Part shown: positions 1-64,000 of the stretch, in pieces
How positions within the stretch are numbered: the first letter of the stretch is position 1
Layout of the letters: every line of letters begins with the position of its first letter
Sequence record: PZ445554.1
Source: a phage
DNA length: 64,000 bases
Reading direction: 5' to 3' (one strand)
Made by a program: the position numbers and the translations under genes
The notes under the pieces: model-generated
The model's input: the letters and a program-made list of their open reading frames with translations, nothing else
The model's database searches: none
What the model was told of the DNA's origin: nothing

Positions 1-375
1 TCCATTTTCATCTAAAAGTTTTAACATGAAGTCTTTATCTTCTTCCATATCAGAAGTAATTTCGCGAGCTTTACGAGTTGCTCGTTTTTTCAGCAGTTCC
101 GGAGCGTTTTCCTGTGCGTATAAAGTTGCTGCATTTGAAATAATATCCTGAGCTTCACCTGTAATGATTAATCCATCACCAGATTTCTCCACCAGGCCTT
201 TTTTAATCAATACCCCAATATTACTATTAACTACTGCGTTACCTAAATCTGGATGCACCTCACGAACTTCTGCAGCTGTAATGAAATCTTTCTTAGCAAT
301 GGTAATTAAAATCGCAGCAGTTTTTTCATTCAGAACATCGTTAGAAGCTTTGATGATGTAAGTTACTTTAGACAT
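1..375 (-). CDS. motA: MotA middle-promoter transcription activator, N-terminal part (gene continues past window start)
   Basis: Reverse complement of 361-375 is ATGTCTAAAGTAACT (MSKVT), continuing YIIKASNDVLNEKTAAILIT; matches recalled T4 MotA N-terminus; GGAG Shine-Dalgarno upstream. Confidence 0.85.
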   Translation of the reverse strand, partial: MSKVTYIIKASNDVLNEKTAAILITIAKKDFITAAEVREVHPDLGNAVVNSNIGVLIKKGLVEKSGDGLIITGEAQDIISNAATLYAQENAPELLKKRATRKAREITSDMEEDKDFMLKLLDENG

Positions 376-414
376 TTTCTAATCTCCGTAATTCTGTATC
401 AGTAGTTGATAGTT

Positions 415-446
415 GTATAGTACCACAGTATGCTTTGGTTGTAAAC
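415..446 (-). promoter_or_regulatory. T4-type early promoter upstream of motA (-35 GTTTAC, extended -10 TGGTACTAT, conserved leader)
   Basis: Minus-strand reading GTTTACAACCAAAGCATACTGTGGTACTATACAACTATCAACTACTGATACAG; same cassette recurs elsewhere in window. Confidence 0.55.
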
Positions 447-474
447 CGTTTTGTGAAAAAATTTTTAAAATAAA

Positions 475-494
475 AAGGGAGAGCCGAGGCTCTC
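475..494 (-). terminator. Stem-loop GGGAGAGCC-loop-GGCTCTCCC, likely terminator or RNA-stabilising hairpin after gene 52 operon
   Basis: Perfect 8 bp GC-rich inverted repeat with 4 nt loop followed by A/T run. Confidence 0.5.
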
Positions 495-501
495 CCTAAA
501 A

Positions 502-651
502 TTACTGCATGACTGTGATAACTGTCATGATAACACGTTGAATTCCGAACGCAAGAAGACCTCCTGCTACGGCTGGAACAACGCCTAAACCCGTCAGTAA
601 AATGCTACCAGATACTAATGCAGCGCTTGTAATACCAATGAATGGACTCAT
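502..651 (-). CDS. Small hydrophobic protein (49 aa), not in ORF track (<60 aa)
   Basis: ATG overlaps gene 52 stop (ATGA); translation MSPFIGITSAALVSGSILLTGLGVVPAVAGG... ends TAA at 502. Confidence 0.4.
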   Translation of the reverse strand: MSPFIGITSAALVSGSILLTGLGVVPAVAGGLLAFGIQRVIMTVITVMQ

Positions 652-1976
652 TTGATTTCCTCTAAATCTTTGGTGTATTCGGTAACTACATCAGTAGTTT
701 TCCAATATTCGTTTTCTTCTTTTTTAGCTTTAGCTTCTTCAGCAAGTTTCTTTGCTTCGTCGGAAGTCATATGAAAAATATTCATTCCAACTAGTTTATC
801 AACATAAGAAGAATACATATCAATTTTAGAAAGTTCTTCGGTCAGTTCTTTACGAGTTTTACCCTGTACAACAATTTCACCTGAAATTACTTTCTTAATG
901 AAATGTGCCTTGGCAAAAGCTAAACGAAAAGCTGACTCAGTTTCTTTAATTTTGTTATCAATTCGTTTTTGGACATAAGTTTTACGAACTTCAACGAAGT
1001 CTTTAATTAAATCAACCACGTTATCGTAAACTTGTAGTTTTCCTTTCTCATTAATAACCGTAATATTCTGAGAACGACGCTCAATCAACCCGAAGTCTTT
1101 CATAATTTTTGCATGGCGTTCTTCTTCGTTATCGCTCAAAGAGTATTCTTTGCGGAATTTAACTTTGAAGCCAAAGCCATGCTCACCACAAGCATCATCC
1201 CATGTAATGAAGCCTTTATCTTCAAGCGGGTCTAAGATTTTACTCACATAAGTTTCACGATCATACTTATATGGAATCTCAGTGATATGCATTTGAGTTC
1301 GTGAAGTAAACTTGTATGTTCCACGAATTTCATATTGCCCATCAATTTCAACGACTTCACCACGAAATTCTGGGAATTCTACCTTCGGTTTAGTTACTTT
1401 CTTTCCTTGAAGAGCTTGCAGTACAGCTTTCTTGACAGAAGAAACACTATGAGGAAGAATGTAAGTTGCATAACCAGTTGCAATACCGGAAACACCATTA
1501 AGAAGAACGGTAGGAATAATAGGCAAATAGAAAGCAGGCGGAATGTGTTCTTTATCTTGATGTACTGGAGCATATTCAGTATCTTTATATACGTTATAGA
1601 AATTTTTACTTACACGAGCAAAAATATAACGACTTGCCGCTGCCTTTTGGACAGTACGAGAACCGAAGTTTCCTTGACCATCTAACAGAGGAAAGTTATT
1701 ATTCCAAGTGTTAGCCATCAAAGCGCCTGCGTCTTGTGCAGAGTTTTCGCCATGGTGATATCCGAGGTCCGCTACACCACCTGCAATAGAAGCGAGTTTG
1801 TGAAACTTATCTTTATTTCCTCGTGCCAAATCAAGAGCTCGAGCAATAACAAATCGTTGAACTGGCTTAAATCCATCAATCATATTTGGGATAGCACGAT
1901 TTTCAACCGTGTACATAGCATAAGCCAATGCTTCATTATCAATGATACTTTTTAAATCGCGATTATTCAGTTGCAT
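648..1976 (-). CDS. 52: DNA topoisomerase II medium subunit gp52
   Basis: ORF track 442 aa; ATG at 1974-1976 (rev); length and N-terminus MQLNNRDLKSIIDNEALAYAMY match recalled T4 gp52. Confidence 0.9.
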   Translation of the reverse strand: MQLNNRDLKSIIDNEALAYAMYTVENRAIPNMIDGFKPVQRFVIARALDLARGNKDKFHKLASIAGGVADLGYHHGENSAQDAGALMANTWNNNFPLLDGQGNFGSRTVQKAAASRYIFARVSKNFYNVYKDTEYAPVHQDKEHIPPAFYLPIIPTVLLNGVSGIATGYATYILPHSVSSVKKAVLQALQGKKVTKPKVEFPEFRGEVVEIDGQYEIRGTYKFTSRTQMHITEIPYKYDRETYVSKILDPLEDKGFITWDDACGEHGFGFKVKFRKEYSLSDNEEERHAKIMKDFGLIERRSQNITVINEKGKLQVYDNVVDLIKDFVEVRKTYVQKRIDNKIKETESAFRLAFAKAHFIKKVISGEIVVQGKTRKELTEELSKIDMYSSYVDKLVGMNIFHMTSDEAKKLAEEAKAKKEENEYWKTTDVVTEYTKDLEEIK

Positions 1977-1980
1977 AAAT

Positions 1981-2121
1981 TTACCATACTAGTGAATGTA
2001 GTGCCATAATAACATCAGAAATGAAAAGCACGACTTGAATTAATCCGAACATTACTCCATAATATAGTGCTATTAATAAAATAGCAAGGGCTAATGAATA
2101 GCCCAAGATTTTCTTAATCAT
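1981..2121 (-). CDS. Small membrane protein (46 aa), syntenic with T4 52.1
   Basis: ATG overlaps ac stop; translation MIKKILGYSLALAILLIALYYGVMFGLIQVVLFISDVIMALHSLVW; stop 5 nt before gene 52 ATG. Confidence 0.4.
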   Translation of the reverse strand: MIKKILGYSLALAILLIALYYGVMFGLIQVVLFISDVIMALHSLVW

Positions 2122-2269
2122 TAGATAACAGCACAAATGTTAAATATGCACACATACCCTGGGCTAAAGCCTGCGAAAACACACTACTGGCATCGATACA
2201 GATAGTTAAAACACATGCTACTATCCAACAAATAAATGAAATAACTCCTAATAATTTTGCGATATTCAT
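2114..2269 (-). CDS. ac: Acriflavine-sensitivity membrane protein Ac (51 aa)
   Basis: AGGAG Shine-Dalgarno then ATG; 51 codons MNIAKLLGVISFICWIVACVLTICIDASSVFSQALAQGMCAYLTFVLLSND; size and position match T4 ac. Confidence 0.6.
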   Translation of the reverse strand: MNIAKLLGVISFICWIVACVLTICIDASSVFSQALAQGMCAYLTFVLLSND

Positions 2270-2279
2270 AGTATTCTCC

Positions 2280-2366
2280 TCAACTATTTTTAAAACCTAA
2301 AATACCAAAGTTTTTAAGATTGTCACGATAGAACTGCATCACATGTTCGTTATGGAAATTACTCAT
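2280..2366 (-). CDS. stp: Stp-like peptide (28 aa)
   Basis: Translation [28 protein letters not shown]; N-terminal 14 aa match recalled T4 Stp; ATG overlaps ndd stop (TAATG). Confidence 0.6.
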
Positions 2367-2824
2367 TAATATGCCTGCAAAACAAATTTAAAGTTATCAG
2401 CCAACATACGGTTCATTTCTTCAAGTGTTTGATACTCAGAATGATGATTACGAGTAAACGCCAAAGCTAACTGACCTTTACCAAATCCTGTCGTCAGAGG
2501 TTTCATCTTAGAAGCAGGCAGATAAAATACTGTGTATGGAACATTGTTATTTGCAATAGTACGCGCAAGCTGAGACCGACGCTGACGAATATGACTTAGA
2601 ACCGCACTGAATCCTTGCTTAGAACGCTGATTACCTACATAAAATCGTGCAGACACGCACGGATTACTAAATGGACGACCATCTAATTTACTCACTAAAA
2701 AGTAAAATCCAGGTTTAGATAAAATATCTTTATGCGGAGTTCCCAAAAACCACTCACCGCCCTTGATTGTACCAATAACAGTAGCGCCTGCATTATTCAG
2801 ATCAGTAACAGTCATATATTTCAT
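2366..2824 (-). CDS. ndd: Nucleoid disruption protein Ndd
   Basis: ORF track 168 aa ORF; true start at internal ATG ([16 protein letters not shown]) preceded by GAGGAAA Shine-Dalgarno, giving 152 aa as in T4 Ndd. Confidence 0.8.
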
Positions 2825-2884
2825 ATTAATTTCCTCTAAATTATTTTCTACTCCAAGGCCGCATGGATACACACGGCCATTAAA

Positions 2885-3100
2885 TTAATCGTCGCAGTCG
2901 ACGCTCAATTCCCAGAATTCTTCTACGGTATAAGTTTCAGTATCATTTTCAATACAGAAACGTTCATTACTATTGTTTGCTAAAGTAGCATTAACTGTCA
3001 TTTTTTCGCTAGTGCTCTTAAGAGGTGAAATACGAATTAACTGATCACCGTTATCTAAACAAAAAATTTCACCAACTTTTACATCTTTAAAACTTTTCAT
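2885..3100 (-). CDS. Hypothetical protein (71 aa), ndd-denB interval
   Basis: ORF track; ATG at 3098-3100 (rev); GAGGTGA Shine-Dalgarno. Confidence 0.55.
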   Translation of the reverse strand: MKSFKDVKVGEIFCLDNGDQLIRISPLKSTSEKMTVNATLANNSNERFCIENDTETYTVEEFWELSVDCDD

Positions 3101-3108
3101 AATTCACC

Positions 3109-3219
3109 TCAAGGAGTATAAAATCCAAACGCAGTTGTTGACCATCCCATCCAATATGGAAAATTTGCACCAATGTAAAACATAAGAATATAAAACCAAC
3201 CGCTCAGCAAATTCATCAT
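3109..3219 (-). CDS. Small hydrophobic peptide (36 aa)
   Basis: ATG overlaps upstream stop (ATGA); MMNLLSGWFYILMFYIGANFPYWMGWSTTAFGFYTP. Confidence 0.3.
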   Translation of the reverse strand: MMNLLSGWFYILMFYIGANFPYWMGWSTTAFGFYTP

Positions 3220-3413
3220 TTTACACCATTCCAAATTGTTTCAACCACGGATTTTAAACCATTTTGATGAATATCAATTCCGACTACTGTCATCAAATAG
3301 ATTCCAACTACAACTGAACCTAAGGCAAAAATCAGCATGAAAATGAATAAAGCCGGAAAAATATTATCGAAAAACCATTCAATAAATGTAAAAGCACTGC
3401 GTTTACGCTTCAT
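3216..3413 (-). CDS. Small membrane protein (65 aa)
   Basis: ORF track 3216..3434; start trimmed to ATG at 3413 preceded by GAGGAAA; hydrophobic core. Confidence 0.5.
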   Translation of the reverse strand: MKRKRSAFTFIEWFFDNIFPALFIFMLIFALGSVVVGIYLMTVVGIDIHQNGLKSVVETIWNGVK

Positions 3414-3420
3414 ATTTTCC

Positions 3421-3533
3421 TCACATAAATCCAAAGTAAACGTTTAATACATCAATCATTAAAACGATTGGGAATATACTCAAAACTACTAGTATTATAA
3501 CTACATTCCATATAGCTTTAATAATCTTTTTCA
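3421..3533 (-). CDS. Small membrane protein (37 aa)
   Basis: ORF track 3421..3630 N-terminus is a translated promoter leader; real ATG at 3533 after GGAGG; MKKIIKAIWNVVIILVVLSIFPIVLMIDVLNVYFGFM. Confidence 0.4.
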
Positions 3534-3560
3534 TTTTCTGTTCCTCCGTAGTTGATAGGG

Positions 3561-3592
3561 TAATAGTACCACGGAAGAACAGTCTTGTAAAC
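3561..3592 (-). promoter_or_regulatory. T4-type early promoter
   Basis: Minus-strand GTTTACAAGACTGTTCTTCCGTGGTACTATTACC...GGAGGAACAG leader. Confidence 0.5.
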
Positions 3593-3598
3593 AACTTT

Positions 3599-3697
3599 TT
3601 AAAAATATTCGTAATAAATGTGAATACCAACTACTACCGCTGAAACCTGTGCAACCCACCACGCACAAGCAATAAGTACAGAATTCAAAATTTTCAT
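3599..3697 (-). CDS. Small hydrophobic peptide (32 aa)
   Basis: ATG with GAGG Shine-Dalgarno; MKILNSVLIACAWWVAQVSAVVVGIHIYYEYF. Confidence 0.3.
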   Translation of the reverse strand: MKILNSVLIACAWWVAQVSAVVVGIHIYYEYF

Positions 3698-3780
3698 AAT
3701 AACCTCATCACAAAAGTAAATGTTAAACAAATTAATGGAATACTAATTAACCAAACAAAACACCACCATAATGAACTCAT
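3694..3780 (-). CDS. Small hydrophobic peptide (28 aa)
   Basis: ATGA overlap with upstream ORF; MSSLWWCFVWLISIPLICLTFTFVMRLL. Confidence 0.3.
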   Translation of the reverse strand: MSSLWWCFVWLISIPLICLTFTFVMRLL

Positions 3781-4040
3781 AGTTCAATCTCAGCGATTTT
3801 CATTTCATTATTGTTAATAGCATTTTTAAGACTATCCGAAAGAATTACATTCCAGTGGTCATTCATATGACCATTAACTAAGCGTGTAATTTCTTCGGGA
3901 GTTGAAAAATAAGGCGTATCAGACTCCCAATGCGATAATCCTAAGCGAGTATAAATCATGCCTTCATCATCGCTAGAATATTCAACTGACACAAACTCAT
4001 CAGTTATTTTATGTTTAGCGTAATAAAATTTAAATTTCAT
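3777..4040 (-). CDS. Hypothetical protein (87 aa)
   Basis: ORF track 3777..4139; N-terminal 33 codons are the translated promoter leader; real ATG at 4040 after GGAGAG. Confidence 0.55.
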   Translation of the reverse strand: MKFKFYYAKHKITDEFVSVEYSSDDEGMIYTRLGLSHWESDTPYFSTPEEITRLVNGHMNDHWNVILSDSLKNAINNNEMKIAEIEL

Positions 4041-4073
4041 TTTACTCTCCAAATCCGTATCAGTTGATAGTTG

Positions 4074-4104
4074 TATAGTACCACGGTCCTTGTGGTATGT
4101 AAAC
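4074..4104 (-). promoter_or_regulatory. T4-type early promoter with conserved leader
   Basis: Minus-strand GTTTACATACCACAAGGACCGTGGTACTATACAACTATCAACTGATACGGATTTGGAGAG. Confidence 0.55.
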
Positions 4105-4120
4105 CATTTTGTGAAATTTT

Positions 4121-4678
4121 TTAAATGGAAAGATACCATCCGCTGTAGTTGCTTTTTCTTACAACCTTACGAAGGTCTTCTCTATCACCGATGAACTTCG
4201 GAGTGTATTGGATGACACCTGGATGAATTTCTTTAGTGTTGAATATAATTATACAGTCAGCGACTTGATGATTTAGAATGGGCCCTAGATTTATTCCAGA
4301 ACCATATGGATACTCTCCGCTGCATCCTGTTGTCACCGAAATCCAACGTGAGTCAGTTTGATGTGTCTTAACTTCTACACGAAGCCCGCAGTATCTTGGA
4401 TGCGCCAATACATCCCATGCATATGTGTACGGATCATCGACATCTTCTTGACCTTTGTTAACATACCCGCTCAGCCAATCTGCTACAAAAAACTCTGCGT
4501 ACACAGCGATACGGCATCTTTCGATAACTTCTGCCTTATCCTGATTTGGGTTTTGTTTTAAAGAGTATCTTGCAGTATCAACAATTTTGACCTTCATTTC
4601 ACTAGTCAAGTCACTGTTCGATAGGGTAAATGTCGGAATCTGAAATAGTCTCTGTAACCCCGGATTCGTTTTCTGCAT
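4121..4678 (-). CDS. denB: Endonuclease IV DenB
   Basis: ORF track 185 aa (same length as T4 DenB); AAGGAAAG Shine-Dalgarno; adjacent to rIIB region as in T4. Confidence 0.7.
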   Translation of the reverse strand: MQKTNPGLQRLFQIPTFTLSNSDLTSEMKVKIVDTARYSLKQNPNQDKAEVIERCRIAVYAEFFVADWLSGYVNKGQEDVDDPYTYAWDVLAHPRYCGLRVEVKTHQTDSRWISVTTGCSGEYPYGSGINLGPILNHQVADCIIIFNTKEIHPGVIQYTPKFIGDREDLRKVVRKSNYSGWYLSI

Positions 4679-4940
4679 TTAAACTTTCCTTTTTACCACT
4701 AAGATAAGCGTTATACACTTTAAGAGTACCATAGTAAATTCGATCATTTTCATCTAAAGAATTACGATCAAGTTCATCGAGATTCTTTTTGTCCATGACT
4801 ATAACATCATTGCAGTAAAGAACTCCAAGTTTTTCATGCCCAAACTCGAATTTATTGCAGTACACAATATTAGCGTAATGATTACCATGTAGAGAAATTT
4901 CTTTTATGTCGGTGTCACCGATATTCATACAATAAATCAT
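4611..4940 (-). CDS. Hypothetical protein (109 aa)
   Basis: ORF track; ATG at 4938-4940 (rev); 3-prime end overlaps denB start by 68 nt. Confidence 0.5.
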   Translation of the reverse strand: MIYCMNIGDTDIKEISLHGNHYANIVYCNKFEFGHEKLGVLYCNDVIVMDKKNLDELDRNSLDENDRIYYGTLKVYNAYLSGKKESLNAENESGVTETISDSDIYPIEQ

Positions 4941-4957
4941 AATTTACCTTAAAACAA

Positions 4958-4973
4958 AAGGGCCGAAGCCCTT
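4958..4973 (-). terminator. UUCG-tetraloop hairpin (AAGGGC-CGAA-GCCCTT on plus strand)
   Basis: Inverted repeat with CGAA loop, read as C(UUCG)G in the minus-strand transcript. Confidence 0.5.
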
Positions 4974-4976
4974 ATT

Positions 4977-5171
4977 TTATTTGAATTGTTCAATTCTTTT
5001 CTCTAAACAGTCAGCATAAGATTTCATTGAGATAAACTGCGAAAGTAACAGTTCTTGCTCAACTGCACTAACTGTTAGAAACTTTGCGCTTTCTAAAAAT
5101 TTGCTCAGTGCATTAATTTTGAGCATTAATTGATCGTATTCTTCTTTTACTCGTGCTTGATAACCTAACAT
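4977..5171 (-). CDS. Hypothetical protein (64 aa)
   Basis: ORF track; ATG at 5169-5171 (rev). Confidence 0.5.
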   Translation of the reverse strand: MLGYQARVKEEYDQLMLKINALSKFLESAKFLTVSAVEQELLLSQFISMKSYADCLEKRIEQFK

Positions 5172-5185
5172 AATTTTCCTTAGTT

Positions 5186-5201
5186 AAGGGCCGAAGCCCT
5201 T
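5186..5201 (-). terminator. UUCG-tetraloop hairpin at 3-prime end of rIIB
   Basis: AAGGGCCGAAGCCCTT inverted repeat. Confidence 0.5.
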
Positions 5202-6138
5202 ATTTAAATTGTTCAGTAACGTCTTCAACTACTTCGTATTGACAGGTACGCATTTTAGCATCGTTGTAATCAATCGGAATTGATACTACATCACGCGGAT
5301 GTACTTTAACTTTTACAACTCGGCTGGTTGAACTGCCAAAGTGACGAATATAAGATTTAGAACACACATGCAGACCACGAGAACAAGTTTGTGTATCATC
5401 GTCATTCACACGAGTACGTGGCATTTTAACTACTTTACCCGGACTGTTATCAAAGGTGTTTGAGTGACAGTCAAAGTAATTGCTGCGAACTACTTTCCAA
5501 GCATAGAAGTAGCCATCTTCTGTAATTTCAATATCGTTTGCTACCAAGAAATCAAAGAGTCGAGATACTGCTTTTTGGCTTGGGTTTTCCAGCAGATTTT
5601 CCAAGAACGGAAAATAAAATTCAAAGTTTTCGCCTTTTTCCATCGAGTCAAGAATACGATCAACCAAACCAGACCGCAATTCAATATTTTGATAGAACAA
5701 GCTTCCACCTTCAATTCGAACATCGCCGGAAATATATTTTTCAACAGCGCGACGAACATTAATTTTTTGTGCCGCTTCTTCCAACTTATCCGCTACAAGC
5801 AGATTAAGAATTTCCTGGAAGTTTGAATGAGTATTAGGAGTTGCGTTATAAGTTACACCGTCAACAGTAATTGAAATGAATTTTTTAGATGCATTCCAAA
5901 TAATGTCAGATTTAGCAACTGGAGCAATAACTGCATCGCTATTAACTTTAACTGTAATATCACCGCTAATAGTAACTTTAGGGCGTTTAGCTTCTTCAGC
6001 ATTTTTCAAAACACGACGGATTGTGTCAACCGATACATCCTTCCAATAAGCTAATTCCTGCTGAGTGTAATTACCACTTGAATACAGTTTAACAATTTCA
6101 GCTTGTTCGTTTTTGGTCAGGCATTTAATATTGTACAT
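5200..6138 (-). CDS. rIIB: rIIB protein
   Basis: ORF track 312 aa; N-terminus MYNIKCLTKNEQAEIVKLYSS and length match recalled T4 rIIB; directly downstream of rIIA. Confidence 0.9.
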   Translation of the reverse strand: MYNIKCLTKNEQAEIVKLYSSGNYTQQELAYWKDVSVDTIRRVLKNAEEAKRPKVTISGDITVKVNSDAVIAPVAKSDIIWNASKKFISITVDGVTYNATPNTHSNFQEILNLLVADKLEEAAQKINVRRAVEKYISGDVRIEGGSLFYQNIELRSGLVDRILDSMEKGENFEFYFPFLENLLENPSQKAVSRLFDFLVANDIEITEDGYFYAWKVVRSNYFDCHSNTFDNSPGKVVKMPRTRVNDDDTQTCSRGLHVCSKSYIRHFGSSTSRVVKVKVHPRDVVSIPIDYNDAKMRTCQYEVVEDVTEQFK

Positions 6139-6149
6139 AATTTTCCTTA

Positions 6150-8327
6150 TTAGGCCGCAAGGGCCTTCATAGTTTTAGCGATTTGAGAAACTTCATCATC
6201 ACTTAAAGAGTTGCGATATCCGATGAAGTCGGAAACAATACGGAATTTCTTGGTAAACTCAGCAACCATTTTATCACTGTTTTTTGAAGCATTATTTGAT
6301 AATACATCAAAAAGATTAGTTACTGTCCAGATGTCATGACCGATGGTATCTTTTCCACCATTAAAATATACACCGCGCAATGAACTAACTATATTAGCGA
6401 GTCGTGTATATTCTTCAGAAACTTCATCTGTACTGAAGTACTTCATCATAAAATCTAGTTCAGGATACTTGATAATTTTATCAATATATCGTTGAGCTGA
6501 ACTTGAATAACCTACGTACTTATCATAATCTACATCATCAAAAGCATCTACATATAAATCACGCAGAGTTTCAAAAATACATTGGCACTGACCGAGTTCT
6601 TTTACCTTTTTCTGCAAAAGCGGACGAATAACATAAAACTCATTAATGCCAATAAGATTAGCCATACGAATCAAAATATTCATAGATGGATGACAAAGAG
6701 ATGTAGTACCATCCATAGAGAAAATATCAGAACGATGCATATACGCTACATAACCAGTAATTTCATCTGCTTCTGATGTGAGCGTAAATAGTTCCTCTTT
6801 TTCCCAGCGCCCGTCTTTAATTTCAAACTTAAATGCTGTAGCAGCTTTAGGACGAGGAGCTTTACTTTTAACTACCTTTGGAATATAACTTTTTACTAAA
6901 GCTTCAATTTCTGACAAATAATGAATGTTAACTTCATCACTTTCAAACATCGCCATAATGTCAGGAAGTAAATCAATCTGCGATTCTACTTCTGGGTTAA
7001 TAAACAGAAGGCGTTCGTTATGATGAATATTCAAAGTGTTATTAAATTCACTATCATCTAATGCATGCGCTAATCCACGGACAATATTAACACGATTTTT
7101 AATATTGTCAATAACGATATTAATTTTTGTTGTATTAATACCAAACAGACGATAACTTGATGCAACGGCTGAAGTTTCATGACTTTGCTTAATGCGTTTC
7201 AGTCGAGGGTCAAGATTTACTTCATACACAACTCCTGCATTGCATAACTTACTGTCAGGTTCAAACATGCTTTGCATCTTTTTATATGACAGATTTTTAG
7301 TCGTGAATTTGACTGAATTACTAATCATATAATCTCGAGCAGAATATCCCATCTTCATCAATTCACGATATGTGTGACGAGGAGATGTAGATTCTTTAAA
7401 TCGTTTTACATCTTCATTAAATGCTTTCTCACTGAGTTCTTTAACTCGTTCAATAATATTTTTACGAGTACGATCATCTAGTGAAAGAGCTTCGCGTGAT
7501 GGAGCAATATCAAGCGAACCCATTGGAAACTTAATGTAATTCACTTCATTACGAATGCTTAGCCAGTTACGGTCTTTAATAACACCATCGATAGGATAAA
7601 CAATACCGCCATAGATAGCATATAATCCACCACGATCAGGCCAGTATCTTTCTGGATTTACGCCGTAATAATCATCAAAATCCGGAAAATAATCAATTTC
7701 GCGGTCAAGACCATTAATGATAGCCAAATCTTTGAATGGTCGCATGATATAAGAAACTTCATAAGCAAAGTTTCTAAAGTCTTTTTCTTCAACTGGAACT
7801 ACGATTTCAATACCAGTTTTATCATCTGGACCCATTTCTTTTACGAATGTAGGTTTAATCTGTGGACCATCACCATCCATGTAAGCTACATAACCACGAA
7901 TTTCACCTTTATGATACGAAGTAATACTAAATGTATCAGTATAACTAAATGGAGATTTAGAACCTAAACCAAATCCGCCAATAAAGTCATTAGATTCAGC
8001 CTTAGATGAACTGAAGTATGAATTATACAGACCAGGAGAATTATCATCACCTTGAATATCAAAATCACTCATACCCGGACCAAAATCTCGGCAAACAAAT
8101 CGCGGGTCTAATCGTCCTGGAACTTGAATGATAAATTTTTCAGGATTTCCATTGAGAGCATGGGCATCAATCATGTTAGTAATCAATTCACGGACTACTG
8201 CGCGAATCTTGTTTGTATACAAATCAGATGACAGAATTTTAAATACTTTAGGAGATGCTGTGATGCTAAATGCTTTTGATTTAGAACCATTACCAAGAAT
8301 TGTTTCTTTTTCAGTGGTGATAATCAT
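6150..8327 (-). CDS. rIIA: rIIA protein
   Basis: ORF track 725 aa; N-terminus [20 protein letters not shown] and length match recalled T4 rIIA. Confidence 0.9.
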
Positions 8328-8337
8328 AATTTCCTCA

Positions 8338-8541
8338 TTAATTCATATTACGTTTAATAACTTCGGCAACTTCTAGTAGTTCATCTTTAGTTGCGGTGTC
8401 GGATTGAATTTTATCTCTAATATCCTTAAAGCGGTTTTTAAATTCTTCGGCTTCTCCCATATCGAAAAAGCGTTGAATGATTCTATATTCTCGATGAACT
8501 GCTTTATCAAAAAGTTCTAAATTTACTTTATATGATTTCAT
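8338..8541 (-). CDS. Hypothetical protein (67 aa), syntenic with T4 rIIA.1
   Basis: ORF track; ATG at 8539-8541 (rev). Confidence 0.6.
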
Positions 8542-8565
8542 TTCAATATCCTCATTTGCCCAATT

Positions 8566-8596
8566 AATTATACCACATCCTTGTGGTAAAGTAAAC
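8566..8596 (-). promoter_or_regulatory. T4-type early promoter (GTTTAC-N17-TGGTATAAT) with palindromic spacer CCACAAGGATGTGG
   Basis: Minus-strand GTTTACTTTACCACAAGGATGTGGTATAATTAATTGG; overlaps gene 39 stop. Confidence 0.55.
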
Positions 8597-10413
8597 TACT
8601 GACTCATCCATTCTTTACGAAGGTCAGCATTATCTCCCATGAGCATTTCAAAAAGCTCTTTCCAGTTCTCAGGAAGTTTAACAACATCATATACTGGATT
8701 TTGAATCATCTCACGATATTCAGATTTTTCCAAAGAGCCAAGTCCTTTAATATAACGGATGCTATGTTTAGGTAGAGCATCTTTGGCACTCTCATATTCA
8801 GCGACTGTATAAAACCATTCTTGTTTTTTACCGACCTGAGCGATGATTACAGGAGTTTTGACAAAGCGAATTCGTCCTTGCTCAAACAATTCTGGCCAAT
8901 TACTAAAAAATCCAAGCAGAGAAGGATAAATGCTTCCTAGACCATCATGGTCAGCATCAGTCATAATAGCGATATTGTGATAATTCAAGTTTTCAGCTTT
9001 TTCACCGAGAACTAATCCAGTGATTGCGCAAATATCAAATAGTTCTTTGTTTTTAAGCATATCTGCATAAGACATACCCCAACTGTTGAGAACTTTACCG
9101 CGCAATGGATAACCACCGTGAAGTTCTTTATCACGAACATCAATAAGATATCCGATAGCCGAATCACCCTCAGTTAAAAATAATGTAGTATCAGCATCTT
9201 TACCACAAAGATTCGCTTTGATATGTTTATGAACCTTAGCTTTAGAAGCCTTTTTAGCTGCTTTAGTTTCTGCTGCTTTTTCTGCCGCCAATTTACGAGC
9301 CAAAGCAGCTTCAATAATCGGCATTAGAATTGCTTCATTATTCAAAATAGCACGTGAAATCTTTTTAGCGTCAAGTTGAATATGACTACGAATTTCGCCA
9401 AATGGAGAAGTCAAACGCTCTTTAGTTTGAGAATCAAATCGCATGTTTTTCATATCACGAACAAACATAACGATAGTCAAACATTCTTTGACACGCGCTT
9501 TAGTCACATCAATTTTGAACTTACGTTTGATTTGTGGAATAAGGTCTTCACAAATATCATCCATAACACAGTCAATGTGATGGCCACCATTCTTAGTATG
9601 AATGTTATTGACGTATGTTAATTGACGAAAACCATCCGGTGAACGACCAACCGCAATAGAACAATTTTCTTGTTCTTGAACGATAGCATGTTCATCATAC
9701 TGTCGTGCATATTTCTTAAAATTGCCCTGAACCTTTTTACCATTAAAGGTAAATTGAATATCAGGATAAACTACCGCAAGTGTCTGGAGACGATCTAGTG
9801 TAATGTCAAGATAAACTTGGGACAGCTCATTAGTTTCAAATGACATAAAATCAGGAATGAAAGTAACACGAGTTCCTTTCCATTTTCCAGGAATATCTTC
9901 CCATGATTTATTTTCCATGCCGTTTGAACAACGAACTACAATATTATTTTGACCGTCACCAGTTTCACCGACAAACATCGCAGAAAAAATGTTTGTCAAA
10001 CTAGAACCAACGCCATTCATACCGCCAGTGACGCGTTCTTTATCATCACCAAAGTTACCACCTGCTTTTGGAATAGTCCATGCAGCAACTGGACCAGGAA
10101 TTTCTTCACCGGTAGGTGTTTTAACCATCGCTTGTGGAATACCGCGACCGTTATCTTCAACTGTTACCTGATTATTTTTAATGGTAACATTAATTTTATT
10201 TGCGAATTTAAACTTAGTACGAATACCTTCATCTACTGAGTTATCGATAATTTCATCAATAAGCTTAACAAGACCAGGTACATACTGAACACTTTCCCAT
10301 TTACCAAACAGAAAGCGCTCATGCATTTCATTAGCAGAAGAGCCAATGTACATGCCACTACGCTTTTTGATATGTTCAATATCGCTCAGAATTTTAATTT
10401 CATTCTTAATCAT
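8596..10413 (-). CDS. 39: DNA topoisomerase II large subunit gp39, single uninterrupted gene (605 aa)
   Basis: ORF track 606 aa from GTG; ATG one codon in (MIKNEIKILSD); GyrB-type ATPase motifs (EDNGRGIP); C-terminal region that T4 encodes in gene 60 is fused in frame. Confidence 0.9.
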   Translation of the reverse strand: MIKNEIKILSDIEHIKKRSGMYIGSSANEMHERFLFGKWESVQYVPGLVKLIDEIIDNSVDEGIRTKFKFANKINVTIKNNQVTVEDNGRGIPQAMVKTPTGEEIPGPVAAWTIPKAGGNFGDDKERVTGGMNGVGSSLTNIFSAMFVGETGDGQNNIVVRCSNGMENKSWEDIPGKWKGTRVTFIPDFMSFETNELSQVYLDITLDRLQTLAVVYPDIQFTFNGKKVQGNFKKYARQYDEHAIVQEQENCSIAVGRSPDGFRQLTYVNNIHTKNGGHHIDCVMDDICEDLIPQIKRKFKIDVTKARVKECLTIVMFVRDMKNMRFDSQTKERLTSPFGEIRSHIQLDAKKISRAILNNEAILMPIIEAALARKLAAEKAAETKAAKKASKAKVHKHIKANLCGKDADTTLFLTEGDSAIGYLIDVRDKELHGGYPLRGKVLNSWGMSYADMLKNKELFDICAITGLVLGEKAENLNYHNIAIMTDADHDGLGSIYPSLLGFFSNWPELFEQGRIRFVKTPVIIAQVGKKQEWFYTVAEYESAKDALPKHSIRYIKGLGSLEKSEYREMIQNPVYDVVKLPENWKELFEMLMGDNADLRKEWMSQ

Positions 10414-10440
10414 CACTTATCCTCGTTTGGTTTCGGGAAT

Positions 10441-10466
10441 ATTATACTCCGGTAATCATAAAGCTA
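10441..10466 (-). promoter_or_regulatory. Possible middle promoter for gene 39 (MotA-box-like TAGCTTTA, 12 nt, TATAAT)
   Basis: Minus-strand TTTAGCTTTATGATTACCGGAGTATAAT. Confidence 0.35.
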
Positions 10467-10483
10467 AAGGCCCGAAGGCCTTT
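10466..10483 (-). terminator. UUCG-tetraloop hairpin (AAAGGCC-CGAA-GGCCTTT)
   Basis: Perfect inverted repeat directly after stop of upstream gene. Confidence 0.5.
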
Positions 10484-10743
10484 TATTTAAAACGAATAGT
10501 TGAATCCTTAAAGAACAGCCCAGAACATACTGTTCCTTCTACTTTCTGCCCAGTAGGTCCAATAGCACGAAATCCAGTATGTTGGAAATCATTTTCAGAA
10601 CAACCAAACCAATTATATCCAGTGATTTCAATATTAGTAAAACCACTTGAAGATAAAACTTTGGTTGCATTATCAGCATCAGTACATCCTGCTAAAGACA
10701 CTGCTAATACTAATGCCGCGATAGAACGATTAATATATTTCAT
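10483..10743 (-). CDS. Putative lipoprotein (86 aa)
   Basis: ORF track 10483..10752 (GTG); ATG at 10743; signal peptide with lipobox LAGC (MKYINRSIAALVLAVSLAGCTD). Confidence 0.55.
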   Translation of the reverse strand: MKYINRSIAALVLAVSLAGCTDADNATKVLSSSGFTNIEITGYNWFGCSENDFQHTGFRAIGPTGQKVEGTVCSGLFFKDSTIRFK

Positions 10744-10748
10744 AATTT

Positions 10749-11120
10749 TCACTTAAATTTAATGGCTTGAAGAAGACTAATAATTCTCAAGCGACTTCCT
10801 TCATCTTTAACTGTAAAAGAAAGAGGGTCACCAGATTTCATAGTGATAGTGCATTCAAAAGCAAAACCTTCGGGAACTTCTTCGAAGAAGTCAAATTCTT
10901 CATCATAAATTAGAACATTACTCTGAAAACTGTGAAGAATTTTTCCGTCATTTCCAGATGCTGTACTAATCATTGTAACATTATTACCTTTCATATCTTC
11001 AACGATAAATTCGCTTGTAGATATTACAGCATTAATAGAACCATTCCTATAAATAGCAGAAAATAGATATTTCTTTTCTTCACCTTCGCGAATGCGATAT
11101 TTCTTACCGATTTTAAACAT
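10749..11120 (-). CDS. Hypothetical protein (123 aa)
   Basis: ORF track; ATG at 11118-11120 (rev). Confidence 0.55.
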   Translation of the reverse strand: MFKIGKKYRIREGEEKKYLFSAIYRNGSINAVISTSEFIVEDMKGNNVTMISTASGNDGKILHSFQSNVLIYDEEFDFFEEVPEGFAFECTITMKSGDPLSFTVKDEGSRLRIISLLQAIKFK

Positions 11121-11122
11121 AA

Positions 11123-11299
11123 TTACCCTTTAAGTAAGTCGTAAAATCCGCCATTCACATGCTTAGGGGCAGAGACTAACCGAATAGCAATCCGATGACA
11201 ATCAGGACATACATCAGTATCTCTTTCAGAAATTTTCTTGATTTTTTCGTATTCTTTTGCGCAGTCTTTTGATTGACATTTATAATCATAAAGCGGCAT
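11123..11299 (-). CDS. Small zinc-ribbon protein (58 aa), not in ORF track
   Basis: AAGGAA Shine-Dalgarno then ATG; MPLYDYKCQSKDCAKEYEKIKKISERDTDVCPDCHRIAIRL; CxxC...CxxC spacing. Confidence 0.5.
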   Translation of the reverse strand: MPLYDYKCQSKDCAKEYEKIKKISERDTDVCPDCHRIAIRLVSAPKHVNGGFYDLLKG

Positions 11300-11301
11300 A
11301 A

Positions 11302-11715
11302 TTATTCCTTAAAGTGAGCTTTCAACATCTGATACAAGGACCATGCCTGTTCATCATTTTCAATAGTAACTTTCATTACAGGGAATTTAGATTGATCAGT
11401 TATCGGTGCAGATTCTTCCTGCTCTTCAGCTGCCTGGTATGGATTTTCAACTTCATTAAAGAATTCAGCTTCATTCGATGAAAGCCAAATAAAATCTTCA
11501 TCCAAAATATCTTTACCAGAAGATAGTACTAAATTTCCAGCAAATGACATAATTTTAATAGGACGCCCAAGAGCATCCACATCTAAAATTTTAAAAGGAT
11601 GCATACCTAAACGGCGTGCATAGATTCCGTTATCAGTATGGTCTTTAATAAAATTTTCTTGAGCTTGTTTATTTTTAAATTGATACCATTTATTAACTTC
11701 AAATCTAATAGCCAT
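11302..11715 (-). CDS. Hypothetical protein (137 aa); position corresponds to T4 goF (tentative)
   Basis: ORF track; ATG at 11713-11715 (rev). Confidence 0.6.
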
Positions 11716-11933
11716 TAATAAATTTCCTTCCAGTAAGTTGTGCCATCTTCAGTGATTTCACGGAATACACCATAAATTGGTTGTTTATCACCGACTTTCT
11801 CATATACATAAACCGAAGTCAAGTGAGTAAACTTGATAGTGTGTTCCTTTTGAACTACTACCAAATCTGGATCGAATAATACATCTTCAAATTCATCATT
11901 AGTGCAATTCTGAACAATTTTACGTTTCATCAT
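11715..11933 (-). CDS. Hypothetical protein (72 aa); position corresponds to T4 cef (tentative)
   Basis: ORF track; ATG at 11931-11933 (rev). Confidence 0.55.
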
Positions 11934-12033
11934 AATTTCCTCATTAATTGAACATTGGAGCGATGCGTTTCAGAAGAGTATCAGCGCACCTTTAACGAAT
12001 TATCCATTTTATTCTTCAAGTTGTTTTCTGTAT

Positions 12034-12072
12034 CAGTAGTTGATATTGATATAGTACCATAATCAACTACTG
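12034..12072 (-). repeat. 11 bp inverted repeat (CAGTAGTTGAT ... ATCAACTACTG) flanking a promoter-like TGGTACTATA box
   Basis: Read directly from sequence between motB and upstream ORF. Confidence 0.5.
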
Positions 12073-12104
12073 ATGTATATAGTTTTATGAAAAAATTTTA
12101 AACT

Positions 12105-12596
12105 TTATGCATAGCGAGCTTTGCTGTAGTGTTTAATCCAACTTTCAGGAATGACTTTGTATGTTCCTAAAAATACCGCGTTGTATAACTTAACGCCATC
12201 TTCTACCCATTGATCAGTAATGTATGCACACATAGCGCGAGTACGCTGAGGAAGTGGTTGTCCACCTTCGGTAAATTCAAACTCATAAGGAGCAATGAAC
12301 TTGATAGCTTGACCAAGTTTCCACTTAAAGTCTACACCTACATGCGAAGTATCAATCGTTTCAATTCCTTTAGCAGGAACAGCTTTCAAAAACGCAGGCT
12401 CAAGAAATTTCCATCGAACATAACCAAACTGGGGCTTAGACATTCCATCTTTAGCAATGATACGTACTTTTACTTCAGAATCTTCATCTTTAACACCGTG
12501 TTTAAGCTGAATGCTTACAACTTCGACCAATTTTCCTGCTGCTTTAGAACGGGATTTATCAGATACACGAGCAATTTCACCGATATTAATATTCAT
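12105..12596 (-). CDS. motB: MotB-like protein (163 aa)
   Basis: ORF track; ATG at 12594-12596; length and position match recalled T4 MotB; paralogous C-terminal domain shared with next gene. Confidence 0.55.
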   Translation of the reverse strand: MNINIGEIARVSDKSRSKAAGKLVEVVSIQLKHGVKDEDSEVKVRIIAKDGMSKPQFGYVRWKFLEPAFLKAVPAKGIETIDTSHVGVDFKWKLGQAIKFIAPYEFEFTEGGQPLPQRTRAMCAYITDQWVEDGVKLYNAVFLGTYKVIPESWIKHYSKARYA

Positions 12597-12640
12597 AATT
12601 ATCTCTCACTTGTTAAAAAGATTTTATACTCCACAGGACC

Positions 12641-12670
12641 ATTATACTCTGGTCCCAAGAGTTTGTAAAC
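12641..12670 (-). promoter_or_regulatory. T4-type early promoter (GTTTACA-N18-TATAAT)
   Basis: Minus-strand GTTTACAAACTCTTGGGACCAGAGTATAATGG. Confidence 0.5.
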
Positions 12671-13173
12671 TAGCTTACACGAACATTAATCACTGCGCTA
12701 CGAGGAACTACAGAGTATTCTCCAGCATGAACTACGTTCAGAAGTTCAACGCCATCTTCAATCCACTGGTCAGTTACCCAACCACCGACCGGATTCGCGA
12801 ATGGACGACGAATGTAAACCGCCTTACACAACAAATCAGTCGGGTCTTCAATTTTTTCAACTGGTGCCACATACATAGAAACTAAATCCATATCAATATG
12901 GAATTTTTCCTGTTCTTCTTTTTCAATTTCTGTCAATAGACTAAAATCTTTTTCATAAATAATAAGCGATGACACCATTCCATAATAGTTTCTAATTTCA
13001 ATATACATCATGCCGATAAGAATTCCGCTATTAACACTAATAACAATAAAAGGATATCCGCCAGTTAAAGCAAGAAGTTCACAAAACTTATTATGAGCTG
13101 TATTAGACAGTACCGGAAAATTCTTAATTTCATCAAATTTTTTCAATTGATAAACAGCATTATTTTTAATCAT
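12670..13173 (-). CDS. Hypothetical protein (167 aa), MotB paralog
   Basis: ORF track; C-terminus VTDQWIEDGVELLNVVHAGEYSVVP parallels motB ITDQWVEDGVKLYNAVFLGTYKVIP. Confidence 0.6.
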   Translation of the reverse strand: MIKNNAVYQLKKFDEIKNFPVLSNTAHNKFCELLALTGGYPFIVISVNSGILIGMMYIEIRNYYGMVSSLIIYEKDFSLLTEIEKEEQEKFHIDMDLVSMYVAPVEKIEDPTDLLCKAVYIRRPFANPVGGWVTDQWIEDGVELLNVVHAGEYSVVPRSAVINVRVS

Positions 13174-13183
13174 AATTTTCTCT

Positions 13184-13684
13184 TTAATCTAAGGTAATAA
13201 AGCCTTTTAATTCGGCATGCGATTTGCGGAACATTACTTGATGTCCGCCAATGATAACTTGGTCATCTGGTACTTCGTATACAGCAAGATAAAATCCTTT
13301 CGAAGCTAATTCTTCACGCTCTTCTCGTATGAACCATCTCATCATATCATATTCGCTAGCGAAAGCAAAATGATAAAGAGCTATAAACCATCCTGGAATA
13401 TGATATTCTACTCCAACATAATCTTTCTTGAACTTAGTATTAATTACTATATTAGCGTTTTTAACTAATAGTTTATCTTCGTGTGGTAAAGGAATTCTTT
13501 TATTATTATCGCTATGATGCATAAAATTAGGTCTGTCATAACCTACGTGTAATAGCCACTCTTCGCTCCATGAATCTATTATACTCCTGTACGGCGTTAT
13601 TTGAACACAAAGATTTCGACGTATTGTTATAGCATCTTCATAATTAAGAATACTAAACGATGATTCAACACGATAAATTTTCAT
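13184..13684 (-). CDS. Hypothetical protein (166 aa)
   Basis: ORF track 13184..13723; start moved to ATG at 13684 after GAGGATAA. Confidence 0.55.
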   Translation of the reverse strand: MKIYRVESSFSILNYEDAITIRRNLCVQITPYRSIIDSWSEEWLLHVGYDRPNFMHHSDNNKRIPLPHEDKLLVKNANIVINTKFKKDYVGVEYHIPGWFIALYHFAFASEYDMMRWFIREEREELASKGFYLAVYEVPDDQVIIGGHQVMFRKSHAELKGFITLD

Positions 13685-13709
13685 TTTATTATCCTCAGTA
13701 GCTATGGTG

Positions 13710-13741
13710 TTATAATACCACAACTAACCGAGGAAGTAAAC
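13710..13741 (-). promoter_or_regulatory. T4-type early promoter
   Basis: Minus-strand GTTTACTTCCTCGGTTAGTTGTGGTATTATAAC. Confidence 0.5.
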
Positions 13742-13747
13742 AACTTT

Positions 13748-14431
13748 TTATCGTTTTGTTGGAAGAGATAGAGGATCGCAATCTTCCTCTGATGGAGCAT
13801 CTTCAAGACCCATAGCATATCGCAAAGCGTACTTCATCATCAGGATGTCTTTCGCACAGTCATGAATAGAATCATGTGCAACGAATCCATCTAAAGTTCC
13901 CTTTGGAAGAGGACATGTGGTCATATCACGAACAAGCAGAAGTGCTTCAATTCTGGTACGAATATCACGCTGATTCCAGAATTTACATGGTTCTAACTTA
14001 AATGTGTCAAGCTCATTCTCAGATACACCATTAAGGCGTTGAATATCACGAATGAGATCGACTAAAATTGGAAAATCAAACGACATTCCACGACACCAAC
14101 CTTGAGATTTCCAAGGATCGATATTATGCGCATTGATATAATCATTAAATTTTGCAATACCATCGATGGTGCTTACATCTTCATCTGATGGTGCAATATT
14201 TTTTCGAGCTTCAGGGGATTGATTCTTCCACCATTCGATAGTACTTTTAGTAAAAAGACGATGTCCTTTTTGGCTTTTTAAATCAAATTTGATTTTAATG
14301 CCACGTGAAACTAATTCATCAAATGTTTCAACGACTTCTGGATTAGGGTCAAAAGCAATTACAGCTAAATCAATAACAGCTGCCTTTTCGCCGCTTCCCA
14401 TTGTTTCAAAATCTATAATAAAATCAAACAT
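13748..14431 (-). CDS. dexA: Exonuclease A (DexA), DEDD-type 3-5 exonuclease
   Basis: ORF track 227 aa; N-terminal FDFETMG exonuclease motif; length matches T4 DexA. Confidence 0.85.
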   Translation of the reverse strand: MFDFIIDFETMGSGEKAAVIDLAVIAFDPNPEVVETFDELVSRGIKIKFDLKSQKGHRLFTKSTIEWWKNQSPEARKNIAPSDEDVSTIDGIAKFNDYINAHNIDPWKSQGWCRGMSFDFPILVDLIRDIQRLNGVSENELDTFKLEPCKFWNQRDIRTRIEALLLVRDMTTCPLPKGTLDGFVAHDSIHDCAKDILMMKYALRYAMGLEDAPSEEDCDPLSLPTKR

Positions 14432-14673
14432 TAAATTTTCCTTGCTAAATCGCGAATTTGACCTACAGTATAGTCTTGAATATAAACTTTATTAATAGGC
14501 TCATCAATAAATTTTGCCATAGATTCAATGTCTTTTTGTATCTCTTCAAGACTGTATACTATCTTTGAAGCTTTTTCGCGAATAGTAATATTTTCAGGAC
14601 CCGGATTTTCTTCAATGACAGCTTTAACATTTGTCATAAGAGATTTAAACTGGTACCAACTCAATTCAATCAT
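14431..14673 (-). CDS. Hypothetical small helical protein (80 aa)
   Basis: ORF track; ATG at 14671-14673; stop overlaps dexA start. Confidence 0.55.
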   Translation of the reverse strand: MIELSWYQFKSLMTNVKAVIEENPGPENITIREKASKIVYSLEEIQKDIESMAKFIDEPINKVYIQDYTVGQIRDLARKI

Positions 14674-14911
14674 TAATAATCGCCTTATAAAGATAGCTAA
14701 TTTCGCCTAAAATATAATCATTGATTGTAACAGTTTTCACTTCACCACAAAAGAATTCTAACGCAATTAAATCTCGTTCAATTTCTTCTAATTGAAGCCT
14801 CAACTTACTAGATTCTATTTTTACAGTTTCACGATTTTTGCTATAAGCAATTTCATAAATTTCGCTTACTTTATCTTGAAGAAGATAAAACTGATCTTTA
14901 GTTATTTCCAC
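14666..14911 (-). CDS. Hypothetical small protein (about 81 aa), non-ATG start
   Basis: ORF track 14666..14926 has no ATG; candidate GTG start after GAGGAAG. Confidence 0.4.
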   Translation of the reverse strand: MEITKDQFYLLQDKVSEIYEIAYSKNRETVKIESSKLRLQLEEIERDLIALEFFCGEVKTVTINDYILGEISYLYKAIIND

Positions 14912-15158
14912 GAATAGCTTCCTCAAATTTAATCAGTAATTTACAAACACTTTCATCTAGTGTAATTACCGTATCTGTATTACTGTGATATGATTGTTTT
15001 TCAATTCGTTTAATTGCTAATATAGTATCACTTATAAGATAAAGCTTATGAAGGAGCTCAGCTCCTGTTACCATAACATTAAGATTATCTTGCTTATTAG
15101 TATGCTTCCTTATACCATCTATTAGACGATTTAAATATTTTGAATTGATGTTAATCAT
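14898..15158 (-). CDS. Hypothetical protein (86 aa)
   Basis: ORF track; ATG at 15156-15158. Confidence 0.55.
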   Translation of the reverse strand: MININSKYLNRLIDGIRKHTNKQDNLNVMVTGAELLHKLYLISDTILAIKRIEKQSYHSNTDTVITLDESVCKLLIKFEEAIRGNN

Positions 15159-15164
15159 ATATCC

Positions 15165-16484
15165 TCACACATAAAATACATCATAACGACCACGAGTAAC
15201 ACCAACATAAAGAAGTTGTTGAGCCAATTCAGCATCTGCATAATGAATACAAGGCGTATAAATGAAAGCACGGTCTACAGACATGCCCTGTGCTTTATGG
15301 AATGTTGATGCAGGAAGTGCTTTCACTTTACTAAACTGTGATTTAGCATCCCAAAAATCACTCCATGGAGCTTTTCCGCCTTTGTTCCAATTTTTATAAG
15401 TTTCTGCCGTTTTACCTAAAAATAGGTTAAACTTATACAGTTCTTCATCAGATGAAATTATTTTAATCTTTTCACGATAATATTCATCATCGCCATAAGT
15501 TTCTACTGTTAAATCCCAGTGACGAATTAGATATTCTCCAGGAACACCACGAGCTTTAACAAAGGTTGATGTATACTCTGCTTCTATAATACGAACTAAT
15601 TGTCCGTTGTTAAAAATAATTTCTGACACAGGCTTTCCATCAATTTTATATGTTTTAATTAATGGTTCCTGCATTACAATAATTTCACCGACAATAAAAT
15701 CTTTATCAGTTTCAAAAATCTTTTTACGAATAATGCTATTTAACTTATCAACAGATTTATTCGTAAATGCCATTACGCGATTTTCAAACAAATCATCTAG
15801 AGATTTGACGATTGAAAAATAATTTACCATAAAATCGCGTAAAGCGGTATCACCAGTAAATCCACGTACTCCATGCCCGTCAACAACTTTATCATAAATC
15901 CACTTACCGCTACGAACGTCAGTAGCTACATCAATAATAGGAGCATTACTGCGTTTAACTTCAGTGAGTTCACACTGATAAAAATCTTTATGTGTAAAGA
16001 ATGGACTGATATAAGCAGTATTTTCTCCTGGGTCAACAGGTCTAATTTGCTTATTATCACCTATTCCAATTATAGTACACCACGGCGGGATAGTTGAAAG
16101 CAGAATTTTAAATAGCTTTCTATCATACATTGACACTTCGTCGCAGATTAATACCCTGCATTTAGCTAAATCTGGTACTTCCTTCTGCTCGAAGAGGACA
16201 TTTTCTTCATATGTTACTGGGTTAATTTTAAGAATACTATGAATAGTACTCGCTTCTTTCCCTGATAGTTTTGAAAGAATCTTTTTAGCCGCATGCGTAG
16301 GAGCTGCTAAAATAATACCAGTTTCACCCGTAGATATTAAAGCTTCAATGATGAACTTAGTAAGAGTAGTCTTACCAGTACCGGCAGGTCCATTAATAGT
16401 TACATGGTGTTTCTTTTCTTTAATAGCCTTCATAACAATGTTAAAGGCATTTTTCTGGCCTTCGGTCAAATCATCAAATGTCAT
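15165..16484 (-). CDS. dda: Dda DNA helicase (SF1)
   Basis: ORF track 439 aa; Walker A GPAGTGKTT; length equals T4 Dda. Confidence 0.9.
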   Translation of the reverse strand: MTFDDLTEGQKNAFNIVMKAIKEKKHHVTINGPAGTGKTTLTKFIIEALISTGETGIILAAPTHAAKKILSKLSGKEASTIHSILKINPVTYEENVLFEQKEVPDLAKCRVLICDEVSMYDRKLFKILLSTIPPWCTIIGIGDNKQIRPVDPGENTAYISPFFTHKDFYQCELTEVKRSNAPIIDVATDVRSGKWIYDKVVDGHGVRGFTGDTALRDFMVNYFSIVKSLDDLFENRVMAFTNKSVDKLNSIIRKKIFETDKDFIVGEIIVMQEPLIKTYKIDGKPVSEIIFNNGQLVRIIEAEYTSTFVKARGVPGEYLIRHWDLTVETYGDDEYYREKIKIISSDEELYKFNLFLGKTAETYKNWNKGGKAPWSDFWDAKSQFSKVKALPASTFHKAQGMSVDRAFIYTPCIHYADAELAQQLLYVGVTRGRYDVFYV

Positions 16485-16792
16485 CGTAAATTCCCTGCAA
16501 TTGGTATACTAACAATACGCCCAGTATCTAAAATTCGCTGATATAATCTTTGCGTGTCTACGTCAGGCTTAACATGTTTAACTTCTATTTTATTAAACCA
16601 AAATTTACGTGGAGTCTCAACTAATCTTGGAATTCCCTTACCTAAAGCTAGTCGATACTGCTCTTTAAGAGTAGTAAATACTTTATCAGCAATATTCCAT
16701 TCAAAAAATACAGCAGGACGATGTTCATCAAGTGGAACTGGCGCTGTAAATCCGTCTTTGTCTCGGTAAACTATCGCATATACATAAACCAT
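16481..16792 (-). CDS. Hypothetical protein (103 aa)
   Basis: ORF track; stop overlaps dda ATG. Confidence 0.6.
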   Translation of the reverse strand: MVYVYAIVYRDKDGFTAPVPLDEHRPAVFFEWNIADKVFTTLKEQYRLALGKGIPRLVETPRKFWFNKIEVKHVKPDVDTQRLYQRILDTGRIVSIPIAGNLR

Positions 16793-16793
16793 A

Positions 16794-17540
16794 TTATCCT
16801 CGGATAAGTTTAAAAATTGAACAATTTAGCGGGTATCCTCTTTTCAGTTTAAGTTTATCAATAAAAGACAAGTTTTGATACCGCTCTACACCTTGAATAA
16901 TTTTATCACACATATCATATTGCATTTCTGCTTCTGACAACTTTTTCACAATTTTCCAATCCGAGCCTTTAAGAAGAACGTTCAATTTAACAACTTCAGC
17001 GCCTTCTGCTATACGAGAACCATCAATACGAGCTTTAAGTGCTATAATCCTCAGCTTAATGTCAGAGGTCTGTTTTGATTTAGAAAGCTGAGAAATGTGC
17101 TCAATTCGGTTTTCACGTTTTTTCTGTATAGCTTTAATTTGATTATAAGTCTTTTTGATTTTAGCCCATTTCTTTTCATCTAAATTTAGTTTATGAACTT
17201 TTTTCGCAGATGAACGACCAATTCGCAAAGCAAATAAATCCCGTTTTTCAATCAACTCTTCTAAAGTATAATCAGAACGAAATGTATTATACTTTTTCTT
17301 TACTGCAATAACATTCCCTTTAATGTATCCAACGTTATTATCAAAACGTTCTAATGATAATTTCTCTCCTTCAATACGATTATCAAAAGGTTCTCCCGAG
17401 TAAGCACAAACTTTTTGATCTAAAATGTTCTTAATGTAATTGAAGTCTAAGTTAAAATCTTTAGAACGTCTTTTTGCAGATGCCTGAGTATGCTCTAGAC
17501 GACGTTTAATTTTACGAATTTGGTTATTAGACAGCTTCAT
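16794..17540 (-). CDS. Hypothetical basic protein (248 aa); position corresponds to T4 srd (tentative)
   Basis: ORF track; ATG at 17538-17540; Lys/Arg-rich. Confidence 0.6.
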   Translation of the reverse strand: MKLSNNQIRKIKRRLEHTQASAKRRSKDFNLDFNYIKNILDQKVCAYSGEPFDNRIEGEKLSLERFDNNVGYIKGNVIAVKKKYNTFRSDYTLEELIEKRDLFALRIGRSSAKKVHKLNLDEKKWAKIKKTYNQIKAIQKKRENRIEHISQLSKSKQTSDIKLRIIALKARIDGSRIAEGAEVVKLNVLLKGSDWKIVKKLSEAEMQYDMCDKIIQGVERYQNLSFIDKLKLKRGYPLNCSIFKLIRG

Positions 17541-17574
17541 ATTTTTCTCACATCTTACGGACGGTTAACTACTT

Positions 17575-17606
17575 ATACTATAACATTTTTACCTTAACTT
17601 GTAAAC
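17575..17606 (-). promoter_or_regulatory. T4-type early promoter
   Basis: Minus-strand GTTTACAAGTTAAGGTAAAAATGTTATAGTAT. Confidence 0.5.
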
Positions 17607-17663
17607 AACTTTATGTAAAAATGCTTTAAAACTTTCATGGTATAATGAATCTAAGTCCTTCCA

Positions 17664-18266
17664 TTATAGATTAAATCCTTCAAAATCAAGAGTATAGATA
17701 GTATATGTTGAATACTTTTTGTACTCATATCTATCTGCAATTCTAAATACACTTCCAGCTGGTATCATTACTTCTTGTTCATCTGAAACTAATTCCATAT
17801 TACGATAACGATGACTATCCGGAAACTTAAAGTTTGGATTGTATTCTTTACAGCGTAGAGCTTTTATAGCATACTCCTGAAAATTGAATACCATAGGAGC
17901 TTTGAATTCAAAAATAACTTGTGTGTTATATTCTAAACCAGAAGCAAAATGTAGAGCTATATTTTTATCATATGAAGCTGATACGACTTTATCAAATGTA
18001 ATAATATCAATTCCTTGATTTAATACTTGTTTAGTCTCAGCTGGAACACCTCTCCAAAGAGGTTTATCGTTTGGTTCCAAACGAGATTTGATTATTTCAT
18101 TTAACCAAGTATGGTCATCTGGCTTATTAGTAATACAATGAATTAAAAGTTCAATTTCAGATAAATTAAACCCTTCAGAAAGTAATTCTTCACGAATAGA
18201 AGCACGCACCGATGCATCCATTGATTTTATTTTAAAATCTTTTAGTTGCATTACTGAGTATTTCAT
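17664..18266 (-). CDS. modA: ADP-ribosyltransferase ModA
   Basis: ORF track 200 aa; R (PLWRG), S-x-S (VVSASY) and E-x-E (EQEV) elements; tandem paralog of modB. Confidence 0.8.
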   Translation of the reverse strand: MKYSVMQLKDFKIKSMDASVRASIREELLSEGFNLSEIELLIHCITNKPDDHTWLNEIIKSRLEPNDKPLWRGVPAETKQVLNQGIDIITFDKVVSASYDKNIALHFASGLEYNTQVIFEFKAPMVFNFQEYAIKALRCKEYNPNFKFPDSHRYRNMELVSDEQEVMIPAGSVFRIADRYEYKKYSTYTIYTLDFEGFNL

Positions 18267-18886
18267 TCAACTACCTCAATATCATAAACTTTAAATGTTC
18301 CAAATGAATCGTGTAATTTTTCTTTTGAAATAGAAGTTATTCTATACTTTCCAATTGGAATCATCCATTCTTGTTCACGCACAATCATCATTAAGTTATC
18401 AGTACGCTCTGAATCTAATCCATCAGTATCTTCATACGTGTACTTAAACTCAGTATTAGGAGAAGAAAGTATAATATCGCTGATATGGTCAGAATAATTA
18501 AAAGCTTTATTAGTTTTTAAGCGAAGTATTATTTTAGTAAAATATTCAGCGTAAGAAAAAGAACATGCTGTGAGCAAACTAGTAGTAAATGAATCTACTC
18601 TATTCGTTGAAAACACTTCTCCAACTTGTAAATCTTTAATAAGTTCTTCTGTTGATTTTGATATACCACGATATAACTGATAAGGTGATTTAGTTAAATG
18701 CTTTTTAATGATTTTATTCAACTGCCTATGAAGAGCTTCATTCTTTTTGGCTTCCATACATTGCCAAAGAACTGACTGCTCAAAGTCAGTAAATTTTTCA
18801 CAGACCTTTTTATACATATCATATTGAAAATCAACGCTTTCAGCTTTTATAGATAACTGTTCAACATCTGCAAGATTAATAATCAT
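18263..18886 (-). CDS. modB: ADP-ribosyltransferase ModB
   Basis: ORF track 207 aa; paralogous to modA; stop overlaps modA start. Confidence 0.8.
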   Translation of the reverse strand: MIINLADVEQLSIKAESVDFQYDMYKKVCEKFTDFEQSVLWQCMEAKKNEALHRQLNKIIKKHLTKSPYQLYRGISKSTEELIKDLQVGEVFSTNRVDSFTTSLLTACSFSYAEYFTKIILRLKTNKAFNYSDHISDIILSSPNTEFKYTYEDTDGLDSERTDNLMMIVREQEWMIPIGKYRITSISKEKLHDSFGTFKVYDIEVVE

Positions 18887-18910
18887 GATAGCCTCCGTAT
18901 ACTTCAGAAG

Positions 18911-18942
18911 CTATCATATCATCGTTAGAAAGGAAAGTAAAC
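18911..18942 (-). promoter_or_regulatory. T4-type early promoter
   Basis: Minus-strand GTTTACTTTCCTTTCTAACGATGATATGATAG. Confidence 0.5.
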
Positions 18943-18953
18943 AACTTTTTGAA

Positions 18954-19136
18954 TTATTTTGCCCAGGGAGCCCAAGGCGGAGGGTCAAGATGGTATGAAG
19001 CTAGTTCTTCTAGAAGAGCATCTGGGGCTTCAATTCCATAATTCTGTAATACTATACGGTACTCTTTCTTATAATCACTGGAATCATTCTGGTTATTCGT
19101 AGAATGATTATCTTCTAACATCTCAAATAAATCCAT
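18954..19136 (-). CDS. Hypothetical protein (60 aa)
   Basis: ORF track; ATG at 19134-19136. Confidence 0.5.
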   Translation of the reverse strand: MDLFEMLEDNHSTNNQNDSSDYKKEYRIVLQNYGIEAPDALLEELASYHLDPPPWAPWAK

Positions 19137-19144
19137 ATTAATTC

Positions 19145-19627
19145 CTAGCGATAAAAACCAAAATAACGATTAGCTTCAACAATCTTTCTTTCTTCTTCGG
19201 ACATTCTCCAGCGTAGTCCAACATCAAAATGAGCCCAGACCATCTTAACAAATGCATTTATATCTTTAATATCTTCAATAATGAATGTTTTACTTTTAGA
19301 ATGTTGACCTGCTAAATTAAGTGCTAATTTAACGTTATCATCTTCAAACAGGTCAAAAAGACCATATTCATGAGCTCTTTTATAGCCTTTAATAGTTAAA
19401 GCTTCAGAAGAAGAAAACGGTGAATCAGTATTCTGCAAAATATCTTCAGTATGCTTTATAATTAGAATAACATTTTCTGGATATTTTCTTTCTTGTATAT
19501 CTTTAATTAAAAAATCCGGATTTTCTGCTAAAGGAATAATTAATGAGCATTTTTTACCAAGAGTATTTACTGATTTACCTTCTTTAGACATGAATTCTAC
19601 TGAATAATGTTTTGCTACTTCAATCAT
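19145..19627 (-). CDS. Hypothetical protein (160 aa); position corresponds to T4 mrh (tentative)
   Basis: ORF track; ATG at 19625-19627. Confidence 0.6.
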
Positions 19628-19784
19628 GTGATTTCCTTTTGCCTACTAATGGACCATCGGGAATTTTGTTTTCCTGGATATATTTCTCATTTTCTTCCAT
19701 CATTTTACTGCCAATTTTAAGAAGCAAATCCAGTGCTTCATTTGCTTTTGCTTTAGCCTCTTCTAACGTTATATCTTTGTTCAT
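19620..19784 (-). CDS. Small acidic protein (54 aa), not in ORF track
   Basis: ATGA overlap with upstream ORF; [31 protein letters not shown]. Confidence 0.35.
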
Positions 19785-19984
19785 GATTTATCACCATAGA
19801 TGTCTCTCATCAATTTAAGCGCTGAGCGTTCTAATTTCTTTTCTTTCTCAGCACTAATCATTGATTTCATCCATTCTTCCGATTCGTTCTGCATTTCTTT
19901 ATTTGCTTGTTCAACCCAACCATCATCAATATACATTGAGTTTGGTCTATTGAACCATTCAAGAATCTTCTTGAGAGCTTTCAT
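19781..19984 (-). CDS. Hypothetical protein (67 aa)
   Basis: ORF track; ATG at 19982-19984. Confidence 0.5.
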
Positions 19985-20444
19985 TTATTTTACCTAAAAC
20001 AATAGTAGGAGCATCGTCAAATTTATGAATTTTTAGCAAATTTGGATTTAAATTATTCCATAAAGAGGTAATAAAATATGATAGCGCACTTTCGTCCGTA
20101 ATTATAAATTTATTTCCTTTATCTATTTTCCAATCATATATTGAATCATATGAATAGAAGGATAACGGTTTATTATTATAATATGCTTCAGCAACATCAA
20201 TATAGTTAGATTTAGTAAATGCTTGAATTGCCATAAATGGAGAATTTTGTACAGTTTCAATAATTCCGATCTTTTTAAGTTTTATTTCAACATCTTCTGG
20301 AATTGGCATTGAAATAAAATCTTCTACTAGATACATGTTATTGTCATATCTTTTATCAATCATTACTGCTACGGTAATTGGAACATCCTTGACAAACGCC
20401 ATACTAATACTATTGATAGACATTTCAAACAAAATTGCTTCCAT
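19959..20444 (-). CDS. Hypothetical protein (161 aa)
   Basis: ORF track 19959..20456 (TTG); ATG at 20444 after GAGGAAAA. Confidence 0.55.
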
Positions 20445-20452
20445 AATTTTCC

Positions 20453-20794
20453 TCAATCACAAGATGTAGATGAACAACTAGAATCACAAGAACTTCCACA
20501 TGAATCGCCCGTCCATACATGAACAGGAACATTAGTATCATATGAATCAGAACTAGACTGTGTTTTCTGTGTGTTAGATGATGCAGTAGGTGTTGACCAG
20601 CGCCAAGGATTTTTATAATATTCTTGGGCTTCTTCATAAGTCATAGTAACTGCTTCTACTGTTCCATCTCCCATATAAACATATTCAACTACAGTTAAAG
20701 GGAGATAGTCATTTGAAATAGGAACTACACCTTCTCCAGGAGTCGTAGAGAAAAAATCCGTAAAGAAACTTTTAAACCAATTAAAGATAAACAT
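20453..20794 (-). CDS. Hypothetical protein (113 aa) with Cys/Ser-rich C-terminal tail
   Basis: ORF track; C-terminus [18 protein letters not shown]. Confidence 0.55.
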
Positions 20795-21000
20795 TACAAA
20801 AAGCCTCTTTTGAATTCAACTTGTTTATCGCCATAATCATATCGAATTTCTGCATTAAATTCAACAGAACCATCTGCGTACATCATAAATGAATGAACAA
20901 CAACTTCTGTAGACCATGGTTGCAGTTCATATTTCTTCATTACATGCCGTGAAATGATAATATCTAAATCTTCATTTGGTTTAATCCAACGATTTAACAT
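20794..21000 (-). CDS. Hypothetical protein (68 aa)
   Basis: ORF track; ATG at 20998-21000. Confidence 0.5.
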   Translation of the reverse strand: MLNRWIKPNEDLDIIISRHVMKKYELQPWSTEVVVHSFMMYADGSVEFNAEIRYDYGDKQVEFKRGFL

Positions 21001-21026
21001 AATGCTCTCCTCTATAAGATAATTCT

Positions 21027-21056
21027 ATTATACCATACTCATTTTGGAAAGTAAAC
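21027..21056 (-). promoter_or_regulatory. T4-type early promoter (GTTTAC-N17-GTATAAT)
   Basis: Minus-strand GTTTACTTTCCAAAATGAGTATGGTATAATAG. Confidence 0.55.
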
Positions 21057-21072
21057 CGGTAAAATGAAAAAA

Positions 21073-21090
21073 GGACTCCCGAAGGAGTCC
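21073..21090 (-). terminator. UUCG-tetraloop hairpin (GGACTCC-CGAA-GGAGTCC) after soc
   Basis: Perfect 7 bp inverted repeat 9 nt downstream of soc stop. Confidence 0.55.
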
Positions 21091-21098
21091 TTGAATTA

Positions 21099-21335
21099 TT
21101 AACCACCTATTTCTGTTGGCGTAAACATTGCAGCATTCTTAGTTTTCCAGTCAGCTGCATCAGAAACTACAGTAGAATATGCCGCCTTTTCAGAAGGAAA
21201 GGTCTGATAATGAGAATCTGCAATACGATGCTCGTTAGAATAGATTTCAAACGGAACAGAAACTTCCATACCTTTAACTTCTTTGCCTTCACCCGCTGGA
21301 TGAGTAAAGGTCTTGATGTTAACGAAACCACCCAT
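21099..21335 (-). CDS. soc: Small outer capsid protein Soc (78 aa)
   Basis: ORF track; YVNIKTF... HYQTFPSEKAAYSTV motifs as recalled for Soc; preceded by late promoter. Confidence 0.85.
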   Translation of the reverse strand: MGGFVNIKTFTHPAGEGKEVKGMEVSVPFEIYSNEHRIADSHYQTFPSEKAAYSTVVSDAADWKTKNAAMFTPTEIGG

Positions 21336-21366
21336 AATAAACTCCTTTATTGTTTAATTACAGGTG

Positions 21367-21374
21367 TATTTATA
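21367..21374 (-). promoter_or_regulatory. T4 late promoter TATAAATA for soc
   Basis: Plus-strand tatttata; minus-strand TATAAATA about 30 nt upstream of soc ATG. Confidence 0.6.
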
Positions 21375-21548
21375 TCAGTCTTCAATGAAAACTTGTGCCA
21401 GGAATTCGTGTTCATCTTGAATTTGTTTATATAAAGCCATTACAGCATTTATATTAGAGCTATCTACTTTAAGTTGATAAGCATACCACTCGTGTAAATT
21501 AATTAAAGCTTTTTGACGTCTAATAAATTCTTCTTTGGATATTTTCAT
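21375..21548 (-). CDS. Hypothetical protein (57 aa), not in ORF track
   Basis: ATGA overlap with upstream ORF; MKISKEEFIRRQKALINLHEWYAYQLKVDSS. Confidence 0.45.
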   Translation of the reverse strand: MKISKEEFIRRQKALINLHEWYAYQLKVDSSNINAVMALYKQIQDEHEFLAQVFIED

Positions 21549-21745
21549 TTTGAATGCTCTATAATTAATTTTAAGGCTTTTTCACTGACAAAAATTTCAT
21601 CAGGACCTTCTTCTACAACCCAATCAACCATACGAAGCTGATTAGATAAGAGCTCGTATGTGAGCTCTTTGTCATAATTTTTAAATAGCTGGTCAATACG
21701 TTTCTTGCGGGCTTTCTTAAGCTGGCGTTTATTTAAACGAGCCAT
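21545..21745 (-). CDS. Hypothetical basic protein (66 aa)
   Basis: ORF track 21545..21748 (TTG); ATG at 21745 overlapping gene 56 stop. Confidence 0.5.
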   Translation of the reverse strand: MARLNKRQLKKARKKRIDQLFKNYDKELTYELLSNQLRMVDWVVEEGPDEIFVSEKALKLIIEHSK

Positions 21746-22263
21746 CAATAACCTCGGTCTTGACGAGCGAAATTTTCAGCATTTTTCAGATAATAAAGTT
21801 TAAAGATTTCTTCAGCTGACATTCCAAGAGCAATGAATTTATTCATGAAAAAGTGAAATTGGTCAATCAGTTCAAATTTAATTTCAAGCTGATCTTCGGG
21901 AGATAAATCTTGAATTTTCTTGGATTGCATTTCAGAATAACGTTTCTTCCAAGGTTTCCATACGGCAGAAGCTTCTTTTTCACCATTACTCATACCACCA
22001 AGAGAAGTATATAGCTCGCGAGTTTCATCTGCGATATAATCGTCTTGGTTTCGCAGCCAAGCAAGAACTTCTCCTGCAGTTTCAAGTGAATCAGGATGAC
22101 GATTTGTTTCTGGTTTATCATTAGCCAAACGAATCTGTAAATGCCGCTGCATATCAAGCATAACCTGCAGTGGGTCAATATTGTGCATAATATTCTCAGC
22201 ATATGCACGAGTTGCTTTATCAACACCTTCGATCAAATGAGCACATTCATTAAAGTGAGCCAT
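21745..22263 (-). CDS. 56: dCTPase-dUTPase gp56 (MazG-like)
   Basis: ORF track 21745..22371; start at internal ATG (MAHFNECAHLIEGVDKA) after AAAGGA, giving 172 aa as recalled for T4 gp56. Confidence 0.85.
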   Translation of the reverse strand: MAHFNECAHLIEGVDKATRAYAENIMHNIDPLQVMLDMQRHLQIRLANDKPETNRHPDSLETAGEVLAWLRNQDDYIADETRELYTSLGGMSNGEKEASAVWKPWKKRYSEMQSKKIQDLSPEDQLEIKFELIDQFHFFMNKFIALGMSAEEIFKLYYLKNAENFARQDRGY

Positions 22264-22336
22264 TATTTTTCCTTTCAATTCATGGATTAATAGATTAATT
22301 ATACAATAAATATATAAAGCAATAAGGAGGATATAT

Positions 22337-22537
22337 ATGGTACAAAAATTAATGGCACTTGTTAATGCCATAAAAGGTAATAAAAAACGTATAGCTTTTA
22401 CTATTTCTGCTATGGTAGGAATTTTACTCTGGAACTTTATTCTATCACCTGTTGCAATTGCACATGGTATTAATATTCCAGTAGTTACTCTTGATACATT
22501 CGTAGATTTAGCATTTGCTTTAGTTGGGTTAATTTAA
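22337..22537 (+). CDS. Small hydrophobic protein (66 aa) on plus strand in the 56-61 interval
   Basis: ORF track; strong AGGAGG Shine-Dalgarno 7 nt before ATG; two hydrophobic segments; converges on gene 61 3-prime end. Confidence 0.45.
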   Translation: MVQKLMALVNAIKGNKKRIAFTISAMVGILLWNFILSPVAIAHGINIPVVTLDTFVDLAFALVGLI

Positions 22538-23562
22538 ATCTTGGCATATTTAGATAGCCGCATTTTAGCCATTAACCCCTGGGCAATATTATTTTTCATA
22601 TATTCCATAATTTGTTCAGGGGTTGCACCTTCCTTTCTAATCATATCATTAACATCTTTTGATTTCCAGGGAGATTTATCCCAAAACATAACCCTTTCTC
22701 CTGCATCAACTAATTTAGTCATTCGCTTAATAGTGTCAGGATGACGAGGTTCATTATCTAAAACCCACACGCGTCTATCTTTAAATGGAACAATTTCTAG
22801 GTCTAATTGACCACCCGTAATAGCTATACCATTTTCAATAAAAAGTGAATCTATAGGTCCTTCTAGAACATATACATCACCATCTTTAACTCGTTCGACT
22901 CCATAGATTTTTGTTGCCTCAGGATAAGCTTTGATGGTGATATATTTTTGAGGAGCATCTTTCTTTAATGCACGTCCTTGAAAAGACTCAGCTTTTCCAT
23001 TAGCATTATAAATTGGAATAACAAGACGAGGCTCAGGTATTTCCTTTTTATATGTTCCTGGTGCTATGCTATTAACTAATTTAGGCCATTCAGTTGTAAA
23101 CCAAAGATATTTCCATTTATCCTTTGGAATACAACGAGCTTTTACGTATTTTATAATTGGATGGTCTTCCGCCAGTTTATCTAATCTAACACATGACGGA
23201 AGAGATTTAATTATTTTCTTCTCAGGTTGTTTAGGAAGTTCTTTAGGTTTTTCTACTGGACGACTTTTACCTTTTTCTTTTCTTATTTCAAAGATATACT
23301 CACGATATAAATCAGGTTCAAACTCCTTTAAATATATTCCGATTGGTGCATGATAGTTACAGTTATAACAATGAATATTTCCTTCATTATTATCACCATA
23401 ATACCATCCACGAGCTTTATTCTGGTCGGTTTTTGAATCTCCACAAACAGGGCATCTAAACCGTAATTTAAAAGTTGAACTATTATTTACTTGTGTGAAT
23501 TTAGGTAAATGAGCTAATGCACGGTATGCAAACTCATTATCAATCCAAGGTATTGATGACAT
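22534..23562 (-). CDS. 61: DNA primase gp61
   Basis: ORF track 342 aa; zinc ribbon CPVCGDSK...CYNC; N-terminus MSSIPWIDNEFAYRALAHL matches recalled T4 gp61. Confidence 0.9.
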   Translation of the reverse strand: MSSIPWIDNEFAYRALAHLPKFTQVNNSSTFKLRFRCPVCGDSKTDQNKARGWYYGDNNEGNIHCYNCNYHAPIGIYLKEFEPDLYREYIFEIRKEKGKSRPVEKPKELPKQPEKKIIKSLPSCVRLDKLAEDHPIIKYVKARCIPKDKWKYLWFTTEWPKLVNSIAPGTYKKEIPEPRLVIPIYNANGKAESFQGRALKKDAPQKYITIKAYPEATKIYGVERVKDGDVYVLEGPIDSLFIENGIAITGGQLDLEIVPFKDRRVWVLDNEPRHPDTIKRMTKLVDAGERVMFWDKSPWKSKDVNDMIRKEGATPEQIMEYMKNNIAQGLMAKMRLSKYAKI

Positions 23563-23564
23563 TT

Positions 23565-23729
23565 TTACTCTTCTTTTTCTTTAGATTCCTCTTTTTTCTT
23601 TTTAGGAATCTGTTCAGGACCTTTATTTACTACAGCGCCTGATGTTGTTCCAGTAGAGATATTTTCAGGACTACCACCTGAATCTCCAGCGACCATATCT
23701 TCTTTGATAAATTCTTTATATGTTTTCAT
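23565..23729 (-). CDS. Small acidic protein (54 aa), not in ORF track
   Basis: GAGG Shine-Dalgarno; MKTYKEFIKEDMVAGDSGGSPENIS. Confidence 0.45.
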   Translation of the reverse strand: MKTYKEFIKEDMVAGDSGGSPENISTGTTSGAVVNKGPEQIPKKKKEESKEKEE

Positions 23730-23730
23730 A

Positions 23731-24087
23731 TTAACCTCTATTCATAAAAGCATTAAAAATTTGGTCATCAATAGATGGTGCAGTAATATTTTCTGCATCA
23801 TTTAGCAAATCATTAATTTCATCAGATAGCATAACACATGTACCTTTATTTCCTGTAATTGTTACTGCGCAATTACGAACGTTTTCTTTATTAAATTTTA
23901 GGTTAATATTTTCGTAATGAAAATCCTTTAGTGCTGAATATATTTTTAAAATAAAATTATCTTTTACTATAATAAACCCAACCTCACTATTAAAACGTGG
24001 TTCATGGAAACTGTAATAAACCTTTTCATCTATAAAATCGTATGAAATTTTTTCCATTTTTAAATATGAAAATTCAGAACTATGCAT
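23731..24087 (-). CDS. Hypothetical protein (118 aa)
   Basis: ORF track; ATG at 24085-24087. Confidence 0.55.
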   Translation of the reverse strand: MHSSEFSYLKMEKISYDFIDEKVYYSFHEPRFNSEVGFIIVKDNFILKIYSALKDFHYENINLKFNKENVRNCAVTITGNKGTCVMLSDEINDLLNDAENITAPSIDDQIFNAFMNRG

Positions 24088-24099
24088 ACTAACCTCTAA

Positions 24100-24393
24100 T
24101 TACTCACCTACCACTTCAGCGATGATATTTTTGTTATTAAAGTTTTTATCGCAATACAGAACATAATTATACTGCATTACACCACCAGACTTAAGCTGTT
24201 TTTGCACTTCAGCTTTCATTTCAGGACGATCGCGCTCAACGATATTCATAATATCTGCTTCAATTTGGGTTTCAACCTCAGTCTGATCCGCAGTCATAGA
24301 CCATTCGCACAAATCTTTATCATAACCTGCCATAGCAGGCTGAGCAGCACAAGAAGCTAAAGCAAAAATTGTGGCAAAGATAAATTTTTTCAT
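24100..24393 (-). CDS. sp: Spackle (Sp) periplasmic protein, 97 aa with signal peptide
   Basis: ORF track; signal peptide MKKFIFATIFALASCAAQPAMA; length and position (61.3 slot) match recalled T4 Sp. Confidence 0.7.
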   Translation of the reverse strand: MKKFIFATIFALASCAAQPAMAGYDKDLCEWSMTADQTEVETQIEADIMNIVERDRPEMKAEVQKQLKSGGVMQYNYVLYCDKNFNNKNIIAEVVGE

Positions 24394-24419
24394 GATAATC
24401 TCCTCAGTAGTTTATGTTT

Positions 24420-24451
24420 ATATAGTATCTCAATTTCCAACAAAAGTAAAC
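24420..24451 (-). promoter_or_regulatory. T4-type early promoter
   Basis: Minus-strand GTTTACTTTTGTTGGAAATTGAGATACTATAT. Confidence 0.5.
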
Positions 24452-24453
24452 AG

Positions 24454-24750
24454 CTATTTTAAAACTTTTGCATAATCACATGTTACAAACTGTTTCTCTA
24501 GCTTGACGATTTTACGAAAGTATCTTTTGCATTGGCGAATCTGCCGCTTCGTAGGGCGAACAGCAAACTTAATAAATTCCACTCGACCAAATGGAGGACT
24601 TTCTTCTGCTGGAATATCTAGCACCAATTCCCACGTATCTGCAATAAGTGCTTTGAATTGTGTATTTTTCCTAACGTTATACGGAGTAGGTTTAAATAAA
24701 ACAATATGCATATTATCCTCGGCAATCCACTTCACACACTTTCTTGTCAT
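24454..24750 (-). CDS. Hypothetical protein (98 aa)
   Basis: ORF track 24454..24753 (TTG); ATG at 24750. Confidence 0.5.
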   Translation of the reverse strand: MTRKCVKWIAEDNMHIVLFKPTPYNVRKNTQFKALIADTWELVLDIPAEESPPFGRVEFIKFAVRPTKRQIRQCKRYFRKIVKLEKQFVTCDYAKVLK

Positions 24751-24895
24751 CAATGAAAGCTTTAACTAATGCTTTATTAACTTCAGCATACTGAGTAGTA
24801 GCCCATTGAACGTCATCTTTCATCATTGTGGTTTCTTTAGTAAACATGCTTTCATTCTTAAACCACCCCATAAAAACTACCTTTACCAATTCCAT
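24713..24895 (-). CDS. dmd: Dmd (discriminator of mRNA degradation) antitoxin-like protein, 60 aa
   Basis: ORF track; MELVKVVFMGWFKNESMFTKE... matches recalled T4 Dmd; immediately downstream of gene 41. Confidence 0.7.
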   Translation of the reverse strand: MELVKVVFMGWFKNESMFTKETTMMKDDVQWATTQYAEVNKALVKAFIDDKKVCEVDCRG

Positions 24896-24924
24896 AACAA
24901 TCTCCTCATTTAACCAACAAGACT

Positions 24925-24954
24925 ACTATACCATAGTCTTGTCAGCTTGTAAAC
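24925..24954 (-). promoter_or_regulatory. T4-type early promoter with palindromic spacer
   Basis: Minus-strand GTTTACAAGCTGACAAGACTATGGTATAGTAGTCTTG. Confidence 0.5.
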
Positions 24955-26381
24955 TAAAATTTTAATTCATTTGCCAAAGCATCTAACTGAGCTCGAGTCG
25001 ATTCGTTTCTTTGATAGCGATTCTGCTCAGCTTGTATCTGTTGTGAACCTGCTACCTCACTCACTTCAGTTGGAGTAGAATCTTGTTCAATTTCTACCCA
25101 TTTCTGATTTCCTTTTTGAACACCCATCAAAAACTTATTCCATTTATTCTTATCACCATATCGTGATTTGATTTGCTTAATAAGTTGTTGTTCAGCAGCT
25201 GCTAACTCCTCGGTTTCAATGACCGCAAGCATAAAATCAGCTGTTGCTGGAAGACCGGCAGATTCTGCAATATCGCTCATGTTAACATCAGAAGAATCCC
25301 AAGCTTGTTTACCAACCTGTGCTGCAGTCCAAAGAACAGTTTCGGTTTCAACAGCAAGAGCACGTAATTCCTCTGCAATGGCTTTAACAGTTGTGTAACT
25401 ATTTTCTGAGTAAACTCTAATGCGGCAAGATTTACAAATACCCAGATAGTCGACAATAATGATTGTTGGAACAAAATTCTTCTTGAGCTTTAATTCGTTT
25501 AAAAGCGATCGAAATGTATTAGCATCTGCTCCACCAGTAGGATACTGTTTAACTATTAAACGACCGAGAGTAGATTTCTCGCGCCATTTTTCCATTTTTC
25601 CTTTATACTCAGCGTAAGAAATATGCCCATCATCAATATCATCAAGAGAAACATCAAGCATATTAGCATCAATACGCTTAGCACAGACTTCTTCTGCCAT
25701 TTCCATGGAAATGTAAAGAACATTATGTCCGAGCTGCAAATAATCTGCTGCCAATGAACACAATCCTAATGACTTACCAACGTTAACTCCAGCCATTAAA
25801 ACGTTCAGTGTTCCAGTCTCAGCTCCGCCTTTAGTAATTTTGTTTAGAATTCTGAGTTTAAATGGAACCTTACGAGCTTTATTCATATAAGATAGCCAAC
25901 GTGCTTCGTAGTCATCCATCCAATCATGACCAACGTAACTATCAAATGAAATAGATAATGCCTGGCGCATGATGTCAGGAATAGCACCAACATCTGGCAT
26001 TTTCTTATTTCGTTTTTCCGGAGGAAGCTCAGCATTAGTTTGAATTTCGATTATTTTAGACGTAGCATTAAACATCGCCCTTTGCTGAACATATTTTTCT
26101 GTTTCTTTTACTAACCAACTGTGGTCTTCCGGAGAATCAGCCAGTTTTGAAATAAGTGTTTTTACACCAGAATATTCTGTTTCAGTAAATGAACTATTTT
26201 CTAATGCAACATTTAACGCATTAATAGATGGAACGCTATGATACTCATTGACATGAGATTTAATTAATTTGAATGTATTTTTAGCTGGACCACTTTCAAA
26301 ATATTCTGAATCCATATATGGCCAAACTTTTGAAAAATAAGCTTGATCAAATATGAGATGAGAAAGAATAATTTCTACCAC
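24954..26381 (-). CDS. 41: Replicative DNA helicase gp41 (DnaB-like)
   Basis: ORF track 475 aa; Walker A GVNVGKS; start codon appears to be GTG (cac at 26379-26381). Confidence 0.9.
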   Translation of the reverse strand: MVEIILSHLIFDQAYFSKVWPYMDSEYFESGPAKNTFKLIKSHVNEYHSVPSINALNVALENSSFTETEYSGVKTLISKLADSPEDHSWLVKETEKYVQQRAMFNATSKIIEIQTNAELPPEKRNKKMPDVGAIPDIMRQALSISFDSYVGHDWMDDYEARWLSYMNKARKVPFKLRILNKITKGGAETGTLNVLMAGVNVGKSLGLCSLAADYLQLGHNVLYISMEMAEEVCAKRIDANMLDVSLDDIDDGHISYAEYKGKMEKWREKSTLGRLIVKQYPTGGADANTFRSLLNELKLKKNFVPTIIIVDYLGICKSCRIRVYSENSYTTVKAIAEELRALAVETETVLWTAAQVGKQAWDSSDVNMSDIAESAGLPATADFMLAVIETEELAAAEQQLIKQIKSRYGDKNKWNKFLMGVQKGNQKWVEIEQDSTPTEVSEVAGSQQIQAEQNRYQRNESTRAQLDALANELKF

Positions 26382-26390
26382 ACTTACTCC

Positions 26391-26735
26391 TTAAAAGAAT
26401 TTAAATTTTTTCTTTGACCTTTTATTAAATGCATCTTGTAGTTGCATTGTAATACATTTTTCTACATGAGGAGCTAACTCAGCTTTTCTTTCTTGGTCAA
26501 GAACAGCAAAGTCCATTACAACCTTTCCATCAACCCAATCCAGTTTAGTTACATACACTATATGTGTAGAACCATCTTCTAGTTTAATGACAATCTCCTG
26601 GATAACATTTTCCATAGCGGATTTAATTATCTTAAGAGACTCATTAAAAAGACGTTCTTTTCTTTCTTCTTCCCCCTCCGAAGAGGGGGATTCATCGATA
26701 ATTTCTAGATCTAAATCTAAATCATCTTTATTCAT
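26391..26735 (-). CDS. 40: gp40-like protein
   Basis: ORF track 26391..26753 (GTG); first in-frame ATG at 26735; position between uvsX and 41 as in T4; start uncertain. Confidence 0.55.
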   Translation of the reverse strand: MNKDDLDLDLEIIDESPSSEGEEERKERLFNESLKIIKSAMENVIQEIVIKLEDGSTHIVYVTKLDWVDGKVVMDFAVLDQERKAELAPHVEKCITMQLQDAFNKRSKKKFKFF

Positions 26736-27909
26736 TAAATTCTTCCATATCACTTAACTGTTCGAGGTCAGTTTCTAAATCAGCAGCTGATTTACTTTTA
26801 CTTTCTGGAGATTTAAATTTTTCAACCTTTGAGTTAATCAATTCATCAACTTCAGCTTCAACAATTTCATTACTATCAATAGCACCTAACTGATAAGCAC
26901 GTTTAATAGCATCTCGGAATGGTTGATGCTTAAATAAAGGACCCCAGAATGTAGTGCAATTGGTATCTTTTGCACGCCAAGATTTTTCTTCGCGAATCAT
27001 CTCGCCGGTTTCTTCATCAAGAAATTCACGAGCATACCAGCCATTTTTAGGTTTTACCACGAATCCTAATTCTAGAGCCATATCTAACAATCCAGAATAA
27101 GGATCGATACCACCGTCAAATTTAACATCAATAAAGAATTTACTTTTTTCTTTAACGGTACGAGATTTTTCTACATTTAGAACAAATTGATACCCCTGAA
27201 GATCGGAACCATCTTTAATCTGGCGCTTACCGATAATGAATACAGTATCAGCCGAATACATTACGCCTGTACCACCTGTCATCACGGTTTTACTAAACAT
27301 TTCAATTGTTTCAATTGTATGGTTAACCGCAACACATGGAATATTTTTAATGCTAAAATAAGGAGTAACAATACGGAATAATGACTTCAGTGATTTAGCA
27401 CGAGTCATATCTGCCACAGATTTTTCATTCAAGGCATCTTCAGTTTCTTTCTTGGAAGCCATATTACCAATTGAGTCGATGAATACAATAACTTTTTCAC
27501 CGCGCTCAATAGCTTCAAGCTGGTTCACCATATCAATTTTCAGCTGTTCAACTGACTGGATTGGCGTATGAATTACTCGTTCCGGGTCAACTCCCATGGA
27601 TCGCAAATAAGCTGGAGTAATACCAAATTCGCTATCATAGAATAGACAAACCGCGTCAGAATATTTGTTCAAATACGCTGCAACCATAGTCAAAGACATA
27701 TTTGATTTAAAGTGTTTAGAAGGACCTGCGAAAATAGTTAAACCAGACTGCATACCGCCATCAATCGCACCAGAAATAGCGATATTAAGCATTGGGATTT
27801 TTGTACGGATTACATCCTTTTCATTAAAGAATTTAGATGTAGTCAGTTCAGCAGTCATTTTAGAAGTGGAAGCTTTAATCAAACGGGATTTTAAATCTGC
27901 AATAGACAT
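26728..27909 (-). CDS. uvsX: UvsX recombinase (RecA-like)
   Basis: ORF track 393 aa; RecA-fold motifs; N-terminus M..DLKSRLIKASTSK as recalled for UvsX. Confidence 0.9.
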   Translation of the reverse strand: MSIADLKSRLIKASTSKMTAELTTSKFFNEKDVIRTKIPMLNIAISGAIDGGMQSGLTIFAGPSKHFKSNMSLTMVAAYLNKYSDAVCLFYDSEFGITPAYLRSMGVDPERVIHTPIQSVEQLKIDMVNQLEAIERGEKVIVFIDSIGNMASKKETEDALNEKSVADMTRAKSLKSLFRIVTPYFSIKNIPCVAVNHTIETIEMFSKTVMTGGTGVMYSADTVFIIGKRQIKDGSDLQGYQFVLNVEKSRTVKEKSKFFIDVKFDGGIDPYSGLLDMALELGFVVKPKNGWYAREFLDEETGEMIREEKSWRAKDTNCTTFWGPLFKHQPFRDAIKRAYQLGAIDSNEIVEAEVDELINSKVEKFKSPESKSKSAADLETDLEQLSDMEEFNE

Positions 27910-27986
27910 TCATTTTTTCCATAGGCATCATTATATTTTCCTCACTGGTTAAAGATAGAGTAATTATAACACAATAAATTTAGGCA

Positions 27987-28829
27987 TTAATCAACTGCTA
28001 TTGGATGAATAGCATTAAACTTATGAAATGCTTCTGATTTTTCTTTACGCGAAACACACATGCGAAGAACCTTTAGTGGTTCATCTTCTTCACCCAACGA
28101 TTTTCGTTTTTCAATATTAGAAGTTTTCCAACGAGCTTGCTCTGGAAACTCTCTATTGATTTGCTCAAGCGCTCTATTATGTTTAGAATTACTACGAATT
28201 GAACTGCACCCGCCAGGAGCTTGTGCTTTTCCAGATACAACCAGATATTTGAACAAGGCCAAATGCGGATAACCTTGATTAATTAAATTGAGAAATGCAT
28301 ACATATCTTCGCATAAATCAATTTTTCCATACCCAATTTGTTCTGTGGTAAGTTTTCCGAGGTCATACCATGTATTCGTGAATCCGTATGAATTTTCACG
28401 ATAATTACCCCAAGATGAAGTAATTTTAAAAATAGGTAGACGAGCATGGCCATGATAATACCCGCAATCCATGGCATCTTCAACGTATTGAATCAATTCA
28501 TAGAACTGTTCACGAGTCAATTGATTGACTTTATCTGCGCAGCGCCGATCATCTCTCTTTCGCATTGAACTCATACGAATAGTAGTATCATCGTCAATCA
28601 TCCAGATTCGTTGACCTGCATACATATCAGTAATTGCTTTACGAGTTCCAGCAATTCCGTTGACATCATCAGGAATAGTTATAATTTTAGCTCTAGACCC
28701 ATAGGCATCATAATAAGCTTTTTCTTCGTGTTCACGCACTACAATATGCGGTTCATAATCAGTCGGAAACATATCAAGGGCAGAAACTGCCCCTACACGT
28801 TGATAGCTTGGAATTACGAATTGAATCAT
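27987..28829 (-). CDS. Putative glycosyltransferase (DxD motif) at the beta-gt locus; candidate beta-glucosyl-HMC alpha-glucosyltransferase
   Basis: ORF track 27987..28835 (GTG); ATG at 28829 overlapping gene 42 stop (ATGA); IWMIDDDTT DxD motif; not similar to recalled T4 beta-gt. Confidence 0.6.
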   Translation of the reverse strand: MIQFVIPSYQRVGAVSALDMFPTDYEPHIVVREHEEKAYYDAYGSRAKIITIPDDVNGIAGTRKAITDMYAGQRIWMIDDDTTIRMSSMRKRDDRRCADKVNQLTREQFYELIQYVEDAMDCGYYHGHARLPIFKITSSWGNYRENSYGFTNTWYDLGKLTTEQIGYGKIDLCEDMYAFLNLINQGYPHLALFKYLVVSGKAQAPGGCSSIRSNSKHNRALEQINREFPEQARWKTSNIEKRKSLGEEDEPLKVLRMCVSRKEKSEAFHKFNAIHPIAVD

Positions 28830-29566
28830 TTCCACTCACCATTATAATCTTTTTTCACAATATGAGTTTCGCCAGTATTCCACCAATGATCAACCAAGTA
28901 AAAATGACGAGAATATACATGAAGACTTCCAACATTCCATATAATAGAACCTGCTTTATACTGACGAGTTGAATCGCCTGCATTCAAATCAGATACTAAT
29001 TTATCTAATACGTATTTTTGCCATGCATAATCATTACGGAATCCGAAGACCACATCATTTGAGCGCATGCTTACTACTGCATTGACTTTCTTATCACGAA
29101 TCAGGTACTGTACTGTATTAGTACACATGAAATCTGACATACCATCTTTATTGTAGTCAAATTGCATGGATGGACGAGTATAAATCATGATACCACGTCG
29201 AGAATCAGGATTTTGACCAAGTTCAGCTAAACACATATCATACTGAGCATAGTTATCTTCTGACCAGATAGCCCAACCATAATTCGAGTTAATTTCGCCT
29301 TTAGAAGATGCTACCTGCTGCCAAATCTTTGGTGTTTCACCTGGAATATCTTTAACAAACAAGCTCTTAGATTTATACCATTCAAGTTCACGCTGAATGT
29401 ATTCATCATTAAGAGCGCCAAAAATAAACGGTTCATCTGCTACAAATGATGCGCCAATAATTTCAATAGTTTTAACGCCAGTTTTATCAACTACGAAATC
29501 TTTTTCTTTTAATGCAAGCCCCAAATGAAGACGGATTTCTTCAACTGTCATAGAGTCACTAATCAT
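28826..29566 (-). CDS. 42: dCMP hydroxymethylase gp42
   Basis: ORF track 246 aa, same length as T4 gp42; thymidylate-synthase-like fold motifs. Confidence 0.9.
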   Translation of the reverse strand: MISDSMTVEEIRLHLGLALKEKDFVVDKTGVKTIEIIGASFVADEPFIFGALNDEYIQRELEWYKSKSLFVKDIPGETPKIWQQVASSKGEINSNYGWAIWSEDNYAQYDMCLAELGQNPDSRRGIMIYTRPSMQFDYNKDGMSDFMCTNTVQYLIRDKKVNAVVSMRSNDVVFGFRNDYAWQKYVLDKLVSDLNAGDSTRQYKAGSIIWNVGSLHVYSRHFYLVDHWWNTGETHIVKKDYNGEWK

Positions 29567-29573
29567 TTAAACC

Positions 29574-29723
29574 TCAATTGATACATTCATATTTAACTTG
29601 TAACAGTAATAAACCCCAACCTAAAATAATAGTTGGAATCATAAGAGGAACCGTTACACTATAGTATATACTTATTATAACCATCAAGATTAAAAGCAAC
29701 ACTGCTATAATTTTGCTTTTCAT
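29574..29723 (-). CDS. Small membrane protein (49 aa), not in ORF track
   Basis: ATGA overlap with imm stop; MKSKIIAVLLLILMVIISIYYSVTVPLMIP. Confidence 0.4.
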   Translation of the reverse strand: MKSKIIAVLLLILMVIISIYYSVTVPLMIPTIILGWGLLLLQVKYECIN

Positions 29724-29971
29724 TCCTTCTCTCTGATGATAATTACCTGATTTGGCTGTGCAGACTTTTTAGTTTCACCTGCAATTGACCAAATAAATGT
29801 AATAAACCAACCAATAATTGACCAGTTAAACAGTAAAGACGTGAAAAATATTCCTACTGTCGATTTTGACCCACGCATCAAGGCGATAAACCATGGAAGC
29901 ATGTATATAATAATAGCCAACACACCTGAAACTAAAACCATAAAAATTGAACCTGCTACTAAAGTTTCCAT
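29720..29971 (-). CDS. imm: Immunity to superinfection protein Imm
   Basis: ORF track 83 aa; two transmembrane segments; length and position match T4 Imm. Confidence 0.8.
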   Translation of the reverse strand: METLVAGSIFMVLVSGVLAIIIYMLPWFIALMRGSKSTVGIFFTSLLFNWSIIGWFITFIWSIAGETKKSAQPNQVIIIREKE

Positions 29972-29978
29972 GTTTTCC

Positions 29979-30359
29979 TCACTTAGTCAAATTTTTTACG
30001 CATGAATTATAAGAATTCACTACATACTCCATCGGAGCATTTTTACCGGTACGCCATTGGTAATTATTAGCCCAATTTGCCCAAATTTCAGCACAGTAGT
30101 TTTCAATTTTTTCTTCGCGTGTAATTACATCCGAATTACGATATGCTTGAGCAGATTCATCTGGACGAATAGCTTCGTCAAAATTCGCCTGCATTTGTTC
30201 TACTGTTTGCTTTGGAGCTTCTTTATAACACTTGACATTAGGATTATAAAACTTGCTTGAACAGTTTACAATTTTTCCTACATCAGACTGATTTACTACC
30301 GGTCCTTGAGCTACACAACCAGTAAGACCTAATGCAATAACCAAAATAGCGATTTTCAT
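29979..30359 (-). CDS. Putative lipoprotein (126 aa)
   Basis: ORF track 29979..30371 (TTG in leader); ATG at 30359 after GGAGAATGAA; lipobox LTGC. Confidence 0.55.
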   Translation of the reverse strand: MKIAILVIALGLTGCVAQGPVVNQSDVGKIVNCSSKFYNPNVKCYKEAPKQTVEQMQANFDEAIRPDESAQAYRNSDVITREEKIENYCAEIWANWANNYQWRTGKNAPMEYVVNSYNSCVKNLTK

Positions 30360-30393
30360 TTCATTCTCCAAATCCGTATCAGTTGATAGTTGT

Positions 30394-30423
30394 ATAGTAC
30401 CATGGAAGAACAGGGATGTAAAC
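30394..30423 (-). promoter_or_regulatory. T4-type early promoter with conserved leader
   Basis: Minus-strand GTTTACATCCCTGTTCTTCCATGGTACTATACAACTATCAACTGATACGGATTTGGAGAATG. Confidence 0.55.
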
Positions 30424-30511
30424 AGTTTTGTGAAAAAATTTTTAGTGAATTCAAAGGGTCCAGAATCATCTGTTTTTCATAAGTATAGATTTATATTACT
30501 TGTATGAAAAG

Positions 30512-30527
30512 GGGACCCGGAGGTCCC
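30512..30527 (-). terminator. Hairpin GGGACC-CGGA-GGTCCC after gene 43
   Basis: Perfect 6 bp GC-rich inverted repeat 14 nt downstream of gene 43 stop. Confidence 0.5.
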
Positions 30528-30540
30528 TAGATTTATTCTA

Positions 30541-33237
30541 TCAGCCAAACAGGAAGTCTAACGAAGCTTTTTCCTCATAGTCCATACCTGCCGATTCACA
30601 CATACCCGCAAGCGGTTTAACAAACGATTTTTGGAACAAAGTTGAGTAGTCAATCCAAGATAGTACATCAGAACGAATTTCTTTTGGAAGTTCTGTACCC
30701 GATGGCCAAGCAATGCACTTGTCACCAAATGGATTTCCTTCACGTAATGGAAGAACCATTACTTTATTTCCATCCAAAATTGGAGCTACACCTAGACCAC
30801 TAACAGCTCGACGATAAGTTAGCACACCGCGAATATGGAACGGGCATTTAAATCCTGGCCAACCTTTATCATCATATTTCGCTATATCGTTCGCAGTTTT
30901 TACTTCAGCAATAACTTTATAGTCGAGTTGACGATATTCTTTCTCGAAGTTCTTGTAATATTCTTGGACAGACTCTTCACCTTCCTGAAGAATACGACGA
31001 ATACTTTCTTCGAGAGCTTCTTGCACTGCTTTTGGTGTTGAACTCTGCTGAGTTTCCATACCCATGATTTTTAGATGCGGTTCAGCAAATCGCTTATCTT
31101 CCATATCATAAACGTTCAGAGCATAACGTTTTTTCGCTTTCCAAAATCCACCAACGCCCTTTGAACCAAGCGGAGGGCAAGAAATAGCTTCACGGTCCAT
31201 ATGCATCAGATGCTCGCGGTTATTCATATAATCACATAACTCACGATATGCAACATCAATCATAGGTTCCATCTTTTTCTTACCAAACTGATTCATAAAT
31301 TCAACTAAATCGTTCTGCTCTTTGAATCGGTCAAGACCAACTTTTTCAATAACTTTATCTACACAAACATATACCGAATCAGTATCACCTGCTGCGATGA
31401 AATCTTCACCATTAGTTCCGCATACTTTATTCAGATATTCATTAATTTTACGAGCAATCCACTGAATACCGACTTGGCCGAAAATTGTGATAGCAGTAGC
31501 ATTTCGCAAATCATAGTAACGGAAATGAATATTACCAAGAGCACCATAAAGACTGTTAATGAGAATTTTACGGTTCAGCTGATTTGTGTTAGCAAGTGTA
31601 GCTGCTTTTTCACATTCCTCGATCAGACTATTGAGAACAGATTCAGTATAATTCGATAGTTCATTTAAGAAATCATCACTGAACTTAACATATCGTTCAA
31701 CTTCTGGTTTAGTTGAACAAGACCCTGCGCCTTTCATAATAATCTTTTTAATAGCTTCGGCATTCATTTCTTCAGCGAACATTTTCTTTTTCCAGTCTTT
31801 ACGCTGGAAAAATACTTTAGCGATTTCCTTTGGAATGATACCTTCTTGATGCTTATCATACATCCATCCATTCGGAGAACAAGAATATTCATCACTCGGT
31901 TTAGGAGCTGTTCCTGCGATATATTCATGAATTGGATGAACTTTAAACTGCCCACGAATAGTCTCAGGACTAATGTTAACCTGACGAATAATGCTCGGAT
32001 ACAGAGACGTCAAGTCAAAACTCATAATATATCGACGAGCAATTGGTTTAGGTTCAAACACAAATGCACCCGGAAAACTCTGTTTAACGTGCGAACCTTG
32101 TTGAGGAATAACCTTGTGTTCACCTTTCAATGAGTTAAAAATAATAGCATCCCAAGTTTTAATAGGACTCATTACACCAGAAAAAGGCATTTTAGCGTAA
32201 TAAGACATACTTAAAACTAGATCGATAAACCCGCGAATTTTATCAATTGCTTGAACTGATTCTACGTCAATGATGTTATAACTAATGTATCGTTGATGAT
32301 TAGTCTCACGAAGTTTATTAATAGGACCGTCGTACGGTAATTTACCTTTTTTGGTTTCATGCTGAGCAACTGATTCCAAAGAGAATGACGGCAAATTAGT
32401 AAATGCGAATTTCTTATACAAATCTAAATAATCAAGAATAGATACGCCATCAATAGAATAAATTTCTTTGCTACCGTACATATTTTGAATTAGTTTAGAT
32501 TTTACTCGACCGATTGGAGAGAAGCGTTTCATACTGCGTTCACCTAGAATCATTTTAACACGATTCATGATATATGGAACGTCAAATCCCTCAATATTCC
32601 AACCAGTAAAAATAGCAGGTCGTTTCTGTTCCCAGAGATTGATATATTCCATGAGCATATCACGCTCATTATCAAATGGCATATAAATTACTCGGTCAAG
32701 AATTTCTTGAGGAACTTCATCACCACCTTCACAGTCAAGCTTAGCAGCTAACTTTGCATCCCATTTTGATACTGAACCGTACATTGAATTCAAAAGGTCG
32801 AAAACATAAAAACGATCGTCAATTGAATCGTAATGAGTGATAGCATCAATTTCATATTCTGCTTTCATTGGGTCAGGAAATTTATCACCAGTAACCTCAA
32901 TGTCACAGTTAGCTACACGAACAAATTTTCGGTCATAAACAATTTCTGAACCATACGTATCACTGATATAAGCGAGTTTAAAATCGTTCATACCGAGAGC
33001 TTCGAGACCGATGTCTTCCATTCGCTTCATCCAATCTCGAGCATCTTTCATTGATGGAAATTTTTGAGGAGCGCAGTTTTTACCATAGATGTCTTTGTAT
33101 TTTGACTCTTCCTTACAATGCCTAAACATAGTTGGAAGATATTCTACTTCACGAGTACGTTCCTTTCCGTTTTCATCAATATAACGTTCAACAATGTTAT
33201 TTCCGACTGTTTCGATAGAGATATAAAATTCTTTCAT
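30541..33237 (-). CDS. 43: DNA polymerase gp43 (family B, with 3-5 exonuclease)
   Basis: ORF track 898 aa; exo motif CDIEVTG, polymerase motif AAGDTDSVYV; length equals T4 gp43. Confidence 0.95.
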   Translation of the reverse strand: MKEFYISIETVGNNIVERYIDENGKERTREVEYLPTMFRHCKEESKYKDIYGKNCAPQKFPSMKDARDWMKRMEDIGLEALGMNDFKLAYISDTYGSEIVYDRKFVRVANCDIEVTGDKFPDPMKAEYEIDAITHYDSIDDRFYVFDLLNSMYGSVSKWDAKLAAKLDCEGGDEVPQEILDRVIYMPFDNERDMLMEYINLWEQKRPAIFTGWNIEGFDVPYIMNRVKMILGERSMKRFSPIGRVKSKLIQNMYGSKEIYSIDGVSILDYLDLYKKFAFTNLPSFSLESVAQHETKKGKLPYDGPINKLRETNHQRYISYNIIDVESVQAIDKIRGFIDLVLSMSYYAKMPFSGVMSPIKTWDAIIFNSLKGEHKVIPQQGSHVKQSFPGAFVFEPKPIARRYIMSFDLTSLYPSIIRQVNISPETIRGQFKVHPIHEYIAGTAPKPSDEYSCSPNGWMYDKHQEGIIPKEIAKVFFQRKDWKKKMFAEEMNAEAIKKIIMKGAGSCSTKPEVERYVKFSDDFLNELSNYTESVLNSLIEECEKAATLANTNQLNRKILINSLYGALGNIHFRYYDLRNATAITIFGQVGIQWIARKINEYLNKVCGTNGEDFIAAGDTDSVYVCVDKVIEKVGLDRFKEQNDLVEFMNQFGKKKMEPMIDVAYRELCDYMNNREHLMHMDREAISCPPLGSKGVGGFWKAKKRYALNVYDMEDKRFAEPHLKIMGMETQQSSTPKAVQEALEESIRRILQEGEESVQEYYKNFEKEYRQLDYKVIAEVKTANDIAKYDDKGWPGFKCPFHIRGVLTYRRAVSGLGVAPILDGNKVMVLPLREGNPFGDKCIAWPSGTELPKEIRSDVLSWIDYSTLFQKSFVKPLAGMCESAGMDYEEKASLDFLFG

Positions 33238-33295
33238 AGATATTCCTTAGTTTATAGCCCGAGTTATTAGGCTCTTGATATATTATACTCCAATT

Positions 33296-33315
33296 AAGGG
33301 GGCCGAAGCCCCTTG
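33296..33315 (-). terminator. UUCG-tetraloop hairpin after regA
   Basis: AAGGGGGCCGAAGCCCCTT; a GAGTATAAT -10-like box lies just downstream (33282-33290) before gene 43. Confidence 0.5.
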
Positions 33316-33316
33316 C

Positions 33317-33685
33317 TTAATTACCAATCGTATATTTAGGAACGAGTTTCCATTCATGTTTTTGTTTAAAAGAAATAACTCGGAAGTTATTAGTTAAATC
33401 TTTCATAAAAGTTCTTTGACCGGGAACGATTTCAATCAGTCCCCAATCTTCTAATAGCCATGCAATCGAATCACGACGAACTTCATCTTCTTCTGTCATT
33501 TCAACTTGGCGACCATCCATACGAAGCATTTCTTTAAAATGAACGATATAGTATAGTCCTTTTTTCTGAAGAATATGACAGGACTGATACAGAACTTTAT
33601 CTTTATTATTAGCAATTCCCATACGAGTCAAAGTTTCTTTTACTTTCAGAAAATCTTCAGGTTTTTTAAGAGTAATTTCAATCAT
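33317..33685 (-). CDS. regA: Translational repressor RegA
   Basis: ORF track 122 aa; length and position (between 62 and 43) match T4 RegA. Confidence 0.85.
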   Translation of the reverse strand: MIEITLKKPEDFLKVKETLTRMGIANNKDKVLYQSCHILQKKGLYYIVHFKEMLRMDGRQVEMTEEDEVRRDSIAWLLEDWGLIEIVPGQRTFMKDLTNNFRVISFKQKHEWKLVPKYTIGN

Positions 33686-33686
33686 T

Positions 33687-34250
33687 TTACCATTCCAATG
33701 CTAGTTTTTTGAGTTGTTTCTGTTCTTTTACGTTCTTAGTCACTTCTTTCAAAAAATCATCCGTGACTAAACCTTTTAGTTCTTTTAATACTAAAGGAAG
33801 TTTTCCATTTTTAGTAAGAATTGATTTATAGTTAATTGCATCATTTGTATTAACTTGATACCGCTTAGCAAGTAACTTAATAATCAATACTTCGGTGGAA
33901 TCTTCAACCAGTTTTGCCCATTTACCATATCTTTTACCACGAGGAACTGCAGCCATTAGATAATTAAAATGAGCTTCATCACTTAATCCAGAACCAATTA
34001 AATTCATAGCATATACAGCTGGCATGCACTCTGGAAATTGTGATAATGCATTTTCAACCATGAATTTTGAATAATCTTTTTGAGCAATAGAGCATTTAGT
34101 TTTATTATTAATAGCTCCAATTATTTCAAAAAATTCATTTTCAGCTTTTTCTTTAAAAGAATCAGCAGCGGATTGGACAGCTGTCCAATCTTTTGAATAC
34201 CAAGCAATCTGATGCTCGTTTAATTGAATATCATCTTCAAATAAGCTCAT
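33687..34250 (-). CDS. 62: Clamp-loader subunit gp62
   Basis: ORF track 187 aa; position downstream of gene 44. Confidence 0.85.
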
Positions 34251-34251
34251 A

Positions 34252-35211
34252 TCACTTCCACTGCATTTCGCACGCTAATTGAATGAAAAGATATGCTAAA
34301 TGTAATTCCGTATTAGCCGCAATTCCATGATACTGATTATTTTCACCAACAATTTCATACATACGAATAATACTTTGCGGAGTTACACGTGAATAGATTT
34401 CTTCGGCAAGTTTACCCACGAACCACGAATAATCAGCTGCATATTTTGGTGCTAAAGCTCTGAGTTGTTTAACATCTTTATTTTTGAGAGACTCAAGAAC
34501 ATCATCAATAGCACCACGATCGTTAGTAACCAGTGATAAAATACCAGCATCCAAAACACCTTTAGATGAATAACTATCGAGCTCGCCAATAGTTTTACGA
34601 AAATCAGGAAAATTCTTTTTAACCAAAGCTGCTACAACTTTCATATCAGTTATAGCAATTCCTTCATGCTTACAGATTTCAGTCAATCGACGAATCATCT
34701 GCTTCATCATTTCAATTTTATCTTCATCGGTCGGTTGACCGAATGTAATAACTCGACAGCGTGACTGAAGTGGTTTAATAATACCATCAATATTGTTAGC
34801 AGTAATAATAATACTACAGTTTGAACTATAAGCTTCCATAAAGGAACGAAGATGTCGCTGAGACTCTGCTAACCCTGAGCGGTCAAATTCATCAATAACG
34901 ATTACTTTTTGACGACCATCAAATGAAGCGGCGCTGGCAAAATTAGTCAAAGGACCACGAACGAAATCAATTTTACAATCTGACCCATTCACAAACATCA
35001 TATCAGCATTTACATCATGACACAATGCTTTTGCTACAGTTGTTTTACCTGTTCCTGGAGAAGGAGAATGAAGAATAATATGTGGAATCTTACCTTTACT
35101 TGTAATAGATTTAAAGGTTTCTTTATCAAAGGCGGGAAGAATACACTCATCGATAGTAGATGGACGATATTTCTGTTCAAGAATGTGTTCTTTTTCATTT
35201 ACGGTAATCAT
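34252..35211 (-). CDS. 44: Clamp-loader AAA+ subunit gp44
   Basis: ORF track 34252..35226; ATG at 35211 after GAGGAAA gives 319 aa ([17 protein letters not shown]); Walker A SPGTGKTT. Confidence 0.9.
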
Positions 35212-35245
35212 AATTTCCTCATTCAAGTTTTAGTGTAAATTATAA

Positions 35246-35259
35246 AGGGCCGAAGCCCT
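35246..35259 (-). terminator. UUCG-tetraloop hairpin between genes 45 and 44
   Basis: AGGGCCGAAGCCCT inverted repeat. Confidence 0.5.
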
Positions 35260-35262
35260 CTA

Positions 35263-35949
35263 TTAAAAATCGTGGGTAGAATCAGCTTCAAGAGCTACTA
35301 CATAATTCGCATGTTCACCTTCAAATTTAGCAGCACCTTGTTTACCTTTTGCCCAAAGCAGAAGTTTATAATTTCCTGGTTGCATTTTCATATTTGCCAT
35401 ATTGATAATGAAATTAAATGTATTTTCACCATCATAATCACCAAGAGTCAAAGAATATTTAACACGAGTCAGAGCAGAATCTTCTACTTTATTAAAACCG
35501 TTAATTACGATTTTACCTTCTTTTACCGTGATAGCAATTGTATCAATTTGCAGACCACGAGATACACGCAACAGTTGTTGAAGGTCTTCAGCTTTAATTT
35601 CAGTAACAACAGATGCTACCGGGAATGGAATTGGTTTATTAGGAGCAACTACTGTACTCGGATCGGCTGCTGGCCAAAAAATTGTTGAGCGGGCATCAGC
35701 AATTTTAATATTTCCATCTTCTGACTGGGAAATTTCTGCATCATCATTAACTAGAGACAGAATACCGAGAAAACCATTCAAATCGTAAATTGCTACATCA
35801 AAGTCAATAACGTCAGAAATATTTGCTTCCGCATAAGTTGTACCATTAACTGCACGAGTCATAATAAATTGACCTGATTTAAGCATAATACCAGAGTTAA
35901 TAGTAGCGAAATTTTTAAGCAGAGCAGTAGTATCTTTAGACAGTTTCAT
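35263..35949 (-). CDS. 45: Sliding clamp gp45
   Basis: ORF track 228 aa; length and position match T4 gp45. Confidence 0.9.
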   Translation of the reverse strand: MKLSKDTTALLKNFATINSGIMLKSGQFIMTRAVNGTTYAEANISDVIDFDVAIYDLNGFLGILSLVNDDAEISQSEDGNIKIADARSTIFWPAADPSTVVAPNKPIPFPVASVVTEIKAEDLQQLLRVSRGLQIDTIAITVKEGKIVINGFNKVEDSALTRVKYSLTLGDYDGENTFNFIINMANMKMQPGNYKLLLWAKGKQGAAKFEGEHANYVVALEADSTHDF

Positions 35950-35978
35950 GTAATTTCCTTCAATTCAAATGAGATTTA

Positions 35979-36004
35979 ATTTTATAACTAATTTAATAAA
36001 GCAA
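35979..36004 (-). promoter_or_regulatory. Middle (MotA-dependent) promoter for gene 45: MotA box TTGCTTTA, 12 nt, TAAAAT
   Basis: Minus-strand TTGCTTTATTAAATTAGTTATAAAAT upstream of gene 45 ATG. Confidence 0.55.
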
Positions 36005-36394
36005 TTAACGATTAAAATCAGCCGCAATTGTTTCCGCAACAATTTGTGCAGCAACAATTAGACGTTCATCTGCATTACCGCAATAATCATCTTCAAGGCG
36101 TTCACCACATGAAGTCATAATAAATTTAGCACCAGCGTTTAGGGATTCTATAGTATGTTTGCGCATTAGTTCAATCCATTTATTACTTACTTCACGATCG
36201 ATAGCTTCATAATACGCATGACGAGCAGGTGCAGATTTAATTTTGTTCTGAATAACTTCCATTGCGTTATCAGAAAGAGACAAAACCCATGCTCGACGAA
36301 TTTTATTTTGGTTTTGTGGATTTGATTCAGAACGCACGTGTTTTGGCTGAATATCTTTTACATCAACAGTATAATTCACAGTAATTTTAGTCAT
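36005..36394 (-). CDS. rpbA: RNA polymerase-binding protein RpbA
   Basis: ORF track 129 aa; length and position match T4 RpbA. Confidence 0.7.
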
Positions 36395-36403
36395 AATACA
36401 CCT

Positions 36404-36592
36404 TTAGTCATAATAATCAGTAACAGTCCAAGCTTCATTTCTATTGGACATTATTTTTGTATATTCTGCTTTAAATGCATTCTTAAGCATAGATTCAGTA
36501 ACTATATGCTCTTCATTAGAAAAATTATTTCTCAGAATATATCGTTTTATTTCAGGAATAGTTAATAGATGCTGTCCAGTTGAATATTCCAT
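36404..36592 (-). CDS. Hypothetical protein (62 aa)
   Basis: ORF track; ATG at 36590-36592 after GGAGG. Confidence 0.5.
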   Translation of the reverse strand: MEYSTGQHLLTIPEIKRYILRNNFSNEEHIVTESMLKNAFKAEYTKIMSNRNEAWTVTDYYD

Positions 36593-36608
36593 GTTTTTCC
36601 TCCATAGA

Positions 36609-36633
36609 GATTATACTCTAATAAATTAAAGCA
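36609..36633 (-). promoter_or_regulatory. Middle-type promoter (ATGCTTTA, 11 nt, TATAAT)
   Basis: Minus-strand TTATGCTTTAATTTATTAGAGTATAATCTC. Confidence 0.45.
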
Positions 36634-36647
36634 TAATCTCTTATAAA

Positions 36648-38330
36648 TTAAACCATTACAGTAAATCGACCAACTTTCTTCATTTGAAGATGCTGACCGT
36701 ATTCTTGCGGGTCATGGTCTTTATGCGAAATTATAAAAACATTAGTGTTTTTCATTGAATTTATAATATTAGCTACACCTTTAATACCTTCGGCATCAAA
36801 TGACCCATCAAACACTTCATCGAGTATTAATGTACTAATACTAACACCAGATACAATAGAAGCAATATCACGCCAAGTAAATAAAAGAGCAATATCAATT
36901 CGCGCTTTTTCACCTTCACTAAATGAAGCATAACTAAAATCTTCGCGACCACGGGATTTAATTGTCTCATTAAATTCTTCATCTAATGTAAACACATAAT
37001 CCGCTTCCATTATTTTAAGATAATGGTTAATCTGCTTATTAAATAATGGAATGTACTTTTTAATAATAGCACCTTTAATACCAGAATCTTTGAGCATATC
37101 AGTCAAAATTCCTCGGTGGTATTTTTCCATTACTAAATTAGTTTTTGTCTTAACAATTTTATCAAGTTCTTCTTGAAGCAGTGCTATTTCATCAGCATGG
37201 TCAATAAACTCAGAAGATGCTTTTTCTATAGCCGCTTTAACCTTTTTAGCTTTATCTACTGCTGCGATCAGAGATTGCTTTTTATTGCGAATATCATTTG
37301 CCAACGACTGCTGGGTTTTAATATTATCTCGGTATTCATCAACAAGAACTTTTAAATTATCACGGTGTGTTGAAAGCTGTTCAAACGAATGCGTACATTC
37401 AGAAACTTTATCTTTAATTTTAGAAACAACTTTATCACCGGAACTTAATTGTGACAAACAGGTTGGACATAATCCACCTTCGTGATACATATTAATGACT
37501 TTATTATACGAGTCAATTTTTGATTTAATTAAAACTGCTTCTTGACCGATTTTATTAAATGCATCAGTCGGGTCTTCATCTAAAACAATATTAACTAATC
37601 TTTCATTAGCTTCTTCTATTTCAGATTTTAGCGTTCTAGCTTCTTTTGCCAAATCATCATACATATTTTGTAGACGCGTAAGGTTGTCACCCGTTAATTT
37701 TTTCTGGCGTTCAACGTTATCATTATATATTTTAATTTGTTGGATAATACTATCTTTTTTAACATCAAGCACTTGGTTTTGTGAATTTAATTCGCGTATT
37801 AGTGCTTTATTAAGCTTATCCATTTCAGCTAATGTTCCTACCTCGAGCAGGTCTTCCACAAGCTTTCTTCGCGCAGGGGTCGACAAACCCATGAAAGGGG
37901 TATACCCTGCTGTACCAAGGACAACAATCTGCTTGAAACTGGCATATGACATTCCGATAAGCTGTTCAAATTCTGCTTGGAAATCTTTACTACTGGCAGA
38001 TTCATTAAGACGTGTACCGTTAACGGTGATTTCGAAAACGTTTGGTTTTTGTCCTCTTTTGATATAGTACTTTTTCTCATCATATTCCATCCACAGTTCA
38101 ACTAAAAGTTCTTTCTTATTTGTGCTGTTTATTAATTGGCCTTTCTTTACATCACGAAATGGCTTGCCAAAAAGCCCAAATGTGATGGCTTCTAGCATAG
38201 TAGACTTACCACCGCCATTTCGTCCAGTAATAAGAGTTTTTTGAACCTTATCTAATTGAATGTCAATAGGATTTCCACCTACTGACATTATATTTTGATA
38301 CCTAACTCGGTTTAGTTTAAAATTCTTCAC
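36648..38330 (-). CDS. 46: Recombination nuclease subunit gp46 (Rad50/SbcC-like ATPase)
   Basis: ORF track 560 aa; Walker A GRNGGGKST; coiled-coil middle; apparent GTG start after AGGAA. Confidence 0.85.
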   Translation of the reverse strand: MKNFKLNRVRYQNIMSVGGNPIDIQLDKVQKTLITGRNGGGKSTMLEAITFGLFGKPFRDVKKGQLINSTNKKELLVELWMEYDEKKYYIKRGQKPNVFEITVNGTRLNESASSKDFQAEFEQLIGMSYASFKQIVVLGTAGYTPFMGLSTPARRKLVEDLLEVGTLAEMDKLNKALIRELNSQNQVLDVKKDSIIQQIKIYNDNVERQKKLTGDNLTRLQNMYDDLAKEARTLKSEIEEANERLVNIVLDEDPTDAFNKIGQEAVLIKSKIDSYNKVINMYHEGGLCPTCLSQLSSGDKVVSKIKDKVSECTHSFEQLSTHRDNLKVLVDEYRDNIKTQQSLANDIRNKKQSLIAAVDKAKKVKAAIEKASSEFIDHADEIALLQEELDKIVKTKTNLVMEKYHRGILTDMLKDSGIKGAIIKKYIPLFNKQINHYLKIMEADYVFTLDEEFNETIKSRGREDFSYASFSEGEKARIDIALLFTWRDIASIVSGVSISTLILDEVFDGSFDAEGIKGVANIINSMKNTNVFIISHKDHDPQEYGQHLQMKKVGRFTVMV

Positions 38331-38590
38331 AAAAGATTCCTTTTAATGTATCTTTTAGACCATTCTATCATATCATCATAATCTAAAAAGTATTCATCAA
38401 ATTCAGCCATGCAAACAACACCTTGTGCTGCTTTTGATGTGATATAAATTATTCCAACATATCTAGAATCTTCTTCGGTATAATCAATATTTGCTATGAA
38501 TTCATCATTAATGTCAAATGTCGAAAACTTCACAGTATGCATCCTTAATACAAGATACAGCCATATCTCGTAATGATTTAGGGGTGTCAT
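38327..38590 (-). CDS. Hypothetical protein (87 aa); start uncertain
   Basis: ORF track; overlaps upstream ORF by 77 nt, alternative ATG at 38542. Confidence 0.5.
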   Translation of the reverse strand: MTPLNHYEIWLYLVLRMHTVKFSTFDINDEFIANIDYTEEDSRYVGIIYITSKAAQGVVCMAEFDEYFLDYDDMIEWSKRYIKRNLL

Positions 38591-38777
38591 TATCTAAAAT
38601 GTTGAAGTTAAAAGATACAGCCCAGTCAGTGCAGACCGTAACCTTTTTAATACAATTATCTTCAACTTCTAGTGGTTCAAACCAGTATTCAATAATTTCT
38701 TTATGACCAATATCATCTTTTACTTCGCATTCAAAATGCTGACTCATCATAACATTTTTAAATTCATCAAAAGTCAT
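38514..38777 (-). CDS. Hypothetical protein (87 aa)
   Basis: ORF track; ATG overlaps gene 47 stop. Confidence 0.5.
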   Translation of the reverse strand: MTFDEFKNVMMSQHFECEVKDDIGHKEIIEYWFEPLEVEDNCIKKVTVCTDWAVSFNFNILDNDTPKSLRDMAVSCIKDAYCEVFDI

Positions 38778-39793
38778 TGTGTTGCCTCTACATATAGCTG
38801 ATTTGCATATTGAATAAGTGCTTCACGATCAGAATCAGTGATGTCTGGAATTGCATTAATATACTCTTCCATTAATGTCTGAAGCGATTGAACTTCAACT
38901 TCTTCACTGTCATCTGACTCGACAGAGTTATCAATCTTTGACACAACTCGTAATGAATGCACAACTTTTTCTAGTTCAGATTCGAATTTCGTCAGATTTT
39001 TGTCTACTTCAGTTACTATAACACGTACTGATAGATTTGTAAAATCTTTATAGTCAATTTTTCCTTTAAATGGATAATGAATTCTACGATGCCAGGTAGT
39101 ATTGTTTGGAATAAATTCCATTCGTTCTGTTTCTGTATCAAACATCCAGAACCCACGAGGGTCATTCTCGTCACCTGCTGTTAGTGTCCATGGTGTCCCA
39201 ATATATCTGACGTTTGCAGCCTCAGAAATAGTATGGAAGTGACCAGACCACACTTCTTTATAAGTCTTAAGGAAATCAGGTTCAAGACCGTGAGATTTCA
39301 TTCCTTTATAAAAATAAAATCCATTCAGTTCCCAGTGACCAACACAAAAAGAAGCAGATGAAGTTTTGATGTGTTCAAGAATTTCACCAGTATTTTCTTC
39401 GCACATCCAAGGAATTAAATCAATCAAACACCCGTCAAAATCTACTGTAGTAGGCTTATCATATACTTTAACATTAGGATATTTAGCCAAAAGCTCAGTA
39501 GAGGCATTTGGATGCATTACATTTTTGTAGTGGAGATCGTGATTTCCTACAATAGTATGTAATGTGATTCCAGCGTCATCAAGCATTTGAACTATTTCAC
39601 GGGCAAACTCCATAGTTTTATGTGTGATTGCTTTTCGCACATCAAAAATATCACCATATTGAATCCATACAGTAATTCCATTTTTCTTAGAATATTCTAT
39701 CGCTTGCTTAATTCCATCAATTTGAATACCGCGAATCCACTCATCATCAGCTTTAACGCCTAAATGCCAATCACCCAAGTTTAGTATTTTCAT
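38774..39793 (-). CDS. 47: Recombination nuclease subunit gp47 (Mre11/SbcD-like)
   Basis: ORF track 339 aa; phosphoesterase motifs LGDWHLG, GNHD. Confidence 0.9.
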   Translation of the reverse strand: MKILNLGDWHLGVKADDEWIRGIQIDGIKQAIEYSKKNGITVWIQYGDIFDVRKAITHKTMEFAREIVQMLDDAGITLHTIVGNHDLHYKNVMHPNASTELLAKYPNVKVYDKPTTVDFDGCLIDLIPWMCEENTGEILEHIKTSSASFCVGHWELNGFYFYKGMKSHGLEPDFLKTYKEVWSGHFHTISEAANVRYIGTPWTLTAGDENDPRGFWMFDTETERMEFIPNNTTWHRRIHYPFKGKIDYKDFTNLSVRVIVTEVDKNLTKFESELEKVVHSLRVVSKIDNSVESDDSEEVEVQSLQTLMEEYINAIPDITDSDREALIQYANQLYVEATQ

Positions 39794-40394
39794 GGTGTCT
39801 TTTCCATCCTAATTTAGCTGCTTTTGAAACCAGTTCTTTAATTTTTCCTTTTGTCCATTCAGGACCAGGAGGTTCATGACATAACATTTGCTTAACTCCG
39901 TTATTATACCATTTTTTACCTTTATTATGTGATGAAGCTTTAAATTTATTTGACCTTCCTTTTGCATAACCTTCTGGAATATAAGGCAAAAAGGCAGATT
40001 TTCCTGTTAATGGATCATGTGAATGTATATTTCCTTTACAATTATGAGAACCATATAATGGATGATTTTGTCCTTTATTATCTCTTCCAAATGAACCTTT
40101 TGGAGCAGCATATGACATATTAAAGAATAATGGATTTTTAACTGCATCATGCAATCGTTGATAATATAACTCGCATTTAATAGCTTCTTCACGCGTATCA
40201 AATTCAGCTAAAATGCATGAATCAAATAAGTGAGGATTATCTGAAAGCTCTTTATTATAAATTTTCTTATACTTTTTAGATAAAACTGAACCATGATATC
40301 CAGCTAAATGCCTATCTAAAGACGTAGATCCAATATAAAAAGGAGGAAGTTTATCTCCACTATATATTGTTAAATAAGTTATATATTTTTTCAT
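39771..40394 (-). CDS. GIY-YIG family homing endonuclease-like protein (207 aa)
   Basis: ORF track; N-terminus YLTIYSGDKLPPFYIGST (GIY...YIG) with downstream conserved Glu; basic C-terminal region; overlaps gene 47 start by 23 nt. Confidence 0.65.
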   Translation of the reverse strand: MKKYITYLTIYSGDKLPPFYIGSTSLDRHLAGYHGSVLSKKYKKIYNKELSDNPHLFDSCILAEFDTREEAIKCELYYQRLHDAVKNPLFFNMSYAAPKGSFGRDNKGQNHPLYGSHNCKGNIHSHDPLTGKSAFLPYIPEGYAKGRSNKFKASSHNKGKKWYNNGVKQMLCHEPPGPEWTKGKIKELVSKAAKLGWKRHHENTKLG

Positions 40395-40531
40395 ATATCA
40401 AGAACCGTCATTGAAATGCAAAATAAAATTATTGAAATAAATCCATCTGGAGTGCTAAAGAACCCAATCCAACATGCTCTAGTGAATAGATAAAATGCAA
40501 GAAAAAGTATCACATATCCAAGAAATATCAT
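40391..40531 (-). CDS. Small membrane protein (46 aa), not in ORF track
   Basis: GGAG Shine-Dalgarno; MIFLGYVILFLAFYLFTRACWIGFFSTPDGFISIILF. Confidence 0.35.
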   Translation of the reverse strand: MIFLGYVILFLAFYLFTRACWIGFFSTPDGFISIILFCISMTVLDI

Positions 40532-40555
40532 TATATCAAACTCCGTATAAAGCTA

Positions 40556-40573
40556 AAGGGCCGAAGCCCTTTA
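40556..40573 (-). terminator. UUCG-tetraloop hairpin overlapping a-gt stop
   Basis: AAAGGGCCGAAGCCCTTT perfect inverted repeat. Confidence 0.5.
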
Positions 40574-41773
40574 TTTTGTAATAATGTCAAACTGTTCTTT
40601 AAAGCAGAAGCTTGAATCTTGATGCTGATACAAAAATTCATATGCTTTTTCTCGCTCACGGTCATAAAGAGCTCGGTCAGATGACAGTTCTTTAATACGT
40701 TCAAATGTTGATTCCATGTCATTTTCATCAAACCAAATGATACCGCTATCATGCGAGGTCAAAGGAGTATTATCAACACGGAATTTTAAATTTTCGCCAG
40801 TAGATTTCCAAAATACCGGAATTGTTCCACATGCACCAAGCTCGAGATGAGTATATTCTAAAGAACGTTGTAGATATTTTTTATCCAACTTACTCAACTG
40901 ATAACCAAAACCGGATTTACTCATGCGTTCAAGCATTTCGCTATTTACATAACGGTCAAGAATTTGCGTTGGCAAATTAGGAGCAATTTTAATTTGGTCT
41001 ACTTGATGAAGACGATAATACTCGTATGGAATTCCTTTTTCTTTAATAGGAATGAACGCTGGAGAACGTTCCAGACCTTCCATAATAGTACTTAGTCCTG
41101 CAGGTTTAAGATGTTTTTCGTGAAAATCAAACATCTGATAAAAACCTTTCCATGTAGTCGTACGACCAATCCAACGATTGATATTCATGTTAATTTCAGA
41201 AACATCTTTCCAGTAGGTTGACCGAACCTTCGCAATATCCATAGGAGGCTGAAAGTTATATACTGTCGGCGCTTCTTCAATATCATCAAATAAAGAAACT
41301 GTTTCAGGATACCACTCTTTCATCAGAACTTTATTAAAATCACCATTATCAGAATGACTAAAAATAACATCAGCTCGACGAACAGTTTCTTCTAATCCCA
41401 AATTTCGGCGCAAAGAAAGAGAAGAGTGGTCATGTTGATAAACTACAACACGAACCGAAGGTTTAATGTTATCAATAATTTTTTTATAGTTATTAATAGT
41501 GTCTTCTTCAACTGAAGTAGCAGGAACTGAATTGATAATTAGAATATCACAATCATTTACCAGCTTAAGTGTTTTATCGTATTCTTTTGCCAATAAAACC
41601 GGAATTGAAAATGATTTATAATCATGTGCACAGTTACGAGTAAATGATTTATCTTTAGCATAAACCAAAGTTACTTCATGACCATTTTTAATAAACCAAT
41701 CACGTTGCTCAAGAGAAAATTTAGTTACACCACAACCTTCAAGACCCCGAGCCATAAAAATACATACTTTCAT
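40571..41773 (-). CDS. a-gt: Alpha-glucosyltransferase
   Basis: ORF track 400 aa; N-terminus M.ICIFMARGLEGCGVTKFSLEQRDWFIKNGHEV matches recalled T4 a-gt. Confidence 0.85.
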   Translation of the reverse strand: MKVCIFMARGLEGCGVTKFSLEQRDWFIKNGHEVTLVYAKDKSFTRNCAHDYKSFSIPVLLAKEYDKTLKLVNDCDILIINSVPATSVEEDTINNYKKIIDNIKPSVRVVVYQHDHSSLSLRRNLGLEETVRRADVIFSHSDNGDFNKVLMKEWYPETVSLFDDIEEAPTVYNFQPPMDIAKVRSTYWKDVSEINMNINRWIGRTTTWKGFYQMFDFHEKHLKPAGLSTIMEGLERSPAFIPIKEKGIPYEYYRLHQVDQIKIAPNLPTQILDRYVNSEMLERMSKSGFGYQLSKLDKKYLQRSLEYTHLELGACGTIPVFWKSTGENLKFRVDNTPLTSHDSGIIWFDENDMESTFERIKELSSDRALYDREREKAYEFLYQHQDSSFCFKEQFDIITK

Positions 41774-41797
41774 TTAATATCCTCTTTGTTTTGGTTT

Positions 41798-41822
41798 ATT
41801 TTACCAAAAATTTATAAAGCAA
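41798..41822 (-). promoter_or_regulatory. Middle (MotA-dependent) promoter for a-gt: TTGCTTTA, 11 nt, TAAAAT
   Basis: Minus-strand TTGCTTTATAAATTTTTGGTAAAAT. Confidence 0.45.
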
Positions 41823-41824
41823 TA

Positions 41825-41842
41825 TAGGAGCCGAAGCTCCTA
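41825..41842 (-). terminator. UUCG-tetraloop hairpin (TAGGAGC-CGAA-GCTCCTA)
   Basis: Inverted repeat following a small ORF stop. Confidence 0.45.
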
Positions 41843-41956
41843 TCCACATAATACGCCATACAGAGGCTCGTTAGAACTTTTAAATTTTATGCGCTTATAT
41901 GTTATAGTTCCTTCTGCTTTAGCTTTATCATGAGACTCTTTAAAGCGTCTCATCAT
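41840..41956 (-). CDS. Small basic protein (38 aa), not in ORF track
   Basis: AAGAGGAAA Shine-Dalgarno; MMRRFKESHDKAKAEGTITYKRIKF. Confidence 0.3.
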   Translation of the reverse strand: MMRRFKESHDKAKAEGTITYKRIKFKSSNEPLYGVLCG

Positions 41957-42016
41957 TTCCTCTTTAGAGGAACGAATTTTATTATAATCTATTTCAGAAG
42001 TCTGGGTGTTCATCTT

Positions 42017-42220
42017 TCATAACTGCCACCATTTTTTAACTTGATAAGAATCAACCCACACTTTCATATTAGGGTCTGCTCTTACAATAGGAGGATTAAC
42101 TTCTTTAATTGAACTATCATGGTATTCTTTTTCAGAAATTTTCACACAAAGATGACCATTCAAAGATTCAGTAAATCCTGCATTAATTTTAAGACGCTTG
42201 AATTTTACGTGTGTAAGCAT
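42017..42220 (-). CDS. Hypothetical protein (67 aa)
   Basis: ORF track 42017..42223 (TTG); ATG at 42220. Confidence 0.45.
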   Translation of the reverse strand: MLTHVKFKRLKINAGFTESLNGHLCVKISEKEYHDSSIKEVNPPIVRADPNMKVWVDSYQVKKWWQL

Positions 42221-42506
42221 CAATCATATCCTCAATCTGCGATCTAGTAGTCTTCCAAAGAATACTAATGAGTTCATCGTTATATGGCTGTTTTAGAATA
42301 TCCCGACTTTTCTTGATAGCATATTCGTATTGAGCAAAATTATTATTTTCAGCTGCAATCTGAGCGTGCTTATAAAGACGATTCAGTTCGCGTTTGTTTT
42401 TATGCAATAACTTATTTGCTTTTCTTTCTGCTTCAAGACGGTTCTTTTCTTCAATAGAAGAAATAAGCTTTTCCACTTCATCATTAATTTCGGGTTTATC
42501 AGTCAT
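42189..42506 (-). CDS. Hypothetical coiled-coil protein (105 aa)
   Basis: ORF track; ATG at 42504-42506. Confidence 0.5.
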   Translation of the reverse strand: MTDKPEINDEVEKLISSIEEKNRLEAERKANKLLHKNKRELNRLYKHAQIAAENNNFAQYEYAIKKSRDILKQPYNDELISILWKTTRSQIEDMIDAYTRKIQAS

Positions 42507-42507
42507 A

Positions 42508-42753
42508 TTATTTCTCTAATATAAAATAAAAATCATCATCTGTTAAATGATACCGATAGTTTAATTCTACACCATTAGATTTAAAAGCGGTATCATACGG
42601 ATTTTCTGGATCAATATCAATGTCAAGAGCTAAAACCTCCCTGAGATACATTTTAAGTAAATAGGGAATAGCTTCAACTTCAGGTATTTCTTCCAAGAAT
42701 CCGGAGAGGTTAATCGTTAGCCTCATATAAAAAATCCAAACTAGGAGAATCAT
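42508..42753 (-). CDS. Hypothetical protein (81 aa)
   Basis: ORF track; ATG at 42751-42753. Confidence 0.5.
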
Positions 42754-43267
42754 CTACAACACTTTTCTTTTCAGCCCCCGGTGTTCTATAGGTTGATTCT
42801 TCGTAATGCGTCATTTTATCGTAGATGTCTTGAATAAAAGTTTCATCTACTAACGCAACCATATCGTCGTCACGGCTGTCATAGACATTGTGAACGAAGT
42901 AACTATATTTCTTTGCAACTTCCTTACGTTCCTTTTTAATACGTTGGACGAATGCATTAAAACAAGCTTGAGTTATATATGCATGTGGGTTTTTATATTT
43001 CGTTTCATCAAAATTATGAAGCCCCTTAATAGAAGCTTCTATACCATCTGCAATCATTTCTTGTTTCCAAGATTGGGTGTATCCTGAAAAGTTGAAACGT
43101 TTAGATAAGCCTTCTGCAATAAGCATAATGGCTAATCCGATAGTATCATTCTGACGAACTACTTTATTTGGGTCTTTATTATTTGCTAATTCTGTTTTCC
43201 AATCAATAATAGCTTGTAAAAGCTCTTTATTGTTTACGTAATTATATTTAGGCTTAGTTTCTGACAT
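42710..43267 (-). CDS. 55: Late-transcription sigma factor gp55
   Basis: ORF track 42710..43273 (GTG); ATG at 43267 gives 185 aa starting [23 protein letters not shown] as recalled for T4 gp55. Confidence 0.85.
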
Positions 43268-43345
43268 TTTCACCTCTTAGCTCAATTCATAGATCTATTA
43301 TATCATAATATTTGAAGATCTATCTTAAAGCATAGAGAATATCAG

Positions 43346-43615
43346 TTATCTAAGTAAGCAGTATGCTTGGAACACTTTCTCCATCATCTTTTTAAATTCA
43401 TGAATATCTATATAATGACTAGTTAGATCAGCATGATATAAAAAGTCTAAAAACTTTTCATGTGTACTAACATATTCACTTTCATTTAATTCAGAAACAT
43501 GACTTTCCCAATATCCAACACCAGTCTTATTTGGGAAAAATGAAATTTTCATGTATTGGTCAACATAGAAAATGCCATAATTTTCAATAGTAATAGAAAT
43601 ATTAATAAATTTCAT
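43346..43615 (-). CDS. Hypothetical protein (89 aa)
   Basis: ORF track; ATG confirmed. Confidence 0.5.
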   Translation of the reverse strand: MKFINISITIENYGIFYVDQYMKISFFPNKTGVGYWESHVSELNESEYVSTHEKFLDFLYHADLTSHYIDIHEFKKMMEKVFQAYCLLR

Positions 43616-43833
43616 ACATTCATCAACTTAGCCGCTTCAAGAGCTGCATCTAGTGAATCAAATTGATCAACATATTCAATCAATTCGCCGTAATTGGCAT
43701 ATAACCACCATTGGCTAAATTCATACTCAAGGATGAATCCGTTTCCTTCAATTTGAGTTAAACCAATGCCATTTGTATTTACTTCATATCCGGCAAGACG
43801 CAAATCGTTAATAAGAGCTTCGTTCATATTCAT
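43612..43833 (-). CDS. Hypothetical protein (73 aa)
   Basis: ORF track; ATG confirmed. Confidence 0.5.
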   Translation of the reverse strand: MNMNEALINDLRLAGYEVNTNGIGLTQIEGNGFILEYEFSQWWLYANYGELIEYVDQFDSLDAALEAAKLMNV

Positions 43834-44156
43834 ACCTTAGCAATTTTCAGGTCTGCAAATTTTTTCTTGCGTTGATTTTTCATGCGACGAATAGTTTTAT
43901 CGGAAATTTCATGCTTTTGATAAGCTTTAGATTCTACGCCAAAAGCTTTAACATCAAATTCCGACAAGATATATTGAACCAGCAATTCACGGACAGTATT
44001 ACGTCCAATCTTCTGATCATTCTGTTTCATCGTCTGATGAAGCTCTTTTTCCCATTTATCCAAAATTTGAGGAGTTACAATATCGCCTTTTTCTAGCAAA
44101 GAAACTACTTTATCATATGCGTAAGAATTAATGACGTTTTTAATTTGAATAGTCAT
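43830..44156 (-). CDS. Hypothetical protein (108 aa)
   Basis: ORF track; ATG confirmed. Confidence 0.5.
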   Translation of the reverse strand: MTIQIKNVINSYAYDKVVSLLEKGDIVTPQILDKWEKELHQTMKQNDQKIGRNTVRELLVQYILSEFDVKAFGVESKAYQKHEISDKTIRRMKNQRKKKFADLKIAKV

Positions 44157-44194
44157 ACATTATCCTCAATTACGTTAAAATTTTATTATCCAAA

Positions 44195-44210
44195 AAGGGC
44201 CGAAGCCCTT
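44195..44210 (-). terminator. UUCG-tetraloop hairpin
   Basis: AAGGGCCGAAGCCCTT. Confidence 0.5.
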
Positions 44211-44409
44211 AGCTAAACTTTTTGGCACCCTTCCAGCCTTCGTACATCATTGCGACTGACAATGACAAAGCTCCTTCACATGCTGCATACTTATTATTCC
44301 AGAACCAATTTAGAAAAACTTCATCCTCAATACCATTGTGTTTCATGTTCTGGAAAAATTTGGCGCGTTCTTCAGCAATTCGCTGCGATAATTTAGATTC
44401 AGGATTCAT
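44209..44409 (-). CDS. Hypothetical protein (66 aa)
   Basis: ORF track; ATG at 44407-44409. Confidence 0.5.
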   Translation of the reverse strand: MNPESKLSQRIAEERAKFFQNMKHNGIEDEVFLNWFWNNKYAACEGALSLSVAMMYEGWKGAKKFS

Positions 44410-44541
44410 TTAAATTTCCCAATTACCATTTTCATCAATAAATTTAATCCAGTCATTTACTGACCACTTAGTTGTATCGCCTTTTGGAGTAGCATTTAAA
44501 GTATATAGCCCTTGCTTAAAAAGCATTCGTTTGATATTCAT
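44410..44541 (-). CDS. Hypothetical small protein (43 aa)
   Basis: ORF track 44410..44625 (TTG); likely start at ATG 44541 after GAGGAAAAT. Confidence 0.45.
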   Translation of the reverse strand: MNIKRMLFKQGLYTLNATPKGDTTKWSVNDWIKFIDENGNWEI

Positions 44542-44548
44542 ATTTTCC

Positions 44549-44842
44549 TCAGCTGTAACGATAACACTCGTTTGATTTACGTTTAGCAACTCGTTGAGAA
44601 GTATTATAATCAAAATCATCGTCAATGTAAACTGATTTTTTCAACTTTCTTACTTCACCGCGTAATTGACGATTTAACTCATCTTTAACTTCTGAATCAA
44701 TACCTTTCATTCTACGCCATTTATCTGAGCGAAAAATGTTTTCAACCATATCTTTATGACTTACACCATCAGGAGCTTTACGCTTTCCGAAATAGTCATA
44801 ATCACGAACTTTCAAGTCTTTACGACGATACGTTTTACCCAT
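44549..44842 (-). CDS. Hypothetical basic protein (97 aa)
   Basis: ORF track 44549..44881 (GTG); ATG at 44842 after AAGGAA. Confidence 0.5.
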   Translation of the reverse strand: MGKTYRRKDLKVRDYDYFGKRKAPDGVSHKDMVENIFRSDKWRRMKGIDSEVKDELNRQLRGEVRKLKKSVYIDDDFDYNTSQRVAKRKSNECYRYS

Positions 44843-45017
44843 GGAGTTTAATTTCCTTAGCAACTGAACTAAATGCAGCACGATCGCAAATCATGCGTTT
44901 ATGTAACTTGAGTATAATATAGCAAACTTCAAAACTATTTACATGAGTAACACGAACAGCATTACCATTAATGAGATAATACTGTCCCTTTTTAATTTCT
45001 TTATCAACTACAACCAT
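44835..45017 (-). CDS. Hypothetical protein (60 aa)
   Basis: ORF track; ATG at 45015-45017. Confidence 0.5.
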   Translation of the reverse strand: MVVVDKEIKKGQYYLINGNAVRVTHVNSFEVCYIILKLHKRMICDRAAFSSVAKEIKLHG

Positions 45018-45047
45018 ATCAATTCCTCAAAGGTAATTCATATGTTA

Positions 45048-45078
45048 ATAATACCATGGTTTGAACTTGTTGTAAACA
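45048..45078 (-). promoter_or_regulatory. T4-type early promoter
   Basis: Minus-strand GTTTACAACAAGTTCAAACCATGGTATTATTAAC. Confidence 0.5.
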
Positions 45079-45158
45079 ACTTTGTGAAAAATATTTTAGG
45101 GAATGATAAGAAAGGAACGATAGCTTAGAATGGTAATATACAGAATGTGAGAAAGAAA

Positions 45159-45171
45159 GGCCCAGAGGGCC
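45159..45171 (-). terminator. Hairpin GGCCC-AGA-GGGCC downstream of nrdH-like gene
   Basis: Short GC inverted repeat. Confidence 0.4.
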
Positions 45172-45175
45172 CGTC

Positions 45176-45499
45176 TTAATCTTCTATGATATCTCTATCA
45201 TATCCAAGTGAAATGAGAGTTTCTTTGAAGTGTTTAATGTTCTTTTGTCTAGAATCATTAATGAAAATGACTGGATAACGAATGTTAAGAGATGTGAATC
45301 CAGCGCGTTTAGCAAGAGATACAATCAGTGGACGATCATACTCAATCTTACCATTATTTGTAAGAACTTTATAGAAAGTAAAAGGAGCATTGAGCTCCTT
45401 TAGAAGTTTTGTAACTGATTGACATCCAGGACAACGACCTACTTCATCTGGAATTCCATAGACTTCAATCTTATTCTTTAAGTTCGAGTTTTGTTCCAC
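45176..45499 (-). CDS. nrdH: NrdH-like glutaredoxin (CPGC active site); start uncertain, no in-frame ATG
   Basis: ORF track 45176..45628; N-terminal 43 codons are a shadow of the overlapping ORF; candidate GTG start at 45499 after AAGGAA; IEVYGIPDEVGRCPGCQ. Confidence 0.5.
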   Translation of the reverse strand: MEQNSNLKNKIEVYGIPDEVGRCPGCQSVTKLLKELNAPFTFYKVLTNNGKIEYDRPLIVSLAKRAGFTSLNIRYPVIFINDSRQKNIKHFKETLISLGYDRDIIED

Positions 45500-45734
45500 G
45501 AGAAATAATTCCTTGGTAAGCCCAATAAGGAGGATTAACAGAATCCTCGTCAGAGTTTTCTTCAGGAAAATAAACCTGGATAACAAATCCAGATGCATCA
45601 AAGGTAAAATAAACCGTAGGCAGTTCACCTAACAATTCGGCACGAGCATTAATTTCTTCGAGATCTCGTTCACGTCCAGCCCAAAAACTAGGATTTAGAC
45701 TACATTCGTAAAAATAATAGTCATTACCGAACAT
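45471..45734 (-). CDS. Hypothetical protein (87 aa)
   Basis: ORF track 45471..45761 (GTG); ATG at 45734 after GGAAGGG. Confidence 0.5.
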   Translation of the reverse strand: MFGNDYYFYECSLNPSFWAGRERDLEEINARAELLGELPTVYFTFDASGFVIQVYFPEENSDEDSVNPPYWAYQGIISRGTKLELKE

Positions 45735-45784
45735 GTCAAAACCCTTCCAACTCTCTACCACATACCGCTCAAAACTAATTATAA

Positions 45785-46000
45785 TTAAGCCTTTTTATCA
45801 AGAACAGAATTCAGCTTGTTAGTAATTTTATCCAGACGCTCATTGAACTCACTAGAAGATAAGCCCTTTTCTGGAGAAATCAAACTAATCACGAAAAATA
45901 TAGCAATAAAAGGAATAAGGAAAATAGCTCCAACTGCCATAAACAGAAAGAATGTTACAGTTGTAAGAAAATCAGCTAAACCTTTACGAAATTTATACAT
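45785..46000 (-). CDS. Small membrane protein (71 aa)
   Basis: ORF track; two hydrophobic segments. Confidence 0.5.
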   Translation of the reverse strand: MYKFRKGLADFLTTVTFFLFMAVGAIFLIPFIAIFFVISLISPEKGLSSSEFNERLDKITNKLNSVLDKKA

Positions 46001-46115
46001 ATTTTACCCTTAATTAATTAACCAAGCATTGATAAGCACTAAACTATATTGGGAATAAAATTCTGGACCAAAATGAAAAATCATATCATTTATAGTATCC
46101 ATAATATAATTCAAT

Positions 46116-46586
46116 TTAATCATGTTTCCACACCCCATCGGTATTTGACCAAAGCCGCTGATTATCTGATCCTCGCCACAGCTTTTTAGTCGGAAGATTT
46201 TTCTCATACTTCCCATCAATAATAACATCAACATATTTAAGCATTTCTAGTTGTTTAATATCTTCAAACTTATATCCTGTCCACAACCAAATGCTTTTAT
46301 TGGGATAAAGATTTTTTACTGTTTGAACGATGCAATGAATAACATCTCGGTTATCAGGATAGAGAGGGTCTCCTCCAGTTATAGTTAATCCTTCTATATA
46401 ATCATTATTCAAACATTCAATTAATTGTTCTAGTGTTTCACCAGTGAATGGAATACCATTTCTAGCATTCCATGTTGATTTATTATAACACCCTTCACAT
46501 TTATGCAAACAACCTGTAACGAAAAGAACGACCCTGCAACCAGGGCCATTCACAAAATCACAAGGATAAAATCTATCATAATTCAT
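46116..46586 (-). CDS. nrdG: Anaerobic ribonucleotide reductase activating protein NrdG (radical SAM)
   Basis: ORF track 156 aa; CxxxCxxC cluster GCLHKCEGC; overlaps nrdD stop. Confidence 0.9.
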   Translation of the reverse strand: MNYDRFYPCDFVNGPGCRVVLFVTGCLHKCEGCYNKSTWNARNGIPFTGETLEQLIECLNNDYIEGLTITGGDPLYPDNRDVIHCIVQTVKNLYPNKSIWLWTGYKFEDIKQLEMLKYVDVIIDGKYEKNLPTKKLWRGSDNQRLWSNTDGVWKHD

Positions 46587-48400
46587 TGATGCTTAACCCT
46601 ATGCATGATTTCTTTATTTTTACCGAGATTAAATCCGCGTTCGTTAGGATTTCCCAAATAACCACATGTTCTTCTTATTGTGTTCATCTTTTTAGGATCA
46701 GTTTCTCCACAAATAGAACAAACAAATCCGTTTTCAGTAGGAGTCATTTCATGGGTACTTCCGCATGTAAAACATTTATCTACCGGCATGTTAACACCAA
46801 AATAATCTAAATGTTGTGCAGCATAATCCCATACGGCCTCAAGACCCTTTAAGTTATTTTTCATATCAGGAAGTTCAACATAAGAAATGTGACCACCTGT
46901 CGCAATGAAATGATATGGCGCTTCACGAGAAATCTTTTCAAACGGAGTAATATTTTCTTCTACTGAGACATGGAAACTGTTAGTGTACCAGCCTTTATCG
47001 GTAACATCTTTTACGCTTCCATATTTTTCTGTATCGAGTTTACAGAAGCGATAACAAAGGTTTTCAGCAGGAGTCGAATATAAACTAAAAGCAAATCCGG
47101 TTCTTTCAGTCCACTGTTTAAGATGAGCATTCATTTTAGTTAAAATTTCTCGTCCAATATCACGACCGACAAGAATATTCAATTCGTGAATACCAATGTA
47201 TCCTAAAGACACTGAACTTCTACCGTTTTTAAATAACTCAATTATGTCGTCATCAGGTTTAAGACGAACCCCAAATGCACCTTCTTGGTAAAGAATAGGA
47301 GCAACAGTAGCTTTAACTCCTTTTAAGGAACTAATTCTACACATCAAAGCTTCAAAACATAAATCCATTCGTTCATTGAATAATTCAACAAATTTCTGTT
47401 CATTGAACTGTGTTCCAATATAAGAATCTAACGCGATGCGAGGAAGATTCAATGTTACAACACCAAGATTATTACGTCCATCAAGAATTTCATTGCCAGT
47501 CGAATCTTTCCATACGCTCAAGAAACTACGGCAACCCATTGGAGAAACAGGAACAGATGAACCAGTGATAGCTTTATTATTCTTAGCTGAAATAATATCA
47601 GGATACATTCTTTTGCTTGCACACTCTAGAGCAAGCTGCTTAATATCATAGTTCGGATCGTCTTTATAAAGATTAACACCTTCTTCAACGAACATAACAA
47701 GCTTAGGGAAAATAGGAGTTATCCCATCACGACCAAGACCTTTAATACGATTTTTCAGAATTGCTTTCTGAATCATTCGTTCAGTCCAGTCAGTTCCCGT
47801 ACCAAATGTAATTGTTACAAAAGGAGTCTGTCCGTTTGAACTAAAGAGAGTATTTACTTCATATTCATAAGCTTGGAATGCATCGTATACGTCTTTTTCT
47901 GTTTTAGATTGAGCATAATTCAACGCATCAGCGATTTGCCATTTTTCTGCATCCTCAATATGTTTTGCATAGGTGCGTTTAACATAAGGAGAAAGTACTT
48001 TATCTACATTCGCAAAAGTCGTTCCGCCGTATTGGTGAGAAGCAACCTGTGCAGTAATTTGTGCCATAATTGCAGTAGCAACGCCAATTGATTTAGGAGT
48101 TTCAATCTGTGCATTACCAAGCTTAAATCCGTTCTCAAGCATTCCTTTTAAATCTACTAAACAGCAATTAGTAAATGGAAGAGCAGGGGAATAATCAATA
48201 TCATGGAAATGAATAATTCCGCTTTCATGCGCTTTCATAATAAAAGACGGGACCATATTTTTGGCAATGTGTTTAGACACAATACCAGCCATAAGGTCCC
48301 GTTGAGTTGGAAAAACACGAGAATCTTTATTAGCATTCTCGTTTAAAAGGTCTTTATTAGTTTTATGAATCAATCCTTCAATTTCTTTTTCAATTGTCAT
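46583..48400 (-). CDS. nrdD: Anaerobic ribonucleotide reductase NrdD, uninterrupted (605 aa)
   Basis: ORF track 605 aa; C-terminal glycyl-radical motif RRTCGYLG and zinc ribbon CFTCGS...CSICG. Confidence 0.9.
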   Translation of the reverse strand: MTIEKEIEGLIHKTNKDLLNENANKDSRVFPTQRDLMAGIVSKHIAKNMVPSFIMKAHESGIIHFHDIDYSPALPFTNCCLVDLKGMLENGFKLGNAQIETPKSIGVATAIMAQITAQVASHQYGGTTFANVDKVLSPYVKRTYAKHIEDAEKWQIADALNYAQSKTEKDVYDAFQAYEYEVNTLFSSNGQTPFVTITFGTGTDWTERMIQKAILKNRIKGLGRDGITPIFPKLVMFVEEGVNLYKDDPNYDIKQLALECASKRMYPDIISAKNNKAITGSSVPVSPMGCRSFLSVWKDSTGNEILDGRNNLGVVTLNLPRIALDSYIGTQFNEQKFVELFNERMDLCFEALMCRISSLKGVKATVAPILYQEGAFGVRLKPDDDIIELFKNGRSSVSLGYIGIHELNILVGRDIGREILTKMNAHLKQWTERTGFAFSLYSTPAENLCYRFCKLDTEKYGSVKDVTDKGWYTNSFHVSVEENITPFEKISREAPYHFIATGGHISYVELPDMKNNLKGLEAVWDYAAQHLDYFGVNMPVDKCFTCGSTHEMTPTENGFVCSICGETDPKKMNTIRRTCGYLGNPNERGFNLGKNKEIMHRVKHQ

Positions 48401-48870
48401 TTTAAACTCTTTCTAAGCTGCTTCTTAAATGAAGCTATTAACTGTGTTTTGGTGTCAGATTCATTATATTCAAATCCTCTTTGAAGCATCTCGGCCATCA
48501 TTTCCTCTTTTCCTAAACGAGAAAATTCCTTTGATTTATCTCCAACAAAGTTAGGGTGAATATTATTTTGGGTGTAATCGGATTTTAAATAAGTAAGTAA
48601 ATTTTCTAACCATTCAAGATAATCAACACCTTGTCCCTTTAAGCCAGAACGATTAAATTTGTGCTTCATTTGACCTTCTGCGGCATTGCAGAGATTACAA
48701 AGCAATCCACGTACCTTTCCTGCTTTTGGTCCATTTAATTCATGGTCATGATCAAGATGATTAGCTTGAACATCAGGATTTAGTTCTCGTTGGCAAATTA
48801 AGCATTTACCGTTTTGTGCATTATAAAATTTCTGTTTTTCTTCTTTGTATAATTTGCCAGTCAATAACAT
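48397..48870 (-). CDS. 49: Endonuclease VII gp49 (Holliday junction resolvase)
   Basis: ORF track 157 aa, same length as T4 gp49; Cys-rich zinc-binding N-terminus, His-rich core. Confidence 0.85.
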   Translation of the reverse strand: MLLTGKLYKEEKQKFYNAQNGKCLICQRELNPDVQANHLDHDHELNGPKAGKVRGLLCNLCNAAEGQMKHKFNRSGLKGQGVDYLEWLENLLTYLKSDYTQNNIHPNFVGDKSKEFSRLGKEEMMAEMLQRGFEYNESDTKTQLIASFKKQLRKSLK

Positions 48871-48912
48871 AATAAAACCCTTACCTTAAATAGATAAGGG
48901 TATTTATTATTT

Positions 48913-49089
48913 TTAAGTATTGTAAAACATTCGATGCAATCGTTTATACTGTCGAATCATCTTTTTAGTAGGACGAGAATAGGTTCCTACGCAAGTGGTC
49001 ATATGAGGGTCCGTAGAATGTCCTTTAATAAAAAGTTTCCAAACCTTACCGCCATTTAACTTTTCAGTATAAACCAATTCGGTTTTCAT
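48913..49089 (-). CDS. Small protein (58 aa) whose last 15 codons duplicate the C-terminus of the upstream pin-like gene
   Basis: ATG at 49087-49089 (rev); MKTELVYTEKLNGGKVWKLFIKGHSTDPHMTTCVGTYSRPTKKMIRQYKRLHRMFYNT. Confidence 0.45.
   Translation of the reverse strand: MKTELVYTEKLNGGKVWKLFIKGHSTDPHMTTCVGTYSRPTKKMIRQYKRLHRMFYNT
48915..48960 (-). repeat. Direct repeat copy 1 (about 46 bp), 3-prime gene-end module
   Basis: aagtattgtaaaacattcgatgcaatcgtttatactgtcgaatcat, about 87 percent identical to copy at 49132-49177. Confidence 0.7.
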
Positions 49090-49129
49090 TAAAATGCCTT
49101 GTCAGAAAAAGAATTTTGAGTTTTTTTTT

Positions 49130-49615
49130 TCAAGTATTATAAAACATTTGATGCAATCGCTTATATTGCCGAATCATTTGGTCAGAAAAAGAATTTTGAG
49201 TTTCAAGCCATTCAATATATTCTGCCGCAGCTTGCATCAGGTTACCTTCATAATCATCAATATCTTTTTTCAATGCCACTTTAGCTAATGCATATGAAAT
49301 ACGTTCACCTTGAAAAGCGGCTTTAGGCTTCTGAACATCTTGGCTAGTTCTCTCTACAACTTCCTCGATTTCACCATTTTCAACGGATTCAGTATTCCAC
49401 AAACACCAATACGTAATTGGCTTATCATAGATGTTAATAATCTTTCCGTCGGAAAGTTCAATTTCAATAATTCCAGTGTCAGGCTCTATATCATCTTCAC
49501 ATTCTTTTGCAAGTTCACGAACTTTAAAGACAGTACCTGCACTAAGTTCCGGCCAGTAATTACATAGCCCTGTATCAACACGATTAATTCTAAACCACTT
49601 ATCTACTGTAATCAT
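49130..49615 (-). CDS. Hypothetical protein (161 aa); size and position correspond to T4 pin (tentative)
   Basis: ORF track 49130..49633 (TTG); ATG at 49615 gives 161 aa. Confidence 0.55.
   Translation of the reverse strand: MITVDKWFRINRVDTGLCNYWPELSAGTVFKVRELAKECEDDIEPDTGIIEIELSDGKIINIYDKPITYWCLWNTESVENGEIEEVVERTSQDVQKPKAAFQGERISYALAKVALKKDIDDYEGNLMQAAAEYIEWLETQNSFSDQMIRQYKRLHQMFYNT
49132..49177 (-). repeat. Direct repeat copy 2 (3-prime end of pin-like gene)
   Basis: aagtattataaaacatttgatgcaatcgcttatattgccgaatcat; flanking gtcagaaaaagaattttgagttt also occurs twice (49101-49123, 49181-49203). Confidence 0.7.
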
Positions 49616-49753
49616 GTCCCATCTCCATATCAATTAAGTCATTTATCGTTGGTTCATTATATACTGTTTCTTCATCAGTGTAAACCGGTTCTTCCGGCTC
49701 TGGCTCTACAGTTTCCCATCTAGCCGCCCACCAAGGTTTTATAGCGTAATCCA
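49598..49753 (-). CDS. Small acidic protein (51 aa), not in ORF track
   Basis: MDYAIKPWWAARWETVEPEPEEPVYTDEE; overlaps neighbours at both ends. Confidence 0.35.
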
Positions 49754-50059
49754 TTCTCGTACTGTCTGAGTTACTACACGTTCTCGAAGCTCAACCAGTT
49801 CAACGGTAGGAACTGCATAATACCAGTCAGAATGGTAAGAACCTGAGCGAGATTCATTTACAGCCACATGTACATTATGTTTTGGACTAAAATAAACACA
49901 CTGACGATATTGGCATTTACCATCTTGCACCCAGTCTTCTATTTCGATAGGTTTAAGATAGTCGGAAAAATCGAAATCATAGTTTTCCGAAAATGCATCA
50001 TGGTCTTCGATGATTTCACTCAGAACTGCATCAACATCTAATTTATTTTCAATAGTCAT
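49739..50059 (-). CDS. Hypothetical protein (106 aa)
   Basis: ORF track; ATG at 50057-50059. Confidence 0.5.
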   Translation of the reverse strand: MTIENKLDVDAVLSEIIEDHDAFSENYDFDFSDYLKPIEIEDWVQDGKCQYRQCVYFSPKHNVHVAVNESRSGSYHSDWYYAVPTVELVELRERVVTQTVREWITL

Positions 50060-50070
50060 TTTTTCACCAA

Positions 50071-50241
50071 TTAATTTCGCAATTTATTAAGTTCTTCATA
50101 ATCAATCCAGGATTCTAATCCTGATGGCAAATCAGATTCAATTTCCCACAGAAGTTCTTCAATTTTATGAAGACGATCTAATTCTTCAGCTGGAATAGTA
50201 ACCATTGATGGAGCTCTTGATACACTAATATCGTAAATCAT
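50071..50241 (-). CDS. Hypothetical protein (56 aa)
   Basis: ORF track 50071..50280 (GTG); ATG at 50241. Confidence 0.45.
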   Translation of the reverse strand: MIYDISVSRAPSMVTIPAEELDRLHKIEELLWEIESDLPSGLESWIDYEELNKLRN

Positions 50242-50243
50242 AT

Positions 50244-50459
50244 TTACCCCAGTTTGACCATACAATCGCCGTATTTCCACTTAGAAATAGACTTTTCGCC
50301 GTTAGAATAATAAACTTCGAGTTTAGCACGATTATTTTTAATTTGAATAACCTTGGCTGTCATTAAAGTTCCATACCCATAGTAAACTGCAACTTCATCA
50401 CCTACATATACCGCGCTTCCGCGGTAATCATGGATATAATCAGTTCCTTCGAGCATCAT
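50244..50459 (-). CDS. Hypothetical protein (71 aa)
   Basis: ORF track; ATG at 50457-50459. Confidence 0.5.
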   Translation of the reverse strand: MMLEGTDYIHDYRGSAVYVGDEVAVYYGYGTLMTAKVIQIKNNRAKLEVYYSNGEKSISKWKYGDCMVKLG

Positions 50460-50719
50460 TTAAAGTATTCCCGCAATTGGTCAAATCCACCAATATGACT
50501 TCCATCAGGAGCAAATACCTGAGGCATTGTCAAGCCAATTTGAGTATCACGACCTAGTTTAGTCAGAAGCTCAGCAATTTTCTCATCGTCAAAAACACCT
50601 TTTTCCGGCATAATGTTGATAAACTCAAACGGCTGTTTCTTCACGGTCAAAAGACGTTTTGCATTATCGCAATACACACATTTATGGATGTTGCTATCAT
50701 AACCATATACTTTAAACAT
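50456..50719 (-). CDS. nrdC: Glutaredoxin/thioredoxin NrdC
   Basis: ORF track 87 aa; CVYC active site; sequence MFKVYGYDSNIHKCVYCDNAKRLL matches recalled T4 NrdC. Confidence 0.85.
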   Translation of the reverse strand: MFKVYGYDSNIHKCVYCDNAKRLLTVKKQPFEFINIMPEKGVFDDEKIAELLTKLGRDTQIGLTMPQVFAPDGSHIGGFDQLREYFK

Positions 50720-50720
50720 A

Positions 50721-50963
50721 TTATTCCTTAATTCCTAGTACTTGTTTAAAAGTCTCGTCGTAATCAAGACTTTGACCCGTTTGTTCTTTATGTTTGTATA
50801 TAATATCACTTACTTCTGATAGCATATTTTTATATGAACGAGTTAAAGCAGATTTAAGCACGCTGTATCTATCAGGAAATTTACCGTGTTCATTATAATA
50901 AGCTATTGCTAATTCACGGACTGCCTTTTCGGCAGTCTCCATATATTCTTTACGCTTGGTCAT
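50721..50963 (-). CDS. Hypothetical protein (80 aa)
   Basis: ORF track 50721..50978 (TTG); ATG at 50963. Confidence 0.5.
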
Positions 50964-51264
50964 TTTCTTCTCGGTCAAATCGGTGTTTACAATGGCGACA
51001 TTTATAACGAAGATTATTAGTCTGCCAATGGACTAATTGCACCTGTTCAGTTCCACATTCAGGGCAATTAGGAACGTTTTTAGAAGCACGTTCGCGGCGT
51101 TCAACCATGACCATTACAGAATCCCAATTAATAGGGCTGCTATAATCATCACAACCATGAATCTTTCCACGCATTTCCAGATCGTCTTCTTCACCAGCCA
51201 TAATAATTTTAATTAGACTAGAATTACTTGAAGCTGCAATGTCTTCTAATAGACGCTTTTTCAT
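50950..51264 (-). CDS. Hypothetical zinc-ribbon protein (104 aa)
   Basis: ORF track; CPECG...CRHCKH. Confidence 0.5.
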
Positions 51265-52190
51265 TTCAATACCTCAATAGCATTACGTAAACCATTTGCT
51301 TTTGCATTAAGAGCTTTTAACAATTTGGTGTGTTCTTCAATTTGGGCTTCAACTTCAATCAAACGAGCATTGAGATATTCACGTTCTTCGCTCAAGTTAT
51401 CAACCTTTTCTACTTTAGGTTCTTTTACAACTGGCTTATACGTATTAGGGTTCTTCAGTTTAATTAGAATGCGTGAACTGTATAACATTGAACCATTATC
51501 TTCGGTTTCATCATGCATTTCTACTACGTCCATGATTTTTAACATCATGCGAAGTTTATAAGACAACGAACGAATAGTTTTGTTGTGCTTATTAATTTCT
51601 CTAGCTGTCATGGTGCCGAGATTACGTGAGTAATAATAAGGAACCTGGATATTAATTAATACTGATGAACCACCTGGCTTGTGTGTTACTTCATCAGCAA
51701 TAACCCAGTCCTTAACATGAACTGTATTTGTACGGTCATCGCCCATGGTAAACAGTTTGCGAGCATGCTTAAAAAGCATATTCACTTGAGTATTGAATTG
51801 ACAAGCAAATTTATCAGCAAATTTAGTTTCAGGAATGGTAGATAACCAATCAGCCAAATGGGTCTTTTTAACATCGTTAATAATAGTAAATTCAACCAAA
51901 TCGGTTATAGATGTCGCAGATTTAATGAAGCTCGGCTTCATAAAGTTTTTAATGTTATCGCGAGCTACAGTAGAAGATAACATACGAGAACGTTTAAACC
52001 ATTCAAGCAAATTGCCTAACGAATGAGAATAAGCGTTTTGAGTATCTTTACAGATATGATTTTCCTGGCCAACATATTGAAGGAAATCACGAAGAATATT
52101 ATTGATTACTGCTCTGTGCCCGATCTGATAATTACGGTGTTTAGTAATAAGACTGTCAAAATAATCAATATAATGTTTACGAGTTTTCAT
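51261..52190 (-). CDS. Hypothetical protein with C-terminal coiled coil (309 aa), paralog family member 1
   Basis: ORF track; C-terminal heptad-like segment [42 protein letters not shown]. Confidence 0.6.
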   Translation of the reverse strand: MKTRKHYIDYFDSLITKHRNYQIGHRAVINNILRDFLQYVGQENHICKDTQNAYSHSLGNLLEWFKRSRMLSSTVARDNIKNFMKPSFIKSATSITDLVEFTIINDVKKTHLADWLSTIPETKFADKFACQFNTQVNMLFKHARKLFTMGDDRTNTVHVKDWVIADEVTHKPGGSSVLINIQVPYYYSRNLGTMTAREINKHNKTIRSLSYKLRMMLKIMDVVEMHDETEDNGSMLYSSRILIKLKNPNTYKPVVKEPKVEKVDNLSEEREYLNARLIEVEAQIEEHTKLLKALNAKANGLRNAIEVLK

Positions 52191-52242
52191 GTTCTTCTCA
52201 CTTGGTTAATGGTTTATACTCCGAGCCATCCTTGGCTTTAAA

Positions 52243-53244
52243 TTACTTAATTAACTGTAAAGCTTGTTCAAGACGATCCAGGCGATTAACAGATTCTTCC
52301 CAAATCCTTTTAGCCTGCTCATATTCTTTCTGTGCTTTATTAGAAATTTCTAGAACTTCTTTATAAGCTTTTTCTAGTGCAATAACTTCTGGACGAATTT
52401 CTATCGGTTCAGGTGAATCGTCAAGACATTCCATTAGTTCCTCAAGGGTAGTTTCTTCTTTAGGAGTATTCACAATTTCATCACATTTTTGTTGGTAAAT
52501 TTCTTTATCAGTCGGTGAGTACGCACACTTTACTTCACGAAGACTAACTACAATTTTATATCCTTCCCAACCGCATATATTCTTAAAAGGATAAGTATGA
52601 ATATTTTCTACTGTTTCCATACAAAGTAATGCAGTCTCTAACTGACGAGTTATATCACTAGCAATTGAGAAAAATTTATTAATGTTCTTTTGATTAGCTT
52701 CTGGTGTAAAAAATTCATAATTCACAAAAATAGCTACTTTATTTTTATCAAGTTCATATTCTTTTATGATAATCATATCAGAAGCCAAAGGATGAATTTG
52801 ACGATAATCGCCATAGCATAATTTAGAAGCTGATTTCAAAATTTGCTTCTTGAAAAGTCTAAAATTACTAACCCAACGACGAGTAAAAATATTCTCAGGG
52901 TCTTCTTTAATATTAAGATGATAAGAATTAACATCACCGAACCAATTGTATCCTACTACATCTTTAGTTCGTTTAATTTCTTTCCCAAATTTACTAAGAA
53001 TATCTTGATTAACTAAATATGAAAGAAGACGAGACCCTTTAAAGGTTTCCTTAATATCATCTTTATCTGCACGACTAGAAATTTTATGAACTTCATGAAT
53101 AAATTTGCTGGAAGAAACAATACTTGCATCAGTATTATTGAGCCATTGATTGATAATGGAAATAACGCTATTCTGACTAGACATAGGTTTAACTTTATCA
53201 TCAATAACGCTATTGAATGATTTGATATATTCGTTACGAGTCAT
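52243..53244 (-). CDS. Hypothetical protein with C-terminal coiled coil (333 aa), paralog family member 2
   Basis: ORF track 52243..53295; N-terminal 17 codons are translated promoter; ATG at 53244 after GAGGAG. Confidence 0.6.
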   Translation of the reverse strand: MTRNEYIKSFNSVIDDKVKPMSSQNSVISIINQWLNNTDASIVSSSKFIHEVHKISSRADKDDIKETFKGSRLLSYLVNQDILSKFGKEIKRTKDVVGYNWFGDVNSYHLNIKEDPENIFTRRWVSNFRLFKKQILKSASKLCYGDYRQIHPLASDMIIIKEYELDKNKVAIFVNYEFFTPEANQKNINKFFSIASDITRQLETALLCMETVENIHTYPFKNICGWEGYKIVVSLREVKCAYSPTDKEIYQQKCDEIVNTPKEETTLEELMECLDDSPEPIEIRPEVIALEKAYKEVLEISNKAQKEYEQAKRIWEESVNRLDRLEQALQLIK

Positions 53245-53271
53245 ATTAATCTCCTCAGTAGAAAGTAAGAA

Positions 53272-53303
53272 CATTATACCACATCCTTGTGGCAAAGTAA
53301 ACT
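53272..53303 (-). promoter_or_regulatory. T4-type early promoter, near-identical to the rIIA.1 promoter (palindromic spacer CCACAAGGATGTGG)
   Basis: Minus-strand GTTTACTTTGCCACAAGGATGTGGTATAATG. Confidence 0.5.
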
Positions 53304-54321
53304 AGTTCAGTGCATTTAGTGCATTATTCAGTTTAGAACGTTGCTTTGCCAGATTTTGAACCCTTGACTGAGCTTGTTCTAACACCTTTTCAGCTTCTAG
53401 CACTTCATTGGTCGCTTTAACGAGTTCATCATCTACTGCCTTGATAGACTTCTCAATCGCATCCGCGTGCCATTTTTCAACGGGTTTAAGACTCGGATTT
53501 TCAACAGGAAGAAAATTCACTTTATTGAATTTCCATGCATCTTTATTACCTGAACTATACATCCAAAATTTAGGATCGTTTGATGAGTAATTAGATAAAT
53601 TTAAGTTATCTTGCACTTCTTGCTTTTTCTCTTGCGGGACTTCGTCCTTTCTCAAAAAATCGTATTTAAATGAAACGACCATATCAAGTTCATATGTTGT
53701 TGTATGTTCCCAATTTCGCTCAAAACGAGGTAAAATCTTAGAATGAACAGCGGCAACAACATCCATATACTTAAATGCTTCTGTCAACTGCGATTTAAGG
53801 CATTCACAAATTGAAAGAGAATTTTTTGTATTAGGTTTAAAGCTAATTCGCGCAGTTCTATTATTTTCTTTTAATGGTCTTACTTCCATCTGAAGAGTAT
53901 AACCATCAAATTTCAGGTTCTTTAAGTTAATGTCAGAACCTTTTAATCGACTAGCCGTCGACAAAATTTGCTTTAATTGTTTACGGAATAGAGCAATAAA
54001 TCTCCATTCAATACGATAATGATTTGGATTGAAAAATCCAGATGATAAATCGACCTTACTCTGACCAACACCTTGAACAAATAGAGGATTTTTATAATCA
54101 ATAGTTTTACAGAAATCGGTGAGCTGCTCACGAGCAGTCATTTGTGTAATATACCCCGCTTTACTAAAATGACGTAATAATTCACTGCTATTTAGATATT
54201 TAAAGTGAATAGCACGATTAACTTTATCAGGGTCTAAATTATTTTCACACAAAAATGTCATAACATTACGAGTATCGCTGCCAGTACGAACCATATCTTC
54301 AATTTGAGAACGAGTTTTCAT
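53302..54321 (-). CDS. Hypothetical protein with C-terminal coiled coil (339 aa), paralog family member 3
   Basis: ORF track; shares architecture with 52243..53244. Confidence 0.6.
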   Translation of the reverse strand: MKTRSQIEDMVRTGSDTRNVMTFLCENNLDPDKVNRAIHFKYLNSSELLRHFSKAGYITQMTAREQLTDFCKTIDYKNPLFVQGVGQSKVDLSSGFFNPNHYRIEWRFIALFRKQLKQILSTASRLKGSDINLKNLKFDGYTLQMEVRPLKENNRTARISFKPNTKNSLSICECLKSQLTEAFKYMDVVAAVHSKILPRFERNWEHTTTYELDMVVSFKYDFLRKDEVPQEKKQEVQDNLNLSNYSSNDPKFWMYSSGNKDAWKFNKVNFLPVENPSLKPVEKWHADAIEKSIKAVDDELVKATNEVLEAEKVLEQAQSRVQNLAKQRSKLNNALNALN

Positions 54322-54329
54322 GGTGTTCC

Positions 54330-55217
54330 TTAAGATTTAAGTAAATCAACAATTTTAATTAACTTTTCACGCTCAGATTTAGCTTTACTACTCAGTCCAG
54401 ATAGTCTGAAAATTTCATCATCATATTGTTGAATAGAAATATTCAGCTCTTCAATCTGTTTATTAAAATAATCAATTTGTTCAGAATGTTTTTCGTTACT
54501 ACGAAATGGTACAGGTTTTGTAGGCAATTTAGTTGAATTGGATTCATCCGGGCGATAAATTAAAATACAACTTGAACCAATCGGACATTTAGCACCAGAT
54601 GAATATTCTAACGTTCCAGCTTCTTTTAAAACTTCAAAAGCTAAACAGAGATGATGCCCCATATTGACATAATCTGTAGAGCGAGCTCTGATATAATAAT
54701 CATCGCCGCGAATACTAAATTTAAAGCATTTAAGGTCTTCTGTATTATTGGTCTTAAAAATCATTTGTTTATCTAGACCTTTAGCTAATCGAGCGCCTAA
54801 TGCTAATAATCGTCGTTGATTTTCCCACAAATCCGCAATCATTTGATCGAATGATAATTTCGGCATTAGTCGACCATAAAGGTCATATCCTTTATTATAA
54901 TTGCGAAGGATTTCACTCGCATTAATACGAGACAACGCTCCAATTTTATTAAGGGCTTTCATGATGCGATTAGATAAACCCATTCCAGACCCGTTTGTTC
55001 GTTGTAAATGTTTATCTAATCCAAACCCAATATCAACTTTAAATTTATCTAAAATTTCAGCATGAACATCTCTGTCAATAACATTCAAATCCAAAGTTGG
55101 GTTAAATCTATGAAAAAATTTATCTGGCTCTCCACGACGAAGTACAGTCCATTCATTTAATTTTTTATTAACTAAAGATTTAATTACTGCGTTGACATTA
55201 TTAATTACTACTGACAT
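54330..55217 (-). CDS. Hypothetical protein with C-terminal coiled coil (295 aa), paralog family member 4
   Basis: ORF track 54330..55232 (TTG); ATG at 55217 after GAGGAAAAT. Confidence 0.6.
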   Translation of the reverse strand: MSVVINNVNAVIKSLVNKKLNEWTVLRRGEPDKFFHRFNPTLDLNVIDRDVHAEILDKFKVDIGFGLDKHLQRTNGSGMGLSNRIMKALNKIGALSRINASEILRNYNKGYDLYGRLMPKLSFDQMIADLWENQRRLLALGARLAKGLDKQMIFKTNNTEDLKCFKFSIRGDDYYIRARSTDYVNMGHHLCLAFEVLKEAGTLEYSSGAKCPIGSSCILIYRPDESNSTKLPTKPVPFRSNEKHSEQIDYFNKQIEELNISIQQYDDEIFRLSGLSSKAKSEREKLIKIVDLLKS

Positions 55218-55228
55218 ATTTTCCTCAC

Positions 55229-55633
55229 TCAATTTTCAATTTTACTAAATACACAGAATATGATGGAAAAGACTATATAAGCACCGCATACAGATTGAAC
55301 TAATACCATTCCAAAGAACCAAACAATATTATCAAACAGTGTCTGTTTTACGTCGAAAGGACGTAAACTTACAGTAATATTATCACCTTTTTCTATTGAA
55401 GAATACATCTCTGGTGAAATATATTCGCTAAATCTATAACCGTCTTTGAGTTCATATACGGCAATAAACGATAAACTAGACCCCTTTCCTTGAGTTCCTG
55501 TAAGGGTATTAACTACAGTAACATCATAATCTTTATAATGCATATAATCATTAATTGCGTAATAACCATATGCAACTACTACACATAAACAGCATATCAA
55601 TAAATTCAATCTTTTAATTATCAACTGTTTCAT
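55229..55633 (-). CDS. Membrane protein (134 aa)
   Basis: ORF track; N- and C-terminal hydrophobic segments. Confidence 0.55.
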   Translation of the reverse strand: MKQLIIKRLNLLICCLCVVVAYGYYAINDYMHYKDYDVTVVNTLTGTQGKGSSLSFIAVYELKDGYRFSEYISPEMYSSIEKGDNITVSLRPFDVKQTLFDNIVWFFGMVLVQSVCGAYIVFSIIFCVFSKIEN

Positions 55634-55691
55634 AATAATAATCTCAATTAAAAGGGCTTAGAACCATTATACCATCCTTGGTATAAAGCGG

Positions 55692-56219
55692 TTATGCGAG
55701 TACCGTCTTTAACCGTTCTTCAAACTTCCGAAGAGTATTTTGGCGTTCAGCTCTTTGCTTTTTGTAAGTTTCAATACGCTCTGAAATGAGATTGTATCGT
55801 TCATTTACTGATTCTTTCATAAAATCAGGAATTTCACGAGAAGCTTTAATCTCGTCAAATTTATCAATAACAGCTTGCTCTTCAGCAATTAAGTTATCAT
55901 ACATCAAAATATCTTTCTTGATGAACTCAATATCTTCTTGAGTTACACGAGATAATTTAGATGCTTTATCCTTTTTGTACTGTTCGTTAGTATCACGAGA
56001 CCAGTGTAATGTACGATTTTTATTCGTATTCTTGTAAATTTCTACAATACCAATCTCATCGATAATAACGATCCAATTCCAACGGGATTTGTAAATTTGT
56101 CCTCCATCAACCGTGATTTCACCTCCGATTGAGATGTCATTAAAGAACTTGCTTTGTGCTTCAGATTTAAATTTACCATCGTTGTAATTTACCAGGTTGA
56201 AAATATCTTTAGCGTTCAT
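55692..56219 (-). CDS. Hypothetical protein with C-terminal coiled coil (175 aa)
   Basis: ORF track; ATG after conserved leader GGAGGAACACAAA. Confidence 0.55.
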   Translation of the reverse strand: MNAKDIFNLVNYNDGKFKSEAQSKFFNDISIGGEITVDGGQIYKSRWNWIVIIDEIGIVEIYKNTNKNRTLHWSRDTNEQYKKDKASKLSRVTQEDIEFIKKDILMYDNLIAEEQAVIDKFDEIKASREIPDFMKESVNERYNLISERIETYKKQRAERQNTLRKFEERLKTVLA

Positions 56220-56246
56220 TTTGTGTTCCTCCGTAGTTGATAGTTG

Positions 56247-56277
56247 TATAGTACCACAGAGGAACAGTCTTGTAAAC
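56247..56277 (-). promoter_or_regulatory. T4-type early promoter with conserved leader
   Basis: Minus-strand GTTTACAAGACTGTTCCTCTGTGGTACTATACAACTATCAACTACGGAGG. Confidence 0.55.
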
Positions 56278-56279
56278 CA

Positions 56280-56594
56280 CTAAAAGAAACTTCTTTCACA
56301 ATTTTTTCCACTGAACCACGCGCTCACTGCTTTCTTAGTCTCAGGAGCAGTGTTATCCATAAACCATTCAAAGGCAGCCTTTTTATGATTCTGGAGGGCT
56401 TCTCGGGCTTTAATCTGCTCACGGTCTATTAACACTAACATATGAGCCTTTCTTGTCACCAAGGGCTTCTTATGATTCTTGGAGTATTCCCAGTCATTTG
56501 TCCAACGCATTGTCGTTGCGAACTGATGAACCGCGTCTTTAATTTTAGTTTCGTAAATTTCACGAGCCTTTGAGTATAACATCACTACCTCCAT
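56280..56594 (-). CDS. Hypothetical protein (104 aa)
   Basis: ORF track; ATG after GGAGG. Confidence 0.5.
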   Translation of the reverse strand: MEVVMLYSKAREIYETKIKDAVHQFATTMRWTNDWEYSKNHKKPLVTRKAHMLVLIDREQIKAREALQNHKKAAFEWFMDNTAPETKKAVSAWFSGKNCERSFF

Positions 56595-56683
56595 TTACCA
56601 GTTTAATTCTAATCATCTTTTTGATGGCAGTCCATATAATCTATTTCTGAACTGCCTTTTTGTCATAGAAGGCCTCTTATGAA

Positions 56684-57652
56684 TTATTTCAGAAGAGTAA
56701 CCTCAGCAATTTCTTCCCAACCGTTTTTGTCGGTCATAATAAAGTCAGCAAGATAAAGTGCAGTACGCAGTGAAACATTGCGTAAACGATTAACATTGAC
56801 TTTCATCCATGATAATGCTTTATAAGTTTCTTCATCAGAAAGACCGCGCTTTTGCATCATGTCAGTTGAAAGAATAACATCTTCAACCCTGACCATAATT
56901 TCTTCATTAGTGTGAACACCCAAATCCAAATAAACTGAGCGGGACACTAATGCTTGTAAATGTGGAGCAAGTTTAGTACCACGGTCTAATTCGCGGTCAA
57001 TATCAACGTTTGTGATAAAAACAATTGTTCCTTTAAATTCAAACTCACGGTCAATGCCTTTTTCTTCTAAGTAAGAAGATGCAGTACTCCAGCAGACTTT
57101 ACGGGTCTCTCCAGTGTCCAGAGCAGCTTTCAGAAGATTAAGAATGTCCATATCAGAGAAAACATCCACATCATCAATCAAAAGGACAGAATTCTCTTCA
57201 CGATTATTCCAAAGCTGCTCATAAAGACCGATACCAGAGATTTTACCATTAATGCTTTTATACTCAATGTATCCAATATCATTTGCTTTATTTAAAGCTT
57301 TATCTAAAGAATACGTTTTACCAATACCCGCCGCACCAGAGATAATTAATGAACGAATGTTTCCGTTAATAATACCATTCGTCATCATTCCCATAACATT
57401 AAATCTTTTATTAATGCGGGTTTTCATATCTTCATATGATTCTTTAACTTCTTCAACTTTTACGCCATCATATGAAATGTCTGATTTGTAAACCCAAACA
57501 CCGCGACGTTTACCGTCAATTTCAACAAAAACTTTACCATCTCCTTGTGCATCTACCGGAGCATTATCTGGGAACCATTCGCCTAAGAGCTCAAAAGTTC
57601 CAGAGATTTCTTTACCGAAGTAGATACCCTTATTGATAGTTACAGTTTTCAT
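56684..57652 (-). CDS. P-loop NTPase (AAA-like ATPase), unknown function
   Basis: ORF track 56684..57664; ATG at 57652 after conserved leader; Walker A GAAGIGKT, Walker B VLLIDDVD. Confidence 0.65.
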   Translation of the reverse strand: MKTVTINKGIYFGKEISGTFELLGEWFPDNAPVDAQGDGKVFVEIDGKRRGVWVYKSDISYDGVKVEEVKESYEDMKTRINKRFNVMGMMTNGIINGNIRSLIISGAAGIGKTYSLDKALNKANDIGYIEYKSINGKISGIGLYEQLWNNREENSVLLIDDVDVFSDMDILNLLKAALDTGETRKVCWSTASSYLEEKGIDREFEFKGTIVFITNVDIDRELDRGTKLAPHLQALVSRSVYLDLGVHTNEEIMVRVEDVILSTDMMQKRGLSDEETYKALSWMKVNVNRLRNVSLRTALYLADFIMTDKNGWEEIAEVTLLK

Positions 57653-57685
57653 TTTATTCTCCAAATCCGTATCAGTTGATAGTTG

Positions 57686-57716
57686 TATAGTACCATAAAG
57701 CTTTATGCTTGTAAAC
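57686..57716 (-). promoter_or_regulatory. T4-type early promoter with conserved leader
   Basis: Minus-strand GTTTACAAGCATAAAGCTTTATGGTACTATACAACTATCAACTGATACGGATTTGGAG. Confidence 0.55.
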
Positions 57717-57746
57717 CGTTTTGTGAAAAATTTTTGAAATAAAAAA

Positions 57747-57764
57747 GGGAGCCCGAAGGCTCCC
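57747..57764 (-). terminator. UUCG-tetraloop hairpin (GGGAGCC-CGAA-GGCTCCC)
   Basis: Perfect 7 bp inverted repeat directly after upstream gene stop. Confidence 0.5.
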
Positions 57765-57766
57765 TA

Positions 57767-58780
57767 TCATTTATAATAACTTCGGTGGTTTTCAAGATAG
57801 ACCTTCTCAAGGAAGTCATCCCAGAAACCCATGTCTACTTTTTGCTGCATACCGTTCTTAGAAGCTTCAGTAGATGCTGCTTCTACTTGATCGACCACAT
57901 CTTCCAAAAACTCTTGAACTGTTTTAAATGGATGCTTACCCAACTTCACGTCGAGAATAAATGGAGCATCTTGGAGTGGATAAACCAAGTCACCGGTTTT
58001 GTAAATTTCCAATAGTTGAAGTCCACCACGACAAGCATGGCTCAGAGCTTTCCAGTCAATACCTTCATTGGCTTCGGCCTTACGAGCACGTTCACCATAT
58101 TCAGCATCTAATTTGTTCAGTGACTGCTTAAGCTCAATAAGAGAAAGAGTTGTCTGATATTTACGACCCAACACAGTGTAGAACGTTTGTGGGCCTGTTT
58201 TCTCATGATTATAGAACACCCATTCACAGAATTCGTTTTCTGGAAGACGATGCTTAATATCTTCAACTTTAGTACGACGCTGCTTAATGGAACCGTCTTC
58301 TTGGTAATCAACCCATTGCTCAGGGATTTGATTAACTACTTTCAATACATCACGTAATGCAGCCAAACGAGAACCCTTGACACCGTATTTAGAAGCTTGC
58401 TTACGGACATATCCTAAATAGGATTTCATGTTAGTCGTATAAAAACGAGAACGGTTGTCTTGAATAAACTTCCACACGTCAGGCAAATCAGATTTAACCA
58501 CTAGCTCAGGTGGAGTGTGAAGCATATCCAATGCTACAGTTTCACCATCTGCTGCTAATTTAAAGAAATATTTAAGACTGTATAGTTCATGGTCAATATC
58601 ATCTTTAGTGTTTTTAGATGATGTGTTGTTAGTGTTTTTACTCATGTGCTCTTTGACATTTCCGATAAGAATATCGCGAGCAGGAGGAACAAAGATTTCT
58701 TTAAAATCTATATCAGATTCTGGGGTAGAAGTTCCATAAAGATGACTACCAAAATAGCTTTTCATTACTGTTTTCATCAT
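57767..58780 (-). CDS. Protein with Pol-beta-type nucleotidyltransferase signature (337 aa), unknown function
   Basis: ORF track; N-terminal GSHLYGTSTPESDIDF fits hG[GS]x9-13Dh[DE]h; family assignment inferred. Confidence 0.6.
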   Translation of the reverse strand: MMKTVMKSYFGSHLYGTSTPESDIDFKEIFVPPARDILIGNVKEHMSKNTNNTSSKNTKDDIDHELYSLKYFFKLAADGETVALDMLHTPPELVVKSDLPDVWKFIQDNRSRFYTTNMKSYLGYVRKQASKYGVKGSRLAALRDVLKVVNQIPEQWVDYQEDGSIKQRRTKVEDIKHRLPENEFCEWVFYNHEKTGPQTFYTVLGRKYQTTLSLIELKQSLNKLDAEYGERARKAEANEGIDWKALSHACRGGLQLLEIYKTGDLVYPLQDAPFILDVKLGKHPFKTVQEFLEDVVDQVEAASTEASKNGMQQKVDMGFWDDFLEKVYLENHRSYYK

Positions 58781-59238
58781 TCAGCCTTATATTCAATAAC
58801 AGGACATACTTTAGCTTTACGAGCTTTTAAAAATTCAACGATAACCGATTTCTTGGGTTGAATAGGAGGTAAACCTTTATACGCCCTATCAATATTTTCT
58901 ACGTGTAAAGCATAATCCTTTTTCCATTTATAATCTTTATATTTTTCACGCAAATGTGCAGGAATAACAAATGAACCAATAATAAGTAAAACAACCAAAA
59001 GCGCAAGTATAAATGCCGATGGAAGAAGAGTCCATAAACTACCAAAAATAAGCCAGCGCTGTAAACTTTCTGCACAAATAATTGTTAGCCCTACGAGTAT
59101 AGCACACCCAAAAATAGAAACGAAAAATGTAGGGATAACAATAGACCAAAAATATGCGCATAGTGTCTTAGGTCGTTGCCATTCATCGTTAAACAATTTG
59201 AATAATTTATAATGCCAAGAGTTTTCATTAATAATCAT
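58777..59238 (-). CDS. Multi-pass membrane protein (153 aa)
   Basis: ORF track; several hydrophobic segments; ATGA overlap with upstream gene. Confidence 0.55.
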   Translation of the reverse strand: MIINENSWHYKLFKLFNDEWQRPKTLCAYFWSIVIPTFFVSIFGCAILVGLTIICAESLQRWLIFGSLWTLLPSAFILALLVVLLIIGSFVIPAHLREKYKDYKWKKDYALHVENIDRAYKGLPPIQPKKSVIVEFLKARKAKVCPVIEYKAE

Positions 59239-59240
59239 AA

Positions 59241-59762
59241 TTATCCTTTCATTGAAGGTGTAACAGTTGTTAAATACTTAATCATAGCTTCAGCTTCTGA
59301 TTTTGATAATGAAATTTCTCCATTGTTTTGACGAATAGAAATAAAATCCGGATGACGGTCACCACCAGCTTTTAAAACACACATATAAGTATCAACTTCG
59401 CCTTCAATATTTGAAATGATTGAAGCAGTTCCACATGAATGCGGTTTTTGATAAATCAATACAGCTTTTCTTCCGCCATTTGACTGCTCATAGGCTTTTA
59501 ATACATCAAGCAAATCAGTTCTTTTATCAATAGCTAAAATGTTATTTTCATCTTCAATGTTAAATCCTTCAGATACTTCATAAAGCGTTACCCATAAATC
59601 ACCAATGTCAATAACAGCATTTACTTTTCCACGGCTTTCAAGAGTATGACAAATTTTCTTGATTTCGTCATAACTCATTTTAATAATATCATCTCCTTGA
59701 CTAAGGAAGATGTCATTTTTAAATTCAACACGAATTAAACCACTTCCACTTGAAATAAACAT
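59241..59762 (-). CDS. Hypothetical protein (173 aa), tandem paralog A
   Basis: ORF track; C-terminus SKSEAEAMIKYLTTVTPSM parallels next gene. Confidence 0.55.
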   Translation of the reverse strand: MFISSGSGLIRVEFKNDIFLSQGDDIIKMSYDEIKKICHTLESRGKVNAVIDIGDLWVTLYEVSEGFNIEDENNILAIDKRTDLLDVLKAYEQSNGGRKAVLIYQKPHSCGTASIISNIEGEVDTYMCVLKAGGDRHPDFISIRQNNGEISLSKSEAEAMIKYLTTVTPSMKG

Positions 59763-59768
59763 ATTTCC

Positions 59769-60314
59769 TCACTTTGAAATCATAGTTGGAATAACAGAAT
59801 CAAGATAAGTCTTTAACGCAATAGCTTCATCTTTGTTTAATGTAATGATATGTGATCGAAAATCGTCAATTTGACGAATAGATACTACATCTCCCTCTTC
59901 ATAGCATTTTGACACATTTAAAATAGTTTCATCATTCTGATTATAGGAGTTAGTAATAATAGCATTGCAATTTTTGAGCCATTTTAAACTATGTTTTCTT
60001 TCATTAGAATAATAAAAATATTTAATCTTAGCTATAAAACTATCCCAATGGATAACTGATAAACACATTGACTCACTTTTAATATTAAATCCTGGGCATG
60101 AAGAATAAAAATGAATTTTGTGCTCATCATTGATGCTTACTATTTTATCAGTATAAGGATATTCAATTTGGGTTAAATGAATAATTTCACTAGGTGTAAA
60201 ATACAGCATATCGTCTTCTTGCGTCAAACGATACATATTATTTACTTTTTCTATAGCCAATTCACCAAAAAGTGGACTAACTTCTAATACTAATCGTTTC
60301 GCCTCGCTCATCAT
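59769..60314 (-). CDS. Hypothetical protein (181 aa), tandem paralog B
   Basis: ORF track; C-terminus NKDEAIALKTYLDSVIPTM. Confidence 0.55.
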   Translation of the reverse strand: MMSEAKRLVLEVSPLFGELAIEKVNNMYRLTQEDDMLYFTPSEIIHLTQIEYPYTDKIVSINDEHKIHFYSSCPGFNIKSESMCLSVIHWDSFIAKIKYFYYSNERKHSLKWLKNCNAIITNSYNQNDETILNVSKCYEEGDVVSIRQIDDFRSHIITLNKDEAIALKTYLDSVIPTMISK

Positions 60315-60418
60315 TACATACTCCTTTGAATCATATCAATAATATTGTTCACCAGATTATAGGTAAACAAAGGATAATTATATTGAATCATCACATACAC
60401 AACAAACAAAATTTTCAT
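60314..60418 (-). CDS. Small hydrophobic peptide (34 aa), not in ORF track
   Basis: GAGGAGAAGAGA then ATG; MKILFVVYVMIQYNYPLFTYNLVNNIIDMIQRSM. Confidence 0.3.
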   Translation of the reverse strand: MKILFVVYVMIQYNYPLFTYNLVNNIIDMIQRSM

Positions 60419-60447
60419 TCTCTTCTCCTCAGCAGTTGACAAGATTA

Positions 60448-60476
60448 CTATACCATAACCTTGCCAACTTGTAAAC
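60448..60476 (-). promoter_or_regulatory. T4-type early promoter
   Basis: Minus-strand GTTTACAAGTTGGCAAGGTTATGGTATAGTAATC. Confidence 0.5.
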
Positions 60477-60478
60477 CA

Positions 60479-60652
60479 TTAAATGACGTTTTCGATAAAA
60501 TTCTGAAGCTTTGTATGAGCATCAACCATGATTTTCATTTCTTCTTTGGCGAAAGCTATACCTCTTTCCCGAGAAGAACATTCATAGTCAGAAACTGCAT
60601 TAGCGTATTCTTCAATTAGCTTCATTAAAAACATCTGCTTTTCAGTTTTCAT
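60479..60652 (-). CDS. Hypothetical protein (57 aa), not in ORF track
   Basis: GGTGGA Shine-Dalgarno; MKTEKQMFLMKLIEEYANAVSDYECSSRERG. Confidence 0.4.
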   Translation of the reverse strand: MKTEKQMFLMKLIEEYANAVSDYECSSRERGIAFAKEEMKIMVDAHTKLQNFIENVI

Positions 60653-60836
60653 TATTCCACCTAATCATTTCAAGATATTGAACTAACTTAGCTTTAGATT
60701 TATCCAAATCCTTTTTAGCTGCTTCTATACCGTCGTATGAATATCCTTCACAATGCTCAACTGCTAATTGATATGAATCTATTTCAATATCACGTGCTAA
60801 TTTAATGATTTTTTCAAACTGTTCGCGTGTTAGCAT
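60642..60836 (-). CDS. Small helical protein (64 aa)
   Basis: ORF track; ATG confirmed. Confidence 0.5.
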   Translation of the reverse strand: MLTREQFEKIIKLARDIEIDSYQLAVEHCEGYSYDGIEAAKKDLDKSKAKLVQYLEMIRWNNEN

Positions 60837-60838
60837 AC

Positions 60839-61042
60839 TTAAACTCTCGTATTATGATCGATAATTTCATCAAGAAACATATCTAACGCTTCTACAGCAT
60901 TATTAACTTTATCTTCAAGTTCTTCAATACCTTTATTTGCAATGCCTGACGAAAACCAAGCAAAGTCACTAAGTTCCTCATCTGCTTTACGAATTAAAGC
61001 TACCAATTCCTTAATTTTATCCGCTTGTTCGATACTAATCAT
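60839..61042 (-). CDS. Small helical protein (67 aa)
   Basis: ORF track 60839..61078 (GTG); ATG at 61042 (TAATG overlap). Confidence 0.45.
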   Translation of the reverse strand: MISIEQADKIKELVALIRKADEELSDFAWFSSGIANKGIEELEDKVNNAVEALDMFLDEIIDHNTRV

Positions 61043-61230
61043 TATTCTACCACATATGAAAGAGAGAATATTGCACACGCCATGTGAGTTGCAACTTCAT
61101 CACACATATTATAACGTTTCTTAAGAAGTTCTACAAGTTCTTCACTAGTAACTTCATCCATGTCGACGAAAAAATCACCATTAATGATGACGTAGATATT
61201 TCCTTCTTGATTGAGTGCTTCAATTTTCAT
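61042..61230 (-). CDS. Small protein (62 aa)
   Basis: ORF track 61042..61275; first 15 codons are translated leader; ATG at 61230 after AGAGGAG. Confidence 0.5.
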
Positions 61231-61256
61231 GATGTTCTCCTCTTTATCTGATAGTT

Positions 61257-61288
61257 GTATAGTACCACAACTCAAACGGAAAGTAAAC
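61257..61288 (-). promoter_or_regulatory. T4-type early promoter with conserved leader
   Basis: Minus-strand GTTTACTTTCCGTTTGAGTTGTGGTACTATACAACTATCAGATAAAGAGGAG. Confidence 0.55.
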
Positions 61289-61303
61289 CGGTAAAATGAA
61301 AAA

Positions 61304-61321
61304 AGTCTCCCGAAGGAGACT
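61304..61321 (-). terminator. UUCG-tetraloop hairpin (GTCTCC-CGAA-GGAGAC)
   Basis: Perfect inverted repeat after stop of 61326..61712. Confidence 0.5.
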
Positions 61322-61325
61322 AATG

Positions 61326-61712
61326 TTATTCGAGGGAAAGAAGATACTTACTCTGGTAAAACATTCCAGTAATATCATCTATCGTGCTTTGAATGGCTGG
61401 AGGCATTTCTTTATAAATGCTGTTAGATTGGTCTAGTATACGATCAATCATTTTAATTGTGTCGGTAGGAAGTTTACTGGCATTTGGAATTGAAGGTGTG
61501 TATTTTCTACCAGAATACCCCAAATATTGCTCACCAAATTTATCAATCAAATCTGGCAACTCGGAGAAAATAAAATCGTATGCTTTGTGTCTAGCATAAC
61601 TTTTAGTTTCAAAATGCGCAGAATGAAAATAAGCTTGTGCAGCCATTAATAAACCTAAGTATTCATCTGCCTTTGAAGGTTTTCCACTTTGTGAAAAGTC
61701 GCTGAATTTCAT
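61326..61712 (-). CDS. Hypothetical protein (128 aa), downstream of rI
   Basis: ORF track; ATGA overlap with rI stop. Confidence 0.55.
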
Positions 61713-62002
61713 TCAGTCTCCAATTTAATATTCATAATTCTAGCGTATGATTGTGCCATCTCCGCGCCTCGTTCTATACATTCAAAATCAGAAGAGCACG
61801 GGTCATTTTTATAGGTCGTTCTCATAAAACTATAGAATTGTTCAGACGATTCTACGCTTTTATTTTCAAAAAGCATATAAACGTGTCTAATACCAGATTC
61901 CATAAATTTATCAAAATGAGGATCGACATTCGCTTCAATCGGTGGAGATAAAGCAAACGCTAATCCTAGCATGGCAAATAGTGCCGTTGCTTTTAAGGCC
62001 AT
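61709..62002 (-). CDS. rI: Lysis-inhibition regulator RI
   Basis: ORF track 97 aa; signal-anchor MALKATALFAMLGLAFALSPPIEA; sequence matches recalled T4 RI. Confidence 0.85.
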   Translation of the reverse strand: MALKATALFAMLGLAFALSPPIEANVDPHFDKFMESGIRHVYMLFENKSVESSEQFYSFMRTTYKNDPCSSDFECIERGAEMAQSYARIMNIKLETE

Positions 62003-62014
62003 AAAGGCCTCCTA

Positions 62015-62227
62015 TCATTTTTGTCCTGTATTTACTTTATGCCGATGCACGGCCTTAACTTTATCAAGGTATTTTTCAAAATTTCGCAATCTAGTATAGT
62101 CTGCCGGAGATTGATTGAGTGATACTTCTCGACGCAAAGCTGAAATAACATTTCCAACTTCCCTACGAATTTCATCTAATTGAAGCACAGTAAGATTGCG
62201 AAGTTGCTTTTCAGTTAATTGTAGCAT
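62015..62227 (-). CDS. Hypothetical protein (70 aa)
   Basis: ORF track; ATG 25 nt downstream of a TATAAATA box. Confidence 0.5.
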
Positions 62228-62252
62228 ATATACCCCTTTAGTTAGATAAACC

Positions 62253-62260
62253 TATTTATA
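62253..62260 (-). promoter_or_regulatory. T4 late promoter TATAAATA upstream of rI region
   Basis: Plus-strand tatttata (coordinates +/-1). Confidence 0.5.
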
Positions 62261-62269
62261 ACTTTTGCA

Positions 62270-62851
62270 CTAACCGAGCTTTTTAGTTAATTCATTCCAA
62301 TGTTTTCTACACAAGGAAACATAAATTTCATCGCCAATACAGATTTGATTACCCTCTTTAACTGGTGTTCCATCTTCCATTAATCGAGCTGTCATAATCG
62401 CTTTTTTACCACAATGACAAACTGCTTTTAGTTCAATAAGTTTATCTGCAATCGCCAAAAGTTCTTTAGAACCTTCAAACAATTTTCCAGCGAAATCAGT
62501 CCTTAGCCCATAAGCCATAACAGGAACATTATATGTATCAACAATTCGACTTAATTGATGCACTTGTTCAGTTTTTAAAAACTGAGCTTCATCTACAAAT
62601 ACGCAATGAATATCTTTTTGTGCTTCAGCCCATTTATAGAACTCAAAAATATCCATATCATCTGTAATAATATTCGCTTCCTGCTTAATTCCAATGCGAG
62701 AAACGACTTCACAGACAGAATCGCGAGTATCAATAGCAGGCTTAAGAACTAATACACTCATTCCACGTTCTTTATAATTATGTGCAGCAGTCAAAAGAGA
62801 AGCAGATTTTCCAGCATTCATTGCTGCATAAGTAAAAATTAAACTCGCCAT
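62270..62851 (-). CDS. tk: Thymidine kinase
   Basis: ORF track 193 aa; P-loop AAMNAGKS; length equals T4 Tk. Confidence 0.9.
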   Translation of the reverse strand: MASLIFTYAAMNAGKSASLLTAAHNYKERGMSVLVLKPAIDTRDSVCEVVSRIGIKQEANIITDDMDIFEFYKWAEAQKDIHCVFVDEAQFLKTEQVHQLSRIVDTYNVPVMAYGLRTDFAGKLFEGSKELLAIADKLIELKAVCHCGKKAIMTARLMEDGTPVKEGNQICIGDEIYVSLCRKHWNELTKKLG

Positions 62852-62852
62852 C

Positions 62853-63041
62853 TTAGTCCTTAGTTAAATTTTCTAAATATGTTTCTAAATCATTTTCAGC
62901 TTTATCGATAGATTTTACTAATTCGTAATATGTTTCGGCATCTCCATATTCAGAAGATATTTCAAAAGACAAATCCTTTTCTAAACTAATAATTTCACCA
63001 ACTAAAAATAATATTTCGTTCTTTTGTTCGCGAGTAATCAT
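62853..63041 (-). CDS. Small helical protein (62 aa)
   Basis: ORF track; paralogous to next ORF (S.EQK..LF.L..E). Confidence 0.5.
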   Translation of the reverse strand: MITREQKNEILFLVGEIISLEKDLSFEISSEYGDAETYYELVKSIDKAENDLETYLENLTKD

Positions 63042-63223
63042 AAGGAATTTATATAATTAATAAGTTCTTGTTCTTTATTATCGAATTCTTTAGAAAGTTC
63101 TTCGTACTCGTTTGCACTAAAAGGACCGCATTCATTACAAACTTTTTCCAATTCGCTATTTTTATCCATAACTTCGTGGATAAGAGAAAAGAGTTTGTCT
63201 TTTTGTTCTTTGCTTAGGCTCAT
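63038..63223 (-). CDS. Small helical protein (61 aa)
   Basis: ORF track; CNECG motif. Confidence 0.5.
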   Translation of the reverse strand: MSLSKEQKDKLFSLIHEVMDKNSELEKVCNECGPFSANEYEELSKEFDNKEQELINYINSL

Positions 63224-63393
63224 ATATTAATTTCCAGAAGTTTTAAAATAATTCGCTTTTGCTTAAATATTTCCATAGTTAAATGATCAGTATCTTTTTG
63301 ACCAATTCCAATGGCAAAACCTTTATTAGCAGCGAGTTCAATTAAATTATCAAGTTCACGTAACACTTCGTACTGTAACTCAGAACTATTCAT
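63220..63393 (-). CDS. Hypothetical protein (57 aa), not in ORF track
   Basis: ATGA overlaps at both ends; MNSSELQYEVLRELDNLIELAANKGFAIGIGQKD. Confidence 0.4.
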   Translation of the reverse strand: MNSSELQYEVLRELDNLIELAANKGFAIGIGQKDTDHLTMEIFKQKRIILKLLEINI

Positions 63394-63602
63394 TTCGGTT
63401 TACCTTCTTTAACGAAATCTGGATAAGGATAAAATCCCGAATAAAATCCTTCACCTTTATGATTGATGCATCCTTTATTAGAACAATAGCACCAATAATC
63501 GAAATCACAAGCCATTTCATCGTTGCATAAAGCAAAAACAACCGGCCACTTACACTTTTCACAATGGGCATTTTTAAGAATACTAGTTTGGCTCATAACC
63601 AT
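63390..63602 (-). CDS. Cys-rich small protein (70 aa), possible zinc binding
   Basis: ORF track; 8 Cys in CEKCKW...CNDEMACDFDYWCYCSNKGC. Confidence 0.5.
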   Translation of the reverse strand: MVMSQTSILKNAHCEKCKWPVVFALCNDEMACDFDYWCYCSNKGCINHKGEGFYSGFYPYPDFVKEGKPK

Positions 63603-63805
63603 GTCACCTTTAAGCAGTATTCTTCTACATGCTGTTTACGACCTTTCTTATCAATAAAGGTATATTCAACGAATGTTCCAATGTAGTCTTTATCTACATC
63701 ATGTGGACTATTAATTGGACATTTAGTACGGCAAATGCGTTCCCATTGACGAATAATTACTGCCTTATTCTTTGGGTCATACGGATGTGGATAATGTATA
63801 TTCAT
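63593..63805 (-). CDS. Hypothetical protein (70 aa)
   Basis: ORF track 63593..63820 (TTG); ATG at 63805. Confidence 0.5.
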   Translation of the reverse strand: MNIHYPHPYDPKNKAVIIRQWERICRTKCPINSPHDVDKDYIGTFVEYTFIDKKGRKQHVEEYCLKVTWL

Positions 63806-64000
63806 AATAACGGTTCCCAATCAACAATCACAATTTCTAATTTAGAGGAATATGTATCTAAAATCCCCTCAATAATATCCCAGTTCCCTTTACCTATGCC
63901 TGCACCAATCCTAGGCATATAGATTGTAGGTTTAATCAGTTTATTTTCACCAAACTCATTTAATTCTAACATACAATTCATTAAAGCGGAATACTCAAAA
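63802..64000 (-). CDS. Hypothetical protein, C-terminal part (5-prime end beyond window)
   Basis: Open frame from window end to TGA at 63802-63804; ...KPTIYMPRIGAGIGKGNWDIIEGILDTYSSKLEIVIVDWEPLL. Confidence 0.45.
   Translation of the reverse strand, partial: FEYSALMNCMLELNEFGENKLIKPTIYMPRIGAGIGKGNWDIIEGILDTYSSKLEIVIVDWEPLL

What the first reader, a model, noticed from the sequence alone, without database searches (positions are those of the whole stretch)
20453..20794. Small protein with a Cys/Ser-rich C-terminal tail
The 113 aa product ends [18 protein letters not shown], a low-complexity run of six cysteines spaced by serines. This suggests metal binding or a modification site and is unusual for phage early proteins.
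Basis: seen in the sequence. Interest (0 to 1): 0.4.

Follow-up and report, generated by a model that had tools for sequence, protein, structure and literature searches.

The report
T4 Mrh.1: conserved Cys-Asp tail
The ORF is this phage's copy of T4 early gene mrh.1, an already catalogued protein of unknown function (Pfam DUF7206); its Ser/Cys-rich tail is real (four cysteines, not six), and a form of it with two fixed cysteines and a terminal Cys-Asp is kept in every full-length relative, but what it does is untested.

Summary
The 113-aa ORF at 20453-20794 (minus strand) exists and ends [18 protein letters not shown]. That string holds four cysteines and eight serines, not six cysteines. The window is a Tequatrovirus. 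The gene is the ortholog of T4 mrh.1 (3 differences in 113 residues; Pfam DUF7206, E=3e-29) in the conserved slot soc > mrh.2 > mrh.1 > mrh.

The reading frame is confirmed: substitutions among close relatives fall 11/8/30 at codon positions 1/2/3. All 114 full-length cluster representatives, from T4-like phages of many Enterobacterales hosts, end Cys-Asp (two end Cys-Asn). A second invariant Cys lies 4-10 Ser/Gly residues upstream, and the linker before the tail is hypervariable. Tail codons vary synonymously, so selection acts on the protein. The two extra cysteines of the T4 type replace tyrosines found in other genera.

T4 mrh.1 RNA is early, but the protein was not detected in a published proteome. 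I found no matching structure or characterised family, and no paper on its function. My best guess, at low confidence, is a flexible thiolate-plus-carboxylate C-terminal ligand (metal clasp or docking peptide) on a disordered leash. It is a known uncharacterised gene with a well-defined, unexplained motif: modest interest.

The parts
20453..20794 (-). mrh.1 coding sequence (113 aa plus TGA stop); ortholog of T4 mrh.1 (NP_049642, UniProt P20706); Pfam DUF7206, PHROG 2031
   Evidence: ORF. DUF7206 E=3.1e-29, 102 bits against a cut-off of 25.6, matched over almost the full length. PHROG 2031. Named mrh.1 in annotated relatives. Three differences from T4 Mrh.1 (A71T, K77N, T95A).
20747..20794 (-). 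N-terminal aromatic/amphipathic helix (residues 1-16, [16 protein letters not shown]); family consensus M-[IF]-x-W-L-K-x-L-F
   Evidence: AlphaFold helix 4-15. K8, F15 and P19 are invariant or nearly so. Hydrophobic moment 0.56 here; the family median of 0.62 equals the 90th percentile of window ORFs. Membrane or partner anchoring is inferred, not shown.
20612..20695 (-). Small beta-hairpin plus helix core (residues 34-61) with the invariant motif E37-Y-x-Y-M-G-D-G-x-x-E47 (DNA 20654..20686)
   Evidence: Invariant columns. AlphaFold strands 34-40 and 46-52 and helix 53-61, block pLDDT 74-83. 11 synonymous-only against 1 amino-acid-changing variable codon in residues 1-66.
20516..20611 (-). Hypervariable, disordered Ser/Thr-rich linker (residues 62-93)
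   Evidence: pLDDT below 50. 8 amino-acid-changing against 10 synonymous variable codons, plus indels, among close relatives. No alignable conservation between genera; 47-113 residues lie between the core motif and the tail across the family.
20456..20515 (-). Conserved C-terminal tail [20 protein letters not shown] (residues 94-113). Family-invariant: C107 (20474..20476), C112 (20459..20461) and terminal D113 (20456..20458)
   Evidence: Synonymous codon turnover with fixed amino acids. 5 synonymous against 1 amino-acid-changing variable codon among close relatives.
20794..21000 (-). mrh.2 (68 aa), immediately upstream; its TAA stop overlaps the mrh.1 ATG by one base (TAATG), which suggests translational coupling
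   Evidence: Co-located with mrh.1 in L017, L023, L025 and L027, and weakly in L030, but not in L028 or L029. PHROG 1873, function unknown.
19959..20444 (-). mrh (161 aa, Pfam T4_MRH), 8 nt downstream; its Shine-Dalgarno sequence overlaps the mrh.1 stop (GAT TGA GGAAAATT ATG)
21027..21092 (-). Terminator-like hairpin after soc (21071..21092), then a sigma-70-like promoter with extended -10 (TTTACT-17-TATAAT, 21027..21055) ahead of mrh.2 and mrh.1
   Evidence: Consensus scan only. Consistent with the early RNA class of T4 mrh.1 and mrh.2.

Best explanation
The ORF is the ortholog of T4 early gene mrh.1. It is a modular accessory protein confined to T4-like phages of Enterobacterales.

Shown: it has an N-terminal amphipathic helix, a roughly 30-residue beta-hairpin/helix core with an invariant EYxYMGDGxxE motif, and a disordered linker of freely varying length and sequence. 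It ends in an acidic Ser/Gly-rich tail built from [Tyr/Cys]-Asp dyads that always finishes Cys-(Asp)-(Ser/Gly)4-10-Cys-Asp-COOH. The core and the tail are under purifying selection at the protein level; the linker is not.

Inferred: the tail is the functional end. I read it as a flexible loop whose two invariant thiolates, neighbouring Asp carboxylates and obligately free C-terminal carboxylate close around a metal ion, possibly shared between two copies or with a partner's metal site. It would then act as a tethered ligand for a host or phage target, with the N-terminal helix supplying membrane or partner anchoring. The four-Cys tail of T4-type phages is a Tyr-to-Cys variant of the ancestral two-Cys/two-Tyr tail, not a distinct metallothionein-like invention.
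For: Identity and reality of the gene; codon-position bias 11/8/30; early RNA in T4.

Tail conservation: 114/114 full-length representatives have Cys at -2, 112 have D and 2 have N at -1, and all have S/G/T at -3. The second invariant Cys lies 4-10 residues upstream and is followed by Asp in 99/114.

Protein-level selection: Ser codons switch between TCN and AGY, Cys between TGT and TGC, Asp between GAT and GAC, and the stop between TGA and TAA. The tail survives a roughly 50-aa insertion (P0003) and linkers of 47-113 residues.

Pointers to chelation rather than a rigid docking motif: the Cys-Cys spacing varies and the spacer is almost purely Ser/Gly/Asp. Cys+Tyr in the last 25 residues is 3-5 in 110/114, mode 4; the T4 type has 4 Cys and 0 Tyr, most others 2 Cys and 2 Tyr. 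Both residues are metal-ligand types, each usually paired with Asp. Cys is absent from the rest of the protein in 104/114.

Disorder and modularity: AlphaFold model.
Against: Only two cysteines are universal, too few for a classical four-thiolate site in a monomer. No metal-binding family, solved structure or fold is matched. The tail is modelled with low confidence (pLDDT about 51). The N-terminal amphipathicity of this particular copy is unremarkable: 19% of window ORFs score as high. The protein was not detected in the T4 time-course proteome. No experiment on Mrh.1 was found in the searchable literature. Strict C-terminal anchoring fits a docking peptide just as well.
Confidence: 0.35

Rival explanations
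1. The tail is a C-terminal short linear docking motif. The free ...S-C-D-COOH end and the upstream [Y/C]-D dyads insert into a pocket of a host (or phage) protein. The cysteines act as contact residues or as a ligand to the target's own metal, not as an autonomous metal site.
For: Absolute anchoring at the C-terminus: nothing ever follows the C-[D/N] end in 114/114 representatives. The tail sits on a disordered, variable leash, as tethered peptide ligands typically do. It is an early gene in a host-takeover cluster alongside mrh, srh, modA and modB. From general knowledge, not tested here: C-terminal tails of E. coli CysE, SSB and FtsZ work this way, and a polar or acidic C-terminus protects an unstructured tail from C-terminal degron proteolysis.
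Against: Spacing between the two invariant Cys varies from 4 to 10 residues and the spacer is low-complexity Ser/Gly, which is unusual for a motif read by a rigid groove. No target is known and no co-evolving partner was identified. The exact common tail motif is absent from 185,579 bacterial and archaeal genomes, so it does not copy that form of a cellular tail.
Confidence: 0.25
2. The tail is a substrate for post-translational modification, like the core of a RiPP precursor. The conserved N-terminal part would act as a recognition leader and the Ser/Cys residues would be dehydrated, cyclised or cross-linked.
For: A Ser/Cys-rich C-terminal segment follows a conserved N-terminal region. There is a weak compositional hit of residues 95-109 to the FxLD lanthipeptide precursor model TIGR04363 (E=0.034, 14.1 bits).
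Against: The hit is far below the model's cut-off of 30 bits. No cyclodehydratase, lanthipeptide synthetase, radical-SAM maturase, protease or exporter lies within 3 kb in any of seven loci examined; the neighbours with a family match are Mrh.2, T4_MRH-family proteins, Srh and ModA/ModB relatives, and the rest are small ORFs with no match. The proteins are 70-164 aa (median 120), which I judge long for a RiPP precursor, and have a 47-113-residue non-conserved spacer between 'leader' and 'core'. Tyr and Cys interchange, which the azoline and lanthionine chemistries I know of would not tolerate. To my knowledge (not tested here) T4 encodes no such enzyme apart from the NrdG activase.
Confidence: 0.07
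3. The tail has no specific ligand. It is a generic acidic, hydrophilic, disordered 'bristle' that keeps the small protein soluble or protease-resistant, and its low-complexity composition is maintained loosely.
For: Composition of the last 20 residues is S 45%, D 17%, G 15%. It is predicted disordered. The tail length and the number of dyads vary.
Against: Two cysteines and the terminal Asp are position-invariant across genera, while the equally low-complexity linker drifts freely. Cys is otherwise avoided in the protein. A generic bristle would not need thiols.
Confidence: 0.08
4. The tail is an artefact: the region is non-coding or read in another frame, or its conservation reflects a DNA or RNA element such as the downstream mrh ribosome-binding site.
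For: An alternative 70-aa ORF overlaps it (20425..20637). The mrh Shine-Dalgarno sequence overlaps the mrh.1 stop codon.
Against: Third-position bias in the mrh.1 frame. Synonymous turnover in the tail, including a change of stop codon. Amino-acid conservation holds at about 35-65% overall identity across genera. A Pfam full-length match covers the tail. No tandem repeat and no credible Rfam match in the region; the one weak chance-level Rfam match lies outside the gene.
Confidence: 0.01

Closest known systems
Bacteriophage T4 Mrh.1 (NP_049642 / UniProt P20706), Pfam DUF7206 (PF23836), PHROG 2031
   Same: Same length, 113 aa. Three differences from T4 Mrh.1, two in the linker (A71T, K77N) and one at the start of the tail block (T95A). 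Identical 18-residue Cys/Ser tail. Same genomic slot between mrh.2 and mrh.
   Different: Nothing of substance. The family itself has no assigned function, and I found no published description of the tail motif.
RiPP precursor peptides with Ser/Cys-rich cores (FxLD lanthipeptide precursors, TIGR04363; microcin B17-type azole peptides, the latter from memory)
   Same: A conserved N-terminal part followed by a C-terminal stretch rich in Ser and Cys. Weak compositional match of residues 95-109.
   Different: 14.1 bits against a cut-off of 30. No maturation enzyme, protease or exporter nearby. Much longer, with a long non-conserved spacer. Tyr substitutes for Cys in most members. An invariant terminal Asp.
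FeoB-associated Cys-rich membrane protein family (PF12669)
   Same: A weak compositional match between the family's C-terminal profile region and the Cys/Ser part of the T4-type tail. The family name indicates a Cys-rich membrane protein, and Mrh.1 also has an N-terminal hydrophobic or amphipathic helix.
   Different: 8.4 bits against a cut-off of 27, and only for the T4-type four-Cys tail, not the two-Cys tails of other genera. The Mrh.1 N-terminus is amphipathic and interrupted by N, K, S, T and D residues, so it does not look like a transmembrane segment. That family's function is also uncharacterised, as far as I know.
Tethered C-terminal tail ligands of bacterial proteins (CysE tail into the CysK active site; SSB and FtsZ C-terminal peptides) - analogy from general knowledge only
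   Same: A disordered leash and a functional element that must sit at the very C-terminus.
   Different: No sequence resemblance. The partner is unknown. Not tested here.

Membership tests
Pfam DUF7206 (PF23836) / T4 Mrh.1 orthologs | Family profile matched above the curated gathering score over the full length | tested here: met
   102.2 bits against a cut-off of 25.6, residues 3-113 on profile positions 1-107 of 107. PHROG 2031 E=3.6e-33.
Pfam DUF7206 (PF23836) / T4 Mrh.1 orthologs | Syntenic position soc > mrh.2 > mrh.1 > mrh/srh in a T4-like genome | tested here: met
   Annotated relatives and T4 itself. Same order in L017, L023, L025 and L027.
Pfam DUF7206 (PF23836) / T4 Mrh.1 orthologs | Signature defined here: EYxYMGDG core plus a C-terminal Cys-x(4-10)-Cys-[D/N] end | tested here: met
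   E37-G44 and C107, C112, D113 are present. The C-terminal end is found in 114/114 full-length representatives; Y.Y.G.G is found in 100/114.
RiPP precursor (lanthipeptide or azol(in)e peptide) | Precursor family model matched above cut-off | tested here: not met
   TIGR04363: 14.1 bits against a cut-off of 30. No Pfam RiPP family even at E up to 10 for the tail alone.
RiPP precursor (lanthipeptide or azol(in)e peptide) | Cognate modifying enzyme encoded nearby | tested here: not met
   Within 3 kb in seven loci, the ORFs with a match are Mrh.2, T4_MRH-family proteins, Srh, ModA.2-4, ModB, Soc, dCTPase and primase; several others have no match. The rest of the genome was not scanned here.
RiPP precursor (lanthipeptide or azol(in)e peptide) | The tail is covalently modified in vivo | not testable with these tools
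   Needs intact-mass or MS/MS data. The protein was not even detected in the published T4 proteome.
Autonomous Cys4 metal site (metallothionein-like or zinc-ribbon-like) | Four or more conserved metal-ligand cysteines | tested here: not met
   Only C107 and C112 are invariant. 108/114 representatives have just two Cys in the last 25 residues.
Autonomous Cys4 metal site (metallothionein-like or zinc-ribbon-like) | Metal actually bound | not testable with these tools
   Requires purified protein (ICP-MS, native MS).
FeoB-associated Cys-rich membrane protein (PF12669) | Family profile above the gathering score | tested here: not met
   8.4 bits against a cut-off of 27, E=3.5, T4-type tail only.
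Amphipathic-helix membrane-targeting sequence (MinD/FtsA type) | A terminal helix of about 10-15 residues with a high hydrophobic moment and basic flanks | tested here: inconclusive
   Helix 4-15 is predicted. The moment is 0.56 for this copy, and 19% of window ORFs score as high. The family median of 0.62 is at the 90th percentile. Resemblance to the FtsA and MinD sequences is from memory only. Localisation is untested.

The most novel reading that the evidence does not exclude
Mrh.1 is a membrane-tethered 'fishing-line' inhibitor. The N-terminal amphipathic helix parks it on the cytoplasmic face of the inner membrane, and the flexible leash delivers the bis(Cys-Asp) C-terminal tail into the metal centre of a host membrane metalloprotein. 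The most attractive candidate is the zinc protease FtsH, which degrades sigma-32. That would make mrh.2-mrh.1-mrh-srh a cassette tuning the host heat-shock and chaperone response that T4 head assembly depends on. A thiol/carboxylate C-terminal 'warhead' of this kind would be a new class of phage-encoded enzyme inhibitor.
Probability: 0.06. Interest if true: 0.7.

Novelty: already known. Interest (0 to 1): 0.3.

Why it matters
T4 is the reference lytic phage, yet many of its early genes still have no known function. Here mrh.1 becomes a precisely defined object with two conserved modules and a dispensable leash. That gives clean mutational targets: C107, C112, D113, a tail deletion, and a C-terminal extension. 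If the tail proves to be a metal clasp or a tethered inhibitor of a host enzyme, it would add a new small-protein host-takeover mechanism. It might also connect to the neighbouring sigma-32-modulating genes mrh and srh. If not, this is one more accessory ORF. The gene and its family are already in the databases, so the finding is not a discovery of a new element.

Tried and rejected
1. BLAST-based tail comparison. The low-complexity filter cut every tblastn alignment at residue 94, so I read the tails directly from ORFs and protein sets instead.

2. Distant homologs. Exhaustive phmmer over 1.84 billion representatives gave 10 hits. Nine are family members or fragments; one weak hit (P0012, E=1.3e-4) is a 1152-aa repetitive protein that I set aside as spurious.

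3. Solved structures and folds. A profile search of PDB sequences gave nothing below E=1. Foldseek against PDB gave nothing below E=1.8. The model is only moderately confident in residues 34-61, so this negative says little.

4. Partner-enzyme route. I predicted the structure of the neighbouring Mrh (T4_MRH family) to see whether it could act on the tail. The model had pLDDT 36 and is unusable, so no fold search was run. PDB sequence searches for Mrh and Mrh.2 gave nothing significant: best E=0.12 for Mrh, no hit for Mrh.2.

5. Defence and anti-defence libraries. No PADLOC match for Mrh.1 or Mrh, and only a chance-level one (E=0.011) for Mrh.2.

6. Portable-module test. The commonest tail, back-translated (Y-D-S-G-S-C-D-S5-C-D-stop), was found only in three T4-like viral contigs and in none of 185,579 prokaryotic species genomes. 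Only that one tail variant was tested.

7. The 'prohead assembly scaffold protein' label in T6 RefSeq and phage BW-1 was rejected. It belongs to a run of visibly shifted annotation transfers; in the same record the dCTPase is noted 'similar to ferredoxin'.

8. DNA- or RNA-level explanations. No tandem repeat and no credible Rfam match.

9. Literature. No paper discusses mrh.1 function. The CRISPRi-ART supplement held here does not list it. The Mosigvirus AV110 early-protein screen cannot be mapped to the Mrh.1 homolog without its supplement; its hit Emp/Gp94 lies next to motA, a different locus. The Miller et al. 2003 T4 review is not held.

Full report
**1. Observation**

The window holds an ATG-initiated ORF at 20453..20794 on the minus strand. 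It encodes 113 aa and ends [18 protein letters not shown] followed by TGA. The quoted string is exact, but the count is wrong. It contains four cysteines (C99, C103, C107, C112) and eight serines, with spacing C-x3-C-x3-C-x4-C-D, not six cysteines.

The feature is far from chance. Among 150 ORFs of at least 60 aa on both strands of the window, this is the only one with at least 4 Cys and at least 6 Ser in any 18-residue stretch. It is also the only one ending C-D. Background is Cys 1.5% and Ser 7.0%.

**2. Identity**

The 1.5 kb around the ORF is 98.5% identical to Escherichia phage teqhad and matches 703 phage records, mostly Tequatrovirus. In annotated relatives and in T4 itself the gene is mrh.1 (T4 14685..15026, 113 aa, 'Mrh.1 hypothetical protein'). 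The gene order is 61 > 56 > soc.2 > soc.1 > soc > mrh.2 > mrh.1 > mrh > srh > modA.4-.2 > modB > modA.

The window's protein differs from T4 Mrh.1 at three positions: A71T, K77N and T95A. It matches Pfam DUF7206 over almost its full length (102 bits against a cut-off of 25.6) and PHROG 2031, both of unknown function. Source databases name it 'hypothetical' or 'uncharacterized'. The only exception is a 'prohead assembly scaffold protein' label in T6 RefSeq and phage BW-1. That label sits in a run of obviously shifted annotation transfers, so I disregard it.

**3. Is the gene real and read in this frame?**

Among nine close relatives, variable sites fall 11/8/30 at codon positions 1/2/3. The overlapping alternative ORF (20425..20637) stays open in close relatives, but its residues change wherever mrh.1 changes synonymously.

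- In T4, mrh.1 has RNA-seq read counts in the thousands in the 5-min dataset. It is about 2.5-fold higher in the first listed contrast of a DksA/ppGpp host study (PMC6024815 supplement).
- It is classed 'early' at the RNA level in the time-resolved multi-omics study (PMC9697503 supplement).
- In that same table its protein class is NA, meaning not detected, whereas Mrh.2, Mrh and Srh were detected.
- My inference is that detectability is poor. Trypsin cuts this window's protein only at K8, K61, R65 and K77. T4 lacks K77, leaving an even longer C-terminal peptide. The tail therefore sits in a peptide of 36 or more residues with four Cys.

A consensus scan finds a terminator-like hairpin after soc (21071..21092). 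It also finds an extended -10 sigma-70-like promoter (21027..21055) ahead of mrh.2 and mrh.1. The mrh.2 stop overlaps the mrh.1 start (TAATG). The mrh Shine-Dalgarno sequence overlaps the mrh.1 stop.

**4. The tail across the family**

A single-sequence search found only close relatives. Exhaustive phmmer over 1.84 billion representatives gave 10 hits, nine of them family members or fragments and one spurious repetitive protein. A profile built from diverse members recovered 122 cluster representatives, nearly all carrying PF23836. tblastn with divergent members finds the family in at least 776 phage records. The genomes listed are T4-like and about 160-178 kb. Hosts include Escherichia, Shigella, Yersinia, Klebsiella, Salmonella, Citrobacter, Enterobacter, Serratia, Erwinia, Kosakonia and Edwardsiella.

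Of 121 family representatives, 114 are full length and the other seven are fragments or frameshifts. All 114 have:
- Cys at position -2.
- Asp (112) or Asn (2) at -1.
- Ser, Gly or Thr at -3.
- A second Cys 4-10 residues upstream (modes 6 and 8), followed by Asp in 99/114.
- A spacer that is 65% Ser, 19% Gly and 13% Asp.

Upstream of this come one or two more [Tyr/Cys]-Asp dyads (consensus ...S-Y-D-S-G-S-C-D-S-S-S-S-S-C-D). A short beta-prone hydrophobic patch precedes them (IVVTAAAV and similar; VPVHVW in T4).

Only four representatives, the T4-type clusters, have four Cys; 108 have two. Cys plus Tyr in the last 25 residues is 3-5 in 110/114, with mode 4. The T4-type tail is therefore a Tyr-to-Cys variant (TAT to TGT is a single base change) of a two-Cys/two-Tyr tail. 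Cys is absent from the rest of the protein in 104/114.

**5. Level of selection**

Across genera the tail's amino acids are fixed while codons turn over. Ser alternates between TCN and AGY, Cys between TGT and TGC, Asp between GAT and GAC, and the stop between TGA and TAA. Variable codon columns among close relatives:

| Region | Synonymous only | Amino-acid-changing | Indels |
|---|---|---|---|
| Residues 1-66 | 11 | 1 | none |
| Linker 67-94 | 10 | 8 | yes |
| Tail 95-113 | 5 | 1 (T95A) | none |

There is no DNA tandem repeat and no credible Rfam match. The constraint is therefore on the protein, not on the mrh ribosome-binding site or an RNA element. The tail also survives large linker changes. 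P0003 (164 aa, 17 members) carries an extra stretch of about 50 aa yet keeps the T4-type tail. Across the family, 47-113 residues separate the core motif from the tail.

**6. Architecture**

The family alignment shows two conserved blocks. One is E37-Y-x-Y-M-G-D-G-x-x-E47, together with K8, F15 and P19 in the N-terminal segment. The other is the tail.

AlphaFold2 with a 63-sequence alignment gives helix 4-15, strands 34-40 and 46-52, and helix 53-61 (block pLDDT 74-83). Residues 62-113 are disordered, with the tail at pLDDT about 51. The N-terminal consensus M-[IF]-x-W-L-K-x-L-F is amphipathic. The family median hydrophobic moment of 0.62 is at the 90th percentile of window ORFs. This copy scores 0.56, which is unremarkable. 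The middle region is typically net basic (median +3) and the tail acidic (median -3).

**7. Context**

mrh.1 keeps its slot after soc and an mrh.2-like ORF in Tequatrovirus-like and several other T4-like loci (L017, L023, L025, L027, and weakly L030). mrh itself is absent next to it in three of those loci, but its paralog modA.3 (both Pfam T4_MRH) lies 2-3 genes away. In L029 and L030 a 169-aa ORF with a weak mrh or modA.3 match follows directly. No neighbour matched an enzyme family that could modify a peptide.

[quoted passage not shown] A T4-related phage (RB43) is known to stabilise sigma-32, which the membrane protease FtsH degrades (PMC3486835). This is context only. Nothing links Mrh.1 to it.

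**8. What it is not**

No PDB sequence relative, no fold match, no PADLOC match and no NCBIfam family above cut-off. The tail alone matches only DUF7206, plus a chance-level echo of the FeoB-associated Cys-rich membrane protein family (8.4 bits against 27; T4-type tail only). The whole protein gives a sub-threshold hit of residues 95-109 to an FxLD lanthipeptide precursor model (14.1 bits against 30). The commonest tail motif, back-translated, occurs in three T4-like viral contigs and in none of 185,579 prokaryotic species genomes.

**9. Mechanism**

Shown: the tail is a conserved, protein-level-selected, strictly C-terminal element on a dispensable leash.

Inferred, as the best explanation (confidence about 0.35): a flexible bis(Cys-Asp) loop with a free C-terminal carboxylate that chelates a metal, or completes or occupies a partner's metal site. 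The arguments are the tolerance of variable Ser/Gly spacing, the pairing of each Cys or Tyr with Asp, the Tyr/Cys interchange, and the avoidance of Cys elsewhere.

Rivals:
- A C-terminal docking motif without autonomous metal binding (0.25).
- A modification substrate (0.07). This is disfavoured by the absence of enzymes nearby, the long spacer and the Tyr/Cys interchange.
- A generic acidic bristle (0.08). This is disfavoured by the invariant thiols.
- An artefact or wrong frame (0.01), refuted.

The remaining probability is 'something else'. The most novel reading not excluded is a membrane-tethered thiol 'warhead' against a host membrane metalloprotein such as FtsH, tying it to the adjacent sigma-32 genes. 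I rate that at about 6%.

**10. Verdict**

The gene is an already catalogued T4 ORF (mrh.1, DUF7206). What this analysis adds is a precise definition of its two conserved modules and of the tail signature, plus a set of clean experiments. Interest is modest (0.3).

Noticed in passing
Protein P0003 (Escherichia phage 235Ecol030PP, 164 aa; cluster of 17): A hybrid Mrh.1. It has the T4-type N-half and linker, then a degenerate second copy of the core (NVYASDDTMEEIIRQPEK, compare [19 protein letters not shown]). A middle segment like that of the two-Cys relatives follows, and the protein ends in the T4-type four-Cys tail. This suggests the 113-aa T4 form is a deletion derivative, or that recombination occurs within the conserved core.
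   Followed up: partly
L029:2780-2995 and L030:2544-2759 (+ strand): A different 71-aa ORF lies upstream of the mrh.1 homolog: immediately upstream in L029, and one ORF further up in L030. It starts ...KLNPLPWIKNWLSQP. This is the same W-[IL]-K-x-[WL]-[LF] helix motif that opens Mrh.1 family members (for example P0119, MKMNPLPWIKSWFETKP). The N-terminal helix may be a portable targeting module shared by several small early proteins.
   Followed up: no
window 21545-22537: Relative to T4, this phage has no segF between soc and gene 56; soc.1 and soc.2 sit there instead. It also has no dam between gene 56 and gene 61. A 66-aa plus-strand ORF (22337..22537, named RB32ORF030w in a relative) fills that gap.
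   Followed up: no
window 19145-19627 and 19959-20444 (- strand): modA.3 and mrh are paralogs; both match Pfam T4_MRH (PF24070, E=2e-37 and 1e-41). The AlphaFold model of Mrh from a shallow alignment was unusable (pLDDT 36).
   Followed up: partly
P0006 (141 aa, from a 175-kb phage record); L007/L022 (IMG/VR contig 3300006879_000208): Naturally frameshifted mrh.1 copies that lose the tail. P0006 reads into the alternative frame after about residue 60; L007 stops at codon 28. This is consistent with a dispensable accessory gene, or with sequencing errors.
   Followed up: no
L015 (T6 RefSeq NC_054907.1, 12892-16164): A run of mis-transferred product names: mrh.1 as 'prohead assembly scaffold protein', modA.4 as 'prohead core scaffold protein', and the dCTPase noted 'similar to ferredoxin'. 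It looks like an index shift in an automated annotation transfer, and the label has spread to at least one other record (phage BW-1).
   Followed up: partly
window 20589-20604 (+ strand): A terminator-like hairpin on the antisense strand inside mrh.1 (GGTGTTGACCAGCGCC plus a T-run). It is probably a chance match to the consensus scan.
   Followed up: no

Follow-up and report, generated by a model that had tools for sequence, protein, structure and literature searches.

In phage T4, gene 56 (dCTPase) and gene 61 (DNA primase) are separated by dam, a gene of 780 bp. The same slot exists in RB14, T6 and RB69, where dam is absent, and dam is likewise absent from the DNA analyzed here, a stretch of 64,000 nucleotides from record PZ445554.1 that is referred to below as the window. 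Between genes 56 and 61 the window carries an open reading frame (ORF) on the plus strand that encodes 66 amino acids. The closest described counterparts of this ORF are RB69ORF029w and RB32ORF030w (RB14ORF31), which are the same gene, with the same strand, the same length and the same position convergent on gene 61; no difference of substance sets them apart from it. Hundreds of genomes already list the gene as a hypothetical protein. It is an ordinary gene, and the gap in annotation that it represents is a modest one.

Two groups of small membrane proteins offer points of comparison. The inner-membrane proteins of T4 include Imm (83 aa), RI (97 aa) and Ac (51 aa). From what is generally known of these proteins, the ORF product is like them in its small size, its predicted membrane location and its accessory character. 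Nevertheless, no sequence or fold similarity to any of the three is detectable, and the product does not belong to the same family; imm, which is annotated in RB14, also differs from the ORF in promoter class and in strand. The second group comprises the class II and class III holins and pinholins, exemplified by S21 (68–71 aa), where the likeness is one of size, hydrophobicity and probable late expression. The ORF product differs from these proteins in having no Pfam holin match, no charged tail and no endolysin neighbor, and in possessing only one conserved membrane span.

Late transcription provides a further basis for comparison. The late promoters of T4 have a TATAAATA element about 6 nt ahead of the transcription start, need no −35 element, and are read by the host RNA polymerase together with gp55, gp33 and the gp45 clamp. 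Three late units in the window, those of soc, gene 49 and rI.-1/rI, share with the ORF the arrangement (T/A)ATAAATA, 24–30 nt, and a Shine-Dalgarno sequence with its ATG. These three units lie on the early (minus) strand, whereas the ORF unit belongs to the plus strand and is convergent with an early gene, and its promoter is a predicted one.

Taken as a whole, the best explanation of the locus is that the ORF is a real gene, that it is expressed late, and that its product is a membrane protein. We regard this combination as very probable.

Results

Setting of the ORF

The window derives from a Tequatrovirus; positions 22100–22700 are 98.8% identical to RB14 and 98.0% identical to T6. The ORF occupies 22337..22537 on the plus strand, from the ATG at 22337 to the TAA at 22535–22537, and the ORF list gives its translation as MVQKLMALVNAIKGNKKRIAFTISAMVGILLWNFILSPVAIAHGINIPVVTLDTFVDLAFALVGLI. 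A Shine-Dalgarno sequence, AGGAGG, is found at 22325–22330 on the same strand, with 6 nt (22331–22336) between it and the ATG, so that the strong ribosome-binding site, start codon and 66-residue product of the initial annotation are all borne out. The minimum-energy fold predicts a leader free of base pairing. Gene 56 (21745..22263, minus strand) diverges from the ORF, and a 208-aa frame in the ORF list is gene 56 extended upstream. Gene 61 (22534..23562, minus strand) converges on it. As had been described, the ORF runs to the 3′ end of gene 61: its TAA overlaps the TAA of gene 61 (complement of 22534–22536), and the two coding sequences share the 4 nt from 22534 to 22537. The interval between genes 56 and 61, previously put at about 270 bp, measures 270 bp (22264–22533).

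The length of the ORF is not significant by itself, because spurious plus-strand frames of 30–105 aa are abundant nearby in this AT-rich DNA (ORF list). When start signals are considered, the ORF at 22337 is the only plus-strand frame of at least 40 aa in the 64-kb window whose ATG is preceded, at a distance of 4–9 nt, by AGGAGG, GGAGG or AGGAG. The proposal that it is the lone convincing plus-strand gene in 64 kb thus stands. If any four-base core of the Shine-Dalgarno sequence is accepted before an ATG and an ORF, the window yields 3 candidates on the plus strand versus 72 on the minus strand. In the annotation of the first 50 kb of RB14, the only plus-strand coding sequences are the orthologue of the 66-aa ORF and an ORF of 28 aa.

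Coding Status and Family

A protein 100% identical to the ORF product is encoded in RB14 and in many Tequatrovirus records. Searches with the 66-aa sequence (tblastn) recover 693 phage records, 503 of them at 90% identity or more; identities are 44–56% in Mosigvirus and Gaprivervirus and 54–55% to RB69ORF029w. Substitution patterns were assessed by the Nei-Gojobori method. Tequatrovirus copies display 9 synonymous versus 4 non-synonymous differences (omega 0.12). Comparison of different genera gives a saturated pS of about 0.75 (0.6–0.8) and a pN of about 0.31 (0.31–0.35); omega is 0.1–0.4. Judged by these substitutions, the ORF is a genuine coding gene under purifying selection and not a chance frame. 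Conservation of its position across many genera, described below, likewise upholds the view that the gene is real.

The protein belongs to PHROG 2024, a family in the category “unknown function.” The profile matches residues 2–66 over positions 1–65 of its 65 (E = 1.4e-31), and all 11 of the diverse family members that were tested match it as well. The family is present in at least 10 genera of T-even-like phages. In Gaprivervirus VR26 the gene is present as a tandem pair, and the two copies, with just 22% identity between them, both keep the W-N, P, G and P of the conserved motif. Orthologues of the second-type copy occur in Dhakavirus JS10, Marfavirus, Kanagawavirus, Mosugukvirus PM2, Karamvirus CkP1 and Jiaodavirus KpV477, and also in Salmonella phages such as SEA1. 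The second copy has decayed in TH40, so that loss of at least one copy can occur.

Broader searches do not extend the family. HMMER comparison of the protein with 1.84 billion cluster representatives found no informative homologue, the real matches being phage relatives in only three clusters and a few fragments. Three long proteins that also matched were discarded as artefacts of composition or repeats; the two that were inspected are highly repetitive. A profile search of a set of 5.8 billion proteins gave 81 matches, every one of 41–74 aa, and among these 81 there were neither bacterial homologues nor informative names; the longer contigs that carried them all had a T4-like size. Pfam gave no match at E values up to 10, either for the ORF alone or for five family members, and NCBIfam gave only two single-member noise matches for 11 members. 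Comparison of an AlphaFold2 (AF2) model with viral structures by Foldseek returned members of the family, the rest having E values above 0.4; a helical model of 66 residues contains too little shape information for fold searching. Rfam produced only sub-threshold noise over 22100–22800, which eliminates a known non-coding RNA as explanation of the locus.

The ORF is unannotated in the T4 records AF158101 and NC_000866, in the 1984 record X01416 and in JS10, while one re-annotated T4 derivative does annotate it. In the full-text literature no paper that names the ORF was found, its sole mention being an entry in a TMHMM table in the supplement of Nolan 2006; the full-text search likewise found no transcript, 5′-end, ribosome-profiling or proteomic report.

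The Slot between the ORF and Gene 56

The initial annotation placed additional genes of T4 near this point, in an oriA/69/dam region, and suggested that they are lacking here. This is correct for dam. The order in T4 is gene 56 (16270..16785), dam (16846..17625), an unannotated gap of 309 bp, and gene 61 (17935..18963), and to either side of dam the sequence of T4 matches that of the window. A tblastn search with T4 Dam, which recovers T4 itself at E = 7e-175 as a positive control, finds nothing better than E = 2 in the 64-kb window and nothing in RB14 1–50000. The suggestion does not hold for gene 69 (= segF), which in T4 sits between soc and gene 56, outside the 56–61 interval. It is absent from the window, and two small ORFs are found in its place. 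Nor is the suggested loss complete, since the oriA-type middle promoter of gene 56 is still present; from this interval dam alone is missing. Alignment with T4 shows in addition that the 309-bp gap encodes the ORF, beyond dam, with two amino-acid differences and no annotation.

Lack of dam is not peculiar to this phage. A Dam protein at least 90% identical to that of T4 is found in 182 phage records, versus the 503 that have the ORF at the same level, and of the 519 phage records that match the 601-bp query 22100–22700, 295 cover at least 80% of it in one place. A locus without dam is therefore ordinary, and the absence of dam between genes 56 and 61 is a common polymorphism.

In every ORF-bearing lineage examined, 13 besides the window, the ORF lies on the strand opposite to the early genes, and it adjoins or overlaps gene 61 where the two 3′ ends meet. 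The convergent arrangement is found in Tequatro-, Mosig-, Gapriver-, Dhaka-, Marfa-, Kanagawa-, Mosuguk-, Karam- and Jiaodavirus. It had been allowed that relatives with the same compact interval might fail to conserve the ORF; the opposite is found. No gene lies between the ORF and gene 56 in the window, RB14, RB69, JS10 and PM2. The space is occupied by dam in T4, by a homing endonuclease and a small ORF in Kosakonia phage 305, by a MazG-like ORF in KLB31, and by other hypothetical ORFs in Marfa, NIH-6, Q7622, CkP1 and KpV477. There is no ORF in Muldoonvirus, Krischvirus, Slopekvirus KP27 and Pseudotevenvirus Margaery, where gene 61 is followed by gene 56 within 7–36 nt, or in Acinetobacter Lazarusvirus, where a different minus-strand gene lies directly after gene 61. 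The simplest reading of this distribution is that the ORF, together with its own promoter, entered the 61–56 junction in an ancestor of the T-even-like group, and that the new ORF-bearing junction may then have turned into a hotspot for insertion.

A Putative Late Promoter

A putative T4-type late promoter −10 element, AATAAATA, is located at 22305..22312 on the plus strand. It is an A(−13) variant of TATAAATA, with which it agrees at 7 of 8 positions, and would direct a start near 22318. The ATAAATA core of the element (22306–22312) begins 31 nt before the ATG. This core is retained in 12 of 13 lineages compared, the window included, 20–31 nt from motif start to ATG, in flanks that are otherwise unalignable; in the thirteenth, CkP1, ATTAAATA stands in its place. 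The only 7-mers common to at least 10 of the 13 upstream regions are ATAAATA (12/13) and GGAGGAT of the Shine-Dalgarno sequence (10/13). The base before the core is less constant. Among the 12 lineages with ATAAATA, 8 lack the first T of TATAAATA, which in the window is replaced by A; the full TATAAATA is found in four lineages and AATAAATA in four, the window among them. In the list of T4 late promoters given by Geiduschek and Kassavetis (PMC2988020), 32 of 50 match the consensus exactly, and the variant seen most often, at 9 sites, is A(−13).

The motif is rare elsewhere. On both strands of the 64-kb window ATAAATA occurs 6 times, as against 41 ± 6 expected from shuffled sequences, a sevenfold depletion of the kind that would be expected if selection acts against stray late promoters. 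Four of the six copies lie 24–30 nt, from motif end to ATG, before a Shine-Dalgarno sequence and ATG. One is that of the ORF; the others, all on the minus strand, precede soc (at 21373), gene 49, which encodes endonuclease VII (at 48907, where the element is again AATAAATA), and rI.-1/rI (at 62259). The late promoter of soc, P(L)15.32, is annotated in X01416.

In the window the putative late −10 element falls inside the spacer of a minus-strand promoter. This is a MotA-type middle promoter of gene 56 (22298..22322), identified by sequence similarity to T4 P(M)16.53 only, with a mot box TTGCTTT at 22316–22322, a 12-bp spacer, and a −10 sequence TATAAT at 22298–22303. P(M)16.53 is annotated with its mot box and −10 in X01416 and has been linked to priming at oriA (literature; oriA note in the T4 record). 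Part of the local conservation of ATAAATA could thus derive from the overlapping middle promoter. In T4, however, ATAAATA has been retained at a distance of 0.85 kb from the middle promoter, which speaks for a role of the motif on the plus strand.

Inspection of the plus strand ahead of the ORF turned up no sigma-70-like promoter. The conserved motif, its depletion in the window, the geometry shared with soc, gene 49 and rI, and the lack of a sigma-70-like site together point to a gp55-dependent late promoter, with a transcript that would start near 22318 and have a leader of 19 nt. Early and middle transcripts of T4 are all of the opposite polarity (PMC2988020), which also counts toward a late promoter for the ORF. 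From these signals we infer that the ORF is transcribed late and is translated.

Predicted Topology of the Protein

The N-terminus of the protein, MVQKLMALVNAIKGNKKR, has a net charge of +5, and the tail past G44 a net charge of −2. The same polarity is displayed by 15 of 15 family members, in which the charge of the N-terminus is +1 to +6 and that of the C-terminal tail −2 to 0. Residues 19–41 have a mean Kyte-Doolittle hydropathy of 2.0. In RB69ORF029w one TMHMM span was reported, at 21–41 (Nolan 2006 supplement). An AF2 model based on a 30-sequence alignment (mean pLDDT 75) contains a helix from 3 to 42, a loop from 43 to 51, and a 12-residue helix from 52 to 63. Alignments, hydropathy, charge, the AF2 model and the TMHMM span of the orthologue thus agree in predicting a conserved transmembrane helix at codons 19–42 (22391..22462, plus strand).

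The product had been described as a two-helix hydrophobic protein. This description fits the first segment, which is the sole conserved membrane span, but not the second: the C-terminal helix is short and, in most relatives, weakly hydrophobic. Kyte-Doolittle values for the tail are 1.7–2.4 in the Tequatro/Mosig/Gapriver type versus 0.5–1.4 elsewhere. The predicted structure is therefore that of a single-pass inner-membrane protein, N-in and C-out, with a short interfacial helix at its C-terminus, rather than a hairpin of two spans.

The 30-sequence alignment also defines a motif, W-N-x4-P-x-A-x3-G-x3-P, that is complete in the protein of the window. W32, N33 and P38 are the same in every sequence, and at least 90% of the sequences share A40, G44 and P48. 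W32, N33, P38 and A40 lie in the helix, with G44 and P48 just after it in an HG..P loop. Such clustering of conserved residues seems to suit a specific protein contact better than a pore former.

Digestion with trypsin is predicted to yield one ordinary peptide, LMALVNAIK, together with a hydrophobic fragment of 48 residues. Shotgun proteomics would be prone to miss such a protein.

Discussion

The signals around the ORF suggest how it would be expressed. It would be read from its own late promoter, AATAAATA at 22305–22312, giving an RNA from about 22318 that would appear only once DNA replication begins. The unstructured leader of 19 nt and the consensus AGGAGG would be expected to ensure efficient translation. 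The product of 66 residues would then enter the inner membrane and cross it once, its Lys/Arg-rich N-terminal helix in the cytoplasm, its transmembrane helix at approximately 19–42, and its tail of about 22 residues, ending in a short helix, in the periplasm. W32, N33, P38, A40, G44 and P48, which are grouped toward the outer end of the helix and in the loop that follows, may form a contact with another membrane protein.

The function of such a protein might be to modulate a late step associated with the envelope, for instance the timing of lysis, lysis inhibition, or the assembly of the membrane-bound prohead. A modulator of a late step seems the most likely role because the conserved residues at the outer end suggest a specific contact and not an unspecific pore. 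No one specific role is itself likely; each has at best a small chance of being the right one. A more pointed proposal, also an unlikely one, is that ever since the sequencing of 1984 the T4 gene list has lacked a gene, conserved in the T-even-like phages, for a late inner-membrane protein, that this gene encodes an unrecognized partner of T holin/RI lysis inhibition or of the gp20/gp40 prohead initiation complex, and that its transcript perhaps acts as an antisense switch on the primase gene.

The alternative that fares best, though it is still distinctly improbable, assigns the main function to the RNA: a late convergent transcript would silence the primase gene and the early genes upstream of it, by antisense pairing or collision of polymerases, and the peptide would be secondary. 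A search of the plus strand from the ORF to 23700 revealed no intrinsic terminator. The region past the ORF stop does fold somewhat better than shuffled sequences (z = −2.3), but it is not called a terminator because no T-run is adjacent to it. Late transcripts thus probably run antisense into gene 61, and with overlapping stop codons any read-through would be antisense at once. It also accords with an RNA function that the adjacency to gene 61 is invariant while the opposite flank is variable, and that T4 transcribes both strands at several sites at different times (PMC2988020). Selection at the level of amino acids and the invariant residues indicate, on the other hand, that the protein itself is maintained, and in KpV477 a strong hairpin between the ORF and gene 61 would block read-through. 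The roles of RNA and protein are not mutually exclusive.

It is very unlikely that the ORF, though a real gene, is expressed early or in the middle period, from a plus-strand promoter dependent on sigma-70 or MotA. In the window the late consensus lacks its initial T, an HMM scan of RB69 called no late promoter upstream of RB69ORF029w (Nolan et al. 2006), and a weak −10 sequence could hide in the AT-rich spacer. The search upstream of the ORF, however, revealed no sigma-70-like site on the plus strand, and ATAAATA stands at the distance of a late promoter in 12 of 13 lineages, four of which have the perfect TATAAATA.

An equally small probability attaches to the idea that the protein is a holin or a pinholin-like lysis protein. 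It is small, embedded in the membrane and probably late, and in Tequatrovirus the C-terminal segment (Kyte-Doolittle 1.76) is hydrophobic enough for a second span; a single entry, the orthologue of phage OE5505, is labeled “Holin” (UniProt; UniRef/BFVD). Against this, none of five members matches a Pfam holin family at E values up to 10. The C-terminus, ...FALVGLI, has no basic residues and forms no charged tail, and the C-terminal helix, of about 12 residues, shows only weak hydrophobicity in most genera. The neighboring genes encode primase and dCTPase, and there is no endolysin gene beside the ORF. The T-even phages, moreover, already possess a holin, T; the antiholin RI is encoded in the window at 61709..62002. 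Other labels given to the same family contradict the holin label and one another. Database entries include “Holin,” “putative head morphogenesis protein,” “DNA packaging ATPase” and “dCTP pyrophosphatase,” none of which is supported, and because they are mutually contradictory these names are best regarded as annotation noise.

The weakest alternative, that the frame arises by chance in an interval of 270 bp that is purely regulatory and comprises the 3′ end or terminator of the gene 61 transcript and the middle (oriA primer) promoter of gene 56, is almost certainly wrong: spurious plus-strand ORFs of similar length are indeed common in AT-rich DNA, the interval does hold a mot box, a −10 sequence and a terminator-like hairpin on the minus strand, and the T4 reference records and JS10 leave the ORF unannotated, but synonymous sites are saturated while amino acids are retained (omega 0.1–0.4), the frame, length, Shine-Dalgarno sequence and motif are kept across at least 10 genera with different flanks, a diverged tandem paralogue exists, and the regulatory elements take up only 22298–22371 and not the full 201-bp frame.

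We return to the reading of the ORF as a late gene for a membrane protein. T4 is the reference for a very large group of phages, and its curated records, AF158101 and NC_000866, omit a gene that is conserved. Arrays, proteomics searches and knock-down libraries that are based on the T4 annotation will therefore not have covered the ORF. Should the product truly act late and in the membrane, the envelope or lysis stage of T-even infection would gain a component; if it is not, the gain is a corrected annotation. What is added here to the existing catalogue entries is the evidence for a late promoter, the single-pass topology with its motif, the invariant linkage to gene 61 beside an insertion hotspot, and the omission from the T4 annotation.

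The hotspot between the ORF and gene 56 is now documented by several kinds of insertion, with dam, a homing endonuclease or a MazG-like gene present depending on the phage. Comparison of the lineages shows the locus to be an insertion-prone slot, with the ORF always abutting the primase gene and the gene 56 side variable. The terminator-like element on the minus strand is a hairpin followed by a T-run at 22352..22371, within codons 6–12 of the ORF, with a fold z-score of −1.9. Not evident in RB69, it is identical in T4, and it may weakly hint at a possible end of the gene 61 transcript.

Predicted promoters around the 66-residue ORF

Two temporal classes of promoter are predicted to overlap on opposite strands at 22298–22322. 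The putative late −10 element of the plus-strand 66-aa ORF (22305–22312, plus strand) falls within the 12-bp spacer of the predicted middle promoter of gene 56, which has its mot box at 22316–22322 and its −10 element at 22298–22303 on the minus strand. In T4, by contrast, insertion of dam places 0.85 kb between the late −10 element and the gene 56 middle promoter.

ATAAATA, the core of the T4 late promoter, is depleted about 7-fold in the window, with 6 copies on the two strands against 41 ± 6 in shuffled sequences. A motif scan of the whole window places three copies on the plus strand (11049, 12955, and 22306) and three on the minus strand (21367–21373, 48901–48907, and 62253–62259); four of the six stand at late-promoter distance upstream of soc, the 66-aa ORF, gene 49, and rI.-1/rI. 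Both rI.-1 (70 aa) and the antiholin gene rI (97 aa), which it precedes, are present at 61709–62227 on the minus strand, accompanied by a perfect TATAAATA at 62253–62260 on that strand. No plausible ORF lies downstream of the plus-strand copies at 11049 and 12955, which could be start sites for antisense late transcripts or else chance occurrences of the motif.

Candidate terminators near gene 61

On the minus strand, an 8-bp hairpin followed by TAATTTTTGT (22352–22371; fold z = −1.9) lies within codons 6–12 of the plus-strand ORF, with the gene 61 stop codon about 165 nt upstream of it. The same sequence is found in T4; a counterpart is not evident in RB69. This hairpin may end transcription of gene 61 before the middle promoter of gene 56 is reached. 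KpV477 (Jiaodavirus) has no overlap between the ORF and gene 61; a clean GGGGC-tttg-GCCCC hairpin separating them (about 1660–1685 of the KpV477 stretch, L025) looks like a bidirectional terminator, whereas in most other lineages the stop codons of the two genes overlap and there is no terminator.

Distribution of the ORF and flanking polymorphism

In VR26 (Gaprivervirus), two paralogues of the ORF lie in tandem, with each subfamily represented once (L004, 2495–2901). The second copy in TH40, a related phage, is disrupted by a deletion and by stop codons (L005, about 2700–2810), which implies that at least one copy is dispensable. This conserved ORF is unannotated in the T4 reference records NC_000866, AF158101, and X01416, where the homologue occupies NC_000866 17738–17938 (L001, 5739–5939), and in the JS10 reference record (L017, 1501–1701). 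It does appear as a hypothetical protein in later records of T4 derivatives and of the BASEL collection.

Between soc and gene 56 (21336–21744), the slot of the T4 homing endonuclease gene segF (formerly gene 69) is occupied instead by two small minus-strand ORFs, of 57 aa (21375–21548) and 67 aa (21545–21748). Gene 56 thus has indel polymorphisms relative to T4 on both flanks. T2 and T6 match the 3′ half of the stretch at about 88–94%, and the RB14 annotation includes the 67-aa ORF without the 57-aa ORF.

Follow-up and report, generated by a model that had tools for sequence, protein, structure and literature searches.

The activity of beta-glucosyl-HMC-alpha-glucosyltransferase has been described in the 1960s, and its gene has been cloned from the phages T2 and T6 in 1993. 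The fold of the family, its distribution and its deletion phenotype have followed in publications from 2024 to 2026. By modelling, the T6 enzyme has been assigned to the GT-A glycosyltransferases as a sister to GT2 (PMC13216743). Upon deletion of the transferase gene in T6, alpha-glucosyl-hmC is all that remains, and the sensitivity to Brig1 increases (PMC11078745), and the DNA of such a deletion phage becomes a substrate of BapA (10.64898/2026.02.25.707755). Gentiobiosyl-hmC has been reported at 5% for T2 and at 72% for T6 (PMC11078745, 10.64898/2026.02.25.707755). For those Tequatrovirus phages of the Durham collection that carry alpha-GT together with a TET-associated glycosyltransferase (TAGT) and are devoid of beta-GT, HPLC/MS has revealed hmdC, alpha-glc-mdC and alpha-gentiobiosyl-mdC and no beta-glc-mdC (PMC13390438). 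The pairing of alpha-GT and beta-GT found in T4 is rare, being present in 6 of 753 genomes (PMC13216743), and a 2026 NAR paper has described alpha-GT plus TAGT as the common state and T4 as the exception.

Here we have analysed a locus of this type in the window, i.e., the whole 64-kb stretch of DNA under study, which derives from a genome of ~168 kb. Taken as a whole, the evidence is best explained by the phage's second DNA glucosyltransferase, a gentiobiosyl-hmC-forming orthologue of the T2 and T6 enzymes, and we regard this reading as very probable.

The transferase gene and its neighbourhood

The open reading frame comprises 280 codons at 27987..28829 (minus strand) and is intact and full length according to the ORF list of the window. 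Its product matches PF20691 (TAGT) from end to end with 40.1 bits against a gathering cutoff of 27.5, the alignment covering residues 3-207 of the protein and positions 2-205 of the 205 profile positions, and it matches PHROG 842 (beta-glucosyl-HMC-alpha-glucosyltransferase) at E = 2.8e-88. Identity to the T2 beta-alpha-GT amounts to 99%, with three differences in 280 aa (R11H, A98V, P251S; here and below the residue of the window protein is given first), and identity to T6 to 98%, with four substitutions (Y40N, D55G, A98V, R106H), on top of which the T6 record MH550421 contains an amber codon 10. In the genome records of both T2 and T6, the transferase gene occupies the identical slot between gene 42 and uvsX. 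An earlier note on this DNA had recognized the arrangement of T2 and T6, and the high identities together with the shared slot bear this out. The gene, known as ba-gt, ggt, g-gt or TAGT, is the orthologue of the T2/T6 beta-glucosyl-HMC-alpha-glucosyltransferase, a known family in a known place that has already been described in the literature. From the near-identity to the T6 enzyme we infer that the protein would transfer glucose from UDP-glucose in beta-1,6-linkage onto alpha-glucosyl-hmC.

Regarding this specificity, TAGT homologs also occur paired with beta-GT and, in 288 of 753 genomes, as solitary TAGTs (PMC13216743). Therefore, the TAGT family as a whole is not tied to one acceptor, and a member of other specificity could use bare hmC directly as its acceptor or attach a sugar different from glucose. 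These paired and solitary cases are, however, distant homologs, whereas the product of the T2 and T6 enzymes, to which the window protein is 98-99% identical, is known. An activity on bare hmC is further opposed by the ~25-33% of hmC that stays bare in phages with a near-identical enzyme (PMC13390438). A deviating specificity is therefore considered very improbable, and the formation of gentiobiosyl-hmC is retained as the predicted function.

The program-made ORF list has placed the start at a GTG at 28835, which results in 282 aa, and the ATG at 28829 yields 280 aa. The ATG is the better start because of its spacing to the Shine-Dalgarno sequence GGTGAG (28835..28840, minus strand), which has been read out five bases upstream and is kept in T2 and T6, because of its overlap with gene 42, whose TGA stop shares the sequence ATGA with the start codon as it does in T2 and T6, and because the T2 records annotate the identical 843-nt CDS for the transferase gene. 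The GTG has been rejected as a start, as it falls inside the Shine-Dalgarno motif and the CDS of the T2 records begins at the ATG. The ATGA overlap suggests translational coupling to gene 42. At 28775..28795 (minus strand, codons 12-18), a 9-bp stem-loop rich in GC, TAGGGGCAGTTTCTGCCCTTG, with a T-rich run behind it, has been flagged as terminator-like. It is located within the CDS, is found with the same sequence in T2 and T6, and could either form a structure where translation is initiated or be a product of chance. A scan of positions 26500..30600 for sigma-70 promoters and terminators has returned 18 sites compared to 15.5 +/- 3.4 in shuffled sequence and hence no excess.

On its upstream side the gene is adjoined by gene 42 (28826..29566, minus strand) for the dCMP hydroxymethylase that provides the hmC precursor, a thymidylate-synthase-family protein identified by PF00303 with 58 bits and by synteny with gene 42 of T4, T2 and T6. 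Downstream, uvsX (26728..27909, minus strand) has been identified by PF21134 at 132.8 bits, and only 77 bases (27910..27986) separate it from the transferase gene. In T4, segA is situated between the slot and uvsX; a tblastn search with T4 segA has found no homolog within the 64-kb window, with no hit better than E = 1.4. The alpha-gt gene (40571..41773, minus strand) encodes a DNA alpha-glucosyltransferase of 400 aa, which makes the alpha-glucosyl-hmC acceptor; it matches PF11440 with 787.6 bits, shares 91.5% identity with T4 alpha-gt and is 100% identical to the copies of several phages. A homolog of the gene 56 dCTPase/dCDPase, which keeps unmodified C out of the phage DNA, has been located at 21748..22263 (minus strand) by tblastn with the protein of phage Geo annotated as 'dCTP pyrophosphatase', with 98.3% identity over 172 aa. 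Taking gene 42, gene 56, alpha-gt and the second transferase together, the set for gentiobiosyl-hmC is therefore complete. The 280-aa reading frame, its coordinates, its motif and its neighbours had all been named in the earlier note and agree with the ORF list and the sequence read-out; the flanking genes 42 and uvsX are supported by profile matches as well, and the alpha-gt gene, which the note had taken to be intact, is indeed so. Between gene 47 and alpha-gt lies a 207-aa ORF (39771..40394, minus strand), which reaches 20.6 bits with the GIY-YIG profile PF01541, below the cutoff of 22.6, and probably encodes a seg-type homing endonuclease; phage Geo possesses just a 141-nt ORF at this position.

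Predicted fold and candidate catalytic residues

The codons of IWMIDDDTT (residues 75-83) are found at 28581..28607 (minus strand), and both the family alignment and the structure model point to D79-D81 as the DxD motif, putatively for metal and UDP binding. In the alignment, which comprises the window protein and nine full-length homologs from a large protein database, D79, D80 and D81 are kept by every one of the 10 members, even at an identity as low as 32%. The database has yielded 11 clusters only, and the resulting alignment is shallow and the structure model of moderate quality, with a mean pLDDT of 71.4 and a pTM of 0.72. This model is well determined over its N-terminal 90 residues, and pLDDT values drop below 50 for residues 125-150 and 204-211. 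The DDD sequence follows the strand 74-77, which corresponds to the canonical DxD position of GT-A enzymes. Searching the PDB by sequence for a solved relative has produced a best E of 0.46, with unrelated proteins. As no solved relative is detectable, the fold assignment rests on the model, which supports a predicted GT-A glycosyltransferase fold and does not display the two-Rossmann-domain architecture of GT-B. A glycosyltransferase fold, for which the earlier note had proposed structure prediction as a check, is thus what the model returns.

By analogy to other GT-A enzymes, D79-D80-D81 would bind a divalent metal together with the diphosphate of UDP. With UDP-alpha-glucose as the donor and a beta-linked product, the reaction would be inverting, as in GT2 enzymes, and the catalytic base is probably an acidic residue. 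A candidate is provided by the sequence C-E-D at residues 173-175, which is positioned at the start of a helix and conserved in the family alignment, E174 being nearly invariant and D175 invariant; it may be likened to the TED motif of GT2 synthases.

Expected modification pattern and its proportions

With alpha-gt and the second transferase present and no beta-gt homolog in the 64-kb window, the virion DNA is expected to contain unmodified hmC, alpha-glucosyl-hmC and gentiobiosyl-hmC and to be free of beta-glucosyl-hmC, and by analogy to the measured relatives, bare hmC should account for roughly a quarter to a third. The earlier note had stated that the gene predicts the hmC glycosylation pattern. 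This holds in qualitative terms, as the HPLC/MS data of the Durham phages demonstrate, and fails in quantitative terms: the genes of T2 and T6 are near-identical, yet their gentiobiosyl-hmC contents are 5% and 72%. Consequently, the gene gives the pattern qualitatively and not the proportions.

The protein comparison has included six measured Durham phages, namely TB37, Solly, EH2, Geo, EL and BGP. From the enzyme of TB37, Solly and EH2, for which ~2/3 alpha-gentiobiosyl-mdC, ~1/3 hmdC and traces of alpha-glc-mdC have been measured (PMC13390438), the window protein differs by A98V only; these three genes share the synteny of the window gene and show 21-27 mostly silent nucleotide differences to it. 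Geo, EL and BGP, with hmC, glucosylated and gentiobiosylated forms measured at ~1:2:2, differ at eight residues (I50V, M89I, R95K, C97R, A98V, V101I, A202S, Q203H). R11H and P251S are common to all three independent T2 records. Across the aligned family, R11 does not vary and P251 hardly does, and the window protein agrees with the consensus at both positions; R11 is placed just after the PSY loop.

The proportions could nevertheless be those of T2, in that the same enzyme would extend only a small percentage of the alpha-glucosyl-hmC residues, leaving DNA that is essentially alpha-glucosylated with ~25% bare hmC. The window protein is 99% identical to that of T2, with three differences against four to five to T6, and T2 DNA contains 5% gentiobiosyl-hmC (PMC11078745). 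Against this stands that R11H and P251S, which are found in 3/3 T2 records and affect positions conserved in the family, are missing from the window protein, and that a single residue separates the window protein from the enzyme of TB37, Solly and EH2 at ~2/3 gentiobiosyl (PMC13390438). We judge T2-like proportions to be rather unlikely. From the A98V-only distance to the phages with ~2/3 gentiobiosyl-mdC and the consensus residues R11 and P251, a T6-like level follows as more likely than a T2-like one, and T6-like proportions with gentiobiosyl-hmC as the major form appear to be the better guess. The correlation extends over a handful of phages, and expression level, timing or other genes could equally determine the proportions.

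R11H and P251S are candidates to explain the low gentiobiosyl content of T2 relative to T6; the literature search has found no paper that ties the two substitutions to this low level. One may tentatively go further and postulate that the extent of second glucosylation in T-even phages can be read from a few substitutions in the enzyme, in which case the window would encode a fully active enzyme of the T6 type, although we hold this generalization to be doubtful. If it were true, the 5% of T2 would reflect a hypomorphic enzyme caused by R11H, beside the nucleotide-binding PSY loop, together with P251S, and the intermediate 1:2:2 pattern of Geo, EL and BGP would stem from their eight-residue haplotype.

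The residue that sets the window protein apart from all of these is Ala98 (codon 98, 28536..28538, minus strand). It is shared with Shigella phage SfPhi01, whose protein is 100% identical. In the comparison with T2, T6 and the Durham phages, all nine sequences have V98; in the wider family the position is variable, with V, P, L, S and T occurring. An intact yet inactive gene, i.e., a copy recently disabled for instance via A98, has been considered because A98 is seen in none of the nine relatives compared and because lesions are known from sequenced stocks, namely the amber codon 10 of MH550421 and the DDD motif of AP018814, which is short of one Asp. The reading frame is, however, full length, all invariant or nearly invariant family positions checked are kept, and both the variability of position 98 and the identical SfPhi01 protein speak against a disabling effect. 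A disabled copy is thus highly unlikely, and an active second glucosyltransferase remains the preferred reading. As for the T6 records themselves, the TAG at codon 10 of MH550421 is found at 4951-4953 (minus strand), and the annotated CDS begins at M20 and is thereby deprived of the first beta-strand; in AP018814 (CDS 4135-4974) one GAT is gone from the GATGATGAT run, which converts DDD to DD within the DxD motif. Since T6 is the textbook phage of high gentiobiosyl content, these lesions may have arisen in the particular stocks; the repeat may alternatively result from slippage or sequencing error. The DNA of the MH550421 and AP018814 stocks may differ from what the literature assumes.

In the proposed pathway, gp42 and gp56 would lead to replicated DNA with 5-hydroxymethylcytosine, alpha-GT would attach an alpha-linked glucose to most of the hmC, and the window enzyme, as a GT2-like GT-A transferase, would take a further glucose from UDP-glucose and join it by a beta-1,6-linkage to the first, yielding gentiobiosyl-hmC. 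The second sugar would hide alpha-glucosyl-hmC from defences that read this base, e.g., the Brig1 glycosylase, and would give no protection from GmrSD-type enzymes. For annotators, the gene indicates what the phage DNA contains and allows for a prediction of which host defences see the phage: gentiobiosyl DNA would offer less of a target to Brig1 and other glycosylases of alpha-glucosyl-hmC and would still be cut by GmrSD/BrxU-type enzymes, and bare hmC would be open to Brig3-type glycosylases. The use lies in the choice of therapeutic phages; no new biology is involved.

Comparison with T4 and other known glucosyltransferases

BLASTP of the window protein against T4 beta-gt (NC_000866) has given a best E of 4.2 and no meaningful alignment, in line with the lack of resemblance noticed before, and tblastn with T4 beta-gt has found no homolog within the 64-kb window (best E = 1.4). 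Among 50,697 phage records, tblastn has detected a TAGT homolog in 689, 472 of them at an identity of at least 95%; at an identity of at least 90%, ~470 records with TAGT compare to ~29 with a T4-type beta-gt. The content of the slot is therefore no unusual replacement; T4-like coliphages normally have this arrangement, and it is T4 that is unusual. In OR539218.1 (KMB26), NC_024121.1 (Serratia PS2) and NC_055739.1 (myPSH1140), a beta-gt homolog 49-55% identical to that of T4 directly adjoins TAGT; apart from KMB26, this neighbourhood is seen in Enterobacter and Serratia phages. As some relatives carry beta-gt beside TAGT, the presence of one gene at the slot does not strictly preclude the other. 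Whether TAGTs paired with beta-GT extend a beta-linked first glucose is a question raised in PMC13216743.

T4 beta-gt occupies the same syntenic slot after gene 42, likewise uses UDP-glucose and forms a beta-linkage on modified phage DNA. It differs by its GT-B fold (PF09198), in contrast to the GT-A fold predicted here, and by its acceptor, which is hmC itself, whereas enzymes of the window type act on the glucose of alpha-glucosyl-hmC. The inverting GT-A enzymes of GT2 (BcsA, TarP, SpsA) share only 6-15% identity with the window protein, which differs from them by having a sugar on DNA as its acceptor and by lacking a membrane domain. With the ba-gt of T2 and T6, the window gene has in common the length of 280 aa, the locus, the DDD motif, the ATGA overlap and the companion alpha-gt. 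It deviates by A98 in place of the V of the compared relatives and is free of R11H and P251S of T2 and of Y40N, D55G and R106H of T6, and nothing in these sequence differences points to another function.
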